From the NCBI GenBank assembly GCA_963674695.2, contig CAXXGI010000002.1, positions 704,001 to 768,000 on the forward strand: a stretch of DNA of 64,000 nucleotides. The letters run 5' to 3'. The position numbers and the translations under genes were made by a program. The stretch comes from a bacterium. Its GTDB lineage: Bacteria; UBA10199; 2-02-FULL-44-16; JAAZCA01. The notes under the pieces were generated by a model. The model did no database searches and was not told the DNA's origin. It worked only from the letters and a program-made list of their open reading frames with translations. Shown in pieces: positions 1 through 64,000 of the stretch; positions within the stretch are counted from its first letter, which is position 1; each line of letters starts with the position of its first letter.

Positions 1-1701
1 AAAGCTCGTGTAGAAAGGGTTTGAGACTCCATCCTACACAAAGGAAAGGAACTTCCCTATGATCAGACCTCTACGCCAAAGCCTCCTTCCGTTCAAGTGT
101 GAAATGATGGATCGCGACGATACGCTCACCGGATTCGGTGGTCTGCCCCTACTGCACGAGATGATGCTCGCCCTGGAGCTGCCTCGATTCGTACGCCGTA
201 CGCTCAAGCTGAAGGGGAAGGGCTGGGAGGAGTGGCGACTCCTCGAAGCGCTTATCGTCATGACCGTTGCAGGTGGGGAGCATATGGGCGATATAGCGAT
301 GCTGAAAAGCGACGGGGCCTATCATCGTTTGATCGGTAACGAGGGGATGCCCGGCCCCAAGGCCGTCGAGCGGTTCTTGAAGCGCTTTCACGATCAAGCG
401 CTCGTCGATGAGCGCCCTTTGTTTCCTCGCTCGTGGGTGCCAAAGGAGACGAAAGCGCTTCAATCGTTGGGGAAGATCGATCGCCATATTGCCCGCAAGC
501 TCATCGAGCGGAGCGGACTGGCCACCGTAACGATCGAAAACGATGCCACCGTCGTTACAAGTCACAAGGATGGTGCGCTGGCAACGTACAAGGGCGGCGT
601 TGGCTACCTCCCCGTCATCGGCACGATCGCAGAGCTGGGGATCGTCATCGCCGACGAGTTTCGAGACGGAAACGTTGCCCCTGCACACGATGTCCTGGGC
701 TTCTTCAAGCGCTGTTTCTCGGTGATTCCCAAGGGCATGCACCATATCCGCACACGGCTGGACGGAGCATATTACGATCACGACCTCATCGATTTCCTTG
801 GGCGCGAGAAGATCTCATTCACGATCACCGGGGAGAAGCGCGCCGGGATCCTGGACTGGATCGAGAGGATACCTGATCAGGAATGGAAGCCGCTCACGAA
901 GATTACTGAGCAAGGCTCCGTCCCCACTGGGCGCGAGTGGACCGAGATCGACTGGGTGAGTGCAAACGGATCGCAGGAGCAGATGCGGGATAGGACGTAT
1001 CGCTATCTCGTCACCAGAAAGACAGCGGATCAGTGGGAGCTGTTTCAGGAGGAGGCCGCAGGAGAGGTCGTACGCAAGGAACGCTATGAGCTCATAGTCA
1101 CCAACATGAAGTGGGAGGGCGATCGCCTCATCCGGTGGCACCACGAACGGGGTGGGACGATCGAACACGTCAACAAGCAGATCAAGAGCGATCTCGCCGG
1201 TGGAACGCTTCCCTGTGCCGAATTCGGCGCCAACGCCGCATGGTGGAGGATCCAGTGCATCGCTCAGAATCTTGTGCAGGCACTCCAACTGCACGCCCTG
1301 CCCGAGGAGCTCTCAACCTGCCGACTCAAGAAGCTGCGGCTCTGGCTCTTCTGCATCGCCGGACGCGTCATCAAGACTGGACGGCAGATCATCATCAAAC
1401 TCCGTCACGGACATCCGTCGTTTGAGATCTATCGAGATGCCAGGCGACTCATCGCGAATATGGCTGGGACGTGAGGGCACAGGAAGAACGCGAGAGAAGG
1501 GAAAAAGAGAAGAACAGAAACCGTCGATGGGGTGCGTTCGTAATGTGGCATGAGATATCCTCAGACGGCGGTGAAGACGACAAGACGGAGAAAACATCTC
1601 CGCGCGGCGCTGTTTTCGACGAGATCCAGCCGCCATTTTAAAAAAACAGGCCGGATAATGGTGTGAAGTTAATGCCAATTTTGATGTGTCGGATTTGGGG
1701 G
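1..1701 (+). mobile_element. IS1380-family insertion sequence (left end probably outside the window)
   Basis: Transposase plus ~225 bp 3' region ending GTCGGATTTGGGG(G) near 1700, resembling an IS1380 right end. Boundary is approximate because the left inverted repeat is not visible. Confidence 0.6.
59..1474 (+). CDS. IS1380-family DDE transposase
   Basis: 471 aa. N-terminal GGLPLL, DDE-like motifs (IENDATV, RLDGAYY, RGGTIEHVNKQIK), FGANAAW and C-terminal LRLWLFCIAGRVIKTGRQIIIKL typical of IS1380 transposases. Confidence 0.9.
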   Translation: MIRPLRQSLLPFKCEMMDRDDTLTGFGGLPLLHEMMLALELPRFVRRTLKLKGKGWEEWRLLEALIVMTVAGGEHMGDIAMLKSDGAYHRLIGNEGMPGPKAVERFLKRFHDQALVDERPLFPRSWVPKETKALQSLGKIDRHIARKLIERSGLATVTIENDATVVTSHKDGALATYKGGVGYLPVIGTIAELGIVIADEFRDGNVAPAHDVLGFFKRCFSVIPKGMHHIRTRLDGAYYDHDLIDFLGREKISFTITGEKRAGILDWIERIPDQEWKPLTKITEQGSVPTGREWTEIDWVSANGSQEQMRDRTYRYLVTRKTADQWELFQEEAAGEVVRKERYELIVTNMKWEGDRLIRWHHERGGTIEHVNKQIKSDLAGGTLPCAEFGANAAWWRIQCIAQNLVQALQLHALPEELSTCRLKKLRLWLFCIAGRVIKTGRQIIIKLRHGHPSFEIYRDARRLIANMAGT

Positions 1702-1712
1702 ATCATGAACCA

Positions 1713-1740
1713 CGCAACTTTTCCGGTGTTGAACCGACAA
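1713..1740 (+). promoter_or_regulatory. Putative alternative-sigma (sigma28-like) promoter of the DGR target gene
   Basis: CGCAAC-N14-ACCGACAA. Similar motifs at 12448, 41461-41488(-), 41607, 51401 and 54769. Confidence 0.45.
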
Positions 1741-1788
1741 TGGAGATGTGTGAGCGTATAAATCAAAATTTCAAACAGGAGGTGTGCG

Positions 1789-2691
1789 ATGGCAGGTCCA
1801 GTCAAGTGTCCGAACGATATGTGCCCGATCCCGGCGGGGACGTTCAAAATGGGATCGACGAACGGCGATCCGGACGAACAGCCGGTTCGCGAGATCGAGC
1901 TCTCGGCATATAAGATGATGAAGCACCCCGTGACCGTGCGCGAGTACAGGGCCTATCTGGCCGAGAAGGGCGAGGGCGATCGCTTCAAAGCCCTCATCAA
2001 GGGTTGTGGGGCGGATGCCAAGTGGCGGACCGTCGAAAATAAAAAGGGACAAGGGAAGGTGAAGACCCGAAAGGATGCCGCCGGGCTTTTGCGAGGAAAA
2101 ATCGATGGGAAGAAGGTGTGCGAGGCCAAGATCGAAACCATCACCCCCGCCTCCATGCTCAAATTGGACGAGGGGTTCGACGGCGACGATCAGCCGATGG
2201 TCGAGGTGAGTTGGCCTGAGGCCGATGCCTACTGCAAATTCTACGGCATGGAGCTCCCCTCGGAGGCACAGTGGGAACGGGGTGCAAGAGACCTTGCCGG
2301 TGACAAGGAGTATGGGACATCGAGCGGGACGAGGGCGCGTTTGAGCAAGGAGGCGCATGTCAGTGCGAGGGAGACTGCGCCGGTCTGCTCCTATGCGGAA
2401 AACGAAATTGGCCTCTGTGACATGGCCGGCCAGGTGTGGGAATGGACGCGAGATGTGTACCAGGATAGTTATGAGGGGTTGAGTTCAAAAGATCCTTGTA
2501 ACAATCCGCCCCTTCCTGAATCTCAAAAGGATAAGCCCGACAAACGCAATAGGGTCCTCCGCGGCGGTTCCTGGTACTTCCTCAATCCGAGGTTCTTGCG
2601 TGCGGCGTATCGTTACGACTTCCTCCCCGCCGTTGGCTACTGCAATGTTGGGTTTCGGTGTGTGGCGGCCCCGCAGGACTCCAAAAAGTGA
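1789..2691 (+). CDS. DGR target protein, FGE-sulfatase (CLec-fold) domain
   Basis: RBS AGGAGG upstream. Motifs IPAGTFKMGS, PVTVREY, PMVEVSWPEADAYC, LPSEAQWE, GLCDMAGQVWEW, RVLRGGSW...NVGFRC. 3' end carries the VR. Confidence 0.93.
   Translation: MAGPVKCPNDMCPIPAGTFKMGSTNGDPDEQPVREIELSAYKMMKHPVTVREYRAYLAEKGEGDRFKALIKGCGADAKWRTVENKKGQGKVKTRKDAAGLLRGKIDGKKVCEAKIETITPASMLKLDEGFDGDDQPMVEVSWPEADAYCKFYGMELPSEAQWERGARDLAGDKEYGTSSGTRARLSKEAHVSARETAPVCSYAENEIGLCDMAGQVWEWTRDVYQDSYEGLSSKDPCNNPPLPESQKDKPDKRNRVLRGGSWYFLNPRFLRAAYRYDFLPAVGYCNVGFRCVAAPQDSKK
2552..2676 (+). repeat. DGR variable repeat (VR)
   Basis: 125-bp ungapped match to 4161-4285 with 20 mismatches, each opposite an A in the TR. Confidence 0.97.
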
Positions 2692-2720
2692 TGTAGACTT
2701 TTATTCTTTTGTTTTTTACC

Positions 2721-2755
2721 CTCGCCCCGTCCTTTCGTAGAAAGGACGGGGCGAG
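2721..2755. other. Perfect hairpin/cruciform downstream of VR/IMH (DGR target-recognition element; may also terminate transcription)
   Basis: CTCGCCCCGTCCTTTC-GTA-GAAAGGACGGGGCGAG: 16-bp stem, 3-nt loop, 30 bp after the target stop codon. Confidence 0.85.
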
Positions 2756-2759
2756 TTTT

Positions 2760-2909
2760 ATGATGACAGCCAACCCTCAAATCATCGCCAGGATGTATGA
2801 TCTACTGCTCTACCTCATTCCGCAGGTCTCCAAATTTCCACGAACTGAACTGGAAGCAGTTTTTCCCTCCCCCTTGATGGGGGAGGGTCAGGGTGGGGGT
2901 GGCCTTTGA
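2760..2909 (+). pseudogene. avd: Truncated Avd (DGR accessory variability determinant), N-terminal ~30 aa only
   Basis: MMTANPQIIARMYDLLLYLIPQVSKFPRTE resembles the first helix of Avd (I..K.YDL..W..P....FPR). Similarity ends near 2850 where a REP-like hairpin begins. Expected position between target and RT. Confidence 0.75.
2861..2902. repeat. REP-like hairpin, left flank of DUF559 cassette
   Basis: CCCTCCCCC-TTGAT-GGGGGAGGG (9-bp stem) plus G-rich tail; imperfect inverted copy at 3238-3279. Confidence 0.75.
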
Positions 2910-3286
2910 AGAAACTCGTATCCCTCTCAAGAAACTTGAGGACGAACGCTACGGATACGGAGAAATTCCTATGGCAGCGCCTCAAGGGGAAGCAATTGAC
3001 CGGTTTTAAGTTCCGGAGGCAGGCACCCATCGGAAGGTACGTCGTGGACTTTGTTTGCTTTGAGAAGCGCGTTATCATCGAATGCGACGGCGGCCAGCAC
3101 GCCGATCAAGTCGAAAAAGACCAGCGGCGGGATTCCTGGTTTGCCCAACAGGGATACCGCGTTCTGAGATTCTGGGATAACGACGTTCTCAAAAATGTTG
3201 AGGGAGTTCTGGAGACGATTCTCGACGCCTGTCAGGGTCACCCTCCCTCCGACTCCCTCCCATCAAGGGAGGGAGAAAAGAGTTAG
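2906..3286 (+). CDS. DUF559 / Vsr-like endonuclease
   Basis: [66 protein letters not shown] are characteristic of DUF559. TTG start overlaps the avd' TGA stop. Confidence 0.92.
3238..3279. repeat. REP-like hairpin, right flank of DUF559 cassette
   Basis: CTCCCTCCC-ATCAA-GGGAGGGAG (9-bp stem). Its loop is the reverse complement of the left-flank loop. Confidence 0.75.
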
Positions 3287-3288
3287 AC

Positions 3289-4148
3289 AGCGCTGCCCCG
3301 TATCGCGACCGTGTGGTCCACCACGCTATACACAACATTCTCGAGCCGATCTTCGATCCGACGTTCATCCACGATTCCTATGCCACACGAAAGGAAAAGG
3401 GAACGCATGCAGCCATCGACCGCTTTCAGGAGTTCGCGCGAAAGAATCGTTACGCGTTGAAATGCGATGTGAAGCAGTATTTCCCGAGTATCCGGCACGA
3501 CATTCTGCTCGACTTGATCAAGCGAAAGGTCGGATGTTGCGCAACGATTCGGCTGATCGAAAAGATCTTGAATTCGCACGACGCCATGGCCAGTTTCTTG
3601 CATCCATCCATCCATCCATCCATCCATCCATCCATCCATCCATCCATCCATCCATCCATCCAGTAGGAATCCCTATTGGAAATCTGACTTCACAGTTCTT
3701 CGCAAATGTCTATCTCAACGGGTTGGATCATTTCGTCAAAGAACAGTTGAAGTGCCGATGTTATCTTCGGTATATGGATGATTTTGTCCTCTTCCACCGG
3801 GACAAACAGTTCTTGTGGACAGCCAGGGGGGCGATTCAGGAATATCTTGAGGGTCTGCATCTCTCCATGCATGAGGGGAAGTGTCGGGTTTTCAAGACGG
3901 CAACGGGCGTCCCTTTTCTCGGTATGGTCGTTTTCCCTCACTGTCGTCGATTGAAGAGGGGGAATGTCATCCGATTTAAGAGGAGGTTGAAGCGTTTTCA
4001 GCAATCGTATGGGAAGGGAACCATCGAATGGTTGCATATCAGGCAATCCATTCGATCTTGGATCGGTCATGCCTCTCATGCCGATACGGCAAGATTGAGA
4101 GAATATTTATTGGAGGATGTGGTCTTCCAGCGAAAGGAGGGTGATTGA
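3289..4148 (+). pseudogene. DGR reverse transcriptase, 5'-truncated and frameshifted at a (CATC)n tract
   Basis: Frame A (3289-3666): [43 protein letters not shown]. Frame B (to 4148): [41 protein letters not shown]. The LTSQ motif is DGR-type. Confidence 0.9.
3601..3662 (+). repeat. Perfect tetranucleotide microsatellite (CATC)15 inside RT
   Basis: 60 bp of exact CATC repeats plus CA, directly before the [11 protein letters not shown] codons. Confidence 0.97.
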
Positions 4149-4160
4149 TCGAAACGGAGT

Positions 4161-4285
4161 GGGTCCTCCGCGGCGGTTCCTGGAACAACAACAATCCGAG
4201 GAACTTGCGTGCGGCGAATCGTAACAACAACCACCCCGCCAATAGCAACAACAATATTGGGTTTCGGTGTGTGGCGGCCCCGCAG
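4161..4285 (+). ncRNA. DGR template repeat (TR)
   Basis: AAC/AAT-rich copy of VR (13 AAY codons, 31 adenines) starting 12 bp after the RT stop. Diverges from VR at CAG|C versus CAG|G (IMH*/IMH boundary). Confidence 0.96.
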
Positions 4286-4310
4286 CACTCCCTGATTCGG
4301 AGTCAAAGGT

Positions 4311-4357
4311 TTCAAATCGGAGTCCCGGATTTTACGAAATCCGGGGGCGAGTTTGAA
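4311..4357 (+). other. Structured 3' spacer of DGR RNA
   Basis: CCCGGATTT-TACG-AAATCCGGG hairpin (4324-4345, UNCG-type loop) enclosed by TTCAAA...TTTGAA. Confidence 0.55.
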
Positions 4358-4909
4358 GGGAGTCCAGATCGATCGCCCTGGTTTGCTGTGTGATGCGGCG
4401 AACCGAAGATCGCATGGCCCCACCCGGCCCTCGTACCGGTGCATTGCCGTTGACGCGGCGCTTGTCCGCCAACGCCTTGTGGCGGGAGCGGGACGGGTGG
4501 GGATTTTTATTGTGCTTTGGCGACCATTACTCTTTTCATTCCCGTCTTCACGCGTTTTGGCGTCATCGGTGTCTGTGAAGAGCCGCCGGTTCCTGGTTTG
4601 TCATATATGGACTGCCCTCCTGCCTGCCACGGCCTTCTTCCCGGAGGAGCCTAAAAGCGCGTTTGCGAGACCGACCGTATGAGTCGTGAAAATGCCGACT
4701 GGTTTCGTGCGTTCGGGGCTGACGAAGGAAGACACGAACGCACGGTGTTGAAACCAGCGGCATTTTCGCGGCGAGTAGGGAGGCGAGCGCGCTCGAGCGG
4801 CGAAGGGAAGGAGGTCGTGGCAGGCAGTCTCGCTTGACTCGTGCTCTCGCCGTTGACTTCGGATCGGCTTCTGGTAGTTTCGGTGTCTCACTGCCACCGG
4901 GAGGGACGC

Positions 4910-6280
4910 ATGGACACGGCATTGAAATACTTGGAAGAGAATCGCAAGCGACATCAGGAGCTGATGTTCGAGTGTCTGCGCATGGAGACGGTTTCGGCCA
5001 AGAGTGAAAAGGAGGGCGAGATTCGTCGGTGCGGTGATTGGTTGGTCAAACTCGTCGCGGATATGGGGTTTGAAAACGCTGCCCTGCAGGAGACCGGCGG
5101 ATTGCCCGCCGTGTATGCCGATTGGTTGCATGCGGGCGCGGATAAACCCACGATCCTGGTCTATGGACACTTCGACGTGCAGCCGCCCGAGCCGCTCGAT
5201 CTGTGGGAGACGCCGCCGTTTGAGCCGACCATTCGCGATGGCCGTGTCTTCGGTCGTGGGACGGCCGATGATAAGTGTCAGCTGCTCATCCATGTCTTTG
5301 CGCTCGAGGCGCTGCTCAAGATCGACGGGAAACTTCCGATCAACATCAAGCTCTTCTTTGAGAGTGAAGAGGAGGGGGGCACGGGGAGCACGCCGAAGTT
5401 TGTGGAGGAACATCGCGATCTGCTCGCCTGTGATGCGGTGATGCTCTCGGACACCGCGTGGATGGACGAGGAAAACCCGGTCATGATGTACGGCCTGCGC
5501 GGGATCAGCTATTTTCAGGCCGATTTTAAGGGCCCCAACCGCGACCTGCACTCCGGGCGCTTCGGCGGCGTGGTGCAAAACCCGATCGAGGCGATGGCGA
5601 CGGTGATCGCACGGCTGCACGATGAAAAGGGCCGTATCGCCGTTCCGACCATCTATAATGATGTGGTCCCCATCTCGCCCGAAGAACGCGCGGAGTTGGC
5701 CAAACTCGGCGACAACACGGAGGAGACGAAACGCTACCTCGCGGTCGATGCGCTCGCCGGCGAGGAGGGCTATTCCCCCTTCGAGCGCAACTGGGCGCGG
5801 CCGGCGCTCGATGTGCACGGCATCTGGGGCGGTTATCAGGACGAGGGCTCCAAGACCGTGATCGCGAGCAAATGCGGATTCAAGGCGAGCATGCGGCTGG
5901 TGCCGAATCAGGAGCCGAAGAAGGTCTTCGAGGCGTGCAAGACGTTCATCGAAGAGGTCTGCCCGAAGGGGGTCCAGGTGAACGTCGAATTCTATCACGG
6001 CGGCGAGCCGCTGATGGTGCCGATCGACAATCCCTATCTGCGCTGTGCACAGAAGAGTTTGGAGAAGGCCTTCGATAAGCCTGCGCTCCTCATCCGCGAG
6101 GGGGCATCGGTGCCGATCACCGCGACCTTCAAGGACGCGCTCGGCGCGCTCCCCATCCTCATGGGCTTCGACGTCCCCACCGGCAACATCCACGCCCCGA
6201 ACGAAAACTTCATCCTCGAACACTTCTTCAAGGGCATGGAGGCGGCGCTACACTTCTATCGGGATGCGGCGACGGTGTGA
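4910..6280 (+). CDS. M20-family dipeptidase
   Basis: YGHFDVQPP, GRGTADDK, ESEEEGG, DLHSG, GASVPI and NIHAPNE motifs. Confidence 0.92.
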   Translation: MDTALKYLEENRKRHQELMFECLRMETVSAKSEKEGEIRRCGDWLVKLVADMGFENAALQETGGLPAVYADWLHAGADKPTILVYGHFDVQPPEPLDLWETPPFEPTIRDGRVFGRGTADDKCQLLIHVFALEALLKIDGKLPINIKLFFESEEEGGTGSTPKFVEEHRDLLACDAVMLSDTAWMDEENPVMMYGLRGISYFQADFKGPNRDLHSGRFGGVVQNPIEAMATVIARLHDEKGRIAVPTIYNDVVPISPEERAELAKLGDNTEETKRYLAVDALAGEEGYSPFERNWARPALDVHGIWGGYQDEGSKTVIASKCGFKASMRLVPNQEPKKVFEACKTFIEEVCPKGVQVNVEFYHGGEPLMVPIDNPYLRCAQKSLEKAFDKPALLIREGASVPITATFKDALGALPILMGFDVPTGNIHAPNENFILEHFFKGMEAALHFYRDAATV

Positions 6281-6340
6281 GGGGAATGCGTTTGCCTGAC
6301 AGCTTCATATTCTGTACAATCACGTTCCAAAGGGGGGGAT

Positions 6341-6757
6341 ATGCATACATTCAAAGTTGCTCTTGCTGTGGTCGTAGCGATCGCCTTTGTCTCCGTGTCG
6401 TGGATCGGTACGGCCAACGCCGAAACCTGTGAGGTGGGGACGAAGACGCAGGTGAAATGGAAGGGGTCGTGGTATAAGGCGAAGGTCCTCAAGCGAAAAC
6501 CCAATAAAGCGCTGATTACCTATGATGGCTATGGCAGCAATTGGGATGAGTGGGTGGGCCCCGAGCGCATCAAGTGTAGCTTTGCTGCAGCTTCGGCCAA
6601 CCCCTATCCGGAAGGATCGGCCGTGAAGGTGAAGTGGAAGAAGAAATGGTGGCCCGCCAAGGTCATCGGGGTTAAAGAAAACACGTGGAAGATTCATTAC
6701 AACGGCTACGACAAGTCCTGGGATGAATGGGTGGGTCCAAATCGCATCAAGAAGTAG
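6341..6757 (+). CDS. Secreted protein with two tandem Tudor/Agenet (chromo-barrel-like) domains
   Basis: Signal peptide (ANA|E). Two repeats V.WK..W..AKV......I.Y.GY...WDEWVGP.RIK. Confidence 0.75.
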   Translation: MHTFKVALAVVVAIAFVSVSWIGTANAETCEVGTKTQVKWKGSWYKAKVLKRKPNKALITYDGYGSNWDEWVGPERIKCSFAAASANPYPEGSAVKVKWKKKWWPAKVIGVKENTWKIHYNGYDKSWDEWVGPNRIKK

Positions 6758-6776
6758 AACGGCATACGCTTCATAA

Positions 6777-6954
6777 GGCGCTCCAAAGGAGCGCCCCAGA
6801 GTGATGACAAACTCCCCCCTCCTTTGTAAGGAGGGGATGGGGGAGGTAGATCACGGATCTACCCCACCCTAACCCTCCCCTTACAAAGGGGAGGGAACGA
6901 AAAGATCATCACATTGGATTTTGTCAGCAGTCTGAGGCGCTCCTTTGGAGTGCC
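6777..6954. repeat. Nested palindromic intergenic element (REPIN/MITE-like)
   Basis: Outer GGCGCTCCAAAGGAGCGCC / GGCGCTCCTTTGGAGTGCC and CAGAGTGATGACAAA / TTTGTCAGCAGTCTG inverted pairs enclose two inverted CCCTCC..GGAGGG hairpins (6812-6896). Confidence 0.7.
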
Positions 6955-6986
6955 ATTTTTTTAAAGAAGGAAGGGATTCAATACGG

Positions 6987-7901
6987 CTATGGTTTTCGCG
7001 TCGCCTTCCAGGCGTTTCGGAACCAGGGCATTCTGTTGTCCCCGTATCCACCCCGAAAATCGACCGTAAATGACATGCCGTCCGGTGCCATCTTATAGAT
7101 GGCCTCGCCCGCATCCATCGGTGGCTTGTAGGTGGGAGCGTCGCTCCACTTTCCCACAAGCGTGTTGCCCGCGATGTGTCCGCTGATCTTTCCGCTCTGC
7201 AGCGTGTAGTGCCCGGAGACGTGATTGCCGGTCTGGGTCAGGGTGATCGTTCCCGGGTGCGTGTACCAGACGCCACCCCAGACACCAGGGCCAGCCATCA
7301 GCTCCGTCTTTGCGGCGGGCGTTCCCCCGTGTCCGTGGGGCTTGTGCGGTTTCTCCACCATGCCGGCAGCCGCGGGCGCTGTGGCGACCGGCGCCGCGGC
7401 TGCTGGCTTTGCCCCATCGGGGGTGTATGGTTCGAGCCAATAGGCGAGCGACAGGGAGCTCTTCCGGTATCCGCGCAACTCGACCGTATAGTTTCCGGGC
7501 CCGAGCCAGATCGAGCCGAGTTTTCCATGTGTCGCCGATCGGACGCGATGTTGGTGAAACTCGCGAAAGAAATACCCGCCCGTTACCCGACTCTTGATCC
7601 CCCATCCATATGGCGGGGGGGTGCGAGCATCCCATTTCTTCCGCCACTCCTCGGCTTCATTGAAGAGTTGGGTGCTGGGATCATCTTCCACGACTTCGAA
7701 CCCGCACTCCTCGCCGGCGACATAGCCGGAGCCGAACAGGTGAAACCTCGTCGCCTTTTTTCCCTCCGGAACGACAATAGTTCTGTAGCTGGACTGCGTA
7801 TGACAGTCGGTCTTGAGGTTGATCTTAACGGCTCCCGCCGCTTGCGCGGTCGATGGAAGGATGAGGACGATCACGGCCGCAGCGAGAAGGAATGTTTTCA
7901 T
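6987..7901 (-). CDS. Secreted hypothetical protein with Ala/Pro linker and C-terminal beta-barrel-like domain
   Basis: Signal peptide MKTFLLAAAVIVLILPSTAQA. C-terminal beta-rich WGGVW..LTQTGNHVSGHY..GKISG..L.GKW. Confidence 0.7.
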   Translation of the reverse strand: MKTFLLAAAVIVLILPSTAQAAGAVKINLKTDCHTQSSYRTIVVPEGKKATRFHLFGSGYVAGEECGFEVVEDDPSTQLFNEAEEWRKKWDARTPPPYGWGIKSRVTGGYFFREFHQHRVRSATHGKLGSIWLGPGNYTVELRGYRKSSLSLAYWLEPYTPDGAKPAAAAPVATAPAAAGMVEKPHKPHGHGGTPAAKTELMAGPGVWGGVWYTHPGTITLTQTGNHVSGHYTLQSGKISGHIAGNTLVGKWSDAPTYKPPMDAGEAIYKMAPDGMSFTVDFRGGYGDNRMPWFRNAWKATRKP

Positions 7902-8019
7902 AGAGGACACCGCCTTTCGGGAGGGGAGGAATAACGCTCCTAGGAAATTCGCAGATATCTCGTTCAGGATCAATAAAATAAGGGCGTATTCGTGCTGTCA
8001 GCGCATTGCGCGCCCTTTC

Positions 8020-11000
8020 CTATGAAGAGGGCCGCCCCCGCGCGATGGCGGCGTGGAGCGCTTCATGGTGTTTCTGGGGGAGGTTGTTGAAGAGACGCTC
8101 GGTTGTTTTCTCCGCGATGGATTGTTCCACCTTCTGGATGTAGCCTTCGATCTTTCTCCGCACGCGGGCCTGAGCGGCGCTCGATGATCGTTCTCCCGCG
8201 AGCACCGCAACCGCCGCATCGATATTGCCATCGACGAGCGAGAGGACCTTGAACACGATTCCGCGCAGGTGATTGGTGAGTGTCTTCGCCCCCGGTGCGT
8301 ATCCCATCGCCGCTTCGCTCGGCCCCATCCGAAACTCGTTCTGGCGCAACGCTTCTATTTCTCGCCGCTCCTCGTCGTCGAAGGTGCGCTCTGAGGCGAC
8401 GAGCTTCTTTCCCTGCCGCATGATCGCCGCGATCTCGTCTTCGAAGTGTTCCGGCTGGATGATCGCACGCTCCTGGAAGAGGGCGTTGTCGGAGGCCACC
8501 TTGATGGCGCTTGAGAGCTCCGCGACGTTGAAGTGGTGGTAGTCGAAGTGTGTCAGCGCCGTCAGGGCGTCGTCGGAGAGTTCCAGCGCGATCTTCTTGT
8601 CCCGGCATATGCGTTCGAGAAAGTGTCGCGCCAGGAGGTTCACATCTTCGAGCCGATCGCGCAGTGGCGGAATGCGGATGAGTCCACGTGCCTTGATGCG
8701 ACGGAGCAGATCGTTGCGAAAACGCCCGGCGGCGACCTCCGCTTCGAGCGGGACGTTCGAGGCGAAGATAAAGCGCACGTCGGCGGATTTCGGAGCGCCT
8801 TTGCCCGCTGCCGGATTGAAGGGGCGTCCCTCCAGCGGCAGCAGGAGCATCCCCTGGGCCTGCGGTGGGAGCAGCGCGATCTCGTCGAGGAAGAGCGTGG
8901 CCCCATCGCACTGGTCGAGCAGCCCGGGCTGGCCCTCCTTGGGGACATGGGCGATGCCGGAGTTGGCCCCATAGCCGAAGAGTTTTCCCAGGACGATGAT
9001 CGGATCGGCGGCGGCAAATTCGGCGCAGTTGTATTCGACGAAAGGTTTTTCGCCGCGCTGCGAGAGCTCATGGATGGCGCGTGCCACACCGGTTTTTCCC
9101 GATCCCGATTCGCCGAAGAGCAGGACCGGCTCGGCGTCGCGCGAGCGGATGATGATGTCGCGAATGACGGGGAGAAAGGCGGGCGCTGTCCCCAGAATCG
9201 AGGTGCGGCGCAGTTCGCCGAGTTTGGGCAGCTCGCGTTCGATCTCGTCGATCTTCTGCCGCAGCGCTGTTTCCCCCTGCGCATCGCGTGCGCCGACTTC
9301 GGCGATGCCTTCGAGCTGGTTGCGAATTGCCTCCAAGCGTTCGGTGGCGACACTGCCGATCTCCTCTTCGATCCCCTGGATGGTCTCCTCGAGTCGCTCC
9401 TCCTCTTCGGAGAAGTGCGCGAGCCGCTCGGTCGCGGCATCCAGCGCGCTCGCTTTCAGTTCAAGCATCTCCGCTTTCTGCGTCAGCTCGGAGCGCATGG
9501 TGATAAAGGCCGATGCGAGTTGGCCGAGCTGATCGGGACCGGCAAGCTCCGCCAACGAAGGCGAGCGCCCCTCACGCATCGCGTTCACCGCATCGGCGAG
9601 CCTGACGATCCGTCGTGTCAGCGAGTGTGACCAGTAGAGGGCCAGGGCAAACCCGAGGCCGATGAGGACGGCGACGGCGATGAGGTTTCCGACGGCGACG
9701 TTGCGCGCGATGGCTTCCAGCCGATCGCGATCGAGTCCGACCTGGACCATCCCCCAGCGCTGGCCGCCGACGTCGATGGCTTCATGGATGCGGATCGTCC
9801 GTTCGTCATCGCGCGCGGCGGGGGGATAGGTTCCGGCCAGGATCTTCTGAACGATGGAGTGGCCGCGATCGCCGCCCTCGGAGTCGGCGATGTAGATCCC
9901 GTTGCGCAGGACCTTCACGGAACGGATGCCGCGCTGTGCGGCGAGCCCTGCCGCAAACGGATCGATGAGCTGGGCTTGTCCTTCGGCGACGGCGCGCGCG
10001 GATTGCGTCGTGAAGCTGTCGATGCTGTGCAGCCATTCCAGCGAAGTGCTGTGGAGGCGGCGGTTGAGATGGGCGATGGAGAGCCCGCTCACGACGATGC
10101 CGACCGCGACCATCGTGCCGACGAGGGTCACGCGCAGGCGCAGATTCACATCGCGGCTGATGCGTCCCGCAAAGGCGATCGCGAGGATGAGGAGAATGAG
10201 CAGCGCCAGGGCGGGTACGGACGCGATGGCACCGATGCCCCAGAGGCGCGCGCGAACGAGGGCCTGCATGAGCGGCGCCGGCGCGCGCACATAGTCGATG
10301 GCATAGGCGAGCTTCGGGAGCGTGGCCAGAACCGCTGCCGCCTCACGGATCGCATCGTAGTCGGCGTCGGTCACCGCGACAAAGCGTGCAACGTTCAGGC
10401 GATGCATCACGTCGGGCGGGACGTGCTCGTGCATCGACAGGAGCGCGGTCTTGATCTCCGCACGAAGATTTTCGTCAAGGTCAGGGCGTGCGAAGATCGG
10501 CTCCGGCGGAAGCGGCGAGGTCATGAAGATCGAACGCAGTTGCCCCTGCTGTTCGGGCGAAAGTTCCTCGATGAAATAGGTTGCCATCGCCGCGGCGTCG
10601 ATGCGCCCGGCCAGGAGCGCATCGCGCGATGCCGTGTGATGCCCGGAGAGGATCACCTCGGAGAGGGCATCGGCCGGTTGCGAAAATCCGTGTTGGGCCA
10701 GTGCCACGCGCGGCAGGAGATAGCCGGTGGTCGAATAGGTGTCGGTGAAGGCAAGCGATCGACCTTCGAGCCCCTCGATCGACTCGATCCCCGAATCGCG
10801 TCGCACAACGATCGCGCCCATGAGCGGCCCGCCCTCGCGCTGTGCCCCGGCGATGAGTTCGGCTCCTGCATCCCGCTGCATCTTGACGTAGGTGAACGGC
10901 CCGGCGACGAGCAGGTCGATCTCACCCCTTCGATAGCTCTCGAGCATCTCCGCATAGGATTCGCGCAGGACGATCTCGATGGGACGCCCCGTCTCCTGCG

Positions 11001-11157
11001 TGAGGGAGGCGAACATCGGGAGCCACTGCTCGATGACGGCTTCGGGTTTCACCCCCACGACGAAGCAGACGCGCAGCGTCGCATCGTTGGCAGCGTGCGC
11101 CAGGGATGATGAGGCCAGGGCCATGAGGGCGAACAGGAGAAGGGCGAGTTTTTTCAT
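8020..11157 (-). CDS. Membrane-anchored regulator: PhnD-type substrate-binding domain + TM + HAMP + sigma54-type AAA+ domain
   Basis: Signal peptide. PhnD motifs (FTD..STTGYLLP, GHH..S..A). HAMP (LADAV...DQLGQLASAF). Walker A GESGSGKT, LFLDEI, RFIFASN, GRFRNDLL, IPPLRDR. Confidence 0.85.
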   Translation of the reverse strand: MKKLALLLFALMALASSSLAHAANDATLRVCFVVGVKPEAVIEQWLPMFASLTQETGRPIEIVLRESYAEMLESYRRGEIDLLVAGPFTYVKMQRDAGAELIAGAQREGGPLMGAIVVRRDSGIESIEGLEGRSLAFTDTYSTTGYLLPRVALAQHGFSQPADALSEVILSGHHTASRDALLAGRIDAAAMATYFIEELSPEQQGQLRSIFMTSPLPPEPIFARPDLDENLRAEIKTALLSMHEHVPPDVMHRLNVARFVAVTDADYDAIREAAAVLATLPKLAYAIDYVRAPAPLMQALVRARLWGIGAIASVPALALLILLILAIAFAGRISRDVNLRLRVTLVGTMVAVGIVVSGLSIAHLNRRLHSTSLEWLHSIDSFTTQSARAVAEGQAQLIDPFAAGLAAQRGIRSVKVLRNGIYIADSEGGDRGHSIVQKILAGTYPPAARDDERTIRIHEAIDVGGQRWGMVQVGLDRDRLEAIARNVAVGNLIAVAVLIGLGFALALYWSHSLTRRIVRLADAVNAMREGRSPSLAELAGPDQLGQLASAFITMRSELTQKAEMLELKASALDAATERLAHFSEEEERLEETIQGIEEEIGSVATERLEAIRNQLEGIAEVGARDAQGETALRQKIDEIERELPKLGELRRTSILGTAPAFLPVIRDIIIRSRDAEPVLLFGESGSGKTGVARAIHELSQRGEKPFVEYNCAEFAAADPIIVLGKLFGYGANSGIAHVPKEGQPGLLDQCDGATLFLDEIALLPPQAQGMLLLPLEGRPFNPAAGKGAPKSADVRFIFASNVPLEAEVAAGRFRNDLLRRIKARGLIRIPPLRDRLEDVNLLARHFLERICRDKKIALELSDDALTALTHFDYHHFNVAELSSAIKVASDNALFQERAIIQPEHFEDEIAAIMRQGKKLVASERTFDDEERREIEALRQNEFRMGPSEAAMGYAPGAKTLTNHLRGIVFKVLSLVDGNIDAAVAVLAGERSSSAAQARVRRKIEGYIQKVEQSIAEKTTERLFNNLPQKHHEALHAAIARGRPSS

Positions 11158-11333
11158 GCGGATCTTATAGGGCCAAGCGATGGGCGATGACAACAGCGGA
11201 AACGGGGAAACCCACGGGTGACCGCCCGGCAGCATCCACGAAGAACACACGAAACACACGAAACCGATTCCGAGCATCGCTTGAAATGACAATATTTCAA
11301 GGGGTTGAAAAATCGACGCCCCCTCGCGTTCGC

Positions 11334-11349
11334 TGGCATGCCTCTTGCT
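11334..11349 (+). promoter_or_regulatory. Sigma54 -24/-12 promoter
   Basis: TGGCATGCCTCTTGCT with exact GG-N10-GC spacing, 38 bp upstream of ATG 11388. Confidence 0.7.
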
Positions 11350-11387
11350 TTGTACCCGAGACATCGGGGGATGAAAGGAGCGCAGGA

Positions 11388-12182
11388 ATGGAGATCAGAA
11401 AGACGAGCATACCGTATGATGTGGATCGATTCTGGGATGGCGGGTGCATGGGGAGCGATGAATGGGAGGATGACTACGGCACGTCGGTGCAGCTGCTCAC
11501 GAACGGCTCCGGTTCGGCCTATATCTGTCCGGAAAAGGCGCAGGGTCCGTGGCGCCTCTTCGTCGACCATAACGCGCAGGGCTGGCGGCTCTCGGTCTGG
11601 CCGGGGCATCCGGTCGAGGACTACGATCTGCCGTGGGAGGCTTCAGGAAAGCTCGGCGCGGTGATCGCCTGCGGCATCGAGCAAGGGACGATCGGGAGCG
11701 AGGATATCGCGGATCTCTTCACCGCGCCGCGCATGATGGTGCCGACCACCTTTCCGACCTTTGCCGATGGCGTCACTATTCGGAATACATTCGATTGGAA
11801 GGTCTCCTTTCACGATGAGGGGATCTCGATGCACAATTTAAGGATCAGGGATTACCTCTTCGATTTCGAGGGCCGAAGTCGCCAGTATGTTTCGGTCGGA
11901 ACGTTTCCCTCCGCTGTGCGGTATCGCGAGGGGACCACCTGCGAGCTCTGCCCCGACGACTGGGGTATCGGCATGTGCTGCGATGATTTCTCTTATGCCC
12001 GGATGATGTTCGGTCGAAAAGATTATATCTCATACGGGATGTCCTGGGCGGATCACAGCGCTCGCGTCGGGCGCATGGAGCGCTCTGCCGCGATCGTCGG
12101 CAACCGTCTCATCAAGGCCGCGCAAACCGTGACGCTCGAGATCGAGGCGTATGAACGCGCCTGTCAGGGCAAGGAGGAGTGA
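11388..12182 (+). CDS. Hypothetical protein
   Basis: Open frame with RBS AAGGAG upstream. No recognised family. Confidence 0.65.
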   Translation: MEIRKTSIPYDVDRFWDGGCMGSDEWEDDYGTSVQLLTNGSGSAYICPEKAQGPWRLFVDHNAQGWRLSVWPGHPVEDYDLPWEASGKLGAVIACGIEQGTIGSEDIADLFTAPRMMVPTTFPTFADGVTIRNTFDWKVSFHDEGISMHNLRIRDYLFDFEGRSRQYVSVGTFPSAVRYREGTTCELCPDDWGIGMCCDDFSYARMMFGRKDYISYGMSWADHSARVGRMERSAAIVGNRLIKAAQTVTLEIEAYERACQGKEE

Positions 12183-12367
12183 TGCATCAAACGGGGGATG
12201 AACCAGAGATGACCACCATCTGGAACGAATCGTCGTTTCTGCGCCTGCTGCGGCTGGCGCGCCTCACGCTCGACACGGCCATCGGCCTGATCGAGGGCGC
12301 GATAAAGAGGCGGGAGAAAGACACGACCGATGCGTCAATAAAGCTTCAGGGATTGGATGGGCCGTGA
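12179..12367 (+). CDS. Small hypothetical protein
   Basis: Start overlaps the previous stop (GTGA), RBS AAGGAGG. Confidence 0.45.
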   Translation: MMHQTGDEPEMTTIWNESSFLRLLRLARLTLDTAIGLIEGAIKRREKDTTDASIKLQGLDGP

Positions 12368-12513
12368 TTTCGTCCAGGCTCCCGATATCGCAACAGGGGA
12401 ATGGGATGATTTTATTGGATTTTTTTAGCAAGACATTCCTTCATTGCCGCAACTTCTGGGGGTGTAAGTGCCGATAATACGGGTAGCTGCAGGATATTCA
12501 GTTTGGGAGACGT

Positions 12514-15198
12514 ATGCCCTATTCGGCATTGCGATTACAGGACTATCATGCGCGCGTGGCGAGCCAGCTCGCGCAGTTGCGCCAGAACGATCAGCGCTTC
12601 AGCGACGAGACCAATAGCGTCGTGCGGTGGACGGCCGACTTCGTCTCCGGCGCGGGCGAGACGTGGGAGCATCACGAGGCCGCGCTCGAACGCAGTCAGA
12701 AGATGCTCGATGAAGCGAAGGCCTCGATCGAGGCCGGTCGTTTTGATGAGGCCGTCGCCCTTCTCCGACAGGCCGAGGGAGATGCGAGTCAGGCGAGCCG
12801 GTTCGCGCGCCGCTATTTTGGCCAGACCGAACGCGGGGCGCTCTCCGTCGGCAAAGGGCTCGCGGTGACCTCGGTTGCCTGTCTTGCGGGCAGCGGCCTC
12901 GGCGGGGGCGCGCTCGCCCTGGGTGTTACGTCCAGCATGGCCGGAGCCCTCCTGTTTTCAACGCTCATCAATGTGCCCGGTTGGGCGATCGCGGATGAAC
13001 TGCTCCGCACCTCCATGGCGAACGGCTCGACGGATGAGACGACCTCCGTGGAGTTTCGCAAACCCCGTGTTTCCGAGACGGAGGTGCTCGTCGATCCCGC
13101 GGCCAACGATCCGCTGGCTCAGCCCCCCAGCCGCGAGCAGGTCATCGCGCATGCACAGGATGCGCTGCGTGCCTGGAAAGAGGATCCATCTCGACCTCTC
13201 GATCCGTTCTTCGGTTCCTTCCTGATCGATTCGGAATTTGCGGGAGAGGTGGGCGGAGAGGGGACGCACGAATATGCCGCTTTGCAGGAGGGGTGGGAGC
13301 GACATGTAAACCGTTATCGGGAGACTCTCTGCGAGCAGCCGGCTGAGGGGATGGCCGCATTCGAAGGGATCATGCCCGAGCTCTACCGCGATTACCTCTT
13401 CTCCTATGTGAAGAAGCATGCGCAGCTGCGAGATTTTCTCTCGCGCGAGGGGGGCAACTGTGAGGCACAGACCAAGCTCATTCTCTCCACGCTTGCGGCG
13501 ATCGAGGTGGAACTGTCACCGCCGTTGACCGTGGGTGTTCAGCTCTTCGGCGAGCATATTCAGCCGGTCGTCTATGACTCTGAGCGCGATCGGGTCTGGA
13601 GCGCGATGAGCAATCAGTGGGATGATCGGATCCGTGCGCCCATCTATGATCCGCATGTTCTCTATCACGCCTATCTCAAGGGGGAGGCGGTTCGATCGTC
13701 GGGTGAGATGCCGATTGATCTCGTCGTCGATGCCGACGACATGTTGCTCCGGCCGATCGATGCGGAATTCGCCGGTCAGAAAAGCGCGCCTGCGCCGGGT
13801 ACGGGAGGGACCAATACGAAATCCGTCTTCCCCAAGGGGGAGGGCGTCTTTTCCGATGGGCCGATTCCAGAGGTCGCCTTCCTGCCCAGCCCCTATGGTC
13901 ACGAGGCGGTCGATGTCATCGAAGAGACGATCTACAGTCGGATCAACCAGGGGTATCCCCCCCGTACGGTTTCGGATCAGCCGCCGGAACATCGCTTGAG
14001 CTCTCAACAGTTCATGGATGAATACCAGATGGATATGGGCGTTATCGGAGTGGCCGGAGCCCCGAATGCGGCGATCCTCTTTCGTTCCCCCGAAGTCCTG
14101 GCGGCGTTCACAAAGATCCCCACGCGTGAGGGGAAATATCGGTTTATGACGCAGATCATCGTTCAGAATATCGGACGGGTCCTCTCCTCCCCCGGGGGGA
14201 TGCGGACGATGGATCTCCTCGCCGATCCCCAAAAGGCCAAGGGACTGAGCGATCGTGAGGTGATCCTGGCGCTGCGCGTCCGGTCCTCACTCGACGTCAT
14301 CCTGCAACGGGGTGTCGAAGCGATCGGCAATTTTTTTTCGGCGATGGACGGGGGTGGATGGGCATTTGATGGTTTGATGGAGCATCTCCAGAAGAAGTTC
14401 GAATCGCTCATGCCGCTCTATGCACGGTATCGCCATTTTGAGAAGGCCTTCCAGGATCGGGTGCAGGCCCATCCGACCGAGACGATCGTCTTGATGGATC
14501 GCCTCGAAATGATGCCGCGCGAGGCCCTGCTCGGTTCGATGGATGACGCGACGCTCCTGAGCGTTGCCGGCGAGCTTCTGGATCAGCAGCGCATCGAAAT
14601 CCTGCACCAGCGGGCGCCGAGCGAGCTCCTCTTTGTCGATCTCCTGAAGTCGAAGACATCGATCAACAAAGCGATGGATTCCCCTGAACCGGCGGGCGAG
14701 GATGAGAACATCTCTGTGGAAAAGCCACGGCAAGTGAAGCGCGTCGTGCGGGCGGAGACCTTCGCGCACTTAAGCCTCTTTTGTCTGAATCATATTCGTC
14801 AATTGGACGATGAGCATCATATCGACGTGGTCCGCAATGTGACCGTGCTCGAGCCGCTCAAGGCGCGCTGGAACGCTCCCCTCATCGCATCGCTGCGCAT
14901 GGCGACCAGGGACGGGCGCTACGATCCCATCATTGCGTGGGCGCAGCTCTCCTCCCGCCTTGGTGGCGTTGACCAGTCGGAGCAGGAGCGCGAAGCGCTC
15001 GAGGAGGAGCTGGCAAAGCTTGAGGAGGACATGAAGGGGAGGCGGGGTGCCCATTGGTGCTACTACAATACCGCAAATAGATCCACGCAGTGTTCGGGTT
15101 TCAACACGATTCCCGGCGGATGGGATGCGTATTTGAAAAACTCGGTGCTCGACCCAACGCGCTATACCCCGATTCTTCGATTTGAATCAGAGGAATGA
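12514..15198 (+). CDS. Large hypothetical protein with possible transglutaminase-like Cys-His-Asp domain
   Basis: 894 aa. N-terminal helical region and Gly/Ala-rich hydrophobic hairpin, then GGNCEAQTKL...GEHIQPVVYD. Confidence 0.7.
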   Translation: MPYSALRLQDYHARVASQLAQLRQNDQRFSDETNSVVRWTADFVSGAGETWEHHEAALERSQKMLDEAKASIEAGRFDEAVALLRQAEGDASQASRFARRYFGQTERGALSVGKGLAVTSVACLAGSGLGGGALALGVTSSMAGALLFSTLINVPGWAIADELLRTSMANGSTDETTSVEFRKPRVSETEVLVDPAANDPLAQPPSREQVIAHAQDALRAWKEDPSRPLDPFFGSFLIDSEFAGEVGGEGTHEYAALQEGWERHVNRYRETLCEQPAEGMAAFEGIMPELYRDYLFSYVKKHAQLRDFLSREGGNCEAQTKLILSTLAAIEVELSPPLTVGVQLFGEHIQPVVYDSERDRVWSAMSNQWDDRIRAPIYDPHVLYHAYLKGEAVRSSGEMPIDLVVDADDMLLRPIDAEFAGQKSAPAPGTGGTNTKSVFPKGEGVFSDGPIPEVAFLPSPYGHEAVDVIEETIYSRINQGYPPRTVSDQPPEHRLSSQQFMDEYQMDMGVIGVAGAPNAAILFRSPEVLAAFTKIPTREGKYRFMTQIIVQNIGRVLSSPGGMRTMDLLADPQKAKGLSDREVILALRVRSSLDVILQRGVEAIGNFFSAMDGGGWAFDGLMEHLQKKFESLMPLYARYRHFEKAFQDRVQAHPTETIVLMDRLEMMPREALLGSMDDATLLSVAGELLDQQRIEILHQRAPSELLFVDLLKSKTSINKAMDSPEPAGEDENISVEKPRQVKRVVRAETFAHLSLFCLNHIRQLDDEHHIDVVRNVTVLEPLKARWNAPLIASLRMATRDGRYDPIIAWAQLSSRLGGVDQSEQEREALEEELAKLEEDMKGRRGAHWCYYNTANRSTQCSGFNTIPGGWDAYLKNSVLDPTRYTPILRFESEE

Positions 15199-15214
15199 AA
15201 GCCCCGATCTCTCG

Positions 15215-15766
15215 TTATCGTATCGCCTTCATGTAGAGATGTGCATCCTCAGGGCGCCCAAACCGACGGCGCTCGAATCCCTTTTCGGTGAAGTGCTCGA
15301 CCCCTTCTGAGATCGTTTGAAATCCCGCATCCGTGAGCGCGTCCGTGATGCTCTCGCGCGTCCAGCCGCTCTTGTGTTCGTCGCCGGGCCAACGCTGCCA
15401 GCCATAGATCGTGCTCCAGACGTGTTCGTCGGTGAAGGGGTTCTTCTCCGATGCGCCATGCGTGACGTTCATGAGGTACTCCGCCCAGACCTTCATGTCC
15501 GGGACGTCGAAGAGGAGCTCGCCCCCCTCTTTCAGCAGCCCGTGGAGGTGCGCGAGCGTTTCATGCACTTCGGCAAAGCGCAGGTGTTCCATCACGCCCA
15601 GGGCGATGATCTCCGTGAGCGATGCTTCCGGGAGCGCGATCTCGCAGGGGGTGCAGATGAAATCGAGTTCCACGCCCTCCTGTGCGGTGACGTCCTGGTG
15701 CAGATAGCCGGGGGTGGGGCGTGCACCGCAGCCGAGTTCGAGTCTGTCGCATGATGTCGGTGTCAT
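15215..15766 (-). CDS. Class I SAM-dependent methyltransferase
   Basis: LELGCG motif I, VMEHL, LLKEGGELLFDVPD. Confidence 0.85.
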   Translation of the reverse strand: MTPTSCDRLELGCGARPTPGYLHQDVTAQEGVELDFICTPCEIALPEASLTEIIALGVMEHLRFAEVHETLAHLHGLLKEGGELLFDVPDMKVWAEYLMNVTHGASEKNPFTDEHVWSTIYGWQRWPGDEHKSGWTRESITDALTDAGFQTISEGVEHFTEKGFERRRFGRPEDAHLYMKAIR

Positions 15767-16506
15767 GAGTTCCCCTTGAATGCTTCATGTTTGAGCTGCC
15801 GAAATGCGGCGAGCGTCTTCCAGATTACGCCCGGAATCTTCGCGACGGGCAATCCGCGCGAAGGTCCATTTTCGCGCGCAAAATGTGCGACGCTGATTTC
15901 GGAGACGCGATATCCCTTTCCGATCATGCGGATCGTCATCTCGAAGTTGTTGAGGCCTGAGAGCAGCCAGTCGTCCTCGGCTACCGCTTCGTAGGCTTCC
16001 TTGCGCATGAGACGCAGGGGGCAGTTCACATCGTGGAGGGTTACGCCGAAGTAGCTGCGCACCAGCGCGTTGAAGACGCGCGTCATGACGATGCGGTAGA
16101 GGGGATCGGCGCGCGCTTCTTTGAACCCGACGATCATGTCGTTGTCGCGCATGAGCGGCTGCATTCTCCAAAAGTCGGCCGGATCGTGTTTGCCGCTGGC
16201 ATCGCAGAAGAGGATGAAGTCGTTGCGCGCCGCCGCCATCGCTTCGCGCAGGGCGCGCAGATACCCGCGGCGTTCATCGCATTGCAGCAGACGCATGGCC
16301 GGGTGCTTTGCAGCCAGTTCGCGCAGACGCTCGCTCGTGCCGTCGGTCGAGCCGTCCTCGGCGACGATCAGTTCCGAGCCGGGGAGCTTGGTGACGACGT
16401 CCTGCAAAAACCCTTCGACGACGCGATCGATCACCTCGATCTCGTTGAAAGCGATGATGACCACCGAGACGGGCGCGTGTGCGTTGGCATTCGGTTCGTT
16501 GTTCAT
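15763..16506 (-). CDS. GT2 glycosyltransferase (DPM1/polyprenol-phosphate type)
   Basis: SVVIIAFNE, EDGSTDGT, LFCDASGKHDP, LHDVNC. Confidence 0.9.
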   Translation of the reverse strand: MNNEPNANAHAPVSVVIIAFNEIEVIDRVVEGFLQDVVTKLPGSELIVAEDGSTDGTSERLRELAAKHPAMRLLQCDERRGYLRALREAMAAARNDFILFCDASGKHDPADFWRMQPLMRDNDMIVGFKEARADPLYRIVMTRVFNALVRSYFGVTLHDVNCPLRLMRKEAYEAVAEDDWLLSGLNNFEMTIRMIGKGYRVSEISVAHFARENGPSRGLPVAKIPGVIWKTLAAFRQLKHEAFKGNS

Positions 16507-17771
16507 CGCAAGGTCTCCGCGAGTGAGAGCGCATGGGCCGTGCAGGCATCCATGTTGAGGTATTCGAATTCGGCGAATCGTCCACAGATGTGGATGTTTT
16601 GTCTGGCGCAATAGTTTCCGATCACCTCCATGCGATGGCGGCGGTCGTGTGTGTCGATGACGTAGGCATGAGGGTGACGGCGCACTTCGGTCGTGATGAT
16701 TTCGCTTGGATGGGCGATACCCGTTTTTGCGAGGCCTGCAGAAACGCGTGCGACGATCTCTTCATCCGTGCATTCCAGCAGCGCATCGTCGGGGGAAACG
16801 GTGATCTCAGCAACAAGCGACCCCTTTCCTTCCGGTGCAGCGGCGGTGTCGAGATAGGTCGGGAAACAGACGCGATGAAAGATCACATCCTTCTGCGGGA
16901 CGTAGATGCCAAAGCGCGGGGGAGGTGTTGCGTTGTTTACGCCCACGAGAACGGTGATGAGCGCGTTGGCACGAAGGCCGGCGGCCGCGGCGAGGACCTC
17001 ATCGGGTGCTTCCGCCAGGGCGTGGATGAGGTCCGGCGCGGGGATGGTGGAGATGAGCCGATCAAACGTTTCCGTCCTGTCGCCATCGCTCACCGTCCAC
17101 TGGTTATGCGCGTGCTCAACACGTCGCACGGTGAAGTTGCATTGAACGCGAGTGGCCTTCTGTGCGAGTGCAGCAATCAACGAAGCGATGTTTCCTTGCT
17201 TGGGGTAGTGAAAGTAGAGTTGGTGGAGATATCCTTCGGTGCGCAGTCCTAGCGCACCTTTGATCAAATCCCGCAGCGGCGGGCTCGGCACGCGCTCGAC
17301 CCAGCCGGTCGAAATATCGGAGAGCTTTGTCTTCCAGATCTTCTCGTTGTAGGGCGTCAGGTACATGTCCGCGATCGCATGGCCGAAGCGAGCGACGATC
17401 CATTCACCAAAATTCGACGGTTGGATGCGCGGGCGAGTACAGTATCCCCAGAAACAGCGCCAGCGATCGCCAAAGGCCAGGTCCGGCAGACCGTTCTCGA
17501 ACGGATAGCGGACGAAGCGTTCGCGACAGAGAATTTCGTTGCGGCGATAGTGGCGCGAGCAATTGTCCCCCAGCGTGTCGAGCAGAAACCCAAGCGCCGT
17601 TTTGTCCTTCGAGAAGAGGACGTGTCCGCCGATGTCGTAGCCAAACCCATTCTTGACGAAGGAGCGGCACAGGCCTCCCGGAACGGCTTCCTTTTCCAGG
17701 ACGTGTGTCTCCGGAAGGAGGGATGCCAGGATAAGGCCGGTGAGTCCGCCGTCGAGGATGCCTGTCTTCAT
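16503..17771 (-). CDS. FAD-dependent oxidoreductase (protoporphyrinogen oxidase / UDP-galactopyranose mutase-like)
   Basis: Rossmann start GILDGGLTG, GGLCRS, YDIGGHVLF, PYNEKIW, GRFAEFEYLNMD. Confidence 0.8.
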   Translation of the reverse strand: MKTGILDGGLTGLILASLLPETHVLEKEAVPGGLCRSFVKNGFGYDIGGHVLFSKDKTALGFLLDTLGDNCSRHYRRNEILCRERFVRYPFENGLPDLAFGDRWRCFWGYCTRPRIQPSNFGEWIVARFGHAIADMYLTPYNEKIWKTKLSDISTGWVERVPSPPLRDLIKGALGLRTEGYLHQLYFHYPKQGNIASLIAALAQKATRVQCNFTVRRVEHAHNQWTVSDGDRTETFDRLISTIPAPDLIHALAEAPDEVLAAAAGLRANALITVLVGVNNATPPPRFGIYVPQKDVIFHRVCFPTYLDTAAAPEGKGSLVAEITVSPDDALLECTDEEIVARVSAGLAKTGIAHPSEIITTEVRRHPHAYVIDTHDRRHRMEVIGNYCARQNIHICGRFAEFEYLNMDACTAHALSLAETLR

Positions 17772-18784
17772 AGGGATTCCTTTGCTGTCTTCGCGCGCGC
17801 GGTGTGCGCGAGTTTTCGAAACCCGCCCTGATCGATCGCGGCGAAGATGAGCCCCGATCCTACGAGCAGGGCCCCGAGCAGGGCGTGGAGGACGAGGGCA
17901 AAACCAAACGCCGCATCCCGATCAATCCCGAAGAGGCCCAGCGAGAGGATGCAGGCGAATTCAAACGTTCCCACCGCGCCCGGGGCTGCGGGCAGGATGA
18001 GGCCGAAGTTGACGACGATGAGGCAGAGCAGTACCGCGTTCGGTGCGAGCGCGAGGTCGAGCGCCCGGCCCACGCCCCAGAGGGTGAGCGCCTCCGATCC
18101 CCAGATGAGAAACGAGATCGCGATCGCCGGCAGGATGAGTGCGGGTTGTCCCATCGCCTTGAGCCCGTGGCTCAGTTGGTCGAGGATCGTCGCGATGCGT
18201 TCGGTCTTCTTCGATTGTCGGCGTCGGCACCATCGCTCGATGGCGCCCATCAGGCGATGGCGAAAGCCGGAAGCGAGGGCGAGCACGATCGCGGCGCCGA
18301 TGAAGAGGGCGGCTCCCGCCTGCAGTATGGCGGTGACCCATTCGGGAAAGTCGGTCGCGGTCATCAAGAGGGCGAGGATCGCCAGGAGCGTGAGTCCATC
18401 GAGGACGCGTTCGAGGACGATGGAGGATAGTGCTGTGGCGACATTCGTTCCCCCGCGACGGCGGAGCGCTGCGACGCGGACGATCTCTCCCGCGCGGAAG
18501 GGGAGCACACTGTTGCCCGCCGCGCCGATGAGCGTGGCGGAGAAGAGTTCCCGAAAGGTTGGCATCGGCGCGGTGCCGTGCAGCAGGAAGGTCCATCGTG
18601 CCGCGCGCAGGAGATAGGCGACGGCCACCGGAACGGCGGCGAGCGCCAAGACGGCCAGATCGATCTGCGCAAGCGCCTCCCATACCAGGGGGAAGCGCAC
18701 GCCGCGCAGGGCCAGCGCCAGAAAGACGAGGCTGATCAGGATGCCTGCACCGATGCGCAGGCTCTTGGATACGGCAGGGCGCAT
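17768..18784 (-). CDS. LPG-synthase TM / flippase-like membrane protein (UPF0104)
   Basis: LRAARW, NSVLPFRAGEIVR, LERVLDG, PAAPGAVGTFE. Confidence 0.88.
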   Translation of the reverse strand: MRPAVSKSLRIGAGILISLVFLALALRGVRFPLVWEALAQIDLAVLALAAVPVAVAYLLRAARWTFLLHGTAPMPTFRELFSATLIGAAGNSVLPFRAGEIVRVAALRRRGGTNVATALSSIVLERVLDGLTLLAILALLMTATDFPEWVTAILQAGAALFIGAAIVLALASGFRHRLMGAIERWCRRRQSKKTERIATILDQLSHGLKAMGQPALILPAIAISFLIWGSEALTLWGVGRALDLALAPNAVLLCLIVVNFGLILPAAPGAVGTFEFACILSLGLFGIDRDAAFGFALVLHALLGALLVGSGLIFAAIDQGGFRKLAHTARAKTAKESL

Positions 18785-18794
18785 GCGGAAAACC

Positions 18795-18872
18795 TCACTT
18801 CGATTCGCTGATGCGCTGGGCGTCGATCAGGAACTGCTGGCCGACGTCGCTGGAGTCGATGAAGAGGGTCAT
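18795..18872 (-). pseudogene. Possible transaldolase N-terminal remnant
   Basis: MTLFIDSSDV.. with strong RBS resembles a transaldolase start (M.LF.DSA..) and then ends. Lies downstream of an SIS gene. Confidence 0.35.
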
Positions 18873-18913
18873 GTGTATTTCTCCTTTGAAGAAAGTGTGT
18901 TCATGCTTGAGGA

Positions 18914-19011
18914 TGTCATTCCCGCGAAAGCGGGAATCTCGATTGTGAGATTCCATCGAGATCCCCGATGGAGCCTGCCCCCGAATGATTGAATCGGGGG
19001 CGAGGATGACA
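18914..19011. repeat. REP-type palindromic repeat (GTCATTCCCGCGAAAGCGGGAATC family)
   Basis: Shares arms with copies at 32589, 47430 and 48221. Confidence 0.85.
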
Positions 19012-19020
19012 AAGCCAAGT

Positions 19021-19623
19021 TCATGCCGGTACAATCGATTCCCATTTCATCTCAGCGGCCCGCATCTCCGGGTGCGAGGCGATCAGGTGCCAGATGACCG
19101 CTTGAAAGGCCTCGGTGTGCGGCGTGACCGTGTCGGCTGAGACCGTCGGGACGACGACGCAGGCATCGGCGACCTTTGCGGTATAGCCACCGTCGCGGCC
19201 GACGATTCCCATCACCTTCGCGCCCACGCCCTGGGCATATGTGAGCGCCTCGACGAGATTCGCGCTGACGTTGCGCTGTGCGTCCCCTCCGCCGACGGAG
19301 AAGACGAAGACGGCGTCCTTGCCGCTCAGACGGCTGCCTTCGAGCCAGGCGGCGAAGACGGTCGCCCACCCCTCGTCGTTGGTGCGCGCGGTCAGCTCCG
19401 CGACGTTGTCGCACGGTGTGTACGCTTCGATGTGCGCGATCTTGCGAAAGTCGCCGACCGCGTGTGAGGCGTGCGCTGCCCCTCCGCCGACGCCGATGCA
19501 GAAGAGGCGTCCATCGCGTGCGCGCAGGTCGATGAGCGCGGCGACCATTCGGCTGATGGCATCGGCGTCGATCGTCTTGGCGATGGTCGCGGTTTCATCC
19601 AGATAGCGTTTGACGTAGTCCAT
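19021..19623 (-). CDS. SIS-domain phosphoheptose isomerase-like protein
   Basis: GVGGGAAHASH, DNVAELTARTND, FSVGGG, TPHTEAFQ. Confidence 0.88.
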   Translation of the reverse strand: MDYVKRYLDETATIAKTIDADAISRMVAALIDLRARDGRLFCIGVGGGAAHASHAVGDFRKIAHIEAYTPCDNVAELTARTNDEGWATVFAAWLEGSRLSGKDAVFVFSVGGGDAQRNVSANLVEALTYAQGVGAKVMGIVGRDGGYTAKVADACVVVPTVSADTVTPHTEAFQAVIWHLIASHPEMRAAEMKWESIVPA

Positions 19624-19629
19624 GGCTTA

Positions 19630-19886
19630 TCCTTTTTCGAGTTGGTCGATGAGGGCGAGCGCTTCAGTAAGCGTCGCAGCACGATGGTCCGGTTTGAGCT
19701 CACGAATGTACCATGTTTTTCCTCAACGTAAAAAACAAAAAAGCTCGCGTCCCCTGCGCCGGAGATCTTGCCGTCGAGCGCCCCAGCGCGTTTGGCCTCT
19801 TCGTAGATCTCGGGGGGTGTTATCTTGGTTGACCAGCATGAAATCATGGCGGTCGAGATCAGGAACTTCAAATGCATTGACCTCAT
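19630..19886 (-). pseudogene. C-terminal remnant of a GHMP sugar kinase
   Basis: EIYEEAKRAGALDGKISGAGDASFFVFY matches the GHMP C-terminal GA.GGK..GAGGGG motif. No full-length ORF. Confidence 0.6.
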
Positions 19887-20054
19887 CTATGACCTTAAGA
19901 ATTAGTGAAACGCCGATTGTGTCTTGCAGTTTCTGCACAAACGCGGCATCCACTGTTGTGGGTATTTCGCGGAATTCGAAGGCCAGAACATGGACGCGCC
20001 GGGCTATTGTAGTGGCGGCCTGGCAGAGGAGCTCATCGTAAGTCAGGAAATTAT

Positions 20055-21008
20055 ATGAATATTCTCGTTACCGGCGGCGCTGGTTTCGTGGGCAGCAATC
20101 TCATCGATCGCCTCCTTGCGGAGGGGCACGATGTCGTCTGTGTCGACGATCTGAGCCTGGGGCGCTTGTTCAACATCGAACGGCACCTCTGCGATGAGCG
20201 TTTCACATTCGTCCAATCCAATATTGCAGACTACGGCGCGATTCGGCACATTTTCACGGAATACGCCATCGAGACTATCTTCCACCTGGCGGCGAACTCC
20301 GACATCCGTCGCTCTGCTGAATCTCCTGGGGAGGATCTTTCGCGCACGCTTCTCACGACCTTCTCTGTACTCGAAGGGATGCGCGAAAGCAAAGCGCGAC
20401 AGATCATCTTTTCCTCGAGCAGCGCCATCTATGGCGAACACGATGGCGCGCTCCGCGAAGAGAGCGGTCCTCTCTTTCCTCTTTCGCATTACGGGGCTGC
20501 AAAACTCGGCTCTGAGGGCTTCATCAGTTCCTATGGTGAAAACTATGGGATCAGGAGCTGGATCGTGCGTTTCCCGAACGTGGTTGGGCCGCGGATGACG
20601 CACGGCGTCCTCTACGATTTTCTGCACAGACTTCAGGAGAATCCGGAGTGCCTCGCGATTCTTGGCGATGGCTCGCAGACAAAGCCTTATCTCCATGTTG
20701 CGGACCTCATCGAAGCGATGCTCTTCGTCTGGAAGCACGCGGATGGAAAGCGTAGCTGTTTCAACGTGGGAACCGAGAGCGCCACCAGCGTTACGCAGAT
20801 CGCACAAATTGCGTGCGAGGAACGGGGGTTGAAGAATACGATCTTCAACTACTCTGGCGGCAAGCGCGGCTGGACGGGGGATGTTCCGTGCTTTCGATAC
20901 GACCTCTCCCATATCCACGCTTTGGGATGGCGCGCATCGATGAACTCCGACGATGCCGTCCGCAGGGCAGCGCGTGAACTCCTGGCAGAGGAGGCGGCCG
21001 AACGATGA
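20055..21008 (+). CDS. NAD-dependent epimerase/dehydratase
   Basis: [29 protein letters not shown]. Confidence 0.92.
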
Positions 21009-22300
21009 AAGCAGTCATCATCGCAGGCGGCAAGGGTCGGCGCATGGGCAAACTCTCCGGGGAAATCCCGAAGTCGATGATTTTCTTTGCGGGTAAACCG
21101 ATTATCCAACATCAGATCGAGCTGCTCGCGCGTTACGGCATCATCGATGCCACTGTTATCACTTGTCACCTTTCGAAGGCGATCGAGGACTTTCTCGGTG
21201 ACGGTAGCCGCTTCGGTGTGAAGATCAGTTATTATAGAGAAGAACGGTCGCTCGGAACGACGGGAGGCTTGAAGGAGATTGAGGGCCAGCTCACCGAAGA
21301 ATTCCTCGTGATCTACGGCGATGTGATGCTCGACATGGACTTCTCGCGTCTCATTGCGTTTCATCGTGGCCACGGAGGGGCAGCGACGCTCGTAGTGCAT
21401 CCCAACGACCATCCACTTGACAGCGACCTCGTTGAGATAGTTGGCGACGGCCGCATCGTCGTCTTTCACCCCAAGCCGCACGAGGAAAATCACTTCTACC
21501 ATAATATGGTTAGTGCCGGCGTCTATGTCCTCTCGCCGCAGATCCTTGCACACATCCCACGCGGCGTGAAGTCCGATTTTGGGCGGAGGATCTTTCCATC
21601 GATTGTTACGCAGGAAGAGCTCTACGGCTACAACACGCCGGAGTATGTGAAGGACATCGGCACGCCTGAGCGCACCAAAGAGGTGCGCTCAGATGTCGAG
21701 AACGGAAAGGTGGCGCGCCTGAACCTCGTCAACGAGCGGCCAGCGATCTTTCTCGACCGCGATGGTGTGATTAACCGTTCCACGGGGCTCTTAAAGCGCG
21801 CCGAGGACTTCGAGCTGCTTCCCGGCGTGGCCGAGGCGGTTTGCGCCATCAATCGATCGGAGTACCTTGCCGTTGTCATCACGAATCAGCCGGTTATCGC
21901 GCGCAATCTCTGTACGCTTGAGGGGCTGGACGAGATCCACAAGAAGATGGAGACGTTGCTCGGCCGCGCGGGCGCTAAGTTCGATGCGATTAAATTCTGC
22001 CCGCATCATCCTGATCGCGGCTATCCTGGTGAGAACCCCGTCTACAAGATCGATTGCGACTGCCGCAAACCAAAGCCGGGCATGGTATTCGAGGCGGCGG
22101 AGGAATTTCACATCGATCTGACGCGTTCCTTTTTGATCGGCGATGCAGAGCGCGATATTATCTGTGGGAAGAACGCCGGTGTGAGGACGGTAGTACTCAC
22201 GAGTGGTGCGGAATACGATACCGTTGTCACCGAACCCGATTATCGCTGCCGTGATCTGGGGGAGGCGGTCGCCTTTATCCTCGAGGAGAGCCAAAGATGA
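21005..22300 (+). CDS. Fused heptose-1-phosphate nucleotidyltransferase (HddC-like) / heptose-1,7-bisphosphate phosphatase (GmhB)
   Basis: AGGKGRR..IPK N-terminal NTP transferase. C-terminal HAD FLDRDGVIN, CPHH, CDCRKPKPG, IGD. Confidence 0.9.
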   Translation: MKAVIIAGGKGRRMGKLSGEIPKSMIFFAGKPIIQHQIELLARYGIIDATVITCHLSKAIEDFLGDGSRFGVKISYYREERSLGTTGGLKEIEGQLTEEFLVIYGDVMLDMDFSRLIAFHRGHGGAATLVVHPNDHPLDSDLVEIVGDGRIVVFHPKPHEENHFYHNMVSAGVYVLSPQILAHIPRGVKSDFGRRIFPSIVTQEELYGYNTPEYVKDIGTPERTKEVRSDVENGKVARLNLVNERPAIFLDRDGVINRSTGLLKRAEDFELLPGVAEAVCAINRSEYLAVVITNQPVIARNLCTLEGLDEIHKKMETLLGRAGAKFDAIKFCPHHPDRGYPGENPVYKIDCDCRKPKPGMVFEAAEEFHIDLTRSFLIGDAERDIICGKNAGVRTVVLTSGAEYDTVVTEPDYRCRDLGEAVAFILEESQR

Positions 22301-23286
22301 TTATCACCAAAACCCCCTTCCGCATCAGCTTCGTCGGTGGTGGATCCGACCTCGAGGCCTTCTCGATGCAGCATACAGGCGCTGTGTTATCTACGACGAT
22401 CGACAAGTACATGTACCTCTCATCGCACAATTTTTTCAACAGCGACAAGGTGCGTCTCAAGTACGCCAAGACGGAGACAGTTTCGGATATCGCTGCCATC
22501 GAGCATCCGATCGTGCGCGAAGTCCTGCAACAATTTCACGTCGAGGGCGCGCTGGAAATCAGCTCGAACGCCGATGTCCCCGCTGGAACGGGGCTCGGTT
22601 CCTCTTCGGCATTCACCGTGGGACTTCTCCACAACATGTACGCGCGCACCAGCGAGTTTGTGACGAAGCAGCGTCTCGCCGAGGAGGCCTGTGAGATCGA
22701 GATCAACCGTCTCGGGGAACCGATTGGAAAACAGGATCAGTATGCCGCTGCCTTTGGAGGGCTGAATATCATCACCTTTGCCACCACGGGGGAGGTCACG
22801 GTAGAACCGATCCACCTGAAGCGCGAGACCTATCGCCGTCTGCGCAAAAGCCTCGTCCTCCTCTACCTTGGCTCGGAGCGCGCCACCGCCGATATTCTCA
22901 ATGATCAACGTCGGAACATGGCCGACGAGGAAAAGGTGGCGCGACTCTGCGAAATGGTGAAGTTTGTCTGGCGCGCGCGCGATGCGCTCTACCGCGACGA
23001 CATCGAGGGATTCGGCAAACTGCTGCATGAGAACTGGGTGCTCAAGCGCGAGCTTGCATCGAACATCGCCAACGAGCAGATCGACACGCTCTACCGTACA
23101 GCGCTCAATGCTGGCGCGTTCGGCGGCAAGGTCCTGGGGGCGGGCGGCGGGGGTTTCCTGCTGCTCTGCTGCCCCCCCGGACGACGCGACGCGCTTTGTT
23201 CGGCGATGGGCGGCCTGCGGGAACTGGGGTTCAAATTTGAAAATGAGGGTTCGAAGGTCATCTATGCGGGAGGTGAATATGACTGA
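22297..23286 (+). CDS. hddA: D-glycero-D-manno-heptose 7-phosphate kinase (GHMP)
   Basis: TPFRISFVGGGSD, PAGTGLGSSS, GKQDQY, GGKVLGAGGGG. Confidence 0.85.
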   Translation: MIITKTPFRISFVGGGSDLEAFSMQHTGAVLSTTIDKYMYLSSHNFFNSDKVRLKYAKTETVSDIAAIEHPIVREVLQQFHVEGALEISSNADVPAGTGLGSSSAFTVGLLHNMYARTSEFVTKQRLAEEACEIEINRLGEPIGKQDQYAAAFGGLNIITFATTGEVTVEPIHLKRETYRRLRKSLVLLYLGSERATADILNDQRRNMADEEKVARLCEMVKFVWRARDALYRDDIEGFGKLLHENWVLKRELASNIANEQIDTLYRTALNAGAFGGKVLGAGGGGFLLLCCPPGRRDALCSAMGGLRELGFKFENEGSKVIYAGGEYD

Positions 23287-23851
23287 GACGGCGAAGAAAA
23301 TCGACGATTATTTCGGGCAGGTCGGCTATGCGCTGGGCAAAATCGATCGAGCGAGTATGGAGCACTTCCTCAATCTGCTTGCCGAGACCAACGCAAAGGG
23401 ATCGATGATCTATCTCTTCGGTAACGGAGGAAGCGGCTCCACCGCGTCGCACTTTGCCTCGGATCTCACGAAGGACATTTCGCTGCATGTGCCGAAGCGC
23501 TTTAAGGCTGTTTGCTTCAATGACAATATTCCATCACTCTTGGCGATTGCCAACGACATCTCTTACGATGACGTTTTTGTCGAGCCGCTCAAGAATTTTT
23601 TGACGAAAGAAGATCTCGTCATCGGCATCTCAGGCAGTGGCAACTCGACGAACGTTGTGCGCGCCTTCGCCTATGCCACCAATGTGGGTGCGAAGACCGT
23701 GGCGATCTGCGGCATGAACGGCGGGGAGATTAAGGGAATGGCTTCGTTGGCGATCCACGTCCCGATCGATGACATGGAGATATCGGAGGATGCCCACCTC
23801 TCACTCTTCCATTGCGCGAAGCGCATTCTCATCGAACGGTTGAATGCATAG
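23279..23851 (+). CDS. gmhA: Phosphoheptose isomerase
   Basis: FGNGGSGSTASHF, AIAND, ISGSGNS.NV, EDAHL. Confidence 0.85.
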   Translation: MTETAKKIDDYFGQVGYALGKIDRASMEHFLNLLAETNAKGSMIYLFGNGGSGSTASHFASDLTKDISLHVPKRFKAVCFNDNIPSLLAIANDISYDDVFVEPLKNFLTKEDLVIGISGSGNSTNVVRAFAYATNVGAKTVAICGMNGGEIKGMASLAIHVPIDDMEISEDAHLSLFHCAKRILIERLNA

Positions 23852-23884
23852 AAAAGGGGGTATCTCTAAAAACCTCGTAAATTG

Positions 23885-23962
23885 CCCGTTCGTCCTGAAC
23901 TTGTCGAAGGACGGACCCTATGGAACAAGAGTTTTTTTCGTTCATGGTTCGACAAGCTCACC
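23885..23962. repeat. REP-type element (CCCGTTCGTCCTGA.CTTGTCGAAGG family)
   Basis: CTTGTCGAA ... TTCGACAAG inverted arms. Confidence 0.6.
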
Positions 23963-24083
23963 TAACGGTTGGGATGCTCCATTACAAGTGATTTAGCGGT
24001 CGTGCTGGGGGGGTGATGCTTTCCGTGTCGGCCTTCGCGGCGATATATGCTATAGAGAGCATGATCGAAAGGATGGGGGCGCG

Positions 24084-25562
24084 ATGTCGTTGCGGATGAC
24101 ACGAGTGCAGGCTGCATGTTGGATCACCGGTGTTTCGGTCGTTGTCGCCGGGCTCGTCATCTGGTGCTGGCGCGGCATCTACAATCACGATGAGGTGCAG
24201 CATCTGCATGCCGCTTGGCTCATCTGGCAGGGGCTCCATCCCTTTGCCGATTTCGTAGAGCAGCATCACCCCACGCTCTGGTATCTGCTGGCACCGCTTG
24301 CCGGTTCGATATCCTCGCCGCACCGGATCATCTTCGCGGCGCGCCTCTTCGATCTGGCCATGATCTCCGTGCTGGCCATCAGCGTGTTGCGCATCGCCCG
24401 GCGGCTCTATCCCACAACGTGGGGCTTTTGGCCGGTGGTAGTTCTCATGGGTTCGTCGCTCTTTCTGCAAAAACAGCTCGAGGTGCGCCCCGATGCGCTG
24501 ATGAACGTGATCGGTTTTGCCGGCATCGCCCTCTGGCTCTCGGCGCTCGCGAAGGGCAGTCGCGTCCAGGCCTTCCTCGCCGGCCTGCTCTCGGGGTTGG
24601 CCATCGCGGTCCTGCAAAAGTGGATGCCGATCGTCGTCCTTTTGGTTCTGGGTTCACTTCTGTCGATATTGCTGCCGTGCGATGCGCGCGGTCGTCGACG
24701 AAATCTGATCGACCTGACGCTCTTCATCCTGGGTGCGATCATTCCCGTTGGCACGCTCATAGCGGCCGCTTTCCTCGCCGGATGGGGAGAGGAATTTTTG
24801 TTTTGGAATTACACCTTCAACCGCTTCCTCTTCCTTCGGGAGAGCGCCATGGAGCGTATTCCGCTCTGGATTCCGTTTCTCAACTTGGCCCGCGATTCCG
24901 GCGGACTTGTCCTGCTGGGTCTGGCCGGGCTGGGGGTGATGGCGAGGGGATGGGGTCGTCGCCATGACGCGGACGATGCGATTGTTCGCGCGCGTCTGGT
25001 GGTGATCGTCCTCACGGTCGGCAGCGTTTTCTTCCTGCTGGGCAACCGCAATCTCTACTCGCAGTACTTTCTGCCGTGGCTCGTGTTGCTGGCGATCTGT
25101 TCGCAGGCTCTGTTCGCGCGTTTTTCCGGCGGGCGCGAGGGGCGACTCCTGAGGGGAGGAGCGATTGCGCTGGTCGCCATCGCCGCTGTCCTGCTCTCCA
25201 TGCGCAATACCAATGAACACCAGATCGCGGCGCATCGCTTCATCTTGAACGGGACGCGAGCCGATCGACCCGTGGCCATCTCGCCGCCGATGCACCCCAT
25301 CGTGCGGTTCGATACCCCGTACTTTTGGTACAACGGCCAGATGCTCGCCGGTCTCTATGCCGAATACTGCCGCACCAACGCCTGTGCACACGATTTTCTT
25401 GCGATCGAGGATAAACGCTGGGAGGAGATGCCGCCCGACCTGCTCTATCTGGCGGTCTTCCCGACGCGTATGCGCTTCTGGCCCTATCGCTGGCAGGAGC
25501 GACTCGAGGCCTATCGCCCCCTGAATGCCCCCGGTTTCTTCGTGCCGAAAGCGGATGAGTGA
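24084..25562 (+). CDS. GT-C (ArnT/PMT-like) membrane glycosyltransferase
   Basis: Polytopic. NHDEVQHLH, EQHHP, EVRPD. Paralog of 27236-28771. Confidence 0.8.
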   Translation: MSLRMTRVQAACWITGVSVVVAGLVIWCWRGIYNHDEVQHLHAAWLIWQGLHPFADFVEQHHPTLWYLLAPLAGSISSPHRIIFAARLFDLAMISVLAISVLRIARRLYPTTWGFWPVVVLMGSSLFLQKQLEVRPDALMNVIGFAGIALWLSALAKGSRVQAFLAGLLSGLAIAVLQKWMPIVVLLVLGSLLSILLPCDARGRRRNLIDLTLFILGAIIPVGTLIAAAFLAGWGEEFLFWNYTFNRFLFLRESAMERIPLWIPFLNLARDSGGLVLLGLAGLGVMARGWGRRHDADDAIVRARLVVIVLTVGSVFFLLGNRNLYSQYFLPWLVLLAICSQALFARFSGGREGRLLRGGAIALVAIAAVLLSMRNTNEHQIAAHRFILNGTRADRPVAISPPMHPIVRFDTPYFWYNGQMLAGLYAEYCRTNACAHDFLAIEDKRWEEMPPDLLYLAVFPTRMRFWPYRWQERLEAYRPLNAPGFFVPKADE

Positions 25563-25566
25563 GGGA

Positions 25567-27153
25567 TTACCGCTCGATGGCGCAGACGTCCTGCCCGTTT
25601 TCCCTGCGCACATGTCGCCGATGACAGGAGATGACGAACGGGCCCATGTGGCCGAAGAGCCTGTAGTCCTTCCGGAGCAGATCGCCCAGCGTGATGCGAA
25701 GCGCAGGGGGAATGAAACCGTTGAAGCTGTGCTTGGGCATGTCGATGAAGACGTCCGGCGGGTCGGTATACATCCCCGACAGAAAACGCTCGATGCGCTT
25801 TGCGCGCGCTTTCGGTTCTCCGAAGAGCAACGGATTAAAATAGAAGAATGGACTCGGACTGTTTCGTTTTGAATGATAGTAGAGCCCGGTCTCGTCGTTG
25901 AAGGCCAGGATCGTGAGCCCATCGCGCAGGTTCTCCCCGAGAAAGGTGCCGACCGCCTTGCTGATCGGAAAGAGGTTGTTGCCGTACTTCTGTCGCGAGA
26001 GCGTGTTCGGCGGGGTCGTGAGAAACGCGATGTTGCCGATGAGCAGCGGGACGCCGATGATGAGTGCGAGGAGGAGGGCAATGAATCGCGGACGCAAACG
26101 GAGTGCGCGCACGCCGCTTGCGCGCGTCACCATTTCGGTCAACGCCCAGGTGGCCGTCAGGATCAGGAACGGGACGAGGAGTTGATAATAGTGGGGGAAG
26201 AAACGCCAGGGCGCAGCCACCTCCATCGCGGCGGCCAGGAGGAGAATCACGAGGACGAGTTTTTTGCGTCGATGTTCGGGAAAGAGGAGCGTGAGGAGGA
26301 AGACGCCGGTGAGCCATATCAGCGGCCGCTCCCAGGCCATCTCCGGCGGGAGGAGGGCTTGCCCGATGGGGACGGTGCTGACGGGGTTATTGAAGGCATA
26401 CATTCGGTTGAAGATGAAGACCGCTTCCCAGAAGGGAACGAGGGCGCCGGCATGCCAGAGGCCGATCAGGAGCACGCCCCAGGTGGCGGCGGCGGCCAGG
26501 CCGAAGAGGCCCACGCCCCCGATGCGCTCGCGAATGCTTCGGATCGATGGCGTGGGCAGGGTCAGTAGGATGAAGGCCAGTCCCATCCACGTGAAGATCG
26601 TCATCATCTTGATGGTCGAGCTCACACCGATGAGGAGTCCGGCCAGCACCAGGAGTTCCCACCGTCGCCGCCCGATGCCTTCGCGCGCGCGCAGCAGCGC
26701 GAAGATCCCCATCAGCTTGAAGGCGTTGATGAGCAGTTCGCCGTCGGGTTGGTTCATCTGGAGCATCGCATCCTGAGCGATGAGCCCATAGAGCGCCATA
26801 GCGACGAGCGCGGGCACGCCTCCGATGAGCTCTCGCGCGATCAGCCCGATGCCGATCAGGACGATCCCGTTGAAGACGACGCCCAGCATGAAGATGGCCC
26901 AATCGGTATAGCCGAAGAGAAGCTGAAAGGCGCCGAAGATCGCGGGCGTGGTCGGCGGCTTATGGTCCCAGACATCGATGTAGGCGCGTTTCCCCTCGAT
27001 GAGTTGGTGGGCCATGTAGGAGAAGCCGGTGATGTCGCGTTCGAAGGGTTCGTGGAGCGTGTGTAGACGCGCGAGCGCCATGCCGGCCAGGATTACGAGG
27101 GCGACGATCACAAACGTCGTGCGAGAGGTGAGGGTGAGTGTCTTTGTCGGCAT
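25567..27153 (-). CDS. GT-C (ArnT/PMT-like) membrane glycosyltransferase
   Basis: Polytopic. ERD, YIDVWDHKPP, FFPHYY. Confidence 0.8.
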   Translation of the reverse strand: MPTKTLTLTSRTTFVIVALVILAGMALARLHTLHEPFERDITGFSYMAHQLIEGKRAYIDVWDHKPPTTPAIFGAFQLLFGYTDWAIFMLGVVFNGIVLIGIGLIARELIGGVPALVAMALYGLIAQDAMLQMNQPDGELLINAFKLMGIFALLRAREGIGRRRWELLVLAGLLIGVSSTIKMMTIFTWMGLAFILLTLPTPSIRSIRERIGGVGLFGLAAAATWGVLLIGLWHAGALVPFWEAVFIFNRMYAFNNPVSTVPIGQALLPPEMAWERPLIWLTGVFLLTLLFPEHRRKKLVLVILLLAAAMEVAAPWRFFPHYYQLLVPFLILTATWALTEMVTRASGVRALRLRPRFIALLLALIIGVPLLIGNIAFLTTPPNTLSRQKYGNNLFPISKAVGTFLGENLRDGLTILAFNDETGLYYHSKRNSPSPFFYFNPLLFGEPKARAKRIERFLSGMYTDPPDVFIDMPKHSFNGFIPPALRITLGDLLRKDYRLFGHMGPFVISCHRRHVRRENGQDVCAIER

Positions 27154-27235
27154 TTCCCCTTGTAGCATCCTTGCAGCGGCGCGGCAAATGAGATGAGGGA
27201 TGATATGAGGGGGGAAAGTATGCTACATCTCGTGC

Positions 27236-28771
27236 ATGCGTGACCGGATGAGCCGATCATCGATGTTGTTCTTGGGTGGGTTTGCCGTGATGGCACTTAT
27301 CCTCGTGGCGTGGTGTTGGTTTGGCGCCTACGATCACGATGAGGTGCAGCATCTGCACGCGTCCTGGCTTGTTGCGCAGGGCTCCCTTCCGTTCGTGGAT
27401 TTCCTGGAACAGCACCATCCGACATTTTGGTATCTCCTGGCCCCGATCGTACGTCTTGGCGGATCTCCACATGTGCTCATCGCCAGCGCGCGTTTTTTTG
27501 ATCTGGCGATGCTCGCCGTGCTCATCATCATCGTCGTGCGCATCGTGAGAAATGTTTTTCCTGGGGTCTCCGGGGCGTGGCCTGTGCTCCTGCTCGTTGG
27601 CTCATCGCTCTTTCTGCAGCGTCAGCTCGAGGTGCGCCCCGACGCGTTGATGAATGTCGTCGGGTGGGCGGGACTCTGGCAGTGGATCGTCTATCTCCAA
27701 CGAGGCGGGCGCGTGCGTGCCTTCGTGGCAGGGCTTTTGTCGGGCGTGGCCATCGCTCTCCTGCAGAAGTGGATTCCCTTCTTCGGACTGATGTTTCTTG
27801 GGTCGTTCGTGTTGCTCATCCGAAATCGACGGGATGTATGGTATCGCCGGATGCTGGGCGAGGGGATGGGACTGGTGTTGTTGGGTGCGCTCATCCCGGT
27901 TGCCCTGCTCTTTTTGGCGATTGGTCTGGCCGGGTATTGGCGTGAATTTTTCTTTTGGGCCTACACCTTCAACCGGTTCTTCTATCTGGAATCGATGAGC
28001 GGTGAACTCGGATATCGGTATAAGGCCTTTGCCGAACTCGTTCGAGGTGGGGGCGTGCTCATGCTGTGTGGGCTCGGCGGCGTCGGGATCCTCTGGTACG
28101 ATCTCCTCCGTCGCTGGCGTCCTTCTCCTGAGACAGGGGGCGCAGGCCTTGTCCTCGGCGTCATGGTCGTTGGCAGTATCCCCTATTTGGTCAGCATCCA
28201 CCTGCTCTTTCCGCAGTATTTTTTGCCCGTGCTGCCACTCATGGCGATTTGTTCGCAGGCGCTTTTCACGAGGATTCGGGGAAGATCGTATGAGCGGATC
28301 GTCCAGGCGGTGGTCATCGTCTCCGTGATCGTGGCGGGCAGTGCGTTGGCATTGGGGCGGACCAATCTCGTTCAACGCGCGACGCATCGGCTGATTCTTG
28401 AAAAGACCCGTGCGGAAGCTCCGCTCTTCTTCCCCCCGCCCGCACATCCGATCATCCGTCGGGATGGCGCGTATTTTTGGTACAACGGGATCATGATCGC
28501 CGAAACCTATGAGCGCTATTGTCAAAAATATTCCTGTGCGCACGATTTTCTGGCCCAGGAGGCGGAGCGCTGGCGTGTCGACCCGCCGCGCTATCTCTAT
28601 TTGTCCGAGCACAATCCAAAGGCCTGGCCCTATCGCTGGCGCGAGCATCTCCTCGACTATGAGCCCATGAATATGATTGGCCTCTTTCACCTGAAGGGGG
28701 ACGAGGATGAGTTGCAGGATCACACAGACTCCGTTTTCCCTGGAATGCTTCCTCCTGAAGGGAAAGAATGA
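27236..28771 (+). CDS. GT-C (ArnT/PMT-like) membrane glycosyltransferase
   Basis: DHDEVQHLH, EQHHP, EVRPD, YFWYNG, CAHDFLA. Clear paralog of 24084-25562. Confidence 0.8.
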   Translation: MRDRMSRSSMLFLGGFAVMALILVAWCWFGAYDHDEVQHLHASWLVAQGSLPFVDFLEQHHPTFWYLLAPIVRLGGSPHVLIASARFFDLAMLAVLIIIVVRIVRNVFPGVSGAWPVLLLVGSSLFLQRQLEVRPDALMNVVGWAGLWQWIVYLQRGGRVRAFVAGLLSGVAIALLQKWIPFFGLMFLGSFVLLIRNRRDVWYRRMLGEGMGLVLLGALIPVALLFLAIGLAGYWREFFFWAYTFNRFFYLESMSGELGYRYKAFAELVRGGGVLMLCGLGGVGILWYDLLRRWRPSPETGGAGLVLGVMVVGSIPYLVSIHLLFPQYFLPVLPLMAICSQALFTRIRGRSYERIVQAVVIVSVIVAGSALALGRTNLVQRATHRLILEKTRAEAPLFFPPPAHPIIRRDGAYFWYNGIMIAETYERYCQKYSCAHDFLAQEAERWRVDPPRYLYLSEHNPKAWPYRWREHLLDYEPMNMIGLFHLKGDEDELQDHTDSVFPGMLPPEGKE

Positions 28772-28801
28772 CGAAACAGTCCTTGCTCTGAGGGGGTGGC
28801 G

Positions 28802-30334
28802 ATGACGAACACCGGACACGCACGCATCTGGAAGGATCGGGCGGTTATATTTTTCATTGCCCTCATGATCCGCATGATGTGCGGATATATCTTCTTTGGA
28901 AGCACCGATCTCATCAGCGAAGTGGAAAACAATCGGCTGATTCTTGCGCAAGACTGGACCATGGTTCCCTATTATCCTGCGATCGAAGCCCTGATCTGGT
29001 TCGGCGGTGTGCTCAATACCCAAACATCACTGCCGTTAGCGTTCTGCTATAAGGTGATCCCCATTGTATTCGATGCGCTGCTGGCGGTGCTCCTCTTCGA
29101 TATCGTGGCTTCGCGCGGGAGACGCTTTGCGTATGTGGTGGGGCTTCTCTATGCGCTCTGCCCCGTGCCGATCATTATCATCTGTTTTCACGTCCAGTGG
29201 GATTCCATTACTCTTTTTCTGCTTCTGTTGGCCTTTCATATTCGGGAGTGCTATCGCGAAGGGCCGTGCTCCTCTTTTTGCTTTGGGTTTCTCTTCGGAC
29301 TTTCGGCCTTGATCAAGCCGATGGTCCTGATATTTATTTTTATTTTTCCTCGGCGGGAAAAGCCAGGCGAACTCGTCCAGATTCGCAGACAGATCTTCGG
29401 CTTTGCCGGCCTTGGTGCTGTGCTGGGTATCGGCGTGCTGATGCTGTATGTGTTTGAGTATCCTCTCTATGATGTGATTCATGGGATCACGTCATACGTT
29501 TCGGATACCCTGCCGAAATTCGGGCTTCCGTTCGGCCCGTTTTCTGCGCCGACGAAGTTTTTGCTGTCCCAAAGGACCGTTTTGACGGTCGTCCTCGGGC
29601 TGTCGCTGTTGTATGTCGTTCGAAGGATCGACGTTTTTTCGGTCATGGCCGGGAGCTTCGCTTTTATCTATGTGGCATCGGGTTTGGCGCCGCAGTATCT
29701 TATGTGGATCGTGCCGTGTTTCCTGGCGGCAGCGCGTCTTCGGTTCGGTGCCGTCTATGTGGTCATGATTACCGCATTCCTGCTGCTGTATTATTTCAAC
29801 GGATATGATGAACGGAATCTGGGTACATTCGTGACGCTCAAGGACTTTTCGTGGTTGATGCCGTCTCAGTCAATGGCGCTTTCGACCTGGAGATCGGTGA
29901 CCGATGTGATCGGAAATATTGCGCTTCCCCTCCTGTCGGCCCTGTTCGTTATCTCAATCGTCATATCGGCATTTAGATCACGTCGAGAGAGTGATGCGGG
30001 CGCGTTGCTGCCGCGCTTTGTGCCATGGAAGAACGCTTATCTCTGGTCGATCGCGCTGATCGCGTCGATCATCTGGATTACGGTGATCAGCTTCTCCCGT
30101 GTGGACATGCTCGCGCGTTTCGATGGCCTGGTTGTGGAGAAGGTCTCTCGCTATGGGCTGTCTTTGGTGGACGGTGCTCCCTCGTATGGACCGGAATTGA
30201 TTGAGCTCTATCCGCTGACGTCGAATCTGAATATCGTGACGATACTCTTTGGTCTCGCCGTCTGCTGGGGGGTGTTTGCGCTGACGGTGAGACGCAGAGG
30301 CATAGAAAAGAATGTCATGTCGCCGGTGGAATAG
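28802..30334 (+). CDS. GT-C-like membrane protein (GT87/PIG-M-like)
   Basis: Polytopic. PYYP, QWDSI, LIKP, APQYLMW. Confidence 0.7.
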   Translation: MTNTGHARIWKDRAVIFFIALMIRMMCGYIFFGSTDLISEVENNRLILAQDWTMVPYYPAIEALIWFGGVLNTQTSLPLAFCYKVIPIVFDALLAVLLFDIVASRGRRFAYVVGLLYALCPVPIIIICFHVQWDSITLFLLLLAFHIRECYREGPCSSFCFGFLFGLSALIKPMVLIFIFIFPRREKPGELVQIRRQIFGFAGLGAVLGIGVLMLYVFEYPLYDVIHGITSYVSDTLPKFGLPFGPFSAPTKFLLSQRTVLTVVLGLSLLYVVRRIDVFSVMAGSFAFIYVASGLAPQYLMWIVPCFLAAARLRFGAVYVVMITAFLLLYYFNGYDERNLGTFVTLKDFSWLMPSQSMALSTWRSVTDVIGNIALPLLSALFVISIVISAFRSRRESDAGALLPRFVPWKNAYLWSIALIASIIWITVISFSRVDMLARFDGLVVEKVSRYGLSLVDGAPSYGPELIELYPLTSNLNIVTILFGLAVCWGVFALTVRRRGIEKNVMSPVE

Positions 30335-30464
30335 GGCTCCTTTGTAAAAATGGCCTTCGAATCTGCAAAAAGAGTGTGTCTCGCCCTTTTTCTTGCCTTT
30401 CCCCGTTCAAATCGCTACGGTGGCCCGCTTTTTCGGGGGAGGGAAGAGCGGCTGTCGTCGAGAG

Positions 30465-30546
30465 GCGAGGATGGCGGAACTGGCAGACGCGCTGGATTTA
30501 GGATCCAGTGGGGCAACCCATGGGGGTTCGAGTCCCCCTCCTCGCA
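30465..30546 (+). tRNA. tRNA-Leu (TAG)
   Basis: GCGAGGA/TCCTCGC acceptor stem, CTGGA-TTTAGGA-TCCAG anticodon arm, variable arm, GGTTCGAGTCC T-loop. CCA not encoded. Usual position upstream of tig. Confidence 0.95.
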
Positions 30547-30592
30547 CAGGATATGCCGCATGAGCGGCCAGAGATGAAAAAGGAGAACGTCC

Positions 30593-31900
30593 ATGAAGCA
30601 CTCCGTCGAAGAGGTCAGCTCCATCAAGCGCAAAATCACGGTCGAGGCCAGCCCCGAAGAGGTCGATGCGGCATGGGGCAAGGCGCTGGCCGAGGTTCGC
30701 CGTGAGGCGAAGGTCCCCGGTTTTCGCAAGGGGAAGGTCCCGGATCAGATGCTGCTGACGCGCTTCGGTGACGATATCGCGATGGAGGCGGCCAAGGCCG
30801 TCGTCTCCAAGACGCTTACCCCTGCGGTGCGCGAGGTCGGTATCTTTCCGCTTGGCGAGCCGCGCATCGAGCCGGAGGGCGTCCCGGAGAAGGGCAAGCC
30901 CTTCACCTATCACGCCCACTATGAGGTCTATCCGGAGGTGACCGCCAAGGGATATGAGAAGCTCAACCTCGAGCGCGAGAAGGCGACGGTCACCGATGAG
31001 GAGGTTGAGACGGAGCTGACCCGCATGCAGCAGCAGATGACGCAGCTCGAACCCGCAGCGGGTGAGGGGATCGGTCCGGGCATGGTGGCCATGATCGATT
31101 TCAAGGGGACCGCCGATGGAAAACCCTTTCCCGGCAGCGAGGCCGAGAACTATGTCGTCGATTTCGGCAGCGGTCGGCTCCTCAAGGAGTTCGAGAACGA
31201 GATCGTCGGCATGAAGGGGGGCGAAAAGGGTGAGATCAACTTCACCTACCCGACCGACTACTTCAAGAAAGAGGTCGCAGGCAAGGCGGGGTGCTTTCAG
31301 ATTTCGGTCAAGGAGGTACGCCGCAAGATCGTGCCGGAGCTCAACGACGATTTCGCCAAAGAGCTGGGGCAGTATAAGACGCTCGATGAGGTCCGCGCAG
31401 AGCTGAAAAAGCGGATCGTCGAATATAAAGATGCCGTCTGGCGCGGAAGGCTCAAGGATCAGGCCATTCGGCAGATCATCGAGGCGAACAAGGAACTCGA
31501 GGTGCCCATGGCGCTCGTCGACGGCGAGCTGGGAAACATGCTCGAGCAGCTCAAACAGCAGGTCGAATCGCGTGGGCAGACCTTCGATCAGAGCAAGATC
31601 GATCCGAAGCAGTTCGTCCAGACCAACCTCGAAGAGGCGACCAACCGCGCGCGCGGCTTCATGCTCGTGCGCGCCATCTCCGAGCAGGAGAAGGTGGCGC
31701 TCGAGGATGCCGAGCTCGACGAGCGCATCGAGGCGATCGCGGCCCAACAGAAGCAGCCGGTCGACCGGGTTCGCCAGCAGCTCGAGAAGAACAACCAGCT
31801 GGACAACCTGCGCGGGCAGATTTTATTCGATAAAACGCTTGATTTAGTCCTGACAAAGGCTAAAATTAAGGAAAAGAAGCCAGAAAAAACGAAAAAATAG
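30593..31900 (+). CDS. tig: Trigger factor
   Basis: PGFRKGKVP motif, FKBP domain, operon context. Confidence 0.97.
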   Translation: MKHSVEEVSSIKRKITVEASPEEVDAAWGKALAEVRREAKVPGFRKGKVPDQMLLTRFGDDIAMEAAKAVVSKTLTPAVREVGIFPLGEPRIEPEGVPEKGKPFTYHAHYEVYPEVTAKGYEKLNLEREKATVTDEEVETELTRMQQQMTQLEPAAGEGIGPGMVAMIDFKGTADGKPFPGSEAENYVVDFGSGRLLKEFENEIVGMKGGEKGEINFTYPTDYFKKEVAGKAGCFQISVKEVRRKIVPELNDDFAKELGQYKTLDEVRAELKKRIVEYKDAVWRGRLKDQAIRQIIEANKELEVPMALVDGELGNMLEQLKQQVESRGQTFDQSKIDPKQFVQTNLEEATNRARGFMLVRAISEQEKVALEDAELDERIEAIAAQQKQPVDRVRQQLEKNNQLDNLRGQILFDKTLDLVLTKAKIKEKKPEKTKK

Positions 31901-31937
31901 CTTTTTCTTGATAGAATTTACTCGAAAATGAGGCGTT

Positions 31938-32564
<627 letters not shown>

Positions 32565-32588
32565 ACGGCGAAGAGAATGTTCATTTGG

Positions 32589-32663
32589 TGTCATTCCCGC
32601 GGGTGGAAGCGGGAATCTCGATTGTGATTGTCCGTCGAGATCCCCGCGTTCGCGGGGATGACA
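32589..32663. repeat. REP-type palindromic repeat
   Basis: TGTCATTCCCGC...GCGGGAATCTCG...CGAGATCCCCGCGTTCGCGGGGATGACA. Confidence 0.85.
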
Positions 32664-32687
32664 ACGCCAAGGGAAGACGGAGTGTAT

Positions 32688-33956
<1,269 letters not shown>

Positions 33957-33962
33957 ATTTCG

Positions 33963-34081
33963 TGAGACGGCTGAATCGTGAGGTGGCAAAATCGTGAGAT
34001 AGCGATATGGCTTAATGGCAAGATAGCTTAATTACAAAGAGCATTTAGCCATCTCGCTATTGAGCTATCTCACTATCTCAC
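33963..34081. repeat. Degenerate octamer-based inverted repeat array
   Basis: GTGAGA(C/T)(G/A)GC units, then complementary GCTATCTCAC units. Related array at 49760-49847. Confidence 0.6.
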
Positions 34082-34094
34082 CAGAGAGGATCTT

Positions 34095-36602
34095 ATGACC
34101 GACAAATTGCCGAAGGATGAGAAGGGTGAAAAAATTGCGCCGGAGCGGAAGATCGATGGACCGGTAGTGGTGCCGCTGTTGCCGCTGCGCGACATCGTCG
34201 TCTTTCCGTATATGGTCGTGCCGCTCTTCGTCGGGCGCGAGAAGTCGATTGCCGCGCTCGAAGAGGCCATGAACAAGGAGAAGGATATCCTGCTCTCCGC
34301 ACAGATCAATCCGAAGACGAACGATCCGAAGGAAGACGATATCTACAAGGTCGGCACGCTCTCCTCCATCATCCAGCTGCTGCGTCTTCCGGATGGCACG
34401 GTGAAGGTGCTCGTCGAAGGGCGCAAGCGGGCCTGCATCAATCAGTATCTGTCCAACCCGAACTTCTTCCAGGTCGAGGCCGAGGCCTTCCAGGCGGAAG
34501 GGGAGGTGACCGTCGAGATCGAGGCGCTCATGCGCGGGGTGAAGAGCACCTTCGAACAGTACGTGAAGCTCAATAAGCGCATTCCGCCAGAGATGCTTGC
34601 GTCTGTCTCCACCATTGAGGATCCTTCGCGGCTTGCCGACACAATCGTTGCGCACCTGTCGCTCAAACTCCCCGACAAACAGAGCATCCTCGAAGTGATC
34701 TCGCCGGCTGACCGCCTGGAAAAGCTCCTCTCGCTCATGCAGTCCGAGATCGAGATTCTGCAGGTCGAGCGCCGCATTCGGTCGCGCGTGAAGAAGCAGA
34801 TGGAGAAGACGCAGCGCGAGTACTATCTCAACGAACAGATGCAGGCCATTCAGAAGGAGTTGGGTGAACGCGACGAGTTCAAGAGCGAGATTGCTGAACT
34901 GGAGGAGAAGGCAAAACAGAAGGAGCTCTCCACCGAAGCCAAGGATCGCGTCGCCAAGGAGATCAAGAAGCTCAAGATGATGAGCCCGATGTCCGCCGAG
35001 GCGACGGTGGTGCGCAACTATATCGATTGGGTGCTCTCGCTTCCCTGGGAGGAACTCACCAAGGATAAGCTCGATATTAAGGAAGCGGAGAAGATTCTCA
35101 ACGAGGATCACTATGGGTTGGAGCAGCCCAAGGAGCGCATCATCGAATATCTCGCGGTGCGCACGCTGGTGGAAAAGATGAAGGGCCCGATCCTCTGCTT
35201 TGTAGGACCTCCGGGGGTGGGAAAGACGTCGCTCGGTCGTTCCATCTCGCGCGCCATGGGCCGCAAGTTCATCCGACTCTCTTTGGGCGGCGTGCGCGAT
35301 GAGGCCGAAATTCGCGGGCACCGGCGTACCTACATCGGCGCAATGCCGGGCAAGGTGATTCAGAGCCTTAAAAAAGCCGGTTCCTGTAACCCCGTTTTTC
35401 TGCTCGACGAGGTCGATAAGATGAGCATGGACTTTCGCGGCGATCCCTCCGCGGCGCTCCTCGAGGTGCTCGATCCGGAACAGAACTCTACGTTCAACGA
35501 TCACTATCTTGATCTCGACTTTGATCTGTCGCACGTCATGTTCATCACCACGGCCAACACGTTGCCGTCCATCCCCATGCCGCTGCGGGATCGCATGGAG
35601 ATCATCCGTATTCCGGGCTATACCGAACTCGAAAAACTCAAGATCGCGCAGATCTATTTGGTGCGCAAACAGCGCGAAGCCAACGGCTTGACCGAGAAGA
35701 ATATCAGTTTCACGGAGAGCGCGCTCAAGTATGTCGTTCGTCACTACACGCGGGAGGCGGGCGTGCGTAACCTCGAGCGCGAGGTCGCCTCGATCTGCCG
35801 CAAGGTGGCGCGCGAGGTCGCACGGTCGGGCAATCGCGACAAACTCATCCGGATCACGCCCAAGAAGGTGCAGCAGTATCTGGGCGTTCCGAAGTTTCAT
35901 TTTGGTCTGGTCGAGGAGCACGACCAGATCGGCATGACCACGGGGCTGGCCTGGACGGAAGTCGGCGGGGAACTTTTGCAGACCGAGGTGAGCGTCATGC
36001 CCGGAAAGGGGAAACTCATCGTCACCGGAAAGTTGGGCGAGGTCATGCAGGAGTCGGCGCAGGCAGCGATGAGCTATGTCCGTTCACGCGCGGACGATCT
36101 GGGGCTCGGGCGCGACTTTTACGACAAGCTCGACATCCATATCCACCTCCCCGAGGGGGCGATCCCCAAGGACGGCCCGTCGGCCGGTATCACCATGGCC
36201 ACCGCCATCGCCTCCGCACTCCTCAAAATTCCGGTGCGCAAGGATGTCGCCATGACCGGCGAGATCACGCTGCGCGGGCGCGTATTGCCGATCGGCGGTT
36301 TGAAGGAAAAACTCCTGGCCGCGCATCGGGGTAAGATCAAGAAGGTGCTCGTGCCGAAGGAGAACAAGAGGGATTTGAAGGAGATTCCAAAGAAAATCCT
36401 CAAGGAACTCGATATCGTGCTGGTGGAACACATGGATGACGTTCTCGCCAATGCGTTGGCGATGGATGATCCGAAGCGGCTCTTTCGCCACAACAAAGAG
36501 CACAAGCTGATCGGCGGAGACGGAGAGGGTGCAAAGAAGGCGCGCGCCAAACCCGCCGCGCGCAGCCGTAGGCGTAACACCGAGCCGAGGGTGGTGGTCT
36601 GA
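34095..36602 (+). CDS. lon: Lon protease
   Basis: [23 protein letters not shown]. Confidence 0.98.
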
Positions 36603-36648
36603 AATAGGCCCGCCGGAGGCGGGTCAGACTGCTGACAAAGTCCCATGA

Positions 36649-36774
36649 TGTCATTCCGAGCGGACCCGGCATCGTATGATGCCGGGGAAGTCGAGGAATC
36701 TCATGAGATCCCTCCACTCCCTCGTGCAACTCGGTCGGTCGGGATGACAAACCCTGTTGTTGTCCGGAATGACA
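36649..36774. repeat. REP-like composite palindrome
   Basis: About 60 bp (CATTCCGAGCGGACCCGGCATCGTATGATGCCGGGG...CTCATGAGATCC) recurs inverted at 40193-40252. Confidence 0.8.
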
Positions 36775-36789
36775 AAACCGCGTCTCTCG

Positions 36790-37848
36790 CTAGCGTTTAA
36801 TCTCCCATCCCTTCGCGTGTGCTTCGAGCAGGATCTTCTTACGAAACCCCCCACAGATGAATCGATGATAGGGCGTGTTCTTGCCGATGACCCTGCGCCA
36901 GGCGCTGTTCGAGGCCGCCGCGATTGAATCCATGACGAGCGTCTGTTCGTGCATCGCGCCGTCGACGGATACGCGCACCGGGATGTAGACGCGCGTGCCG
37001 AAGTTGAACATCAGCTCCGCGCTCTCTCGCGCGCGTCCCTCGACGTCGACGCATTCGCTGCGCAGCGTCCAGGCGCTCCAGCCGTTTCCCGTAAAACCCC
37101 GCATGATGAAGTCCATCTTGATACCAAACGGTTTGAAGACGTAGATGTGATGATAGGCATCCACGAAGTTTCGGCCCTTTTCATCGGTTCCTTCCCCGCA
37201 CCGAACCGGGGGGCTGACGTAATAGGTGTAGAGGGGGGCGGCCTCCAGCCGATCGAGGTAGGTCTGCGCCGATGCGGCCGGCAGATCGACGGCGAACATC
37301 GTGGCGGGCATGCCGCCCCCCCGGTCTAACTCGATCCAGACATCGTCGCAGGAGTCGATCGTGTTGAAGACCGGCGAGGTTTCCCAGTCGTAATGTTCGG
37401 GGCAGGCGCGCTCGAGTTTGAAACGCTTGGCGATGACGCCGAGTGGCAGCGCCTCCCTCGGCGTCATGCTCTCCCCCTTATGCTTGTTGCGCAGCTCGTT
37501 GTGATTTTCCCTCTTGGCGAAATTTGAGCTGGTCACCGCCGTCAGGATAGTGTCCTGCGTCAGCATGCCGTTGAGGAGGCTCCCAAAGATCCATTTGCGA
37601 TCGGCCGGAAAGTGTTCATAGCCCGTTCGAATGCTCGCGGCCAGGCGTGAGCGAGTGCGGTCGCGCACCGCCTTGAGCCCATCATCGTCGATGCTGCAGG
37701 TGAGCGCCCCATCGTCGCCCGTGGTGCAGCTGACATCGGCGGCCGATGGAAGGGCGATGCTCTTGATCTGTATCGGTTTCTCCTCAGGAGGGATCTGGGC
37801 GACGGCTGCGTCTCCCTGTGGACCCCCTGCAATAATCCGATCTGACAT
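36790..37848 (-). CDS. Hypothetical protein
   Basis: Long ORF with GC-rich codon usage. C-terminal half may be START/polyketide-cyclase-like (weak). Confidence 0.65.
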   Translation of the reverse strand: MSDRIIAGGPQGDAAVAQIPPEEKPIQIKSIALPSAADVSCTTGDDGALTCSIDDDGLKAVRDRTRSRLAASIRTGYEHFPADRKWIFGSLLNGMLTQDTILTAVTSSNFAKRENHNELRNKHKGESMTPREALPLGVIAKRFKLERACPEHYDWETSPVFNTIDSCDDVWIELDRGGGMPATMFAVDLPAASAQTYLDRLEAAPLYTYYVSPPVRCGEGTDEKGRNFVDAYHHIYVFKPFGIKMDFIMRGFTGNGWSAWTLRSECVDVEGRARESAELMFNFGTRVYIPVRVSVDGAMHEQTLVMDSIAAASNSAWRRVIGKNTPYHRFICGGFRKKILLEAHAKGWEIKR

Positions 37849-38042
37849 ATGTTTTTCCCCCACGTCGTTTTCCCGTTGATACAGAAAGGGCGGAAGTTGG
37901 TAAAGACGCGCCGCTTCCATGCGCGCGACGGACAGAGAGACTTGCCCGCAAACGGCGGGCAAGTCAATCTCTGCAGCCTATTGCACTGCGCAACGTCTTT
38001 GACGCGATGGCGGGGTTCACGTGGGGGGGAGGCGTCATTCTC

Positions 38043-38492
38043 TTACGTCAGAGGTGGACGGGCGAGGATGTTGCGGGCGAGGGCGAGAAACCGTTCGGCA
38101 GACGCAACGAGTTTTCGCGCGCCGTTCTCGGAAAAGTCGTCGCTGTAGTCTGCATTTTCGCGCATCTGTTTGGCCATCTGGAAGTCTTCGATCAGGCGAT
38201 GGAAGGGGTCGCCCTCTCCCGCATAGAGATGCGCGACGGCGATGCGCAGGCATCGGTGGTGATGTTCGCGAAATCCCTTGGCGAAGAGGAGCGCGCGCGC
38301 CGTGTGGAACATCGAATAGTAGGCCTGGATCGTCGACCACTTCCATCGCGCGCGGTCGATGCCCTCTCGCGCTTCGGTCAGATCGCTCTCGGCGGTTCCG
38401 AGTTCCTTCTGCACCAGCTTCGGTCCGTTTGCGAAGGCGGCGATATGATTCTTCTGCACGCATTCCTGAAACTGCTGTTCTATGTTTCCCAT
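38043..38492 (-). CDS. HEPN domain protein (toxin of HEPN/MNT pair)
   Basis: AYYSMFHTARALL...HH...RENADY. Confidence 0.85.
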   Translation of the reverse strand: MGNIEQQFQECVQKNHIAAFANGPKLVQKELGTAESDLTEAREGIDRARWKWSTIQAYYSMFHTARALLFAKGFREHHHRCLRIAVAHLYAGEGDPFHRLIEDFQMAKQMRENADYSDDFSENGARKLVASAERFLALARNILARPPLT

Positions 38493-39016
38493 AGGACGAT
38501 TCCCTTTCTGATCTCTTCCGCAAGAACGGGTTCTCCTTCATCGAGTGAGAGCATTTGTTCGGGCGTCTTGTAGAGCGTCTGAACCCGTTCGGCGATGGTG
38601 CTTTCGTCGACCATTCTTTGGACGGCACGGGTATCAGTGGTCACGACGATCAGGTCGAAGTCGCTTTTCGCATGACTCGTTCCCTGCGCGCGGCTGCCGA
38701 AGAGGACGATCTTCGATGCGATCGGTTTGATTCGATCAATGAGCGGTTCGAGGACAAGGAGGTTGGAGAGGATGCGAAAAGGAACGAGCCATGCATGCGT
38801 TCCATTGAGCCGGTTGAAGCAGCGACGCCCGCGATGGATCCGTTCGGTGACACCCATATCGGCGAGTTTTACCAGAGCCTGGTGAACGGCGGCACGCTTC
38901 ACCGCGACGGCGCGTTCGGTTACCTCTGCATCGGAGAGCTCTCCCCCGTCCTGGAGGAGGACATCCAAAACGCGTAGTAGAGGCGTGCTAAAGAGTTGAT
39001 ATTTAATGTCTTCCAT
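38480..39016 (-). CDS. wHTH + minimal nucleotidyltransferase (MNT antitoxin)
   Basis: N-terminal HTH, LFGSRAQG...SDFDL. Overlaps the HEPN gene. Confidence 0.85.
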   Translation of the reverse strand: MEDIKYQLFSTPLLRVLDVLLQDGGELSDAEVTERAVAVKRAAVHQALVKLADMGVTERIHRGRRCFNRLNGTHAWLVPFRILSNLLVLEPLIDRIKPIASKIVLFGSRAQGTSHAKSDFDLIVVTTDTRAVQRMVDESTIAERVQTLYKTPEQMLSLDEGEPVLAEEIRKGIVLWET

Positions 39017-39027
39017 ATATACAGAAT

Positions 39028-39045
39028 TATCCATATATATGGATA
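39028..39045. promoter_or_regulatory. Perfect 18-bp palindrome, putative MNT/HEPN operator
   Basis: TATCCATATATATGGATA, 11 bp upstream of the MNT start. Confidence 0.6.
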
Positions 39046-39104
39046 TAAATGCAACCCGTTTTTTTGGGGGGAAGAGTCAATCTACGGGAAGGGAAGGGAG
39101 GCCC

Positions 39105-39452
39105 TCAACACGTTAGATGCAGCGCGCAGACGGTCTGCGCCCGCTCCTCGTCGGTGAGCGCATTGAATTCGCCCACGGCCTCAGGCGTCGGTGCGGCGAT
39201 GAGTTCGATGCCCAATGTTTCGCATGCGCCGCGCACCTCGGGCAGGACCTGGCACTTCCCGTTCGCTCCCGTACCGATGATGAGGCGTGCGGGCTTCGGG
39301 TCGAGAAAGACGGCCAGGTCGAAGAGCGAGACCTCGTGCCCCGACTTTCGCCACCAGCCGGGGCGAACGCCCGTGGGCGTGATGACGATGTCGTCCTCAT
39401 AGGTCTTCCCGTCGATCTCGATTTTTCCGAATTGATAGCTCGTGATCTGCAT
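39105..39452 (-). CDS. Mth938-like (DUF498/598) protein
   Basis: YQFGKIEIDGKTY, IIGTG, PTPEAV..FN, ALHLTC. Confidence 0.9.
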   Translation of the reverse strand: MQITSYQFGKIEIDGKTYEDDIVITPTGVRPGWWRKSGHEVSLFDLAVFLDPKPARLIIGTGANGKCQVLPEVRGACETLGIELIAAPTPEAVGEFNALTDEERAQTVCALHLTC

Positions 39453-39508
39453 GGAGGAGCATTTTACACCCCTTGAACCTCCCGTCAATCCATGCCAGGG
39501 TGGTGACC

Positions 39509-40057
39509 ATGATTCGCATTATTCGCACGCCGGTTCGCGTCCTCGTCTTCATCGTTTGTTTTGTCATCACCTACCTGGAGATGGCGGCCGACTGGATCAT
39601 CGGCGTGCGCGCTCGCACCGAGTATGTGCGCGAGGGGAAGTGCAAGCGCTGCGGGCGCTGTTGCCAGGCGCTCGCACTCATCATGCCCCGTGGCATGGCC
39701 CGACGCGATTGGCTCGTGCGTGCGGTGAGCTGGTGTCACGGCGTTGCGCTCAATTTTTACTATATCGCCGAGGAGGAGAACTGGCTGATCTACGGGTGCA
39801 ACTATTATAAAAACGGGTGCTCTATCTATCCCTTCCGCCACCGGATCTGTCGCAGCTTTCCGCGTCAGCAGCTCTACGGTCATCCCAACGTCCATCCCGA
39901 CTGCGGCTTCTCGTTTGTGCGACGCGATGTCTGGGAACGTCGTCGCGCGGAGAAGGAGGCGGGGAAGACCCCGTTCGATGCGGTCATCGCCCGCGAACGC
40001 GCCGCCCTCGCCGAGCGCCGCAGCCCCGCACCGCCGTCGTGCACGCACACGCCGTAA
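39509..40057 (+). CDS. YkgJ-family CxxCxxCC Fe-S/Zn cluster protein
   Basis: CKRCGRCC, CSIYPFRHRICRSFP, CGF. Confidence 0.82.
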   Translation: MIRIIRTPVRVLVFIVCFVITYLEMAADWIIGVRARTEYVREGKCKRCGRCCQALALIMPRGMARRDWLVRAVSWCHGVALNFYYIAEEENWLIYGCNYYKNGCSIYPFRHRICRSFPRQQLYGHPNVHPDCGFSFVRRDVWERRRAEKEAGKTPFDAVIARERAALAERRSPAPPSCTHTP

Positions 40058-40156
40058 GGGGGTGTGGTTTGATATCCGGGGGTGGCGGTGAAAGGGCGTT
40101 GTGGTCATTATAATTACCAATTGGTAATATAAGAGGGTGATGACAAACCTGGGTGT

Positions 40157-40252
40157 TGTCATCCTGAGCGAGGCCGGAACGGACGAGTCGAAGGATCTCA
40201 TGAGACTCCTCGACTCCCCCGGCATCATACGATGCCGGGTCCGCTCGGAATG
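40157..40252. repeat. REP-like composite palindrome (inverted copy of 36649 element)
   Basis: GTCATCCTGAGCG...GAAGGATCTCATGAGACTCCTCGAC...CCGCTCGGAATG. Confidence 0.8.
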
Positions 40253-40429
40253 GGTGCGATCGATGCTGCCATCGGGGTGAAGGTTGTTCGCGGCGCCCTC
40301 CCTCCTGCACACATACGCCATGAGGTTTGTTTTCACGTGTTTTGCCTCAAACGCGAACCGCCCGCGTCCGGAAAGGAGCGGGCGGTTATAGGATTCAACT
40401 CGTTGCGGGGGATCGTACTCCTGTCGCGA

Positions 40430-41413
40430 TCATCCCCCTTTGTGGTATGCAGTCGGGAGGGCCGCCGCGTTGACGAAGTCGCGTTCGTAAAAACCGTCGA
40501 GATGCCTTTGCAGTCCGTCCGCCAACAACCCCGATGTGATCATCGCGTGTGCGGCGTCGGTGGAGACGTTGTTCGGAAACGCATCGGCGAAGCCGCGCAG
40601 GAGTGTGAGGTGTGCCGAAGCGCTGGTGTCGATCGCCGCGAGCGCTTTCTTGCGATTGGTGGGAAGATTGAGCCAGTTTGTGACCTTTCGGCTGCTGGCA
40701 TTCGTGAGATAGGTAGTGGATGCCGACATTATAGCTAATCCGAACATGAGGCCACCGGCAACAGCACTGGGAATGCTACCATTATTCACTGTGTTTTGTA
40801 TGATGTTTTGTATGCCAAAGATTCCAACTAAAATGGAGGGCCAATACGCAGCCTGTTTTTTGGCCAACCTCTGTACTTCTGAGAGCGCATACAAATTTTC
40901 ATAGATGTTGATCCCCATCGCGTGCGCGAAGAGTGCGCCCGACTCGGGCGTGATGACGCCGCGATCGCTCGCGCGTTTGACCATCGGACCGTTAAGCGCC
41001 TCGTGGAGGAGGATGCCCTGTCCGGCACCATCGCGTCCGCCAAGGCGCTCGGCGTGCGTCGGAAAGAGCGGAAGCCCCGCTGCGTGACTACTGACCTTGA
41101 GCGCCAGCGCGTCGAGTTTTTCGCTCGCTGCCGGTCTGAGCTTCGAGATGATCGCGGCGGCGCCGTCGGCGTCCGTCGGCGAGACCCTTCCCTCCGCGAC
41201 GAATGCGATCTCGTTGTTCTGGAGCGCCACGTTCATCAGGATGGCGGCATCGTCCACTTGCGGATGGAGCAAGAACGAATCCGTCGTCTCCAGGAGATTC
41301 GCCATCGGGCTCTCCTCCAGAAACGGTTCAGTGTAGTCGGTCGGCATCGTGCTGATGTCCCGCCAGCCGAAGGTCGTCGTTGCCGGATTCATCGCTGTGT
41401 TGAACGTCATCAT
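40430..41413 (-). CDS. Hypothetical protein with hydrophobic hairpin
   Basis: RBS AAGGAGG. Two hydrophobic segments encoded by an AT-richer patch. Confidence 0.65.
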   Translation of the reverse strand: MMTFNTAMNPATTTFGWRDISTMPTDYTEPFLEESPMANLLETTDSFLLHPQVDDAAILMNVALQNNEIAFVAEGRVSPTDADGAAAIISKLRPAASEKLDALALKVSSHAAGLPLFPTHAERLGGRDGAGQGILLHEALNGPMVKRASDRGVITPESGALFAHAMGINIYENLYALSEVQRLAKKQAAYWPSILVGIFGIQNIIQNTVNNGSIPSAVAGGLMFGLAIMSASTTYLTNASSRKVTNWLNLPTNRKKALAAIDTSASAHLTLLRGFADAFPNNVSTDAAHAMITSGLLADGLQRHLDGFYERDFVNAAALPTAYHKGG

Positions 41414-41685
41414 ATCCTCCTTGCGTCGCTTCTCCCTCGAAGCGCGTCCTTGTACCCCCTGTATCGCACCGGGGCAAGAAAAGTTGCGCACAATTTCTAT
41501 TTTGCGAAGAGGGAAGGGTATGCACATCAGAACTGTCGTCGAGGAGGGAAATGCGAGATGGGATACAGACGCCCTTGAAAAAGAACAGAGGACATGAAAG
41601 AAAGTGCGCAACTTTTCTGCGGGGGGGGGGGCGATAATCACATGTCCGTGATGGCAAACGTAAACGTGAGTTGAAAGGAGATCAT

Positions 41686-42471
41686 ATGGGTATCACGACG
41701 AATCCACGGTGGAGCAAGCTGATGGGATACTGCTCGCAGATGCTTTTCGAATCGGTGAAGACGAAGGACCCGGAGGAGAAGGCGAATCTGGACTTCGCCT
41801 ACACGAAATGCACCGAGGAACTTGCATCGGCCCAGAATGAATCGATTCGTGTCTGCGGAGCGGACGATGCCTGCGAGAACGACTACATGGAGCACCGCAT
41901 GTCGGCGTACATGCGCATGTGCGACCGGGGCAACTTGCGCCGCTGCTATGGTGCGATGTTTCGGGAGAACGAATGGGGGATGTCCTGTATGGATCGGGGT
42001 AGCCTCGTCGATGATCTCTATACGGAGCTTCAGAAACGCGTCGTGAGCGGGCAGAACGTCATCGACGATCATTGGTCGATCGTCGGCGAGAATTACAGCC
42101 CTTTCGGTAACTATGAAGATGCAGAGGGGAACATTGTTTTGCAGTATACTTCCGATAAAGAAGAAGGATACGTCATCGAGGTCGCCAAGGGCGTTCCCAT
42201 CTGGAGAAGGGAAGGGGACAACGCGCATTGGATCGGTCATGTTGACGATCGAAACTCGGGCGTGTATCGAGTGTCCGTCAGGAGGGAGAATGGCGAAGAA
42301 TTGTATCACGCATCCGACGACGGCTGTGGTGAAGCATTCGGTTGCAACTACTGGATCGCAGAAATAACCGATTCGAACAGGCTCGGGAAATCCATTCTGC
42401 AGGCTGGGCTTGATCTCCTGTCGGCCGGAACGATTCCGGTCGGTGATTATCGGATTGGCGGATCGCCATAA
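41686..42471 (+). CDS. Hypothetical Cys-containing protein
   Basis: RBS AAAGGAG, open frame, no recognised family. Confidence 0.65.
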   Translation: MGITTNPRWSKLMGYCSQMLFESVKTKDPEEKANLDFAYTKCTEELASAQNESIRVCGADDACENDYMEHRMSAYMRMCDRGNLRRCYGAMFRENEWGMSCMDRGSLVDDLYTELQKRVVSGQNVIDDHWSIVGENYSPFGNYEDAEGNIVLQYTSDKEEGYVIEVAKGVPIWRREGDNAHWIGHVDDRNSGVYRVSVRRENGEELYHASDDGCGEAFGCNYWIAEITDSNRLGKSILQAGLDLLSAGTIPVGDYRIGGSP

Positions 42472-42635
42472 GCGACCTGGAAGTTTCTTGTCTTTTTCCG
42501 CGACTGATGATCATTAGGACGCGGAGCGATGATCGCACACTTTCCTCAAGGGCATCGATTTTTTCCGCGCCTCCCGCCTTGCCATCCGACCTCTCCAATG
42601 CTATGCCCGCGCGACATTTCAAGGAGACACACACT

Positions 42636-44219
42636 ATGGCTCAAGCACTGCTCTCGAAACTTCTGGAAACCCAGCCCGATCGGGTCTTTTGCAACCTTTC
42701 CCCGGCCAAGCTCGTGGAGGTGGCCCTGCAAACCGGCGAGGGGACGTTGGCGGCCAATGGGGCGCTCGTGACCCGTACCGGCGAGCGCAGCGGGCGCTCT
42801 CCCAAAGATCGCTTTATCGTCGAGGACAAGTGGTCGAAGAAGAAGGTCGCCTGGGGGGATGTGAACCGGCCCGTCACGCAGGAGGTCTTCGACAACCTCC
42901 TGCAGGTCGCCGTCGATTATCTCGCCGAGCGCGATCGCTACGTCTTCGAGGGATTCGTGGGCGCCGATCCCAAATACCGCATGCCGATCCGCGTGATCGC
43001 CGAGAAGGCGTGGCACGCGCTCTTCGCGACGACGCTCTTCATTCGCCCCGAGGCCTCGGAGCTCAAGGGGTTCTCTCCCGAGTTCACCGTCATCGACGCG
43101 ATGGACCTCAAAATCGATCCGATGAAGTATGGCATTCGTTCCGGCACCTTCGTCGGCGTCTCCTTCGAGAAGCGCATCGTTCTCATCATCGCCAGCGGCT
43201 ACGGCGGCGAGATCAAGAAGAGCATCTTCTCGGTCATGAACGGAATGCTCCCCGAGCGCGACGTCTTTCCGATGCACTGCTCGGCAAACATCGGTCGCGA
43301 CGACGATGTCGCCCTCTTCTTCGGACTCTCCGGGACTGGCAAGACGACGCTCTCGGCCGATCCGACCCGGCGTCTCATCGGCGACGACGAGCACGGCTGG
43401 TCCGATCGCGGCATCTTCAACTTCGAGGGAGGCTGTTACGCCAAGGTCATTCGCCTCTCGCAGGAGGCGGAACCGCAGATCTACGACGCCATCCGCTTCG
43501 GTTCGCTCCTGGAGAACGTCATCGTCGATTCCACGACGCGCGCCATCGACTACGACTCCGATGCCATTACGGAGAACACGCGCGCGACCTATCCGGTCGA
43601 GCACATTCCGGCGGCGGTCATCCCCAGCGTTGGCGGTCATCCGAAGCATATCTTCTTCCTGACCTGCGATGCCTTCGGCGTGCTGCCGCCGATCGCCAAG
43701 CTCGATCCGGCGATGGCGATGTATCACTTCCTCTCCGGCTATACGGCCAAGCTCGCGGGAACGGAGGTCGGAATCGACGAGCCGCAGGCGACGTTTTCCA
43801 CCTGCTTCGGCGCGCCGTTCATGCCGCTCGATCCCACGGTCTATGCCAAGCTCCTGGGCGAGCGCATGGCCCGGCACAAGACGCAGGTTTGGCTCGTCAA
43901 CAGCGGCTGGAGTGGTGGATCCCACGGCGAGGGGAGCCGCATGAAGATCTCCATCACGCGCGCGTTGCTTTCCGCCGCACTCGAGGGGAAGCTCGATGCC
44001 GTCGGTTTCTCCCCCGATCCCATCTTCCACGTTCTCGTGCCCGATTCCTGCCCGGGCGTGCCCGCGGAGGTGCTCACCCCCCGCAACACCTGGCGCGACA
44101 AGGCGGCCTACGATCGCAAGGCCGCGGAGCTTGCTGAGCGTTTCCAGAAGAACTTCGCGCAGTACGCCGATCACGCGGGGGATAACGTTTGCGCCGCCGG
44201 TCCGAAGATCGATCGTTGA
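42636..44219 (+). CDS. pckA: Phosphoenolpyruvate carboxykinase (ATP)
   Basis: GRSPKD, GLSGTGKTT, IGDDEHGW, FEGGCYAK, ENTRATY. Confidence 0.97.
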   Translation: MAQALLSKLLETQPDRVFCNLSPAKLVEVALQTGEGTLAANGALVTRTGERSGRSPKDRFIVEDKWSKKKVAWGDVNRPVTQEVFDNLLQVAVDYLAERDRYVFEGFVGADPKYRMPIRVIAEKAWHALFATTLFIRPEASELKGFSPEFTVIDAMDLKIDPMKYGIRSGTFVGVSFEKRIVLIIASGYGGEIKKSIFSVMNGMLPERDVFPMHCSANIGRDDDVALFFGLSGTGKTTLSADPTRRLIGDDEHGWSDRGIFNFEGGCYAKVIRLSQEAEPQIYDAIRFGSLLENVIVDSTTRAIDYDSDAITENTRATYPVEHIPAAVIPSVGGHPKHIFFLTCDAFGVLPPIAKLDPAMAMYHFLSGYTAKLAGTEVGIDEPQATFSTCFGAPFMPLDPTVYAKLLGERMARHKTQVWLVNSGWSGGSHGEGSRMKISITRALLSAALEGKLDAVGFSPDPIFHVLVPDSCPGVPAEVLTPRNTWRDKAAYDRKAAELAERFQKNFAQYADHAGDNVCAAGPKIDR

Positions 44220-44263
44220 CGTCCACGGGCCCTGGCGGGTACAGTAGGGCGCACGGGGGGACG

Positions 44264-44884
44264 ATGCGCCGGATACAGAACGAATACGGCTATTTCTGGC
44301 TGAAACGCCTGCACGACGTCTCCGGCGTGTTGCTGGCTGGGGCGTTCATCCTGCTCTTTCTGCTCCCCTGGTCATCGGCATTCGGCGGTTCGGCTGCCTT
44401 CGATCGCACGATGATGGCCCTGCATCGGCTTCCGCTCTATGATCTCGTCACCACGGTTGTCGTCGGCGTCCTCATCCTTTTTCACATCGCTGTCGGCGTT
44501 CTCATCCTCTACGAATCACGCGCTAACATCATCGCCTATCCCTTCTCAGGGAATGCGATGTATCTCATCCGCCGCGCGACGGGGCTTTTGCTCATCCCCT
44601 TCGTCCTCTATCAGCTCTACGTGACGCGGCTGGGTTCGGCGGCCTCCGGGGCGACGCTCACCTTTCGCACCCTCCAGCAGATCTTTGCGCCGCTCTGGAT
44701 GAAGGTGATCGCGGTCGGCGGCATGATCTGCTTGGCGCTCTATTGCGCGGCGGGTCTGCACGCCATGCTCTCTCGCTGGGGGGCAACCGCTTCACGGCGT
44801 TCGCGCGAGGCCAGCGCCATCGTCGCGGCGATCATCGGTATTGTGCTGGGCGGATGGGGCGTGGCCATCCTCCTCGCGTTCTAG
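44264..44884 (+). CDS. sdhC: Succinate dehydrogenase/fumarate reductase cytochrome b-like anchor (divergent)
   Basis: KRLHDVSG, FHIAVG, RRATG, 5 TM segments, operon context. Confidence 0.75.
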   Translation: MRRIQNEYGYFWLKRLHDVSGVLLAGAFILLFLLPWSSAFGGSAAFDRTMMALHRLPLYDLVTTVVVGVLILFHIAVGVLILYESRANIIAYPFSGNAMYLIRRATGLLLIPFVLYQLYVTRLGSAASGATLTFRTLQQIFAPLWMKVIAVGGMICLALYCAAGLHAMLSRWGATASRRSREASAIVAAIIGIVLGGWGVAILLAF

Positions 44885-44891
44885 GAGACAC

Positions 44892-46634
44892 ATGCGGGAC
44901 AAGCGTGCAGAGATTCTCATCATCGGTGCGGGGGCTGCGGGCTCCATGGCGGCGCTCGCTGCCATCGAGCAGGGCGCGCACGTCACGATGCTCTCGCGCG
45001 ATCACCCCTATCGCGCCACGACCGCGACGCGCCATTCCGGCATCGCGGCGGCGCTCGACTTGCACGGCGAGGGAGACAGCCCTGCGCTGCATGCCCAGGA
45101 GACGATCGTCGGCGGCGACTTCCTGGCCGACCAGTCGATGGTCGCGCGCATGACCGATGCCGCGCCGGCCATCGCGGGGCTGATGCAGCGCATGGGGATC
45201 GTCTTCGATCGTACCGCCGAGGGAGGCATATCTCTCCTGGCGGGAACCGGGTTTTCGAAGGCGCGCACGCTCCGGGCCGGGGTGACGACAGGGCAGGAGG
45301 TGGCGCGCGTGCTGGCGGGGCAGCTTCTGCGTGCACGGCATGAGGAGCGGCTGGCCTGGTACTCCGGTTGGGAATTGCTCTCCCTGCTCAAGGACGAGTC
45401 GGGACTCGTGCGCGGCGTTGTGGCCGCGAACCGGAGAAGCCTGGAAGTGCGCCTCTTTTCCGGCGATGCGGTGGTGCTGGCTGCCGGCGGTTTTGCCGGG
45501 CTCTTCGCTGATTCCAGTGCTCCCCTCGATGCGGATGGCGCCGCGCTCGCGACCTGTTTTCAACAGGGGGCCCATCTCTCCAATCCGGAGTTCGTCCAGG
45601 TCCATCCCTTTACGATTTTGACCCGAGGCAAGCGTCGTCCGGTTCCGGAATATCTCTTGGCCGAGGGGACGCGCGTCTTCTGCTGGCGCGAAGGGCGCCC
45701 CTGGTACGTTCTGGAAGAACGCTGTGCACCGCTTGGCGCACGCGTGCCGCACGATGTGGCCCTGCGCGCTCTGCGCGAGGCCGCCCGCGAGGTCGGGGAT
45801 GAGCGCGCGACGATCGCCCTGGACTGCTCTGCACTCGATCCGATGGATCTCGAGCAATGGCTCGGCTCACCCCAGCCGGAGGTCGTATCGGATGAAGAAG
45901 TGGTTTCGGCCGAAGCCCCGCTGGGAGTGGAGCCGGCGATCGTTCGAACGCTCGGGGGACTCACCGTCGATGCCGACCATGCGACGACGCTCTCCGGTCT
46001 CTTCGCTGCCGGCGATTGCACCGCGGCCTATCATGGCGCCTGCGCGCTCCCCGCAAACGAAATCCTCGCCGCCCTGCAGGGGGGACTCGTCGCCGGTCGT
46101 TCCGCGGCGGCGTATGCCGATCGAAGCGGCGCGGGTCTGGGCGACATTCCGCAATCGGTGCGCGATGCCGCGCTTGCACGCGAGGAGGACCGCCACGCAC
46201 AGATCTATGCACGCGAGGGCGATGAAAACATTCGGGGCATTCGCCGTGATCTCCATGAAGCGATGCGCGATGCGTTTCAGGAGGGCATCGACGATGCGGC
46301 CTTGGTGAAGACCGAGGAGCGCCTGGAGATTTTGCGCCAGCGCCTGGATCACGCGGCGCTTGCCGATACGGCGCACTGGGCCAATCCCGAACTCTTCGCT
46401 GCGCGACATCTCGAGGCCGCCTTCGATCTGGCCCGAGCGACGATCGCCGCTGCCCGCGCACGTCAGGAGAGCCGCGGCGTCTTCTTCAAACCCGCCCACC
46501 CGAAACGCGACGATGCGAACTGGTTGGTGACGACGAAGGTCTCACTGGCAAACGGCCAGGTGCAGTTGGATCATTCCGAGCGCATCGACACCTCGATTAT
46601 CGAGCCGACGGTGCGAACGTATGAAGGGCGTTAA
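44892..46634 (+). CDS. sdhA: SdhA/FrdA-like flavoprotein (divergent active site)
   Basis: GAGAAG, GGDFLADQ, EFVQVHP, GLFAAGDC, RQESRG, RDDANWL. Confidence 0.75.
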   Translation: MRDKRAEILIIGAGAAGSMAALAAIEQGAHVTMLSRDHPYRATTATRHSGIAAALDLHGEGDSPALHAQETIVGGDFLADQSMVARMTDAAPAIAGLMQRMGIVFDRTAEGGISLLAGTGFSKARTLRAGVTTGQEVARVLAGQLLRARHEERLAWYSGWELLSLLKDESGLVRGVVAANRRSLEVRLFSGDAVVLAAGGFAGLFADSSAPLDADGAALATCFQQGAHLSNPEFVQVHPFTILTRGKRRPVPEYLLAEGTRVFCWREGRPWYVLEERCAPLGARVPHDVALRALREAAREVGDERATIALDCSALDPMDLEQWLGSPQPEVVSDEEVVSAEAPLGVEPAIVRTLGGLTVDADHATTLSGLFAAGDCTAAYHGACALPANEILAALQGGLVAGRSAAAYADRSGAGLGDIPQSVRDAALAREEDRHAQIYAREGDENIRGIRRDLHEAMRDAFQEGIDDAALVKTEERLEILRQRLDHAALADTAHWANPELFAARHLEAAFDLARATIAAARARQESRGVFFKPAHPKRDDANWLVTTKVSLANGQVQLDHSERIDTSIIEPTVRTYEGR

Positions 46635-46636
46635 CG

Positions 46637-47377
46637 ATGGAAACGATTCTCCTCAAAGTGAAGCGACAGGATGACCCGAGCGATCTCCCCTACTGGGAGG
46701 AGTTCGAGGTAGAGCTGACGCCAGAGATGACGGTGCTCGCGGCATTGCAGGCGGTGGGGCGCGCGCCGGAGACGCTCGAAGGCCATCGCACCGCGCCCAT
46801 CGTCTTTGATGCAAACTGCGGCGAGGGTATCTGCGGCGCCTGTGCCATGCGCATCAACGGCAAGGTGCGCCTGGCCTGCCACACGCTCGTGGCCGAGCTG
46901 GACGAGCCCATCGTCTGCGAGCCGATGGAGAGTTTTCCGGTCGTGCGCGATCTGATCGTCGATCGCGACCGGCTCTTCGATGCGCTCGAGCGCGGGCGTT
47001 GCTGGATCACGCTCGATGGTCTGGAGGGACGCTCGGTGCCGGATTTGTGGAAGACGCCCGCCGAGGGGCTCGATGCCTTTCTCGGGTGTTGTCTCTGTGG
47101 GGCCTGTGCGGATGCCTGTCCGCAGGTGAATGAACGCACGGCGTTCATGGGCGCAGCGCTCTTTGCTCACGTTTGGCTTTTCAACCTCCATTCGCATGGA
47201 ACGCGGGAACGCGATCTGCGTCTGGGCGCTGTTGCTGCGCGCGGGGGTGTGGCCGACTGCGCGGGGACACGCAACTGCGATCTCGTCTGCCCGCAGGGGA
47301 TCGACCTGGCCGGCATCATGTCCCGGACGGGTGCGGCGGTGATGGGCGCTGCTTTTAGGTCATTTTTCCGGGGTTAG
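46637..47377 (+). CDS. sdhB: SdhB/FrdB iron-sulfur subunit
   Basis: CGEGICGAC, CCLCGACADACP, CAGTRNCDLVCP, PVVRDLIVD. Confidence 0.88.
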   Translation: METILLKVKRQDDPSDLPYWEEFEVELTPEMTVLAALQAVGRAPETLEGHRTAPIVFDANCGEGICGACAMRINGKVRLACHTLVAELDEPIVCEPMESFPVVRDLIVDRDRLFDALERGRCWITLDGLEGRSVPDLWKTPAEGLDAFLGCCLCGACADACPQVNERTAFMGAALFAHVWLFNLHSHGTRERDLRLGAVAARGGVADCAGTRNCDLVCPQGIDLAGIMSRTGAAVMGAAFRSFFRG

Positions 47378-47429
47378 GGTATGTTCTCATTTGACCATAA
47401 CCCTCTAAAACAAAAGGAGTCTTGGCTTT

Positions 47430-47500
47430 TGTCATCCCCGCGAAAGCGGGGATCTCGATTGGCCATTACAAGCGAGATTCCCGCTTTCGCGGGAATGACA
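47430..47500. repeat. REP-type palindromic repeat
   Basis: TGTCATCCCCGCGAAAGCGGGGATCTCG...CGAGATTCCCGCTTTCGCGGGAATGACA. Confidence 0.88.
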
Positions 47501-47582
47501 CCTTGCAAAATGAGGACACGTCCTAGCTATATCGACGGGTCTTTGGTATAGGGGATCCGTCGATTTCATAAAAGGAGGCGGT

Positions 47583-48158
47583 ATGAAAAAGGGACTTTTG
47601 TTTGTGGTCGTCGCGCTCATCGCATCGATGGCGGTCTTTGGATGTGAGAAGGCGCAGATGAAGGAGACGATCGAAGGGGCCGTAGGCGATGCGATGGATA
47701 CGGCTCCCGAGATGGGCGTCGAATCCCCCGCGCCGAATCTGCCGGCGACGGTTGCGACGATCGTCCTGGACGCAAATGGAAAGAAGAACTGCTTCGACGT
47801 CTGGGTCGCCACGACCGATGCGGAGCGCATGACGGGGCTCATGAACCGCGAGTCGTTGCCGGAAGAGGGCGGCATGTGGTTCGTCATGTCTGAGGGGCAG
47901 TGCGATAACCCGTCCGGCGAGAACTGCAATTTCTGGATGAAGGACACGGAGATCCCGCTCGACGTCATCTTCGTCAGCAAGGAGATGAAGGTCGCCAGCA
48001 TCTTCCCGGACGCCGTCCCTGGATCGCTCGATATGATTGCCTCGGATGCGCCCTATCAGTATGTCCTGGAGATCAACGGCGGCATGGCTGCTGAGATGGG
48101 TCTCAAGGCAGGCGATGCCGTTACCAAACAGATCGGGCATGACGGTTGCAGCGAATGA
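47583..48158 (+). CDS. DUF192 family lipoprotein
   Basis: Lipobox VFG|C, ERMTGLMNR, FWMKDTEIPLDVIF, YVLEINGG. Confidence 0.9.
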   Translation: MKKGLLFVVVALIASMAVFGCEKAQMKETIEGAVGDAMDTAPEMGVESPAPNLPATVATIVLDANGKKNCFDVWVATTDAERMTGLMNRESLPEEGGMWFVMSEGQCDNPSGENCNFWMKDTEIPLDVIFVSKEMKVASIFPDAVPGSLDMIASDAPYQYVLEINGGMAAEMGLKAGDAVTKQIGHDGCSE

Positions 48159-48172
48159 CGACGACATCTGGA

Positions 48173-48214
48173 TAGAAAAAACCCGGTGCGGGATTCCGCA
48201 CCGGGTTTTTTCTA
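48173..48214. terminator. Bidirectional rho-independent terminator
   Basis: AGAAAAAACCCGGTGCGG-GATT-CCGCACCGGGTTTTTTCT between convergent genes. Confidence 0.85.
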
Positions 48215-48220
48215 TGGATG

Positions 48221-48297
48221 TGTCATTCCCGCGAAAGCGGGAATCTCGCTTTGTGCTTTCTCGGCTGGATCCCCGATTGAATCACTCGGGGATGACA
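48221..48297. repeat. REP-type palindromic repeat
   Basis: TGTCATTCCCGCGAAAGCGGGAATCTCG...GGATCCCCGATTGAATCACTCGGGGATGACA. Confidence 0.85.
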
Positions 48298-48302
48298 GTC
48301 GA

Positions 48303-49334
48303 TCAGGGCTTCTTCGCTTCCGGTTTCTTTTCCAACTCTTTCATCGCCTTTTCCTTCACCTGCTGCGCCGCGGCCTTTACATCCTTCACGCCTTCAGCGG
48401 CGGGGGCCTCCATCTTCTTGACCGGTGCGGCGGCGGGCGCGTCCTTCTTGGCTTTTTCTGCGGCGGCCTTCGCTTTTTCCTCGGCCGGATAGACGATGGT
48501 CGCTTCTTTCTTCAAACGCGTGAGGAGGGCCTGACGCGCATCGTTGCGTACCTTGAAGACGATGGCCTGCTTGGCTTCGTCGAACGGCTCCAGCTCGATG
48601 CCGCGGGTGATGGTGATGAGCGAATAGCCCTTGTCGGTCTTGATCGGGCCGGAGACTTCGCCCACTTTCATCGTGAAGGCCTTCTCGAGCAGCGGTTCAT
48701 ATCCGCGTGCCACCAGCCGTCGGTCATCCTTGGAGACGAGTCCCAGCTCGCCACCGCGAGCCTTAGAGGTGACATCTTCGGAGAATTCGCGTGCGGCTTG
48801 GGCAAAGGGCATGCCGCCATCGATCTTGGCCTTCACCTCCGTTGCAAGCTCCAGCGCCTGTTTTTCGGTGTGCATGCCCTTCTTGTCCTTGGCCTTCTTG
48901 ATTTCGGCAGGCGTTTCAAACTTGATCAGAATTTGCGCGACGGAGAGTTTTTTGAACTCGTCCTGATGTTCATCATAGTATTTATTCGCGGCCTTCTCGA
49001 TGGCATCATCGACGAGCGACTGCGCGATGATGACGCGCCGATAGAGGTCGACCTTGGCCTTCACGGCCTGATCGCGATTGATCCCCTCTTTGACGGCTTC
49101 CTGATAGAGCAGGTCTTGTTCGACGAGATTGTCGAGGATGCGCTTTTGGCCGGCAGGACTGGCCAACTGCGCCTGGATGCGCGGGTTGACTTCACCCAGG
49201 AATTTGAGGTCGCCCTCGGTGATCTTCGTTCCGTTGACGTCGACGATCACTTCACCCGACGAAGTGCCCTTGCTGCAGCCGGCGATTCCGGCAACCAGGA
49301 TAATGATGGCGATGAGTCCAGTCAGACGCTTCAT
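48303..49334 (-). CDS. PpiC-type peptidyl-prolyl isomerase lipoprotein
   Basis: Lipobox IAG|C, FAQAAREFSED..SKARGGELG, GEVSGPIKT..GY. Confidence 0.9.
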   Translation of the reverse strand: MKRLTGLIAIIILVAGIAGCSKGTSSGEVIVDVNGTKITEGDLKFLGEVNPRIQAQLASPAGQKRILDNLVEQDLLYQEAVKEGINRDQAVKAKVDLYRRVIIAQSLVDDAIEKAANKYYDEHQDEFKKLSVAQILIKFETPAEIKKAKDKKGMHTEKQALELATEVKAKIDGGMPFAQAAREFSEDVTSKARGGELGLVSKDDRRLVARGYEPLLEKAFTMKVGEVSGPIKTDKGYSLITITRGIELEPFDEAKQAIVFKVRNDARQALLTRLKKEATIVYPAEEKAKAAAEKAKKDAPAAAPVKKMEAPAAEGVKDVKAAAQQVKEKAMKELEKKPEAKKP

Positions 49335-49423
49335 AGTTCCTCCCCATACAAGATGTTGATAATCAAAAGAATTGGCATCTTATACACCCGCGCTCCGGCC
49401 CCTGTCAAACCAGGATGTCGGCA

Positions 49424-49696
49424 TTAGGGTGTTATGCGAAAGGATCCCGCCATGCCCTCCGGTTCCTCCCAGGAGACATCGACCGCATCGACCCGAGCGG
49501 CGGGTGGTCCCTGGCGGCACCAGGCCAGAAACTGTTCGAGCGCCTCGCGGGGGCCTTCGGCGACCGCCTCGACCGCGCCGTCCGGGAGGTTGCGCACCCA
49601 TCCGGAAAGCCCCAGCTTGTGGCCCCTCTCCTGCGTATGCGCCCGAAAGAAGACCCCCTGCACGCGACCATGAACGATGAGGTGAATGCGTTCCAT
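49424..49696 (-). CDS. acyP: Acylphosphatase
   Basis: [26 protein letters not shown]. Confidence 0.95.
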
Positions 49697-49759
49697 ATCT
49701 TAAGCTGATGCCAAGCTTCACGGTCGAACGCAAGAATTCGTTGCGAATACGATGCGCTC

Positions 49760-49847
49760 GTGAGATGGCTGAATGGTGAGATCGCTAAAACCAGAGTGCT
49801 TTTTAGCTATCTCACGATTTAGCTATCTCACTATCTCACGATCTCAC
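49760..49847. repeat. Degenerate octamer-based inverted repeat array
   Basis: GTGAGATGGC..GTGAGATCGCTAAA / TTTAGCTATCTCAC repeats. Confidence 0.6.
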
Positions 49848-49853
49848 AAAACC

Positions 49854-50309
49854 ATGCGCATTCTTTGTCTCGACATCGGCAGCAAACGCATCGGGGTCGC
49901 CGCGACCGACCCGATGGGGTGGACCGCCCAAGGGCAGGGCGTCATCATCCGGCGCGGCGATGAACGCGACTTCGAGGCGGTGGCTGAATATTGTCGTGAT
50001 CTGGAACCACAGTTCATCCTCGTCGGTTTGCCGCTCGATGCGGAGAGCGAGCGCGGTCCGCAGGCCAAGAAGGTCGAGGGTTTCGTCGATCGATTGAAGC
50101 GCTATCTGGGCGAACACGACATCGACCTGCCGGTGACCTATTGGGACGAACGCTATTCCACGGCGGAGGCCGAGCAGCGCCTGATCGATGCGGATGTGAG
50201 CCGCGCCAAGCGCAGGGCCGTGATCGACAAGATGGCGGCGGTGGTCATCCTGGAAGACTATCTGGATGTGCATCCATTGTCGGATGACAGCGAGGGGGGG
50301 GGCGGATGA
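49854..50309 (+). CDS. ruvX: YqgF/RuvX pre-16S rRNA nuclease
   Basis: LDIGSKRIGVA, VGLP, WDERYST, IDKMAA..IL. Confidence 0.95.
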   Translation: MRILCLDIGSKRIGVAATDPMGWTAQGQGVIIRRGDERDFEAVAEYCRDLEPQFILVGLPLDAESERGPQAKKVEGFVDRLKRYLGEHDIDLPVTYWDERYSTAEAEQRLIDADVSRAKRRAVIDKMAAVVILEDYLDVHPLSDDSEGGGG

Positions 50310-51349
50310 GTTTTGTGCGGAAAACGGTGCTGATGGTCCTGGCGGTGGTGTTGCTCGTCGGTGTCGCCGTCGGGGGGGTGGTCTATTACGGCGCCACCCG
50401 TTGGCATTCGCGCATGGATGTGCGCGTGGAGGTCGATCGCGGCATGAGCCTGCGCGGCATTGCCGATCGCTTGTCGGCGCATGGCGTGATCCGCACGCCC
50501 ACGCTCTTCGAGTTGCTCGGCCGGACCAAGGGGATGTCCCGGAAACTCAAGGCGGGGTTCTATGAATTCCCCGCGGGCACGACGATGATGACGGCGATGG
50601 CGCGGCTCGAGCGCGGCGAGGTGATCGAGTATCCCTTCACGATCATCGAGGGGTGGACGATCAGTGATATCGCCCAGCATCTGGGGGGCCAGCCCTTTCT
50701 CGCCTCATCCGACGTTCCGGATGAGGTTGCGCGTCTGGCGCGCGATCCGGGGTTTGTCGAAGAGTTGGGACTTTCGCCGGCAAAGACCTTGGAAGGGTAT
50801 CTCTTTCCCGAGACCTATCAGTTTGCAAACGCGGTGACGGCCGCGAGTTTTTTGCATCGACTCGTCGATCAGTTTCGCGAGGTCTGGAAGTCGATCGACG
50901 ACGATGCGACCGAGCGGCTGGGGCTTACCGAGCAGCAGATCGTCACGCTCGCCTCGATCGTGGAGAAGGAGACGGGGGCCAAGGTGGAGCGCGCACGCAT
51001 TGCGGGCGTCTTCTTCAATCGGCTGAACAAGAAGATGCCGCTGCAGAGCGACCCGACGATCATCTACGGCCTGCCGAACTTCGATGGCAACCTGCGCAAG
51101 CGCGATCTGGCCAATCCCCATCGGTATAACACCTATGTCCATGGCGGTCTGCCGCCAGGGCCGATCTGCAATCCGGGACGCGCCGCGCTCGAAGCGGTTC
51201 TGCACCCGGAGGCGACCCGCGCGCTCTACTTCGTTTCGCGCAACGATGGGACGCACGTCTTCTCCGAGACGCTGACCGATCACAATCGGGCCGTGCAACG
51301 CTTCCAGGTCGAGCTGAAGGGCCGCCCGGAGAACGCCAAAAAACGCTGA
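50306..51349 (+). CDS. mltG: Endolytic transglycosylase
   Basis: LEGYLFPETY, LASIVEKE, LQSDPT, YNTY..GLPPGPI.NPG. Confidence 0.95.
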   Translation: MSFVRKTVLMVLAVVLLVGVAVGGVVYYGATRWHSRMDVRVEVDRGMSLRGIADRLSAHGVIRTPTLFELLGRTKGMSRKLKAGFYEFPAGTTMMTAMARLERGEVIEYPFTIIEGWTISDIAQHLGGQPFLASSDVPDEVARLARDPGFVEELGLSPAKTLEGYLFPETYQFANAVTAASFLHRLVDQFREVWKSIDDDATERLGLTEQQIVTLASIVEKETGAKVERARIAGVFFNRLNKKMPLQSDPTIIYGLPNFDGNLRKRDLANPHRYNTYVHGGLPPGPICNPGRAALEAVLHPEATRALYFVSRNDGTHVFSETLTDHNRAVQRFQVELKGRPENAKKR

Positions 51350-51472
51350 GTTTTCATGCGGTTCGATGGTTGTCCCCCTCCATTTTTGTGTCATTTTTCA
51401 CGCAACAAATGTGACGCTGCGCCGATACAAGGTTGCTGGCGACAAACCCAGTTTGTATCTGGATAGGGCGGA

Positions 51473-54400
51473 ATGACAACGACACGACCAACATTTCAAT
51501 TTGATCTCCTGAAGCATTCCGCTCTGCATGCCCTCGTCTGGGATCTGCTCGAGCGCGATCGAGGTATGAATAGGCGCGATCGCGCCGATATGGTTTTGGC
51601 GCTCAATAATCCGGATCTCTTTGAGAAGCATCCCTCCCTCCAGGACCAGTTCTTTCGATCCATCGCTTCCGAGCAAAACCGGGTCTTTGATCTCGCTTCC
51701 GTGGTTTCAGCGCGTTCGCAACTCTATGCCACCGATGCCTTCGAGCGCCTGCCGCCGGTGGTCGAAGGGACGGTCCATAACCCGATACGCATCTTGAACG
51801 CGATCTATGCGGCTCGTCTGGGCGATGCGGGGATGCAGGGGCGGTCGGGGGCCGTTTCCGCGATGTCTGCCTGGAGGGGGCTGCCGCTCGCTCCTCGCGT
51901 AAGCGATGACGAGGAACTTGGAGTGGCCATGCTCGATGCGCACGCCTACGCGATGATCGCGTCGGCTGTGGCCGCATCGCGCCCGGTAATCGTCGAGTTC
52001 GGTGCGGGGGATACGCCCTACGGGATACAGCTCGCTGCCGAGAATCCGGAAGCATCGGTCTTCTCTATCGAACCGAACGTGGATTACTTCGACTGGAGGA
52101 CGCTGGGCAATCCCGAGGTGCCGGAGAACTTTCACTTCCTCGGCGGAACGGTCGAGGGGCTCTTGCCGCTGGCCCTGCTCGGCCCCTTCGCCGATCGGAT
52201 CGTGACGGTCGCGCCGCGCGCCGACAGCATGCCGCTCTTCGTGCTCGCGGGGCTGGCCATGTTGCGCCCGGGCGGAGTCCTTGAAATGTTCACGGAGGAT
52301 CGCAAGAGCATCGCGGAGGCGGGAGATGTGCAATCCCTCGGGGTTTCCGTCGATTCCCGTAAACTCTCCCCAGCTCTCGCGCGTTCGATCCCCAGCCAGT
52401 ATCTCGAATTCCTGGGTCCGGAGGTCTATCGCCTGCGCGCGCGCCTGTCCGACGACTTGCGGGCACGCTTTCGTTTCGATCGGGGAGAGCGCTCAGTCGC
52501 GCGCCGAACCATGCTCTCCACCATGCCATATGCGATGGAAGCCGAGCGCCGAGGCATCAGGGTGGAGATCAATCTTCCCTCGGATCTGCACTATCGCGAG
52601 GTGATCGATGATGAGGCCATCGATCGTTTCTTCGAGATGTTCTTCGAGACGGCGATCGATCGTGCGACCGATCGCGGTGGAGCGATACGCATCGGCTGGG
52701 AAGAGGGCGCGTTTACGATGGAGGCGAAGGGTCTCTTCTCCCAACTTTCGGCGGAACAGTTTCGCATGCTCACGCTCGCCTGGGATTACAATCAACATAT
52801 TCAGGCCCAGTATGCACAGCCGTCCTCCCGCGATATTCCCTTCCTTCGCTGGACGAGTGTCTTTTCCGCCGACGCCGATCACAGCGTCCGCTTTCGCATC
52901 ACTCCGCGCGATGGGGACGTGCAGATCGATCGTCCGACGAACGGTCTTGCGGCGGTCGAGGCCTTTGAACGGCAATTGGATGAGATCGATAAACAGGTGA
53001 CCCAAAGGCAGCAGGAGGTCTTCGATCAGCTCCACGGGAAGCCGCTCACCGAGGAGGCCTTCCGGACGGTCTACAGACCGTTGGTGGATGAGGGCGAGGA
53101 GTACCTCGCCGCAATTTGGCAGCAGCAGGAAGAGCTCACTGCGCGCGCAAAGCGGGAGGGCTGGCCGACGGAGGCGATCGAGCGCGTCGGTTCCGGGTAT
53201 CATGATTATACGATGATGTGGCACAACCCCATACAGTGGGGTGAGCTCTATGCGTTGCGCCTTCAAAATGGGGGCGAGTATCGCTTCGATCTCGCCAGTT
53301 TCGGCAAGGCGCGTACCCTCGGCGATACGGCATATTCCGCTCGGCGGGCATTCGAGGAGATCGCTTCGAAGGATGGTCTTGAAATCGATGTCGGTGATCT
53401 TCCCGCGGAGATTGACGAAGCGATTCCGACACGCGAGGCGTGGAGGCACTTTCGCCGCATCCTCTACAACCTCCTCTCCAACAGCTCCAAGTACTACAAC
53501 CCGTCGGTCCCGGAAGGCGAGCGATGGGCGCGGGTGCGGTTCTCGCTCGAAGGCGGGTCGCTTCAGATCGAGGCCAGTGACAACGGGCGCGGGATGTCGG
53601 CCGATATGCTCAAGCGTTTCGGCGAGCAGGGTTGGCGCGACCCGGCGGTCGTCGCCGAGGGGATCGAAGGGACGGGGACGGGTTCCGGGAGCATCATCGC
53701 GAGTGTAAAGCGGCTCGGCGGAACGTTTGCGGTCGAATCGGAGCTGGGGAAGGGTTCGAGCTTCCACATCGCGCTTCCGCTCGAAGGTCTCCTCGGCGCG
53801 GAGAAGGCGGCCAAGATCAAAGCGTCGACGCCGGTCGTGCGAATCATGCGCAACGATGGGAAGGGGGATAGGGAAGATCCGGCCTATAGTGTCCATCCGG
53901 CTTCACCGGAGACGCTCAAACGGTTGCAAAATAATTATGCCAATTATTCCGAGATAAAGCCCATCATGCGATATCCCTTCTTTGTTGACATCGAAAACGG
54001 AACGATCCTGATGGCGCAGTACGGATTATTCAAAGAAGATACGGGGGAATTCCAGAAAGGCCTTTCCAGTCACGCGAAGATACTTGAGCAGATCAAGCGC
54101 GACGGGGGGAGGGATCTGGATCGAATCGTGATCTCCCAATACATTCAGGAGAATGATGGGGGTGGGATGCTGATGTTGACGAGGGGACAGTATGGAGGAG
54201 AGGGGATCGCTCCCCCCGTCTTTGCCGAGGCGATTGCGCTCGTCGCTCGAATGTGTGGACAGCGCAACGGCCATGTGTTGCTCGGCGAGGAGATGACGAC
54301 ATTTGCATTCGAGGGGGCGCACACCGGACGGCCGCGCTGGAATGATTTTGAGGAAATCTCTTACGGTGACGAGCTGCTCGATATGCTCTGGGATGGTGGC

Positions 54401-54610
54401 ATTCGTGTTAACGAGGATGGCTCATCCGAGTCGTTCAGCCTGTCCCATCCGCCGACGCTGATCGACGCTGCCTTCGACGTGACCGACATCGCCCCCGCCG
54501 ATCTCGACCCCTTCCTCGAAGAGGATGCCCATCTCATGGGCAGCGACCTCATGGCCGGTGCACATCTCTTCGCCGCCGCCCCCTTCGTGATGCCCGTGCC
54601 GATGTTGTAG
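51473..54610 (+). CDS. Large multidomain protein: SAM-methyltransferase-like domain + histidine-kinase-like HATPase_c
   Basis: VEFGAG...FSIEP (MTase motif I/II). NLLSNSSKY, DNGRGM, GTGTG, ESELGKGSSF. Acidic C-terminal tail. Confidence 0.7.
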   Translation: MTTTRPTFQFDLLKHSALHALVWDLLERDRGMNRRDRADMVLALNNPDLFEKHPSLQDQFFRSIASEQNRVFDLASVVSARSQLYATDAFERLPPVVEGTVHNPIRILNAIYAARLGDAGMQGRSGAVSAMSAWRGLPLAPRVSDDEELGVAMLDAHAYAMIASAVAASRPVIVEFGAGDTPYGIQLAAENPEASVFSIEPNVDYFDWRTLGNPEVPENFHFLGGTVEGLLPLALLGPFADRIVTVAPRADSMPLFVLAGLAMLRPGGVLEMFTEDRKSIAEAGDVQSLGVSVDSRKLSPALARSIPSQYLEFLGPEVYRLRARLSDDLRARFRFDRGERSVARRTMLSTMPYAMEAERRGIRVEINLPSDLHYREVIDDEAIDRFFEMFFETAIDRATDRGGAIRIGWEEGAFTMEAKGLFSQLSAEQFRMLTLAWDYNQHIQAQYAQPSSRDIPFLRWTSVFSADADHSVRFRITPRDGDVQIDRPTNGLAAVEAFERQLDEIDKQVTQRQQEVFDQLHGKPLTEEAFRTVYRPLVDEGEEYLAAIWQQQEELTARAKREGWPTEAIERVGSGYHDYTMMWHNPIQWGELYALRLQNGGEYRFDLASFGKARTLGDTAYSARRAFEEIASKDGLEIDVGDLPAEIDEAIPTREAWRHFRRILYNLLSNSSKYYNPSVPEGERWARVRFSLEGGSLQIEASDNGRGMSADMLKRFGEQGWRDPAVVAEGIEGTGTGSGSIIASVKRLGGTFAVESELGKGSSFHIALPLEGLLGAEKAAKIKASTPVVRIMRNDGKGDREDPAYSVHPASPETLKRLQNNYANYSEIKPIMRYPFFVDIENGTILMAQYGLFKEDTGEFQKGLSSHAKILEQIKRDGGRDLDRIVISQYIQENDGGGMLMLTRGQYGGEGIAPPVFAEAIALVARMCGQRNGHVLLGEEMTTFAFEGAHTGRPRWNDFEEISYGDELLDMLWDGGIRVNEDGSSESFSLSHPPTLIDAAFDVTDIAPADLDPFLEEDAHLMGSDLMAGAHLFAAAPFVMPVPML

Positions 54611-54842
54611 GGACGGCAATGACCATTCAACCTGGCCGCGGATGCGTCATATGTGATTGACAGGGGTGGTTCTTGTGGGATAGAGGCGCCGCTTCGTTTT
54701 TTGACGCGTATCGGATGTGAATGTCGCTCGAAGCTGAGATTCCCTTTTTCGACAACATCACAAATAGCGCGCAACTTTTTCGATCTTCGATCGATGTATT
54801 CGTGTCGCTGCGAATTCCATCGGGTCGGACATCGGAGGTCGT

Positions 54843-56378
54843 GTGGTCAGGATCACGAGGACAACAACGTCAATTCAAGAGACCGAACGCCTGCGTTCGG
54901 CGCAGGGCATGCTTGCGCGCGTCCTCGGTCTTGAGTCGGGGCAGGCCGATGCGGCAGCGGCTCATGTGACGGGGCTTCGTGACACCTATGTGCGAGTCGG
55001 TCCATCGGAGATCGGGTTTGCCGATGGGATCTTTGGGTTTGCCGGACGGATCTTCTCCGAGCGGCTCAATGCAGGCAGCGATCGCCCGACGGCAGTCGAT
55101 GCCGGTGTGGTCGAAGGAGCCTTTCGCGCCTATCTCATCGGCGGACAATCCGTCTTCTTCGGAAGTCGCGTTCCCCAACGAGCGCTCGCGAAACGGGTCG
55201 ACGGGGATATTGTGGTCGCCTATCATGCCCTGGCCTCCTCGGAGATCGGTTCGGATTTTGCCCGAACGATCGCGCGGTTTCTCGGCCAGGTCCGGAATTC
55301 GTCGGCATCGCCCGAAAACGAGCGGAATCGTCTCGATGCCCTGTTGCGCAGCGCAGGAATGCGTTCCCAGGTGGAGGCGCTGCTTGCCACCTACGACACG
55401 TTTTTCTTCGACCGGCTGATCCATGAGGTGCAGCAGGGCGTGCAATCGGCTCGAACGGCCCTTGCACAAGGGAACAGCGATGACGCGCTCGTGCAGCTCA
55501 AAGGGTTGCTGCCGCGCATCGAGCGTTCGACCGACCTGCGTACGTGTCTGCGGGCGCTGCTGATCGGCTATGAGCAGCAGGATGAGATCAATGCGCGTGC
55601 GGACGACGGGGAGGCGTGGGCGCTCATGCTGCGTCAGGGGCGCTCGCTCCTGCACGACCTCAACGGGATTGAGACGGCCATGGGCGGCTTTATCCGCCTG
55701 GTGGTTCGGCTGGGTCAGAGGGATGTCGCCGAACTCGAGCGGACAATGCGTTCCTATCTGCTGCAGTATGATCTCTCGACGGTCGGATCGATCTTCCGGT
55801 TCGTTCGCACGATGTTGGAGCCGATGGCGAAACATCAGGGGGTGGACCTGCGCCTGGGGGAGCTCTCCGAACGGTTCGTGGCACCCGGTCGCCGTCGCGC
55901 ATTGCTGCGCATGATCAATGAATATGGATCGAACGCCCTGAAATATCACGCCCGTGAACGCGCGCGCCGCACGGTTTACCTCGATGCACGCGAGCGAGGC
56001 GGCGTTGTTCGTCCGCGCGTGATCGACAACGGCGTTGGCATCGGGGATATCGATGCCGCGAGGCGAATGGATGTGCGCGAACGACCCGATCTGGCTGACG
56101 GCACGGGAACGGGGCTGGCCGGAAACGAGATGTTGGCACAGATGAACGGCTGGACCGTTGCGTTGGATTCGCGGCCGGGGTTGTGGACGAAGGCCGAGAT
56201 CGTCATCTCCTCCGATGAACTGGGCGTCTCTTCCGACGAGGCGTTGGTCGAAGCAATTTCTGTTTATTCCGATGCGGATGGTTTCTCACCTGAAGTGATT
56301 GCCGAAGCGGTCTTGTCCGGGGCGTATGGACTGGACGCCACCGTTCCGTTTTCCCCGGTTGTGCCGACCCTGCTCTAA
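54843..56378 (+). CDS. Cytoplasmic histidine-kinase-like protein
   Basis: LLHDLNG H-box, EYGSNALKY, DNGVGI, GTGTGL. No obvious TM segment. Confidence 0.75.
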   Translation: MVRITRTTTSIQETERLRSAQGMLARVLGLESGQADAAAAHVTGLRDTYVRVGPSEIGFADGIFGFAGRIFSERLNAGSDRPTAVDAGVVEGAFRAYLIGGQSVFFGSRVPQRALAKRVDGDIVVAYHALASSEIGSDFARTIARFLGQVRNSSASPENERNRLDALLRSAGMRSQVEALLATYDTFFFDRLIHEVQQGVQSARTALAQGNSDDALVQLKGLLPRIERSTDLRTCLRALLIGYEQQDEINARADDGEAWALMLRQGRSLLHDLNGIETAMGGFIRLVVRLGQRDVAELERTMRSYLLQYDLSTVGSIFRFVRTMLEPMAKHQGVDLRLGELSERFVAPGRRRALLRMINEYGSNALKYHARERARRTVYLDARERGGVVRPRVIDNGVGIGDIDAARRMDVRERPDLADGTGTGLAGNEMLAQMNGWTVALDSRPGLWTKAEIVISSDELGVSSDEALVEAISVYSDADGFSPEVIAEAVLSGAYGLDATVPFSPVVPTLL

Positions 56379-56442
56379 CTCCCCTGTGCAACGACCCGGT
56401 TTCCCCTTGCCACCCCCTGGAAAGACGGGCTAAAACGTCCGT

Positions 56443-57792
56443 ATGGCTGAACAGAATCTGCTCATCGTCAACGCCTGTCTCATCACCGGTCGCGGGCCGG
56501 TCTTTCCCGACGGATTCGTCCACATCAGCGGTTCGCGCATCGCAGCCCTCGGGCCGATGTCGCGCTGTCCGAAACATGGCGCCATGCAGGTCATCGATGC
56601 GCATGACCGCTTTGTCCTCCCCGGTTTCATCAATCCCCACATGCATCTCTATGGGGCGCTCGCCTGCGGGATGGAGCTGCCGCGCATGCGCCACTTTGGA
56701 AAGGTCCTCAAGGATCTCTGGTGGCGGCTCGATGCCGCACTCGAGCTCGAGGACATCTTCGTGAGCGCGATGCTCGGCGGTGTCGCCGCCATTCGCGCGG
56801 GCGTGACCACCCTCATCGATCACCATGCCAGCTACGGCGCGATCAGCGGCTCGCTGGGGGCCATCTCCGAGGCGTTGGGCGAGCTGGGGCTTCGCGCCAA
56901 CCTCTGTTTCGAGATCTCCGATCGTGCCGGGAAGGGAAGTCGCGACGAGGCGCTCGCCGAAACCGGGCTGTGGCTCGAGAGCGTGCGCAACTGGCTTGCC
57001 GAGGAGCCGCAGTTTCTCCAGCGCGGCATGGTGGGGCTGCACGCCTCGATGACCGTTTCCGATGCCACCTGTGACGCTGCACGCGAACTCATGGATCTCT
57101 TCGATGTCGGCGCACACGTCCATGTCGCCGAGGCGATGGAGGATGTCGCGGCGACGAAGAAGAAGTATCGCCAGCGCCCCGTTGCGCGCCTCTTCAAACA
57201 GGGGCTTCTGCGCCCGGAATCGATCGCCGTCCACTGCGTGCATGTGGATGCAAACGATATTCGCCTGCTCGCCAAGAGTGCGGCGACGGTGGTGCACAAC
57301 CCGCTCTCCAATCTGAATAACGCCGTGGGTGTGGCGCCAGTCCCAGAGATGATGCAGCGGAAGATTCCCATCGTCATCGGTACCGATGGCATGAGTGCCG
57401 GCGTGCAGGACGATCTGCGGGTGGCTTCGGTCTTGCATCGCCCGGGGGCAAAGGATGCCCAGGCCGGTTGGAGCGAGGTTGGCCACGCGCTCTTCGAAAA
57501 CGCGCCCTCGCTCGTCTCGCGCCAGTTCGGTTTCGAGGTGGGAACGCTGGGAAAGAATGCCGCGGCCGATCTCATCATTGCCGATGCTCGGCCCGCAACC
57601 CCCGTGACGAAGGCAAATGTCTTGGCGCACGTTCTCTTCCGTGTGATGACCGCCCCCGTGCGCACAACGATCGTCGCGGGCAGGGTGCTCATGCAGGATT
57701 TTGAAATCCCGGGTCTGGACGAAGAGCGCCTCGCGCGCGACGCACAGAGATGTGCGAAGAAACTGTGGAAACGGATGAAGATGGTTCGATAG
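56443..57792 (+). CDS. ssnA: SsnA-like amidohydrolase
   Basis: PGFINPHMHLY, LWWRLD, TTLIDHHAS, GLHAS.T, HVHVAE, HNP.SNLNNAVG, GTDG. Confidence 0.8.
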   Translation: MAEQNLLIVNACLITGRGPVFPDGFVHISGSRIAALGPMSRCPKHGAMQVIDAHDRFVLPGFINPHMHLYGALACGMELPRMRHFGKVLKDLWWRLDAALELEDIFVSAMLGGVAAIRAGVTTLIDHHASYGAISGSLGAISEALGELGLRANLCFEISDRAGKGSRDEALAETGLWLESVRNWLAEEPQFLQRGMVGLHASMTVSDATCDAARELMDLFDVGAHVHVAEAMEDVAATKKKYRQRPVARLFKQGLLRPESIAVHCVHVDANDIRLLAKSAATVVHNPLSNLNNAVGVAPVPEMMQRKIPIVIGTDGMSAGVQDDLRVASVLHRPGAKDAQAGWSEVGHALFENAPSLVSRQFGFEVGTLGKNAAADLIIADARPATPVTKANVLAHVLFRVMTAPVRTTIVAGRVLMQDFEIPGLDEERLARDAQRCAKKLWKRMKMVR

Positions 57793-57964
57793 TTCGATAG
57801 TTCGATAGTTCGATAGTTCGATAGTTCGATAGTTCGATAGTTCGATAGTTCGATAGTTCGATAGTTCGATAGTTCGATAGTTCGATAGTTCGATAGTTCG
57901 ATAGTTCGATAGTTCGATAGTTCGATAGTTCGATAGTTCGATAGTTCGATAGTTCGATAGTTCG
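57784..57964 (+). repeat. Perfect octamer tandem repeat (GTTCGATA)22
   Basis: 22 exact units plus GTTCG. The ssnA stop codon lies at the first unit junction. Confidence 0.97.
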
Positions 57965-58028
57965 GAATAATTTTGACACTTTATCATGGCATTGAAACGC
58001 TGTAACCGACGAACCGACGGGAGGCGTT

Positions 58029-59411
58029 ATGAACAAAGAATACATCTGGGGACCAACGTTTGAGGAGATGCTGCATCCCGAGAAGATTCCCGCCGATTTG
58101 CGCAAGAAGGCACTGGGCGTCCTCGAGGGGGATCCGCTCTCGCCGCTCAACCTCTTCAACATCACCTGGCGCGACGGGGGCAATCGCATCCGTCACGTCG
58201 TGCTGCCCGAGGCGCTCACCGGCGTTCCCACGCCGATCGTGCTCCTCATCGGAACAGGCTTCCCGACCGGTTCGCACAAGGTCGGCGCCACCTATTCCTG
58301 CACGATCGAGAAACAGGTGCGTGATGAAATCGAACCCGGAAAGCATCGCCTCGTCTGGCCCTCCACCGGCAACTACGGCGTGGGCGGGGCCTATGTGGGC
58401 GAGCGGATGAACTATGACTCCTTCGTGATCCTCCCCGAGGAGATGAGTCAGGAACGCTTCGACAAGATCACCTGGTACGGTGCGAAGTATGCCAAGACGC
58501 CAGGCTGCGAGTCGAACGTGAAGGAGATCTACGACAAGGCCTGGGAGCTCTCGCGCGAGCCGAATACGATCATCGTCAACCAGTTTTCAGAATTCGCCAA
58601 CTATCGTTTCCATTATTACGTCACGGGGACGACGCTCCTCGAATGCTTCGACGAGCTCAAGGCCAAGGGTGTGGGCACGCGCTTCGCTGGGATCACCTCG
58701 GCGATGGGTTCGTCCGGCACGATCGCCTGCGCCGAGCGCGTGAAAGAGGTGCATCCCGATTGCCTCACCATCGGCCTCGAACCGATCCAGTGTCCCACGC
58801 TCTATTCCAATGGCTTCGGTGGCCACGACATCCAGGGGATCGGCGACAAACACGTCACCTTCATCCATAATACCGACGCGATGGACGCGATCATCTGTAT
58901 CGATGAATGGGATTCGAAGAAGGGGATGCAGCTCATTCACGAGGAAGTTGGTCGGCGCGCACTCGTCGACGCCGGCGTGGACGCGAATCTTCTCGAGTGC
59001 ATCAAGGACGTCTTCGGCATCTCCACCATCTGCAACATCCTGGGCGCGATCAAGACGGCCAAACACTATCGGCTGGGAAAAGATGATGTCCTCTTCACGA
59101 TCGCCACGGATGGAATCGATCGCTACTACAGCGTGATGGAACAGATGGATGCGAAGTGTGGCAAGATGGATGCCGAGGAGGCGCGTCGTCGGTACGAATC
59201 GATCTTCCTACGTCAGCCCATCGATTATATCCGCGAAGGGACCGAGCACGCCAAGGACTGTTGGGCCAATCTGAAATACTATACCTGGGTCGAGCAGCAG
59301 GGGAAGGCGGTCGAGGAACTGCGCGCACAGCGCTCACCCGAATACTGGCAGGCCCAGCGCGAACAGCTCGCCGAGACCGATCGCCTCATCCGCGATAAGC
59401 GGGGTTGGTGA
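58029..59411 (+). CDS. PLP-dependent enzyme, fold type II (cysteine synthase-like)
   Basis: FPTGSHKVGA (PLP Lys), WPSTGNY, GSSGTI, IQGIGDKH. Confidence 0.85.
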   Translation: MNKEYIWGPTFEEMLHPEKIPADLRKKALGVLEGDPLSPLNLFNITWRDGGNRIRHVVLPEALTGVPTPIVLLIGTGFPTGSHKVGATYSCTIEKQVRDEIEPGKHRLVWPSTGNYGVGGAYVGERMNYDSFVILPEEMSQERFDKITWYGAKYAKTPGCESNVKEIYDKAWELSREPNTIIVNQFSEFANYRFHYYVTGTTLLECFDELKAKGVGTRFAGITSAMGSSGTIACAERVKEVHPDCLTIGLEPIQCPTLYSNGFGGHDIQGIGDKHVTFIHNTDAMDAIICIDEWDSKKGMQLIHEEVGRRALVDAGVDANLLECIKDVFGISTICNILGAIKTAKHYRLGKDDVLFTIATDGIDRYYSVMEQMDAKCGKMDAEEARRRYESIFLRQPIDYIREGTEHAKDCWANLKYYTWVEQQGKAVEELRAQRSPEYWQAQREQLAETDRLIRDKRGW

Positions 59412-59414
59412 AGC

Positions 59415-60845
59415 CTACTTCGACAGCGTCTGCTGAATGGCGAGTGCCCTTTCGTTCTGCGGGTCGAGTGTCAAGGCGCGGCGGAGCGTTTCTCGGGCCA
59501 GGTCTGTTTTTTTCATCCCCCGATAAGCTTCGGCGAGATTGACGAGGGCATCGACATCGTCCGGATGGCGCACGAGGTGTTCCTTAAAATCCGTTTCCGC
59601 TTCCGGATAGCGCTTGAGGCCGAGGAGGGCTTCGGCTCGAATCGAACGGATGTCGTCGCCGTTGTCCCCTGTTATCAATGTTCTATCGAAATCATCGAGG
59701 GCAGCGGCATAATGGCCCCGCTCCAGCCGGATGGCCCCGCGAGCTTTGAAGAAGATGAGGTCATTTGTTCCGCTGTCGATGATGAGGTTTATCTGGGTCT
59801 CCGCATCGGCGAATTCCTCCAGGGCGGCGTGTGCCAGGGAGAGGGCAAAGCGGAGCCAGATGTCGTCAGGGGAGAGGGCGACAGCCCGCAGGAAATCCTC
59901 TTTGGCGCCGACATGATCTTCGATTCGGGAACGCTTATTCGCGCGAAAGGCGAGGGCTAGTCTGTTGCGCGGGTCGAGCGCAATGACGTCTCCGAATGTG
60001 GCGATGGCCTCGGCATGTTTCCCCCGGCCGGCGAAGACGCGGCCCAGTTCAAAATGCGCAGCGACGTTCTTCGAATCGAGCGCGACGGCTTTTTGCAGCA
60101 GTGCCGCGCCTTTATCGAGATCGCCTCGGTTGAGCATTGCTTTTGCGGCATGGAACATCAGAGTCGACCGAAGACGGTCGCCTGTAAGCGGTGCAAGGTA
60201 GACGCCGCCCTCGACGGATTCGGGTGCGAGATCGAATTCGTCGATGAGCGTTTTCGGTGCATCCGCATATATTTCTCGACCGGAAATGACGAAACCCGGG
60301 CGTCCTTCTCCCTTCCACCGCAGGAGCAAGTTGGAACGCTCGGCGATGATCTCCACAGGCCAGTTCAACTCGTGCCCGACGGCGATGAGCGCCAGCGTTG
60401 CCGTCTGATCGGAACAGGCGTCGTTGGCCAGATCTTCGGAAAAGAAATGGGTATGGAAGCTCCCGTCGATGCGCTTCGATTGCAGCTGATCGATGATCTC
60501 CAGAATGGCTTTCTGCGGAGTTGTTGGAGGACTGGAATGCGCTTCGCGCATTCGCGCGATGATCGCGCGCAGCTTCATTTCGGCATCGGCGGTCAGGTCG
60601 TTGGGGATGGCCGTTGATTCCAGTTGTAACAGTTCGAGGATCGGGTTGCTCAGAGAGAGCGGGGCTGTTCGGAGCAGCATCGTCTTCGGCGTGATGTCGG
60701 ACGTAAGGGGAACGGCATTCGGCGCGTGCGCAAAATTCGAACTCGTCGGTCTCTTCGCGTCATCCGCGGTTTTATGGATGGCGCGCTCGGTGTTCTTCCG
60801 CGGCGAGGTGCCCGCGGGCGGGCGGCGGTCGATAGGTTGTGTCAT
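59415..60845 (-). CDS. TPR protein with SirB1/transglutaminase-core-like N-terminal domain
   Basis: Multiple TPR repeats. GVYLAPLT linker typical of SirB1-TPR proteins. Confidence 0.75.
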   Translation of the reverse strand: MTQPIDRRPPAGTSPRKNTERAIHKTADDAKRPTSSNFAHAPNAVPLTSDITPKTMLLRTAPLSLSNPILELLQLESTAIPNDLTADAEMKLRAIIARMREAHSSPPTTPQKAILEIIDQLQSKRIDGSFHTHFFSEDLANDACSDQTATLALIAVGHELNWPVEIIAERSNLLLRWKGEGRPGFVISGREIYADAPKTLIDEFDLAPESVEGGVYLAPLTGDRLRSTLMFHAAKAMLNRGDLDKGAALLQKAVALDSKNVAAHFELGRVFAGRGKHAEAIATFGDVIALDPRNRLALAFRANKRSRIEDHVGAKEDFLRAVALSPDDIWLRFALSLAHAALEEFADAETQINLIIDSGTNDLIFFKARGAIRLERGHYAAALDDFDRTLITGDNGDDIRSIRAEALLGLKRYPEAETDFKEHLVRHPDDVDALVNLAEAYRGMKKTDLARETLRRALTLDPQNERALAIQQTLSK

Positions 60846-60911
60846 CGCAGGTTAGACTCCCTGATCGGTGAAGACGGTCCCTCTTTACGGGCAGTCACAC
60901 GCTGCTTGTGT

Positions 60912-62105
60912 TCAGCGGGCGCCGATCGCCCTTGCGGCCTGCGCGTTCAGCTGAAATTCGATTCCCGCCGACGAAACCGCCCCGGTGGGTTGAAACGAGG
61001 TACCCCCATCCACCGGATCGGCCGGGTTCCGAAAGAGTAGGAAGTATTCGAAATGGGTGATGTTCGGCCCACTGCTGTCGGTTCGTTCATCGTCTTCGTT
61101 CGCGCCCGGGTTGACGACCTTTCCCGCCGCATGCCGGCCCCCATCGACCGTGCGGTCAGCCAGGATCGCCAGATACGCATCGAGCGTCATGGTCTCAGCC
61201 GCGACAGCGATGATCACTTTTCCCGTGTGTCGATTGACCACACCTCCACCGGCGAGCGTGACCACGCCGGCGATCTTGGGCGGGTTGCCGCCGGCAAAAT
61301 AGCGATCGTCGACATAGTCGGGATTGACCGTGCTGGTCCCGTCGTCATCCTCGTTATTTTTCTCTTCTTCGATGCGCTCGAGGTAGTCGTCATACTCTCC
61401 TTTTGCTACCTTCGCTTTGTCTCTATGTTTTTGCGCTGCATCTCTATATTCTTGTGCTTGAGCTGCATCCTTAGTCCCTTTGGCAGCAGCATCATAGGCA
61501 TCGGCGCGGTCTCTGTTGTTAAAATATCTACCAAGGGCGGCTTGGCTCCATCGTTGATACAATTGCAGGAGAGTGGCCCTTCCTCCCGCACCGTGACGGA
61601 AGCTCATCGCCCCTCCGGCCTCCCTTCTCATCTGATCGCGGGCGTTTAATCCCCCGCTCTGCCAGCGATTGAGCTGGCGCTGCGCGTTGAGGTTGCGTTC
61701 GGCTTCAAGGCGACGATCCACCCCCAAGCGCTGTGACCAATCCAAAGACCATTGGCGTTGCGTGCTTAAGGGGATCTCCTGGCGCAGGCCGCCGCGGCCG
61801 ATCGACGGCGTGACCCGCCCGCTCGCCTCAGACGGCGATGTGGAGGCCAAAACCGCCAGCGGTTTGTCGTCGATATCGAAGAAGACGACGGCATCGGAGT
61901 CGGGCTGCACCTCGCAGGGCAGCGTGATCGTCTGGCGCCGTTGCCCATCGACGACGAGCGTGTAGGTCTCGTTGACGCAGAGAAACTTCGACCATGCCGA
62001 GATCGAACTCGGTGCCGGCGCGGAGGCGGCCTGAGCCATCGCGGCGGTCAATACGATGACAATCACTCCGGTGCACAATGTTATGGAACGGATCGTGGTC
62101 TTCAT
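60912..62105 (-). CDS. Secreted hypothetical protein
   Basis: Signal peptide MKTTIR...AAMAQA, central charged helical region. Confidence 0.65.
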   Translation of the reverse strand: MKTTIRSITLCTGVIVIVLTAAMAQAASAPAPSSISAWSKFLCVNETYTLVVDGQRRQTITLPCEVQPDSDAVVFFDIDDKPLAVLASTSPSEASGRVTPSIGRGGLRQEIPLSTQRQWSLDWSQRLGVDRRLEAERNLNAQRQLNRWQSGGLNARDQMRREAGGAMSFRHGAGGRATLLQLYQRWSQAALGRYFNNRDRADAYDAAAKGTKDAAQAQEYRDAAQKHRDKAKVAKGEYDDYLERIEEEKNNEDDDGTSTVNPDYVDDRYFAGGNPPKIAGVVTLAGGGVVNRHTGKVIIAVAAETMTLDAYLAILADRTVDGGRHAAGKVVNPGANEDDERTDSSGPNITHFEYFLLFRNPADPVDGGTSFQPTGAVSSAGIEFQLNAQAARAIGAR

Positions 62106-62461
62106 GGTTTCCTCCACGTGTGTGATACGGATGACATCCAGTCCGGCTTCTCACCACCCCTATATTATAGCAAGTATTGGGCCATATTCCTGTCTGTTGA
62201 TCGATCAATAGGGGGGAGCGATGAAATGCGCGGTGGTCGTCAAGATGGGCCCCCTGTGTTCCACGGTTGAATCCTATTCTAACAGGGTTTTCGGTTGGGT
62301 GCAGGGGCGCAGTTGTTCTCGGGGCCGAACGAGTGAAGACAAATGTCTACACGGGGCGGCAGCGTTATAATGCGTGTAATAACGATAGGTTGGGAAGCAT
62401 TCACCTGGAGGTCTGGTCGGATGCCCGTGATAATGATAGGGTCGCTTCGATCGGAGGGACG

Positions 62462-63841
62462 ATGCACAAGACCGTTATCGGCAACGCGACCATTTCGACG
62501 GGCTCGGGCGATGAGACCCGCCGCGTGCACCTGGCGATCGACGACGGGCGCATCGCCGAGATCCTCGATGCCGATGGGCCCGCACCGCAGGCCGACGAAT
62601 GCATTGATGCCGACGGTCTTCTCGTCCTGCCGGGTGCGATCGATTCACACGTCCATTTCGATACCCCCGGTTATACCGAGCGCGAGGACTTCACCTCCGC
62701 CTCCATGAACGCCGCCGCGGGCGGCGTGACCACCGTCATCGACATGCCCGATACCTGCGTGCCACCGGTGACGACGCTGGCGAACTTCGAGCGCAAGCTC
62801 TCGGCGCTCGCCCCGCTCTCCGTCATCGACTTTGCCCTCTGGGGCGGCATCTCCGGGAACAGTATTTGTGAAGAGTGGTGGCACGACGAGACCGCACATC
62901 TCTGGCGCGCGGGGGTCGTCGGCTTCAAGATCTATCTCATCTCGTCGATGGAGAGTTTTCGCGCGCTCTCCTTCATCGAGACGGGGCAGGCCTTGGCGCA
63001 TGCGGCAAAGATCGGCGCGCTCGTCGGCGTGCATGCCGAGGATCGCGACCTGATCGAAGAGCGCACGTCGAAACTGATGGCTGAGGGGAATGATTCATGT
63101 GAGGCCTATTACGCATCGCGCGCCGACCCGGCCGAGGAGCGGGGGGTGGCGGCAGCCGTGCGCTTGGGGCTCACGACCCACGCGCGCATGCACATCGTGC
63201 ACGTGGCCGGACGTCTCGCCGCCGCACAGGTGATGGCGGCGCGAAAGGCCGGCCTCGATATCACGATGGAGACCTGCCCGCACTATCTCGCCTTTACGCA
63301 CGAGGATTTCACGCAGTACGGCTCCGTGCTCAAGTGCGCGCCGGTCGTGAAGACTGCCGAGGATCGCGACGCCCTCTGGCATCTGCTCGCCGACGGCGCG
63401 ATCGATTTTGTCGCCACCGACCACGCGCCGTGTCCGCCGGCCGAGAAAGAAACCGGGAGCATCTGGACCGACTACAGCGGACTCCCCGGTGTTGCCTGGC
63501 GCGTGCCGTATCTCTTCTCCGATGGATACAAACAGGGGCGGCTCACCCTCGCGCGCGTGATCGAGGTGACCTCCGCTGCAGCAGCAAAACGCTTCGGACT
63601 CGCGCCGCGCAAAGGCGCGATCGCCGTGGGGGCCGATGCGGATCTCGCCTTCATCGATCCGAAGGCGACCTGGACGGTCACGGGTGAATCGTTCGGCAAT
63701 CGCGGGCACCTCACGCCGTTTGCGGGACGGACATTCACCGGAAAGGTTGTGCGGACGATCTGCCGCGGAACGACGATCTTTCATGATGATCGGATTGCGG
63801 TCCAACCGGGATTCGGACAATTCATTCGGCGGGCAGTGTGA
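62462..63841 (+). CDS. allB: Allantoinase/dihydroorotase-family cyclic amidohydrolase
   Basis: PGAIDSHVHF, AAAGGVTTVIDMP, GFKIYL, HAED, ETCPHYL, ATDHAP. Confidence 0.75.
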   Translation: MHKTVIGNATISTGSGDETRRVHLAIDDGRIAEILDADGPAPQADECIDADGLLVLPGAIDSHVHFDTPGYTEREDFTSASMNAAAGGVTTVIDMPDTCVPPVTTLANFERKLSALAPLSVIDFALWGGISGNSICEEWWHDETAHLWRAGVVGFKIYLISSMESFRALSFIETGQALAHAAKIGALVGVHAEDRDLIEERTSKLMAEGNDSCEAYYASRADPAEERGVAAAVRLGLTTHARMHIVHVAGRLAAAQVMAARKAGLDITMETCPHYLAFTHEDFTQYGSVLKCAPVVKTAEDRDALWHLLADGAIDFVATDHAPCPPAEKETGSIWTDYSGLPGVAWRVPYLFSDGYKQGRLTLARVIEVTSAAAAKRFGLAPRKGAIAVGADADLAFIDPKATWTVTGESFGNRGHLTPFAGRTFTGKVVRTICRGTTIFHDDRIAVQPGFGQFIRRAV

Positions 63842-63951
63842 ATGAGGAAGAAGCATATGAGCTTGGGATCCTGGGAACCGGGGGGCCTGAGAATCTGAAC
63901 ACCGATCCAGGCTCCCAGGCACTCGGGATCACAGGATCAAGGAGATCATCT

Positions 63952-64000
63952 ATGGCATCGAATGCAGCGAAAATAATGGAGCTCGCGAAGAAGGAAGAGG
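63952..64000 (+). CDS. Partial CDS running off the window
   Basis: RBS AAGGAG, then MASNAAKIMELAKKEE. Too short to assign. Confidence 0.5.
   Translation, partial: MASNAAKIMELAKKEE

Follow-up and report, generated by a model that had tools for sequence, protein, structure and literature searches.

The window, by which we mean the whole 64,000-nucleotide stretch of DNA that was analysed, contains a DGR at positions 1789-4291, with the order target-avd-RT-TR (RT, reverse transcriptase). The features of this region and its immediate upstream neighborhood are as follows:

59..1474, + strand: IS-type DDE transposase gene just 5' of the DGR, given as context only (Pfam DDE_Tnp_1_4, E 1.2e-37)
1789..2691, + strand: DGR target gene, FGE-sulfatase/C-type-lectin fold (Pfam FGE-sulfatase, E 6.1e-52)
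2552-2682, inside the target gene: VR (VR/TR repeat pairing)
2721..2755, no strand: perfect 16-bp hairpin with a 3-nt loop, followed by TTTT (inverted repeat, 100% complementary)
2760..2860, + strand: 5' fragment of avd, approximately the first 30 codons (MMTANPQIIARMYDLLLYLIPQVSKFPR...) (tblastn, ORF translation)
2861..2904, no strand: GC-rich palindromic (REP-like) element, left arm of the cassette (inverted repeat with 3236-3279)
2906..3286, + strand: DUF559 gene, Vsr-like endonuclease fold (Pfam DUF559, E 5.4e-43)
3236..3279, no strand: REP-like element, right arm of the cassette, overlapping the 3' end of the DUF559 gene (inverted repeat with 2861-2904)
3289..3600, + strand: N-part of the RT, frame 1 (RVT_1 profile positions 16-108, match 3280-3600; alignment; tblastn)
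3601..3662, + strand: (CATC)15.5 simple sequence repeat, frameshift site (Tandem Repeats Finder; 62 nt by script count)
3663..4148, + strand: C-part of the RT with motif 4, YMDD and thumb, frame 0 (RVT_1 profile positions 118-204)
4161..4291, + strand: TR, rich in AAC codons (VR/TR repeat pairing)

The TR (4161-4291) and the VR (2552-2682) can be aligned over 131 nt with 21 mismatches, 20 of which are located at adenines of the TR, and this restriction of the differences to TR adenines is the signature of a DGR. In addition, the VR lies within the last 45 codons of the target gene (1789-2691), and thus at the 3' end of a gene with a lectin/FGE fold, and DGR-type RT motifs (motif 4 I/LGxxxSQ and YxDD) are present in the C-part of an RT gene that is itself broken and truncated. 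A complete avd and a complete translatable RT are both lacking. The TR matches a single VR and no other in the genome; a paralogue of the target gene (contig 2:648396-649312) was considered as the holder of a second VR and was discarded, as it has no match to the TR. The hairpin at 2721..2755, directly 3' of the target gene, could be a terminator or a DGR target hairpin.

The two halves of the RT are separated by an exact CATC tract at 3601-3662, directly 5' of RT motif 4 (GIPIGN), for which Tandem Repeats Finder gave a period of 4, 15.5 copies, 100% matches and a score of 124. The RT frame upstream of the tract (3313..3666, frame 1) ends with ...HPSIHPSIQ and a stop codon at 3664-3666, and motif 4 and YMDD belong to the downstream frame (frame 0), which is open to its normal stop at 4148 and encodes a C-part that is 62-75% identical to those of relatives. 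Fusion of the two halves would require a shift of the downstream frame by +1 mod 3, and thus 16, 13, 10 or 7 units (n mod 3 = 1), and natural in-frame HPSI alleles of relatives agree with this arithmetic. The original prediction, which had been made from the sequence of the window, had described 15 exact CATC units between RT motif regions, an upstream frame that stops at 3666 with YMDD in another frame, and a fusion of the two halves with 13 or 16 units; the raw sequence together with Tandem Repeats Finder, the open reading frames, and the frame arithmetic together with the alleles of the relatives, respectively, bear out these three points. Chance does not account for a tract of this length: no other tetranucleotide tract in the 3.03-Mb genome reaches seven units, the next longest being (TCCT)6, and a (CATC)5 pattern was found nowhere else in its three contigs.

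Loss of the RT 5' part and of most of avd

The homology to other RTs begins exactly at 3289, which corresponds to residue 76 of full-length relatives, and the N-part has no start codon before a GTG at 3313. When the whole genome was searched by tblastn with the RT of a full-length relative and with the Avd of an intact relative, RT residues 76-350 were found only at this locus, Avd residues 1-46 were matched only at 2709-2849, and RT residues 1-75 as well as Avd residues 47 onward were absent (the intact Avd proteins of relatives comprise 103-134 aa). The approximately 75 missing N-terminal residues of the RT include an EPK-R-I stretch that is conserved in all full-length relatives. The caveat attached to the original prediction, that this RT copy lacks its N-terminus and might be dead in any case, was thus well founded. 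A second RT or a second avd that would complement the local copy from elsewhere was also considered and rejected, as the tblastn searches were empty and as the genome, which is 100% complete according to marker genes, contains no RVT_1 matches besides the two local RT pieces.

The place of the 3' part of avd and of RT codons 1-75 is occupied by the DUF559 gene with its inverted GC-rich palindromes, and the palindrome-flanked DUF559 cassette has thus replaced them. The junctions are real and do not result from misassembly, because a contig of short reads, taken from a public run, covers positions 2500-3590 with zero differences; it should be noted that this run may represent the source sample and is therefore not independent. 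Metagenome contigs exhibit a spike in depth at 2835-2901, and the left palindrome arm has dozens of matches of 84-100% in relatives. Within this genome, the DUF559 gene and the exact sequence of the left arm each occur once, so that the possibility of a multi-copy mobile element in this genome was dismissed.

The age of the replacement was approached by comparison with G003, a genome from another genus (g4) of the same family. It has the junction of avd fragment, palindrome and DUF559 gene in common with the window, and its right arm is nearly identical to that at 3236..3279. In G003, hardly anything lies between the DUF559 cassette and the TR, and no part of the RT is left. Together with the protein P0027, G003 suggests that DUF559 cassettes with such palindromes may recur at junctions of avd and RT. 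Both halves of the RT remnant in the window are free of stop codons, and their divergence is no greater than that of the intact sister G001. These observations are in conflict, as the avd/DUF559 junction looks older than the split of the genera and the RT remnant has no excess divergence. The loss of the RT 5' part may be more recent than the loss of avd.

It could be argued that the switch is still alive at this locus, and that the RT would work again if the tract came to have 13 or 16 units. Such a reading is consistent with the correct frame arithmetic, with two RT pieces that contain no stops and are not visibly more diverged than G001, and with an intact TR and VR that differ at adenines. 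However, the frame that results from fusion would begin only at residue 76 and would lack a start codon upstream of the GTG at 3313, the N-terminal residues with the EPK-R-I stretch would still be missing, avd is cut after about 30 codons, and the complete genome holds neither another RVT_1 gene nor another piece of avd. Taken together, a live local switch is very unlikely. The local RT is dead whatever the number of units, because RT codons 1-75 and most of avd have been lost, and hence the original proposal that the repeat could switch hypermutation on and off does not hold for this genome, in which a change of the unit number cannot have this effect. The local switch is a fossil, with no unit number that would restore activity and with a VR that would be frozen. 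The window shows two routes of silencing side by side, a reversible one via the repeat frameshift and an irreversible one via the DUF559 replacement.

A non-triplet repeat at one site in a clade of RTs

Relatives of the RT were collected by DNA searches, with a profile of the C-half over the whole phylum, and in two contig collections, one of genomes and one of metagenomes. The phylum consists of a single class with 93 species genomes, so that searches at the two ranks covered identical genomes and gave identical loci, and this RT was found in 14 genomes, in 17 copies. Altogether, 20 distinct related RT copies were read at the DNA level, including that of the window (G000). It should be noted that the use of the C-half as query biases the collection towards 5' truncations, and that the unit counts stem from MAG consensus sequences, in which heterogeneity may be hidden and counts may be slightly wrong.

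Fifteen of the 20 copies contain a non-triplet repeat of at least four units directly 5' of the GIPIGN motif, following a conserved TTG(CA), and the number of units ranges from 4 to 15.5. A survey of DGR RTs for repeats at this loop, as had been suggested together with the original prediction, revealed that simple sequence repeats at the homologous site are frequent in related RTs, and their absence, which would have spoken against the prediction, was not observed. The repeats differ in motif and in length:

CATC: G000, 15.5 units; G054b, 8.5 units
CAGC or CCAG: G001, 9.5 units; G005 (CCAG), 7.75 units; G038, 10.5 units; G086, 8.75 units; G063, 4 units; G082, at least 5 units (the contig ends in the tract); mgL102, 13.5 units
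CAAT: G085a, 12 units
CAGT: mgL101, 11 units
TCAC: G085b, 8 units; mgL165, 13 units
(CATC)2(CAGA)4: G092
CATCACTC (8-mer): G015, 4.6 units

Among the remaining copies, G070 contains a two-unit remnant at the repeat site that is locked out of frame, no repeat is present at the site in G011, G084 and mgL103, and in G054a (also seen as L104) the repeat site coincides exactly with the end of a deletion. Interrupted long tracts were not seen in any of the RT copies that were read.

The same survey bears on the question of whether the tract is an artefact of assembly or sequencing. It is true that the short-word (de Bruijn) contigs of three public runs, which come from one study and of which none is recorded as RNA, break at the tract, stopping at about 3590 and resuming at about 3671, which makes the unit counts less certain. 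However, 15 separate RT copies, which stem from independent assemblies, all have a repeat at this position, the contigs reach into the tract from either side where they should, and tetranucleotide tracts are not a typical mode of error. An artefact, which the original prediction had named as a possible refutation, was therefore checked and rejected, and its probability is close to nil.

Within the genome collection, only the closest relatives possess the repeat. It is present there in all four loci with at least 66% identity, and a non-triplet tract of at least 12 nt at this site was found in none of 76 more distant loci. It was likewise found in none of 80 RT loci of viral contigs, and therefore there is no sign of a phage-borne clade. 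In a maximum-likelihood tree, all repeat-bearing RTs form one clade with a support of 100/99, and three repeat-free copies nest inside this clade.

An alignment of 24 DGR RTs showed that the segment that contains the repeat site varies in length from a few to nearly 30 residues, in agreement with the earlier claim that the length of this loop varies among DGR RTs. Modelling of an in-frame protein had also been proposed; it was performed not for the window but for a relative, G005, which has a natural in-frame RT. AlphaFold yielded a model (mean pLDDT 87.1, pTM 0.83) in which the only internal stretch with a pLDDT below 50 is formed by residues 176-184, i.e., by the peptide that is encoded by the repeat. 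The best match of the model among solved structures is the Bordetella DGR RT 8ub7_A (TM 0.84/0.89, 35% identity), which has a gap of 16 residues opposite the repeat peptide of G005. The repeat is thus located in a surface loop that tolerates insertions.

Frame states and the interpretation as a switch

The frame state could be assessed for 14 of the 15 repeat-bearing copies. Three are in frame (G005, mgL102 and G092) and 11 are out of frame, six of which belong to shift class 2 and five to shift class 1. The presence of both shift classes is in keeping with random slippage and speaks against a single event of programmed recoding. The fraction of in-frame copies, 3/14 (or 2/13 without G092), is not above the value of 1/3 that is expected from random drift, and the probability of finding two or fewer of 13 copies in frame is 0.14 under a random 1/3. 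Thus, nothing in the counts of the frame states, with 3/14 in frame, shows selection for the "on" state. Additional natural in-frame proteins were retrieved from a search of 5.8 billion predicted proteins: HPSI repeats, which correspond to the CATC motif, are present in P0003 (344 aa), P0025 and P0027, ASQP/QPAS/PASQ repeats in P0001 and P0023, and PTDR repeats in P0009.

A change of the tract length within near-identical flanks can be seen in one pair, G085b and mgL165. Over 1822 nt, these two loci show 97.75% identity and 21 mismatches, and the single gap is the difference between 8 and 13 TCAC units. This pair is the only case of length polymorphism with the same flanks, and none was found for the allele of the window itself.

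In at least six out-of-frame relatives (G001, G038, G015, G085a, G085b and G086), both halves of the RT are open and no other stop is present. The mismatches between TR and VR are concentrated at TR adenines also in relatives, with 15/17 in G001, 16/17 in G038, 17/19 in G085a, 16/17 in G063, 21/22 in G085b and 19/23 in G015. The cassettes of the out-of-frame relatives were formerly active, because their TR/VR differences are found almost only at adenines. Across the RT clade, pairwise pN values are 0.12-0.33 and pS values are at least 0.69, which means that synonymous sites are saturated (the Nei-Gojobori script gives a pS above 1 in some pairs, the meaning of which is only "saturated"). Where dN/dS could be computed, it was 0.06-0.17, including pairs with both members out of frame. 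These substitution patterns point to purifying constraint on both halves of the RT. At least five different junctions of avd-RT 5' truncations or fusions exist (G000, L103, L104/G054a, G054b and G092), although the search with the C-half favors the detection of such cases.

Repetitive tracts can promote polymerase slippage, and thus it could be envisaged that out-of-frame alleles yield a full-length RT by recoding, either via ribosomal frameshifting or via transcriptional slippage. This general tendency of repetitive tracts would fit, and nothing direct speaks for recoding. Against it stand the occurrence of out-of-frame alleles in both shift classes, with six and five members, which could not both be rescued by one programmed shift, the differences in the repeat motifs among the relatives, which leave no conserved slippery heptamer or stimulator, and the existence of in-frame alleles. 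Programmed frameshifting can be ruled out by the two shift classes, and recoding in general is highly improbable.

A further question is whether the tract is a non-adaptive hotspot of slippage. According to this explanation, the repeat originated a single time, in a loop that can accommodate insertions, it is homogenized by slippage and thereby persists, and the RT is under weak or intermittent selection, so that the out-of-frame alleles would be early pseudogenes; the tract would still toggle the frame, and only an evolved switch would be denied. Such a scenario accords with the fraction of in-frame alleles, which is no higher than random, with the frequent irreversible deletions in the avd-RT region (G000, G003, L103, L104/G054a, G054b and G092), with the decayed remnant in G070, and with the deletion in L104/G054a that terminates at the repeat site, and weak selection on the RT could allow a slippery tract to persist without a role as a regulator. 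However, the tract has been kept perfect through several replacements of its motif, despite saturated synonymous sites and pN values of only 0.12-0.33, and at least six out-of-frame genes have not acquired a second lesion. Furthermore, a tract that is a liability under purifying selection should be interrupted by synonymous changes, and no interrupted long tract was seen. On balance, a purely non-adaptive origin seems rather unlikely, although it is the main alternative.

We consider it likely that the repeat is a clade-wide frameshift switch, operated by slipped-strand mispairing, on the DGR RT, and that the copy in the window is a fossil of this switch. According to this proposal, a hypermutable non-triplet repeat would be kept at one fixed site in an RT clade of a small phylum of uncultured bacteria, and units would be gained or lost by slipped-strand mispairing. 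With each unit, the catalytic C-half (motif 4, YMDD and thumb) would be displaced from the frame of the N-half by one base, and a full-length RT would be made only at every third tract length. Most cells of a population would thus be "off", and adenine mutagenesis of the lectin-fold target would run in the minority that is "on". We infer that living populations switch often and in both directions, and that selection has favored the repeat as a regulator. The notion of a contingency switch on a mutator, as put forward in the original prediction, therefore gains support for the RT clade, with its repeats, variable unit numbers and both frame states, and it fails for this genome with its truncated copy.

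A further-reaching claim is that a whole DGR clade has kept the simple sequence repeat through the turnover of its motifs and that targeted hypermutation is itself phase variable, with the repeat gating the DGR and being selected as such. In our view, the arguments for and against this claim are evenly balanced. If it holds, most cells would possess a frozen receptor, and a stochastic minority would diversify it.

Implications and comparison with known systems

How DGR mutagenesis is restrained is an open question, and a mutator that keeps changing a functional receptor comes at a cost after a good variant has emerged. If the interpretation is true, a slipped-strand switch in the RT would be a simple genetic form of restraint that needs no regulator protein, and a population could hedge between "frozen" and "diversifying" cells. 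Contingency loci, which have so far been found mostly in host-adapted pathogens, would be extended to environmental bacteria and to a diversity-generating gene. For genome surveys, it would follow that DGR RTs that are split by a repeat should be counted neither as dead nor as errors of sequencing, as otherwise potentially active DGRs would be undercounted. The message of the window itself is more modest, as its cassette is a fossil.

Broken RT genes next to intact TR/VR pairs have been described before. Schillinger et al. 2012 (DiGReF, PMC3521204) reported DGRs with an intact TR/VR in which a transposon, a nonsense mutation or a frameshift disrupts the RT, and such breaks were treated as one-off inactivations or as possible sequencing errors; neither a repeat tract nor a conserved site nor reversible switching comes up in the passages of that paper on these breaks, and the terms "microsatellite" and "tandem repeat" do not occur in its text. 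Replacement by the DUF559 cassette in the window represents the same kind of decay as in the inactivated RTs described in those passages. A survey of DGRs (PMC5758913) deals with indels in TR/VR and, in the passage concerned, cites its Supplementary Data 6 for TR/VR mutation patterns that include frameshifting indels. A search of article full texts found no paper on simple sequence repeats or phase variation in connection with DGR RTs, in line with the original prediction, according to which the arrangement was not known to have been described.

The DGR of the Bordetella phage BPP-1 (bRT-Avd-RNA, PDB 8ub7) is similar with respect to the IGxxxSQ motif 4, YMDD, the Avd partner, the adenine-specific differences between TR and VR, and the lectin fold of the target. 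It differs in that bRT has a minimal loop (VLPDEGVGIPIG) at the position where 8-20 residues are encoded by the repeat in this clade, and in its gene order, which is target-avd-RT-TR in the window.

The closest functional parallel is found in pathogens. Contingency loci include the lic genes, lgtC and the mod methyltransferases of phasevarions, and CAAT, AGCC, AGTC and GACA are motifs that are used in contingency loci of Haemophilus and Neisseria. In such tetranucleotide loci of H. influenzae and Neisseria (PMC2651432, PMC5909438), slipped-strand changes in the number of units shift the frame of the downstream open reading frame. As in these loci, a perfect non-triplet repeat lies inside the reading frame, here and in 14 further RT copies, the tract length differs between close strains, in one pair (G085b/mgL165), and alleles both in and out of frame exist for a gene that is intact in other respects. 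An additional similarity exists to mod in phasevarions, where one repeat controls a whole program via an enzyme with many downstream effects, as would be the case for the DGR RT. Nevertheless, there are several differences: the repeat is located in the middle of the gene, between RT motifs 3 and 4, and not near the 5' end as in Haemophilus and Neisseria; the hosts are uncultured environmental bacteria and not host-adapted pathogens; switching is here, unlike in loci of the Haemophilus/Neisseria type, a prediction from sequence comparison; and the gated gene is a DGR RT, so that the repeat would gate targeted hypermutation instead of a surface structure or methylation. Thus, the mechanism is the one known from the contingency loci of Haemophilus and Neisseria, and the gene that it gates, a DGR RT, is new.

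GC-rich palindromes and the DUF559 gene at the avd-RT junction

In the window, a DUF559 gene (2906..3286) occupies the place where the 3' part of avd and codons 1-75 of the reverse transcriptase (RT) belong, and it is bracketed by palindromic elements, of which a further pair lies downstream.

2861-2904 and 3236-3279: GC-rich palindromic (REP-like) elements, CCCTCCC..GGGAGGG, either side of the DUF559 gene
6815-6897: additional GC-rich palindromic (REP-like) pair

These elements have dozens of matches at 84-100% in relatives, a depth spike of metagenome contigs is found at 2835-2901, and between the genome of the window and G003, a relative from another genus, they are conserved far above the level of the surrounding coding DNA. 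The junction of avd fragment, palindrome and DUF559 gene (2709-3300) is itself common to the window and G003 (locus L015), where the RT is wholly gone. In addition, P0027, a predicted in-frame RT protein from another assembly, carries an N-terminal palindrome-like peptide followed by ISAAPYRDR, and this join is one codon off the junction of the window. The DUF559 gene may belong to a cassette that has repeatedly taken the place of the avd-RT junction in DGRs.

Deletions, variants and copies of the RT in relatives

More independent avd-RT deletions are present at four loci, namely L103, L104/L271 (G054a), L277 (G054b) and L269 (G092), in a set of relatives that was found with the C-terminal half of the RT as the query and is thus biased towards such cases. 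The 5' part of avd is fused or joined to the RT at residues ~62, ~191 and ~110, and the other outcome among these loci is an RT cut at residue ~66. At L104/L271, the deletion endpoint is exactly the repeat site, that is, the position directly 5' of RT motif 4 at which related RT copies carry a non-triplet repeat.

The RT of L274 (G086) has YQDD instead of YMDD as its catalytic motif, and it also contains an out-of-frame (CAGC)8.75 tract. Two RT copies with equal scores are found on contig C1 of G011 (19264-19734 and 25173-25643, ~5.9 kb apart); both are intact and lack the repeat, and the pair may represent a duplicated DGR.

Tandem arrays across the genome

Units of 7, 8 and 9 nt in long perfect tandem arrays are abundant in the genome (contigs C1-C3); an example from the window is the following.

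57780-57964: (GATAGTTC)23, a perfect tandem repeat

Outside the window, examples include (GTTCACC)23, (GTTCACC)22 and (ACGGTGA)21. At the thresholds chosen for this analysis, 190 arrays were counted in C1-C3, the majority of them made up of heptamers akin to GTTCACG / ACTCGTG.

In and around the DGR, and a paralogue of its target

Three features lie in or next to the DGR, and a paralogue of the target gene lies elsewhere on contig C2.

59-1474: gene for an IS-type DDE transposase (DDE_Tnp_1_4), immediately before the target gene of the DGR
2721-2755: hairpin with a perfect 16-bp stem and a 3-nt loop, then TTTT, directly 3' of the target gene and its variable repeat
4292-4435: segment of ~145 nt downstream of the template repeat, conserved in relatives, in which DNA matches extend to 4435
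C2: 648396-649312 (genome contig): target-gene paralogue, 68% DNA identity, ~57 kb upstream of the window

No match to the template repeat was found in the paralogue. The hairpin could be a terminator or a DGR target-recognition hairpin, and the segment at 4292-4435 may encode a structured 3' portion of the DGR RNA. The genomic context of the DGR differs among relatives, which suggests that the locus moves.
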